Under the pieces are notes generated by a model that was not told the DNA's origin, searched no databases, and was given only the letters and a program-made list of their open reading frames with translations. From Candidatus Zixiibacteriota bacterium (lineage in GTDB: Bacteria > Zixibacteria > MSB-5A5 > GN15 > FEB-12), in assembly GCA_041742355.1 (NCBI GenBank), contig JBGSIV010000269.1:1-10445 (forward strand): a stretch of 10,445 nt of DNA. Direction: 5' to 3'. Both the position numbers and the translations under genes were made by a program. Each line of letters opens with the position of its first letter. Within the stretch, counting starts at the first letter, position 1. This document shows, one piece after another, positions 1-10,445 of the stretch.

Positions 1-813
1 GGGAATCGGCCAGCCGCTCCACCCGCGCCTGCTGTCGCTGGAACTGGTGGTGTAGCCGCCGATCAGAGTGAACGTGGTATCGCCGGTGTGCACGTGCATC
101 TGCGCCTCCGATCCGCCTTCCAAATGCTGGGCGGCAACGATGCCGATTGGCAGCGAGAGGAGAAATTCGTTGAGGTCGTACATCGTCCACGGCGCGCGCG
201 AAAAGATGAACAGGGCTCTCCCCTGTTCATCCTGCCCGAGAGCAACTTCACTCCACTGCTTCTGTTGCCGCGTCCAGCGATTCTCCCGCGACCGCTTGAT
301 CAGGCGGAGGTTCTGCACGACATGGGAGTACTTGGGCGACAGGCTCTTGAGGGAGTCGACATCGAGGTCGTAGATGAAGAACGGCGGAAGGCTGTCGTGG
401 AGCGGGCCAAAAGCGGCGGCCGATTGATAGCTGTTGGGTAGTCTGCGGTTAATGTGATTTCCGGCCTTCATGTAGCCGATGTGGCTGACGTAGTCGATGT
501 CGTACATGCCGGCGTTGACAGCCACAGTCAGCTTGTGGCGGTGTGCCCATTCGGCAACGCTCAGTTTCCCCGGAGCGTCACCGGCGCTCTGCGCCAGGAG
601 CTTGAATTCCCATTTGGCCGGATCGACCCGGAGGATGGTAACGGTGCCCATGCCCGATGGTGAAAGGGCATCGGCCGAGAAAGTGCCCAGTTCGAGGCCG
701 GGGGCCAGCACACTGAAGGGGTTGGCCGGGGGGCGGGCCAGGAGCATACCGCCTGCGGCCATTCCGGCAGCCAGAAGGGCTGCCCACATCCATCTGTGCG
801 CTCTTCGATTCAT
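1..813 (-). CDS. Phosphodiester glycosidase (NAGPA-like) family secreted protein, 3'-partial (runs off the left edge)
   Basis: Translated by hand; absent from the ORF track because there is no stop in the window. ATG at 813, open to base 1: MNRRAHRWMWAALLAAGMAAGG...LAPGLELGTF...ILRVDPAKWEFKLL...AVNAGMYD...VVQNLRLIK...WSEVALGQDEQGRALFIFSR...AQHLEGGSEAQM...WPIP. The basic/hydrophobic signal peptide and the NAGMY, ALG.D..G and (L)EGG motifs fit this family. Confidence 0.8.
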   Translation of the reverse strand, partial: MNRRAHRWMWAALLAAGMAAGGMLLARPPANPFSVLAPGLELGTFSADALSPSGMGTVTILRVDPAKWEFKLLAQSAGDAPGKLSVAEWAHRHKLTVAVNAGMYDIDYVSHIGYMKAGNHINRRLPNSYQSAAAFGPLHDSLPPFFIYDLDVDSLKSLSPKYSHVVQNLRLIKRSRENRWTRQQKQWSEVALGQDEQGRALFIFSRAPWTMYDLNEFLLSLPIGIVAAQHLEGGSEAQMHVHTGDTTFTLIGGYTTSSSDSRRGWSGWPIP

Positions 814-889
814 AAGTGGGGATACATAGTTGTTGGCGCTGCAAAGGACAAGTGATTTCCGTTTCTGCTGTCGGTCGGTTCGCCGTCGG

Positions 890-2233
890 TCAGCGCTGCA
901 TCGCCTCATGTATCCGGCCGTCCGCTTCCCGCACAGTGAGATCGTCGCCGCCGAACGCAATGCCGGCCTGACGAAGCATCTCGAAAGGGGGCAATCCGCC
1001 CGCCTGCACAATTACGACATCATTTACAATCTCTATCGGCGTCTCCAGGTTCAGAACCACCGCCCCCGGGCGGATTTCCCGGACCTCTGAGTTGAAATAC
1101 GCCGTGATCCGGCCGCCCCGGACAGCATCGGTAACCGCCTCTTCGTTCTTTTTCTTTATACGAAAGAAGCGGGGCTTGCGATACGAAAGACTGACCGTAT
1201 TGTCGGGCTGGCGCGCCAAGCCCACCGCAGCTTCGACCGCGCTGTCCCCCCCGCCGACTACGAGGATATGTTTGCCCCGGTACGACTGGGCATCGACCAA
1301 CTGGTAAATCACCTTCGGCAGGTCTTCGCCCGGGACATTCAGCTTCCGGGGAGTGCCGCGTCGGCCAAGAGCCAGGACGACATACTGCCCGACGATCTCC
1401 TCTCCCCCGTCCAGAGTGACGACGAACGAACGCTCAAGCGGGCGGACAGCTTCCACCCGCCGACCGCAGCGAATGTCGAGCGCTGACTGTTTCGCGACCT
1501 CCTGCCAGATTGCCAGCAGTTCTTCTTTGGCATATTCGTCACGATCGAGCGCGCCGTACTGCGGAATCTCCACCGGCTGCGTCATCACCAGTTTGCGTCG
1601 TGGGTAGTGGAGGATGGTGCCGCCGAGGTCGTACTGGTCAAGGACAATGCACGACAGGCCGTGCTCCCGTGCGGTCAGTGCCGCGGTGAGACCAGCCGGG
1701 CCGGCGCCGACGACAATAACATCGGGACCGCCGCCCGATTGGGGCCGGATGCGGCGGGCGATTTCGGTGGCAACGAGGCGGCCTTGCGCCACGGCATGGC
1801 GAATGAGCGAGATACCGCTGAGTTCGCCCGCGATAAAAAGGCCGGGGACCGAGGTTTCGTTGTGCTCGGAGAGGATGGGAATGTCGGGGCGGCTGCGGAT
1901 GTCGCCCAGGCCGACTTTCAGCGCCCCCACCGGGCAGGCAGTCTCGCAGTAGCCGTGGCCGACACACCGATCGCCGTTGATCACTTCTGCGACTCCCCAG
2001 ACAACCGCGAGCACATCCCCCTCGGGACAGGCGGCAACGCAGGAGCCGCAGCCGATGCACTGCGATCGATCAACCTGCGGGTATTGGCCGCGGGGACGGT
2101 CGATGCCGAGCGACTGGGCTTCCGCATGCCGTGCCTCGGCCAACGCCTGCGTCTTACGGAATTTGGCGAAGTACGGAATGAAGACTGCGAGCACGAGCGC
2201 GATCGCAATTATCCAGATGAGTCCTGTTTCCAT
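890..2233 (-). CDS. Membrane-anchored 2x[Fe-S] ferredoxin / FAD / NAD(P)H oxidoreductase, TrxR/YpdA-like fold, circularly permuted (447 aa)
   Basis: Start placed at METGLIW (2233), downstream of the upstream gene's stop at 2256. Features in order: TM helix followed by KFRK; CIGCGSCVAACP; CVGHGYCETACP; ETSVPGLFIAGE; VIVVGAGPAG (FAD); VVLALG; PRKLNVPGEDLPKV; ILVVGGGDSAVEAA plus SYRK (NAD(P)H). No CxxC redox disulfide. Confidence 0.88.
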   Translation of the reverse strand: METGLIWIIAIALVLAVFIPYFAKFRKTQALAEARHAEAQSLGIDRPRGQYPQVDRSQCIGCGSCVAACPEGDVLAVVWGVAEVINGDRCVGHGYCETACPVGALKVGLGDIRSRPDIPILSEHNETSVPGLFIAGELSGISLIRHAVAQGRLVATEIARRIRPQSGGGPDVIVVGAGPAGLTAALTAREHGLSCIVLDQYDLGGTILHYPRRKLVMTQPVEIPQYGALDRDEYAKEELLAIWQEVAKQSALDIRCGRRVEAVRPLERSFVVTLDGGEEIVGQYVVLALGRRGTPRKLNVPGEDLPKVIYQLVDAQSYRGKHILVVGGGDSAVEAAVGLARQPDNTVSLSYRKPRFFRIKKKNEEAVTDAVRGGRITAYFNSEVREIRPGAVVLNLETPIEIVNDVVIVQAGGLPPFEMLRQAGIAFGGDDLTVREADGRIHEAMQR

Positions 2234-2255
2234 CGCATTTGCTATTCGACAAAGG

Positions 2256-3866
2256 TCAGAAGCGATAACCCAATTCGGTATTGAGCCGCCAGCCGTCGAT
2301 ATCATCCCCTTGGTTGAATTGCACCTGCCCGCCCAGGTAGTAGTGACGAGCGATGTCGGTATCGATGCCTATTTCGAGCCACCAGCTTGACCGGCTTTCG
2401 TCTAGCTTGTCGACGGTGTAGCGATACGCACCATAACCGCAGTGCCAGAAACCGGCACCCGGGAGCTGGGCCTGAAGGCGCGCGGCGTAGTTGGCGCCGC
2501 GTTCGAAGGCACCATTGAAGCCGCTGAAGTACGCCGATGCGGAAAGCCAGCGATAACCGAGCGATGACCGTCGTACTGAGAAGCTGTAGGTCAGGGTCGG
2601 ATCTTCGTCATCGGGACGGCTGCGGTAGCCGCCGCCCGCGCTCAGATTCCACGTCGAGGTGGGCGACCAGTCCATACGGGTACGCCATCCGGTGCGAGTG
2701 CGGTCGTCGAAGAGGCTGTCGGCGAGCGAATAGTACTCGTAGGTCCAGTAGCGTTTGAGGTTGTCGTAGCTGACGCTCAAGCGCAGGGCGCTGTGGGCAC
2801 GCCACCAGGTGTTGACGAAGACTCGTGACAGGGAAGCGCTCTCCCCCGCGCGGTCTTTTCGCCAGCCGGTATTGATGTCAATCTCGGCCGAGTGGCTGAT
2901 TCCCCAACTGCGGCCGATCTGCAGTTGCCCCTGGCTGGCAAGGAAGGATCGGTTGATAGTTCCGCTATGATACTCGCCGATACCGCCGAGGGTCTGGGAG
3001 AACGCCAGTCCGCCACGGTTGGGAGAAGCATAGTGCAGGTAGCCTCCGAGGCGAGTGATCGAGAAGTCCTCGGTGCGGTACCACCATTCGGGTTGCTGTC
3101 CGCCGAGAAGGCCGAGGCGTGAAGATTCGGTCAGGCGGAGTTCGACCATGCCGCCGTCGATGTATCCCACCACAGGCAGACGTCTAGGCAGAAGGCGTCC
3201 TGCCGTAGCTGACAGGCGGCCGGTAGGATTGTCGTAGGAGAGGGAGAGTTCCCAGAGGCGGTTCTCCCAGGCGTTCCGGCCGACCGCGCCATAGGACCGT
3301 GCCCGATCGTCGTATCGTCCGCGGCTGCGGATGGCCAGTGTAACGTTTTCGCGCCACAGGTGCCGGGCTTTGACCGAGAGACGGGCGTTGGTCTGGGTGA
3401 AGTCGAGGGCAGCGGGGCTGCCATCGCCCCAATGATAGTAGCCAATTCCGAAGCTCCCGGTAACGCGAGTGGGATGGGCCACTGTGTGAGCCCGTGGGAT
3501 TTCGGCAGCCGGAGCGGGCGGTTCAACTGATGTCGCGAGTGGCGCAGCGGTTGTATCGGAGGCACCTTGCCGAAGGGCCTGTCTAAGGACAAAGAGCTTA
3601 TCGCCAACCTTGAGCTGGAGCGATCCCATGATCGGACGGCAGGAACCGGAATGCCCGGCGACGAAAACGACTTCCAGCACGACCGAGTCGCCGCCGACAA
3701 CCACGCCCAGACGGTCGCCAATGTTCAGGCCATCCTCCCGGCCACCGTCGACATAAATATGGTCGGCCGAGACATAGGTCACGGCGAATTCACTGCGCTC
3801 GGCCAGAGCCGATCCGGCGAGCAGCAGAAAAAGACCAACCGAGTACTTGAGCGCGGCCCGCATCAT
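2256..3866 (-). CDS. Outer-membrane beta-barrel protein with an N-terminal small beta-domain and Pro/Ala linker; putative porin of a porin-cytochrome complex (536 aa)
   Basis: ATG at 3866 overlaps the upstream TGA (TGATG). Signal peptide MMRAALKYSVGLFLLLAGSALA|E. About 400 aa of alternating amphipathic, aromatic-rich strands end in WRLNTELGYRF, a C-terminal Phe beta-signal. Confidence 0.8.
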   Translation of the reverse strand: MMRAALKYSVGLFLLLAGSALAERSEFAVTYVSADHIYVDGGREDGLNIGDRLGVVVGGDSVVLEVVFVAGHSGSCRPIMGSLQLKVGDKLFVLRQALRQGASDTTAAPLATSVEPPAPAAEIPRAHTVAHPTRVTGSFGIGYYHWGDGSPAALDFTQTNARLSVKARHLWRENVTLAIRSRGRYDDRARSYGAVGRNAWENRLWELSLSYDNPTGRLSATAGRLLPRRLPVVGYIDGGMVELRLTESSRLGLLGGQQPEWWYRTEDFSITRLGGYLHYASPNRGGLAFSQTLGGIGEYHSGTINRSFLASQGQLQIGRSWGISHSAEIDINTGWRKDRAGESASLSRVFVNTWWRAHSALRLSVSYDNLKRYWTYEYYSLADSLFDDRTRTGWRTRMDWSPTSTWNLSAGGGYRSRPDDEDPTLTYSFSVRRSSLGYRWLSASAYFSGFNGAFERGANYAARLQAQLPGAGFWHCGYGAYRYTVDKLDESRSSWWLEIGIDTDIARHYYLGGQVQFNQGDDIDGWRLNTELGYRF

Positions 3867-5332
3867 CAGTGAGTCCCCCGTGGATGGCATTCGTAGCAGG
3901 CCGTACTCACATACCGGTAATTGGGAACGTTTTCTTCAGCATGGTCCGCGTCGGTGTCGGTCTTGTTGTGTTCGTGGCAGGTGATGCACTCGAAGGTGCC
4001 GAAGTCGGTCGGTACGGTGTGGCACTCGCTGCAGGTCGACCAACGGTTTCTATGCGTTCCGGAGTAGATCGGGAAGTACTGGGCATCGTGATCCCAGGTC
4101 GCAGGGGTCCAACCGGAGGACGTGTGACATGTCTGACATGCTGTCGAGAAGCCGGCGGCAAGGTGGCCCGGGTCGGTTGTGGCGTCGTAGTCGGTCTGGT
4201 GGCAGGAAGCACAGTCCGGGGATGTGCCGGTGTAGGAACCCTCGTGGCAACTGGCGCAGGCCAGGCCGACATGTTGTCCGGTAAGCGGAAAGCCGGTCAG
4301 GTCGTGATCATACGAAGCCGGCTGCCAGCCGTTGGGAGTATGGCAGACCTCGCACTCGGTGGGCATCCCAGCGCTGGCGTGATTGGGGTTGGCGCTGCCG
4401 TCGTAATCGGCCTGGTGGCAGGCGTAGCATGTCGACGGCGTCTGAGTATACCCTCCCTCATGACAGCTGATGCACGTGGCGTTGACGTGTTGTCCAATCA
4501 GCGCGAATCCGGTGGCGGCGTGGTCGAAGGTCGCGGGCACCCAGGCCGAGGTTGAATGGCAGTCGGTGCAGGTGGGCGCGAAGCCGCCCTGTTCGTGGTT
4601 GGGGTCGGTGGTCGCAGCGAAATCGGGGGCGTGGCAATCATAACACTCCCCAGGCGTACCCGCGAATCCTCCCTCGTGGCAGGCGCTGCAATTGAGCGCG
4701 AGGTGGGCGCCGGTGAGGGGGAACGAGGCCGGGTGTTCATAGGTGGTGCGGGACCAGGTGCCGAACGCGGCATGGTGGCAGCGCTCGCAGTCGGCCTGGA
4801 AGGCAAGCTGCTGGTGGTCAGGGTCGACGATGCCCGCAGCGTCGGCCGCATGGCAGGCCTCGCACTGGGTGGGGGTACCGACATACTCCTGGCGATCGCG
4901 GTTGTTGTGGCAGGCCTCACAGTCAGCGACAGCGTGGACGCCGGTCAGCGGGAAGCCCTGCTCGGCGTGCTGAAGGAGGATATCGCGGCGGGGTTGCCAG
5001 TCACGCGGCGTGTGGCATTCCGCACAGGCTAGACCAAGCTGTCCCTGGTGGTGGTCGCTGTGGCAGTCGGCGCAGGCAGTCCCAACGTGGGAAAAGACGG
5101 GATCACGGTGGCATTCGGCGCAGACCGCCTGCCGGTGGGCGCCATCAAGCCGAAAACCGGTTTCCTCGTGGCTGAAGACCATTTCCTCCCGCAGGTCGGT
5201 CCACGAAGCGGTCGTGTGGCAATCCTGGCAATCCCATTTGATCTGCCCGTGTGGGTTGCGGCTGTTCTGGGTCAGCGCAACGCCGGCTATCAACAACAGC
5301 AGGGCAATGGACGAAATGAGAAGAGTCTTCAT
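3866..5332 (-). CDS. Multiheme c-type cytochrome, 19 CxxCH, tri-heme repeat architecture (488 aa)
   Basis: AGGAG RBS; ATG at 5332 forms an ATGA overlap with the upstream stop. Signal peptide MKTLLISSIALLLLIAGVALT|Q. 19 CxxCH motifs; repeats of ~72 aa (W.P..fdH..tgFpLtG.H...CxxCH...CxxCH...PnH...CxxCH). Confidence 0.95.
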   Translation of the reverse strand: MKTLLISSIALLLLIAGVALTQNSRNPHGQIKWDCQDCHTTASWTDLREEMVFSHEETGFRLDGAHRQAVCAECHRDPVFSHVGTACADCHSDHHQGQLGLACAECHTPRDWQPRRDILLQHAEQGFPLTGVHAVADCEACHNNRDRQEYVGTPTQCEACHAADAAGIVDPDHQQLAFQADCERCHHAAFGTWSRTTYEHPASFPLTGAHLALNCSACHEGGFAGTPGECYDCHAPDFAATTDPNHEQGGFAPTCTDCHSTSAWVPATFDHAATGFALIGQHVNATCISCHEGGYTQTPSTCYACHQADYDGSANPNHASAGMPTECEVCHTPNGWQPASYDHDLTGFPLTGQHVGLACASCHEGSYTGTSPDCASCHQTDYDATTDPGHLAAGFSTACQTCHTSSGWTPATWDHDAQYFPIYSGTHRNRWSTCSECHTVPTDFGTFECITCHEHNKTDTDADHAEENVPNYRYVSTACYECHPRGTH

Positions 5333-7014
5333 GAACCGGTCTCCTGTCCAACAGGTGGCTGAACGTGACAGAATCTGCACTGGCGTTCGAGCGGACGGTA
5401 ACGGACATACTGCCCGCGTTCGTCAGCAACGGCCGGATGGCACTTTACGCAGGCGACCCGGGCGTGAGCACCTTCAAGGGGGAACTGCGTATCACGGTTG
5501 TGGTCGAATCGGGCCGGCCGCCACTCGGCGGTCGCATGGCAGCGGGTGCAGTCGGTAGTACCGGCGGCATCCGTAAACTGGCCGCGATGAAAGTCCTGGT
5601 GGCATGCGGCGCACGATTTCTCCACGGGCGCAAAACGCAAAGGCGCCCGGTCGGCGATGTCGGTGTTCTTGTGGCACCGGATGCAGGCGACCTTGCTGTG
5701 GCGGCCGTCGAGGGGGTACGTCGTGGTGCTGTGATCAAAGCTGATATCGCGCCAGCTGTCTTCAGTATGGCAGGTTGCGCAGCCTTCCGCAACAGCAAAT
5801 TTGGCGGTGCTTCCCTGGTGGGGATCGGCATGGCAGACGGTGCAGGCGGTGGATTCATAGAGGAAGGTGTAGGCCACATTCTTCGCGGACGAAGTCCTGA
5901 GATGACACTGGTCGCAGGGGATCGCGAGGTGGGCGCCTTTCAAGGGGTAATCGGTCGTCGCGTGTTGTTCGAGGCGGAAGGTCGAGGGGCGGAAGGACTG
6001 GACAGTGTGGCACTCTTCGCAGGCTCCTTTGCTTTCACGGCGGGAGAATGCGCCAACGTGATAGTCGCGGTGGCAGTCGCGACATGCCGCGAATTGCAGG
6101 GGAGCGGAGGTCGATCGGTCGCCGTGGCACTTGGTGCAGGCGACCGAGACGTGGCGACCCTCGAGCGGAAAGCGAGTGCGGTTGTGGTTGAAGCCGGAAG
6201 TGTTGACGATGTTCCAACCGTCGACCGTATGACAACCGGAACACGAGCCCGCCAGACGCCCCTGGTGGGGATCGCGGTGGCAGTCGGAGCAGAGAGCGTG
6301 GGCGACAGGTTTGTACTGGCGGCAGTGGGATTCGGGGCGAGCCTGGTCTCCGAGGAGTTGGTGGCATTTTTCGCAGGCTACTGCGGTGTGACGGCCAGCC
6401 AGCGGAAAGGCGCTCAGCGAGTGGTTGAAGCCGGAGGCCGGACGCCAGCCGGAGTCGGTGTGACAGGAAGCGCAATCGGCGCCGAGCTGTCCGCGGTGCT
6501 GATCGGTGTGGCAGGTAGTGCAGGCGCGGCTCAGGCCCAGAAAGGTGCGGTCGGGAGCGACGTTGGCCGCTTTGAGAGCGCCCGTGTCCCGCAGGCGATC
6601 GGGTCGATGGCACTCGCGGCATTGCAGGGTCGCGTGTTTGCCGGTGAGCGGATAGCCCGTCAGGGTATGATTGAAGGAATCCATGCCGCCCTTGAAGTAG
6701 ATCAGGTCGAAATCTCGGCCGTGGTGCTCGACATGGCAGAGGTTGCACTCGGCGTACTCCGCACGAGCATGCAATCCGGTGCCGGCGCGCCGCTGGTCGG
6801 CAATGGGAGAATGACAGGCGAGGCATTTCTCGGGAAGCTGATCTCCTTGCGGGCTGTGGCACTTGCCGCAGTTCTCCACTCCCTCAAGAGATGCGTGCGA
6901 ACGGTGCAGATCCCCCGGAGAAATCTGTGCAAGAATGGACTCGCCAAAGAACAGCAGTACTGCGAGCCCGACGAAATATGAGTGCGAGAATATATGTAGT
7001 CGTTGCCCAAACAT
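5329..7014 (-). CDS. Multiheme c-type cytochrome, 20 CxxCH, tri-heme repeat architecture (561 aa)
   Basis: GAGGAG RBS a few bases before ATG 7014 (MFGQRL...), just after the upstream stop at 7025. Signal peptide ends ESILA|QISPGDLH. 20 CxxCH motifs with recurring distal His motifs FnH, PL.G.H and D.H.G. Confidence 0.95.
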   Translation of the reverse strand: MFGQRLHIFSHSYFVGLAVLLFFGESILAQISPGDLHRSHASLEGVENCGKCHSPQGDQLPEKCLACHSPIADQRRAGTGLHARAEYAECNLCHVEHHGRDFDLIYFKGGMDSFNHTLTGYPLTGKHATLQCRECHRPDRLRDTGALKAANVAPDRTFLGLSRACTTCHTDQHRGQLGADCASCHTDSGWRPASGFNHSLSAFPLAGRHTAVACEKCHQLLGDQARPESHCRQYKPVAHALCSDCHRDPHQGRLAGSCSGCHTVDGWNIVNTSGFNHNRTRFPLEGRHVSVACTKCHGDRSTSAPLQFAACRDCHRDYHVGAFSRRESKGACEECHTVQSFRPSTFRLEQHATTDYPLKGAHLAIPCDQCHLRTSSAKNVAYTFLYESTACTVCHADPHQGSTAKFAVAEGCATCHTEDSWRDISFDHSTTTYPLDGRHSKVACIRCHKNTDIADRAPLRFAPVEKSCAACHQDFHRGQFTDAAGTTDCTRCHATAEWRPARFDHNRDTQFPLEGAHARVACVKCHPAVADERGQYVRYRPLERQCRFCHVQPPVGQETGS

Positions 7015-7024
7015 AAGAGACTCC

Positions 7025-7945
7025 TCAGAACCAGCCGTAGCCGGTCCAGATAGCGATGCCGATATGGACGCCCATAATGATGTACATAATAATGGCGAAG
7101 GGCTTGTGAATAACGTGCCAGTAGTGAAAGAGGCGCTGCACGCGTGCCAGAACCGCAAGTCGTCGGCGCAACAACGCGCGCCTCTTCGCCGCGGCGAAGA
7201 GGCGGTCAAACGCCTTCCCCGACAGGTGGAAGCGGAGCGAGAGAGACCGCCTGAGGTGCAGATCGGTCCAGGGACGCCGCAGGTCGGTCCAGATCAGGCG
7301 GGCGACGGCACCAAGGGCACCGGCGGATCCAACCGAATAGGCAGCCTCGACCTGGTTTGAAATGGTCCCCGCGTCCGACTGATCGATGCGAGCGGTGGAC
7401 TGCATATCGCCTGCGAGCTGCGCAATCAGGCGGTCGATTTCCTGCAGGTTGAGCTCGCGGTCATCGACGTCGCGCGGAATCTGCTGGTAGAGGTAGCGTC
7501 CGAAGTAGCCACTGAGAGCAACCGCCACCATCGACCAGAAGGCAATCGCCACGAGCCCCTGCACTTTGAACGAAGTGTGCAGAAGAATGAAGAGCGGCCC
7601 GAAGACGCCCATGAAGATGTGGAAGTCGAGAAACGGCCGCAGCGGGAGACGTCGGCCAAGAACGCGGGTGCGCTTGCGAAGCGTGTACACGAGCATGAGC
7701 ACCATCATAGCCGATCCGATAATGCCGAAGGTCAAGCCGAGGCGACCAGCCGGCCGGAGGGAACGGTAATCGGAGTGGTGGGGCCGCTCGACATAGGGTG
7801 TGCCGTAGTAGGACAGCCCGGCGGCGATGAAATACACGATGACGGCAAAACCAACCATATACGCGGCCGGCAGGAGAAACCGCCGGAGCGATGTTCCGGG
7901 CCGTCGTTCCCGGGTGTCTGGAGATGTAAGCAGTACTTCGTTCAT
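7025..7945 (-). CDS. Inner-membrane protein (~5 TM), putative di-heme b, ferric-reductase-like transmembrane electron carrier (306 aa)
   Basis: Five hydrophobic segments. His109/His123 (FHIFMGVFGPLFILLH) lie in TM3 and His280/His294 (IHKPFAIIMYIIMGVH) in TM5, each pair spaced i,i+14. A ~100-aa soluble helical loop separates TM4 and TM5. Confidence 0.75.
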   Translation of the reverse strand: MNEVLLTSPDTRERRPGTSLRRFLLPAAYMVGFAVIVYFIAAGLSYYGTPYVERPHHSDYRSLRPAGRLGLTFGIIGSAMMVLMLVYTLRKRTRVLGRRLPLRPFLDFHIFMGVFGPLFILLHTSFKVQGLVAIAFWSMVAVALSGYFGRYLYQQIPRDVDDRELNLQEIDRLIAQLAGDMQSTARIDQSDAGTISNQVEAAYSVGSAGALGAVARLIWTDLRRPWTDLHLRRSLSLRFHLSGKAFDRLFAAAKRRALLRRRLAVLARVQRLFHYWHVIHKPFAIIMYIIMGVHIGIAIWTGYGWF

Positions 7946-8174
7946 TTGCCCGTCATAATCTTGGAAGATGAAGCAGTCACAATTCTGGATGCCGGTCGCC
8001 GATCTCAGATACTAATATGAACTTCGACTCCGTCCCCATCCACAAAAATAATCGGCCTCAATACTCCCGATTCATCTTTTGCTTGCACAGCGGCGGCCAC
8101 AATCTTATCTGTAAAGCGTCAGACAACTTGCATTCATAGTGCCGGCACTTCACTCAAGGGCAAGGAACGCGATC
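7946..8174. promoter_or_regulatory. Divergent promoter region between the cytochrome operon and the crotonase gene
   Basis: AT-richer 229-bp gap between divergent starts. A weak + strand candidate TTGCAC(8083-8088)-17 bp-TATCTG(8106-8111) is present. No convincing FNR, Fur or CRP box seen. Confidence 0.4.
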
Positions 8175-8924
8175 ATGATGCAGACGGAACGCAAAGGTGC
8201 GACTCTGGTCATTCGCCTGGACCGATCGGTAACGAACGCCATTAACGCCGAAATGGTCGCGGCGCTGTCGGAAACGCTTGTCCTGTTGTCCAACGACCCC
8301 GAGGTTGCGGCCCTCGTTCTCTCCACGACCAGCGAGAAGTTCTTCTCGATCGGGCTCGACATTCCGTCGCTCTTCCCTCTCCCGCGCGACGCGTTTGCGC
8401 GCTTCCTGCATGACTTCAACCGTCTCAGCCTGGCGCTGCTGACGCTGCCGAGACCGACTGTCGCGGCGATCCGGGGGCACGCGGTTGCGGGGGGCTGTGT
8501 TCTGGCGTTGTGCTGTGACTACCGCGTTATCGGCGCCGGCAAGAAACTCATGGGGCTGAACGAAGCAAAGCTCGGAGTGCCTGTCCCCTACCCGGCGCTC
8601 CAGGCGCTGATGCAGGTGGTCGGCGCCGGAACCGCACGGAGGATTATCGACTCGGCCTCGTTCTATGGGCCGGGGGAGCTCCTCAGGATCGGCCTGGTGG
8701 ATCAGGTTGCCGACGGTGAGGATGCCGAGCAGACGGCCATCATTCTGGCGACTCAACTTGCGGAGATCCCGTCCCAGACGTACGGCGCAATCAAAGCGGA
8801 TCGGCTCGGCCCGATGGTCGCTGAGGTGCTTCGGCGTCAGGAGGAAAAGGAGCGAGTCTTCCTTGACTGCTGGTTTTCCGAACAAACGCAAGAGAACCTC
8901 AAGGCGGCGATGGCGAAGTTCTGA
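8175..8924 (+). CDS. Enoyl-CoA hydratase/isomerase (crotonase) family protein, likely delta3-delta2-enoyl-CoA isomerase type (249 aa)
   Basis: AAGGA RBS at 8162-8166 and ATG at 8175. Motifs FFSIGLD (oxyanion hole), AIRGHAVAGGCVLALCCDYR and MGLNEAKLGVP. The first hydratase Glu (after AGG) is absent and the single Glu in GLNE is kept, as in ECI1-type isomerases. Confidence 0.9.
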   Translation: MMQTERKGATLVIRLDRSVTNAINAEMVAALSETLVLLSNDPEVAALVLSTTSEKFFSIGLDIPSLFPLPRDAFARFLHDFNRLSLALLTLPRPTVAAIRGHAVAGGCVLALCCDYRVIGAGKKLMGLNEAKLGVPVPYPALQALMQVVGAGTARRIIDSASFYGPGELLRIGLVDQVADGEDAEQTAIILATQLAEIPSQTYGAIKADRLGPMVAEVLRRQEEKERVFLDCWFSEQTQENLKAAMAKF

Positions 8925-8966
8925 CTCTTATATTCCTTTGTCTGCCATTTGAGGCACTATCCTTTC

Positions 8967-8996
8967 AAAAAAAAGAAGGGCGGATGATATCCGCCC
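8967..8996 (-). terminator. Intrinsic terminator for minus-strand transcription; the hairpin doubles as a GTAG-type REP-like element
   Basis: Minus strand reads GGGCGGAT-ATC-ATCCGCCC (8-bp stem, 8978-8996) then TTCTTTTTTTT. It sits between convergent genes. Confidence 0.7.
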
Positions 8997-9304
8997 CTAC
9001 GGTAGAAGAAGGCACAGGTGGAGTCCGAGCGAGGGCACGACGGCCTCTACTGCGTCTCCGGTGCAGCCCGGCAAGCGCGCCGTTACTTCCTCCAATTTAT
9101 TCTTCGGCGGGGAATCTGCGGATCTTTAATATTTTCGCGCCGATTCTGAGTGTGCTCTGGAGAGAGACTCAGGGAGGATTCTGTCAAGAAGAGGCGCGTG
9201 AGCTCCGGAGCCTGTGCTCACGGCTTGCGGGGAGCGCTGGGAGGAATACAAGCGAATCTTCTGTTGTTCCCTCGCCCCGGAGTCCGGTGGTTGTCGAAGT
9301 CTCT

Positions 9305-9333
9305 CCGGACGGGGATCCGAGTCTCCCGTCCGG
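9305..9333. other. GC-rich hairpin just downstream of the chemoreceptor-fragment stop
   Basis: CCGGACGGG (9305-9313) and CCCGTCCGG (9325-9333) form a perfect 9-bp inverted repeat. There is no U-tract. Confidence 0.5.
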
Positions 9334-9361
9334 TGGCGGTCCTCACGTGGACTCAGCGTGC

Positions 9362-9660
9362 TCAGGCGTTTACTTTGAACTTGGTGACCATGTTCTGCAG
9401 GCCCTCGGCCTGGCGGTTGAGCTCTTCGGCCGCGGTGGCCGCCTGCTCCACCCCGGTGGCCGATTCCCGCGTCACCGAACTGATGTGCTCCATCGACCGG
9501 GAAATCTGCTCGACCGCGCTGGACTGCTCTTCGCTGGCCTTGGCCATCTGGGCCACCATCTCGGTCACCTTCTGGGCCATGGTCACGATCTCGCTTAAGC
9601 TCGAGCCCGCCTTGTCGGCCAGGCTGCGCCCCTTGTCCACCTCGCTGATGCCCGATGCGG
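9362..9660 (-). pseudogene. C-terminal fragment of a methyl-accepting chemotaxis protein (5'-truncated)
   Basis: SGISEVDKGRSLADKAGSSLSEIVTMAQKVTEMVAQMAKASEEQSSAVEQISRSMEHISSVTRESATGVEQAATAAEELNRQAEGLQNMVTKFKV is a typical MCP C-terminal helix with SEEQ and AEEL methylation sites. The conserved hairpin tip (LLALNAAIEAARAG) and the sensor are absent; repeat DNA lies upstream instead. Confidence 0.8.
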
Positions 9661-9666
9661 CCGCTC

Positions 9667-9692
9667 GGGGGTGACACAAGGCCACCCCCTAC
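9667..9692 (-). repeat. GTAG-type REP-like hairpin at the MCP truncation point
   Basis: Minus strand reads GTAG-GGGGTG-gccttgtgt-CACCCC. Confidence 0.6.
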
Positions 9693-9901
9693 GCGGTCGC
9701 GGGGCCACATTCCACGCGGGTTTGAGGCCACATCCTGCTCGGGCGAGAGGGACGTCGCACGTGCTCGCAGGCCTTGTCTGTCGGCGGGTGGACGCATCGA
9801 CGAATTGGGTTCGTTTGCGCAGTTTCCTCTGTGCGTTCATAGCTCTCCGCGGTCTTTTCATACTTGCTTCCCAGTCGGGTTTCTCGGGGCTTTGCCCCTC
9901 G

Positions 9902-9957
9902 GAACACCGACCTACTCCCCAACAACCTCGACCTACGCACCAAGAACACCGACCTAC
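9902..9957 (+). repeat. Three degenerate tandem units with a 21-bp period, each ending in CGACCTAC
   Basis: GAACACCGACCTAC (9902-9915), CAACCTCGACCTAC (9923-9936), GAACACCGACCTAC (9944-9957). Confidence 0.8.
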
Positions 9958-10002
9958 CATTGGGTTCGTTTGCGCAAATCTCCTGATCCAAACTCTCCCC
10001 TT

Positions 10003-10028
10003 GTCAGGCTCCAAGGAGCCTGACCTAC
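10003..10028 (-). repeat. GTAG-type REP-like hairpin
   Basis: + strand reads GTCAGGCTCC-AA-GGAGCCTGAC-CTAC. Confidence 0.8.
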
Positions 10029-10060
10029 GTCCCTTTAAGAAGAGCACTCGTATCGGGCTC

Positions 10061-10083
10061 CCCACAGCAGAGCTGTGGGTTAC
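10061..10083 (-). repeat. REP-like hairpin variant with a GTAA foot
   Basis: + strand reads CCCACAGC-AGA-GCTGTGGG-TTAC. Confidence 0.45.
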
Positions 10084-10188
10084 CTGTTGTCGTCACCCTT
10101 CGACTCCGCTCACAGGCAGCGGCCTGGTAGGGTGATTATGGGATTGGGTTCGTTTGCGCGTTTTGTCGGTTTCCATGTTTATCTGGTT

Positions 10189-10214
10189 GTCAGGCCGCAA
10201 GCGGCCTGACCTAC
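10189..10214 (-). repeat. GTAG-type REP-like hairpin
   Basis: + strand reads GTCAGGCCGC-AA-GCGGCCTGAC-CTAC. Confidence 0.8.
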
Positions 10215-10360
10215 AGGTCGGAGATTGGGTTCGTTTGTGCAATCCCGGCATACGGTAGACCTCGCCGTGACTGGGGCCCGGCCTCCGCCGGGCTGACAGA
10301 GGGGAGCCGGGGTTTTCAACACGCCCGAATGCGGGAATCCATGCCATTTCTTCTTCCTCC

Positions 10361-10434
10361 GTCAAACACGCAAAGCCGTGTTTGACCTACCATGGATTTC
10401 GGCGGTAGGTCAAGCACCGGTTTCGGTGCTTGAC
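10361..10434. repeat. Inverted pair of GTAG-type REP-like hairpins
   Basis: GTCAAACACG-CAAAGC-CGTGTTTGAC-CTAC (10361-10390), a 14-bp spacer, then GTAG-GTCAAGCACCG-GTTT-CGGTGCTTGAC (10405-10434). Confidence 0.8.
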
Positions 10435-10445
10435 ACATTCAGTCG

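Follow-up and report, generated by a model that had tools for sequence, protein, structure and literature searches.

The window is the whole stretch of 10,445 nucleotides that was analysed. Positions 890-7945 contain five intact ORFs, all co-oriented on the minus strand, with gene starts picked by agreement with homologues:

7025-7945, minus strand: inner-membrane protein (IMP), 306 aa
5329-7014, minus strand: cytochrome A, 561 aa, 20 CXXCH motifs, signal peptide
3866-5332, minus strand: cytochrome B, 488 aa, 19 CXXCH motifs, signal peptide without a lipobox Cys
2256-3866, minus strand: barrel, 536 aa, signal peptide
890-2233, minus strand: Fe-S flavoprotein, 447 aa

Read from the sequence, the IMP and cytochrome A genes are separated by a 10-bp gap, cytochromes A and B overlap in ATGA (5329-5332), cytochrome B and the barrel overlap in TGATG (3864-3868), and a 22-bp gap lies between the barrel and the flavoprotein. 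The orientation, overlaps and gaps are as described in the initial annotation, and motif and family searches returned the same five components. Judged from the gene spacing alone, the five genes would be carried on a single transcript; promoter and terminator scans of the operon gave matches at or below chance level.

The IMP has no family match in Pfam or NCBIfam searches. Its model (pLDDT 81.6) shows five helices (18-42, 68-93, 102-123, 131-154 and 243-300) and a cytoplasmic helical insert at 155-264. The protein contains no Cys and four His (H109, H123, H280 and H294), forming two HX13H pairs that are invariant in 26/26 aligned homologues. The motifs lie on helices 3 to 5:

7577..7621, minus strand: helix 3, FX3-H109-X13-H123, first His pair
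7499..7513, minus strand: helix 4, SGYFG (SGXXG), with S145, G146 and G149 invariant in the homologue alignment
7064..7120, minus strand: helix 5, W276-X3-H280-X13-H294, second His pair, with W276 invariant as well

In structural comparisons of the model, di-heme b membrane proteins come out on top, namely CybB (Z 9.1), FdnI (7.8), STEAP1 (7.5), SpNOX (6.8), cytochrome b561 (6.8) and HyaC (6.7); DUOX1 (6.0) is also among the neighbours. All of these Z scores are below ~13, in the grey zone for helical bundles. A Foldseek search with the same model returned zero matches at E <= 0.001. The IMP is predicted to be a di-heme b carrier. In two proteins (P0121 and P0122), a poly-Fer4 domain is fused to an IMP domain.

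The 39 c-hemes claimed initially correspond to the count of CXXCH motifs in the two cytochromes, in which CX3CH and CX4CH sites are absent; none of the three motifs occurs in the IMP, the barrel or the flavoprotein. Cytochrome c maturation genes are present in the host genome. Each of the two cytochromes has matches to Cytochrome_C7 and to class III cytochrome c in the family search. The DmsE/MtrA decaheme model (49.1 bits, cut-off 192.2) and the HmcA model (26.3 and 19.2 bits, cut-off 400) were matched only below their cut-offs. Among related loci drawn from the best 80 of at least 580 IMP relatives, 72 have a single complete cytochrome A ORF, which encodes exactly 20 sites in 58 of them, and cytochrome B homologues have 10 to 73 sites, the number being 3n+1 in 42 of 51. 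Cytochrome A is predicted to be a periplasmic heme wire and cytochrome B an outer or extracellular one. The barrel model (pLDDT 83.4) begins with a small beta domain (26-95) and a disordered linker, followed by 22 strands at 134-535. It matched usher and porin barrels in Foldseek (best E 1.5e-9; 333 matches at E <= 0.001), and the Pfam and NCBIfam searches gave no family match, MtrB_PioB (Pfam) included. From its model, the protein is a predicted outer-membrane beta-barrel.

The flavoprotein matches Pyr_redox_3 (144 bits), Pyr_redox_2 and two Fer4 motifs. Its recognizable parts are:

2156..2233, minus strand: N-terminal anchor helix, a hydrophobic segment of residues 1-26, followed by basic KFRK
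1934..2059, minus strand: two ferredoxin-type motifs, CxxCxxCxxxCP and CxxHxxCxxxCP, residues 59-100
1691..1708, minus strand: FAD dinucleotide motif GAGPAG, residues 176-181, with G176, G178, P179 and G181 invariant and A180 nearly so
1175..1258, minus strand: second dinucleotide motif, VVGGGDSAVEAA, and SYRK downstream of it (residues 326-353), a predicted site for NAD(P)H

The N-terminus lacks a twin-arginine leader, and an N-out/C-in topology is suggested by the positive-inside rule. Within the Fe-S motifs, all 27 homologues share C59, C65, C69, C90, H93, C96 and C100, and C62 is variable; H93 occupies the usual position of the second Cys in the second cluster motif. In the second dinucleotide motif, V326-G329, S331, A332, E334, A336 and R352 are invariant in the same homologues. 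By likeness to the HRR motif of thioredoxin reductase, NADPH may be the preferred nucleotide.

The co-occurrence of the five genes, proposed as a check in the initial annotation, was strongly borne out. In the neighbourhoods of 13 loci of relatives, all five genes are present in seven (L013, L015, L016, L019, L021, L022 and L023), three are truncated by contig ends, L014 is complete except for a whole cytochrome B and barrel, and the remaining two, with weak IMP-like matches only, lack the set. A wider survey of species genomes gave at least 580 confirmed IMP relatives, and the best 80 loci were kept. The complete set is found in 56 of these 80; among the other 24, 21 are truncated where the contig or locus stops and three are exceptions, in which no cytochrome lies within 7 kb of the IMP and flavoprotein genes (L069), cytochrome A is missing (L091) or the barrel was not found (L078). 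Of the 80 loci, 69 have the flavoprotein gene, and in all 11 without it the contig stops before the end of the barrel gene. With I for the IMP, A and B for the cytochromes, P for the barrel and F for the flavoprotein, the gene orders among the best 80 are I-A-B-P-F (29 loci), I-F-A-B-P (16), F-I-A-B-P (8) and I-A-F-B-P (3). Across these orders, the flavoprotein gene changes place but remains part of the cluster. No recurrent sixth gene was found in the 80 loci, the commonest extra family occurring in 11. Hosts of the five-gene set are labelled as about ten phyla, including Zixibacteria, Acidobacteriota and Bacteroidota, with the cultured Emticicia oligotrophica among them. The phyletic pattern in 41 relatives' genomes is similar: a strong IMP match is seen in 12, of which 11 also have the flavoprotein at E <= 1e-40, while in the twelfth (G024) the flavoprotein gene is partial and lies where a contig ends. 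None of the 29 genomes without a strong IMP match has the flavoprotein. The arrangement is far beyond chance, as the five-gene set reappears as a group in other genomes.

The cluster resembles PCC3, a porin-cytochrome type whose function is, in the accessible text of the papers concerned, a prediction only (PMC5566968; the Gallionellaceae surveys PMC9900912 and PMC10734462; the Sideroxydans CL21 preprint 10.1101/2025.02.27.639646). According to the available parts of He, Barco, Emerson and Roden 2017 (PMC5566968), the IMP of PCC3 and PCC4 has ~300 aa and five helices, with SGXXG on helix 4 and two WX3HX13H motifs on helices 3 and 5, and the periplasmic cytochrome of PCC3 has a median of 21 hemes and the extracellular one a median of 34. 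PCC3 as published is a set of four genes from Alpha-, Beta- and Gammaproteobacteria, and its supplementary tables bear the headings 'four component genes' and 'Proteobacterial class' (PMC5566968). The present cluster shares the beta-barrel, the conserved ~20-heme periplasmic cytochrome, the second cytochrome, whose hemes are numerous and vary in number, and the five-helix IMP of similar length with SGXXG and two HX13H pairs. However, F replaces W in the first His motif (FX3HX13H), the hosts are labelled as Zixibacteria, Acidobacteriota, Bacteroidota and other phyla, and the flavoprotein is a constant fifth member, which is what is new against the published PCC3. The IMP signature and the gene composition indicate that the cluster is PCC3-like, and the likeness to predicted PCC3 clusters pointed out initially holds.

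The PCC3-like set and the membrane-anchored Fe-S flavoprotein would likely constitute a single path that takes electrons from NAD(P)H in the cytoplasm to the cell surface, with an estimated probability of about 0.6, and this path would likely run without quinones. Anchored by its N-terminal helix on the cytoplasmic side of the membrane, the flavoprotein would oxidise NAD(P)H at FAD and pass the electrons to its two Fe-S clusters, the last of which would have the invariant His ligand. The electrons would then move to the cytoplasm-side b heme (H109/H280) and the periplasm-side b heme (H123/H294) of the IMP, and on to the 20-heme cytochrome A spanning the periplasm. From there, cytochrome B with its 19 hemes, which would lie inside the 22-strand barrel or beyond it, would deliver them to an external acceptor, for which Fe(III) or Mn(IV) minerals, humics or a partner cell are candidates. 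Outward flow would be aided by the membrane potential with no energy conserved at that step; the path would then keep the redox balance as an electron sink and would not be a coupling site.

The IMP could instead be a quinol:cytochrome c (or cytochrome c:quinone) oxidoreductase, with the flavoprotein an accessory for heme poising, repair or a side reaction. He et al. 2017, in the available text, propose that the PCC3 IMP is a quinone-active cytochrome b exchanging electrons with quinones (PMC5566968). CybB, FdnI and HyaC, among the best structural neighbours of the IMP, are quinone-reactive, which fits this idea, and the IMP may have a quinone site. However, the flavoprotein accompanies the IMP in 69/69 judgeable loci of the best 80 of at least 580, the phyletic pattern agrees, and an accessory would not be expected to stay so tightly linked through four rearrangements. 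Moreover, another NAD(P)H flavo-FeS reductase, unrelated to the flavoprotein, is a partner of IMP-like proteins as well: plasmids of the proteobacteria Bradyrhizobium, Legionella fallonii and Variovorax have a short IMP-like gene, in some cases annotated as 'iron reductase', between the genes for a FAD_binding_6, NAD_binding_1 and Fer2 reductase and a cytochrome c3. These uncharacterised three-gene modules likewise flank an IMP-family protein with a cytoplasmic reductase and a periplasmic multiheme cytochrome. They differ in the fold class of the reductase, which has a [2Fe-2S] cluster, in the IMP-like protein (228-249 aa, matching in the N-terminal helices and weakly in the last), in the small cytochrome (240-290 aa) and in the absence of a barrel gene. 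Taken together, a quinone-linked role of the IMP is unlikely.

Heme wires are reversible in principle, and a cathode, Fe(0), reduced minerals or a syntrophic partner could act as strong external reductants from which electrons are led inward to NAD(P)+ for biosynthesis. PCC3 was first found in iron oxidisers, with electron uptake proposed in the available text of PMC5566968 and of the Gallionellaceae and Sideroxydans papers. However, electrons entering through a two-heme membrane protein would oppose the inside-negative membrane potential, the potential of NAD(P)+ (~-320 mV) would be lower than that of most donors in nature, Fe(II) among them, and Pfam and NCBIfam searches place no pmf-coupling subunit among the five genes. 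An inward path is distinctly unlikely, and the flow 'in either direction' suggested initially is doubtful because of this opposition by membrane potential and donor potentials. It is very unlikely that the flavoprotein does not use NAD(P)H and ties the conduit to a low-molecular-weight thiol/disulfide or a soluble ferredoxin: its closest solved structures and curated relatives are YpdA/Bdr disulfide reductases and thioredoxin-reductase-like ferredoxin-NADP reductases, but both dinucleotide motifs, including GGGxSAxE and the downstream basic SYRK, are invariant in 27 homologues, the sequence has no CxxC active-site disulfide, its two Cys outside the Fe-S motifs are not conserved, and the YpdA model is matched only below its cut-off (161.7 bits, cut-off 339.9).

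The proposed path from NAD(P)H to the surface can be compared with other known systems. MtrCAB with CymA (Shewanella), MtoAB/PioAB and Geobacter Pcc/Ext with ImcH/CbcL thread heme proteins through an outer-membrane barrel; the porin-cytochrome principle is the same, whereas these systems are fed by quinol via separately encoded inner-membrane cytochromes. In Tmc/Hmc of sulfate reducers, a membrane cytochrome b likewise connects a periplasmic multiheme cytochrome c with an Fe-S protein in the cytoplasm; these lack an outer-membrane part, and their cytoplasmic subunit is HdrD-like rather than a pyridine-nucleotide flavoprotein. In NADPH oxidase and ferric reductase domain proteins and in the two-component MsrQ-Fre system (E. 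coli), electrons pass from NAD(P)H through flavin and two b hemes, ligated by two pairs of His on two helices, to a far-side acceptor. SpNOX, STEAP1 and DUOX1 are among the IMP-model neighbours, whereas the IMP has no Pfam ferric-reductase match and five helices instead of six, the flavoprotein is thioredoxin-reductase-like with two Fe-S clusters instead of an FNR-like dehydrogenase domain, and the acceptor would be a heme wire instead of O2 or a periplasmic enzyme. The likeness of the PCC3 IMP to such proteins is noted in the available text of He et al. (PMC5566968).

The initial annotation knew of no characterised precedent. No experimentally characterised system of such composition was found in full-text literature searches, which also gave no paper on extracellular electron transfer independent of quinones that involves NADH and multiheme cytochromes. 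However, the uncharacterised ptdABCDEFG operon of marine Alphaproteobacteria and others is already described in a preprint; the accessible part of its description lists a FAD/NAD(P) oxidoreductase, a 2x[4Fe-4S] protein and a ferric-reductase-like membrane protein in a porin-cytochrome operon (10.1101/2023.11.21.568154), and the general idea of joining a flavoprotein to a porin-cytochrome set is not wholly without precedent. By that description, ptd is set apart by penta-, tetra- and deca-heme proteins instead of 20- and 19-heme wires, by separate FAD and Fe-S proteins instead of a single fused Fe-S flavoprotein, and by a cyclic-nucleotide-binding domain on its Fe-S protein. Homologous clusters carry generic labels only, as was guessed initially, for example on the Emticicia oligotrophica plasmid pEMTOL02.

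The region from 890 to 7945 is filled by five minus-strand open reading frames (ORFs), in agreement with the initial annotation. The window is one entire contig of 10,445 bases from a draft genome of 4.37 Mb. With start codons picked to agree with homologues, the genes are the following.

7025-7945, minus strand: predicted di-heme b inner-membrane protein (IMP), 306 aa
5329-7014, minus strand: cytochrome A, 561 aa
3866-5332, minus strand: cytochrome B, 488 aa
2256-3866, minus strand: barrel, 536 aa
890-2233, minus strand: Fe-S flavoprotein, 447 aa

The junctions also read from the sequence as annotated: a 10-bp gap, an ATGA overlap (5329-5332), a TGATG overlap (3864-3868) and a 22-bp gap. Consensus scans of the cluster for promoters and terminators performed no better than on shuffles. 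The flanks of the cluster are unrelated to it and comprise a phosphodiester-glycosidase-like ORF, a divergent enoyl-CoA hydratase gene and a chemoreceptor fragment. The first of these (1-1011, minus strand) runs off the window start, has a signal-like N-terminus and matches the NAGPA phosphodiester glycosidase family (E 9.7e-11); it follows the flavoprotein gene in the same orientation after ~76 bp and is not kept with the cluster in other genomes. The chemoreceptor-like ORF (9362-9685, minus strand, 107 aa) has a match restricted to the last part of the chemoreceptor signalling domain and is surrounded by several long overlapping ORFs on both strands (9126-10065). It may be a broken remnant of a methyl-accepting chemotaxis gene. 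In a DUF4405 search of the same genome, the only matches were two below the threshold (23 and 21 bits), in 988- and 667-aa open frames on a contig other than the window's (G000:C61:12264-14597).

Genome comparisons showed that the five genes recur together. Among the 41 genomes of the relatives' set, the IMP is strong in 12 and weak in two, and 13 loci were fetched. All five genes are present in seven of these loci, contig ends cut three, and the five-gene set is absent from both loci with weak IMP hits. Of the 41 genomes, 11 encode the flavoprotein (E <= 1e-40), and every one of them is among the 12 with a strong IMP; in the twelfth of these the flavoprotein gene is partial and lies at a contig end, and the other 29 genomes lack it. 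In one fetched locus (L014, 4162-4841), cytochrome B is shortened to 131 aa with 4 heme sites and the barrel is reduced to its last ~96 residues, both flanked by intact cytochrome A and flavoprotein genes, which reflects either an internal deletion or an assembly fault.

A wide scan with one genome per species confirmed IMP relatives in at least 580 species genomes, and the best 80 of these loci (L026-L105) were analysed. The labels of these best 80 loci are Zixibacteria, Ignavibacteria, Abyssobacteria, Acidobacteriota, Krumholzibacteria, Eisenbacteria, Gemmatimonadota, Calditrichaceae, Marinamargulisbacteria and many Bacteroidota. Of the 80 loci, 69 have the flavoprotein gene; the remaining 11 are cut by a contig end before the barrel gene is complete, which is upstream of the flavoprotein position in that arrangement. 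The survey of gene neighbourhoods, which the initial annotation had proposed, showed all five genes together in 56 of the 80 loci. Contig or locus ends cut 21 of the other 24, leaving three true exceptions: L069 has the IMP and the flavoprotein only, L091 lacks cytochrome A and is split in orientation, and no barrel was found in L078. With the IMP, cytochromes A and B, barrel and flavoprotein abbreviated as I, A, B, P and F, the gene orders within the best 80 are I-A-B-P-F (29 loci), I-F-A-B-P (16), F-I-A-B-P (8) and I-A-F-B-P (3). No sixth conserved gene was found in these loci, the commonest flanking family occurring in 11 of the 80. Thus, the five genes recur without any other constant gene, as a five-gene cassette with changing surroundings. 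The interpretation offered earlier, an NAD(P)H-to-cell-surface electron conduit that may work without quinones and in either direction, is partly supported overall; the part upheld by co-occurrence is that the flavoprotein is a core, co-inherited component of a conduit of the PCC3-like kind (PCC3 and PCC4 being predicted porin-cytochrome c gene cluster types of He et al. 2017, PMC5566968).

An alignment of 26 IMP homologues showed invariant H109 and H123 (HX13H), S145-G146-x-x-G149, and W276, H280 and H294 (WX3HX13H). The AlphaFold model (pLDDT 81.6) has five membrane helices, the fourth and fifth of which are separated by an Arg-rich helical insert (155-264). The positive-inside rule suggests a cytoplasmic location for the N-terminus and the insert and a periplasmic one for the C-terminus. 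This topology would bring H109 and H280 close to the cytoplasmic side of the membrane and H123 and H294 close to its periplasmic side. His pairs at both membrane faces are the usual layout of a two-heme transmembrane wire. The IMP has no family match in Pfam or NCBIfam, and a Foldseek search of its model against the PDB gave no solved relative at E <= 0.001. Structural comparisons with VIA-align showed that its top neighbours are di-heme b proteins (CybB, Z 9.1; FdnI, 7.8; STEAP1, 7.5), with further neighbours in SpNOX (6.8), cytochrome b561 (6.8), HyaC (6.7) and DUOX1 (6.0). These scores fall into the grey zone, in which a similar arrangement of helices is enough to make bundles match, and are thus consistent with a di-heme b protein rather than proof of one. 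Compared with the ferric reductase domain/NOX superfamily, in which two His pairs on two helices bind two b hemes, the IMP shows two invariant HX13H pairs, and its SpNOX, STEAP1 and DUOX1 scores are all in this grey zone. Among the matches listed, the closest named homologues are from metagenome bins of Zixibacteria and Abyssobacteria. The family comprises 3,930 cluster representatives at E <= 0.001, of which 669 reach E <= 1e-30, and an ESM Atlas look-up returned only unannotated clusters, commonest in Acidobacteriota and Gemmatimonadota.

The flavoprotein consists of one N-terminal hydrophobic helix, basic residues, two ferredoxin-type motifs and a Pyr_redox_3 domain (144 bits); among solved structures it is closest to YpdA/Bdr and thioredoxin-reductase-like ferredoxin-NADP reductases. 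Both dinucleotide motifs (GAGPAG, for FAD, and the second, VVGGGDSAVEAA) are invariant across 27 homologues, as is R352 of SYRK. The same holds for C59, C65, C69, C90, C96 and C100 of the Fe-S motifs; C62, the second Cys of the first motif, varies, and an invariant His, H93, holds the second position of the second motif, so that one of the clusters is likely His-ligated. His-ligated Fe-S clusters often serve as the point at which electrons leave a transfer chain. The membrane anchor and the two-cluster ferredoxin domain, both present here, are missing from the solved YpdA chains (326-328 aa). The sequence has no CxxC active-site disulfide and scores 161.7 bits against TIGR04018 (YpdA/Bdr bacillithiol disulfide reductase), below the equivalog cut-off of 339.9; the protein is therefore not filed as a disulfide reductase. 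No twin-arginine leader was found in the flavoprotein, which together with its cytoplasm-folded cofactors and the basic residues after the anchor suggests that the catalytic part faces the cytoplasm.

The heme-binding motifs number 20 CXXCH in cytochrome A and 19 in cytochrome B, as initially counted, and both proteins match the c7 and class III cytochrome c families. Cytochrome A has a signal peptide and is probably periplasmic. In cytochrome B the 19 motifs are packed into 488 aa (~25 aa per heme), and its sequence has no lipobox and no secretion signal besides a signal peptide. Heme sites were also counted in the best 80 of the at least 580 loci (L026-L105), on single complete ORFs only. 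Cytochrome A homologues have 20 sites in 58 of 72 loci and fit 3n+2 in 68 of 72, and cytochrome B homologues have 10 to 73 sites and fit 3n+1 in 42 of 51. These counts suggest that both cytochromes are built from triheme units, the outer one being freely extended. The barrel has a signal peptide, and in its model (pLDDT 83.4) a disordered linker connects a small beta domain (26-95) with 22 strands. The barrel matches no Pfam or NCBIfam family, and Foldseek places its model among large outer-membrane barrels such as ushers and porins (best E 1.5e-9).

The IMP signature of PCC3 and PCC4, in the available passages of the source, is a protein of ~300 aa, of whose five helices the third and fifth carry WX3HX13H and the fourth SGXXG (PMC5566968). 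The IMP here, with 306 aa, five model helices, SGXXG and two HX13H pairs, departs from this signature only in its first His motif (FX3-H109-X13-H123), where F replaces W. The PCC3 periplasmic multiheme cytochrome is described in these passages as having about 21 hemes (PMC5566968), close to the 20 CXXCH and signal peptide of cytochrome A, and the outer-membrane barrel has its counterpart in the signal peptide, 22-strand model and outer-membrane barrel matches here. The conserved heme number of cytochrome A and the variable number of cytochrome B likewise repeat the published PCC3 contrast between periplasmic and extracellular cytochromes. By motif and composition the cluster is classed as PCC3-type, the type clusters entering the comparison by their description only. 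As far as its available passages go, the published PCC3 is a predicted four-gene proteobacterial set (PMC5566968). The flavoprotein is unmentioned in the searchable PCC3 passages and supplements, and the words oxidoreductase, FAD, ferredoxin and pyridine do not occur in the supplements of PMC5566968. What is new relative to the published PCC3 is the flavoprotein as a constant fifth member of the predicted conduit. In the accessible part of a Gallionellaceae cytochrome table (PMC10734462), a '4Fe-4S ferredoxin' cluster is present in 41 of 87 genomes and the PCC3 periplasmic cytochrome in 42 of 87; these near-equal numbers might, as a lead only, reflect the same flavoprotein-type partnership.

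Membership in the Mtr family (MtrCAB, MtoAB, PioAB) was rejected: the barrel has no Pfam match, to MtrB_PioB or any other family, and TIGR03508, the DmsE/MtrA decaheme cytochrome model, scored 49.1 and 24 bits where the cut-off is 192.2. No match to the Pfam ferric-reductase transmembrane domain was found in the cluster at E <= 0.01. The uncharacterised ptd operon (ptdABCDEFG), as described in the available text, encodes a porin, 5-, 4- and 10-heme proteins, an FAD/NAD(P) oxidoreductase, a cyclic-nucleotide-binding 2x[4Fe-4S] protein and a ferric-reductase-like membrane protein (10.1101/2023.11.21.568154). Its composition is analogous to that of the cluster here, yet the two are not the same, as the heme counts here are 20 and 19 and a family search found no cyclic-nucleotide-binding domain in the five proteins. 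Full-text searches of the literature, with few subscription journals covered, found no paper on the five-gene system.

Domains, motifs, topology and conservation together suggest, as the best-supported reading, a path of five steps. NAD(P)H would be oxidised by the membrane-anchored flavoprotein, whose two Fe-S clusters would hand the electrons to the inner b heme of the IMP. From there they would move through the membrane to the outer b heme, traverse the periplasm along cytochrome A and arrive at cytochrome B, at or beyond the barrel. We assign a probability of roughly 45%, slightly short of even odds, to the reading that the cluster encodes a self-contained, quinone-independent NAD(P)H:extracellular-acceptor oxidoreductase. 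In this reading, a split NOX-like module (the Fe-S flavoprotein and the di-heme b protein) would be connected to a modular heme cable and to a barrel of its own, the length of the outer cable being set by triheme units (3n+1 hemes, 10 to 73); the system would have spread by gene transfer over about ten phyla, serving fermenters and other anaerobes as an electron sink that bypasses the respiratory chain. To our knowledge, characterised porin-cytochrome conduits all start from the quinone pool, and the IMP may itself have a quinone site. The reverse path, reduction of NAD(P)+ from outside, is rated lower, since inward flow would run against the membrane potential and against the redox span for common donors. 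For the NAD(P)H-oxidising direction, outward electron flow through a two-heme protein is aided by the inside-negative potential and releases no protons outside. Such a step would cost rather than make proton-motive force, as in NADPH oxidases, which is in keeping with a role as electron sink for redox balance.

Extracellular electron transfer would follow a different logic in a conduit that takes its electrons straight from NAD(P)H. The respiratory chain would be unneeded, the membrane step would dissipate rather than conserve energy, and the whole would be transferable as a single five-gene cassette. The proposed role of the PCC3 inner-membrane protein, which is now in use as a candidate marker of iron oxidation, would also have to be revised. 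Metagenomic surveys have assigned unexplained 'iron cycling' potential to Zixibacteria and Ignavibacteriales; as the hosts include abundant sediment and soil lineages, the cluster could explain part of such potential.

Relatives of the IMP also occur beside another reductase. In proteobacterial plasmids (Bradyrhizobium sp. BTAi1, Legionella fallonii and Variovorax sp. RA8), a short IMP-like gene lies between a reductase gene and a small cytochrome c3 gene, in three fetched loci.

L109, 8288-10442: three-gene plasmid module
L110, 2980-6310: three-gene plasmid module
L111, 2857-6531: three-gene plasmid module

The module reductase (640-686 aa) has FAD_binding_6, NAD_binding_1 and Fer2 domains and belongs to a fold class different from that of the flavoprotein here; the IMP family is thus paired with two unrelated kinds of NAD(P)H flavo-FeS reductase, which independently supports a cytoplasmic reductase as its partner. 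The reductase gene of the BTAi1 module is interrupted by an insertion sequence, and a single BTAi1 plasmid carries three module copies. The Legionella fallonii module adjoins a large multicopper oxidase gene, and some records annotate the plasmid IMP-like protein as 'iron reductase'.

A search among longer proteins for fusions of the IMP with the flavoprotein gave two metagenomic proteins (P0121 and P0122, 729 and 746 aa), in which a multi-cluster ferredoxin domain (Fer4_7, Fer4_11) is joined to a C-terminal IMP domain. They were rejected as such fusions because their Fe-S part, poly-Fer4 with PF13247, differs in type from that of the flavoprotein. They recall the Fe-S gene adjoining the IMP gene in PCC4 subgroup II, as described in the available passages of PMC5566968. 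Two further proteins, P0225 (an IMP half with a cytochrome) and P0238 (an IMP with the back half of Pyr_redox_3), resemble chimeras of gene calling and were left out of the evidence.

Plasmid searches with the IMP, cytochrome A and the flavoprotein gave a single full cluster, that of Emticicia oligotrophica DSM 17448, and the search with cytochrome A matched Emticicia only. A Pseudoalteromonas match from the plasmid searches sits among glycosyltransferase genes and is unrelated. Emticicia is a cultured carrier, making the question directly testable. Its complete set is on the 100-kb plasmid pEMTOL02 (NC_018749.1, ~81.3-90.0 kb; fetched locus L108, 5890-18474) and comprises an IMP with both His pairs and SGXXG, a flavoprotein, cytochromes of 23 and 40 heme sites and a barrel homologue; their annotations go no further than hypothetical, NAD(P)-binding and cytochrome c3 family proteins. 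The Emticicia cluster directly follows a gene for a 1028-aa CcsA (system II cytochrome c synthase) and is itself followed by a gene for a GW-domain protein.
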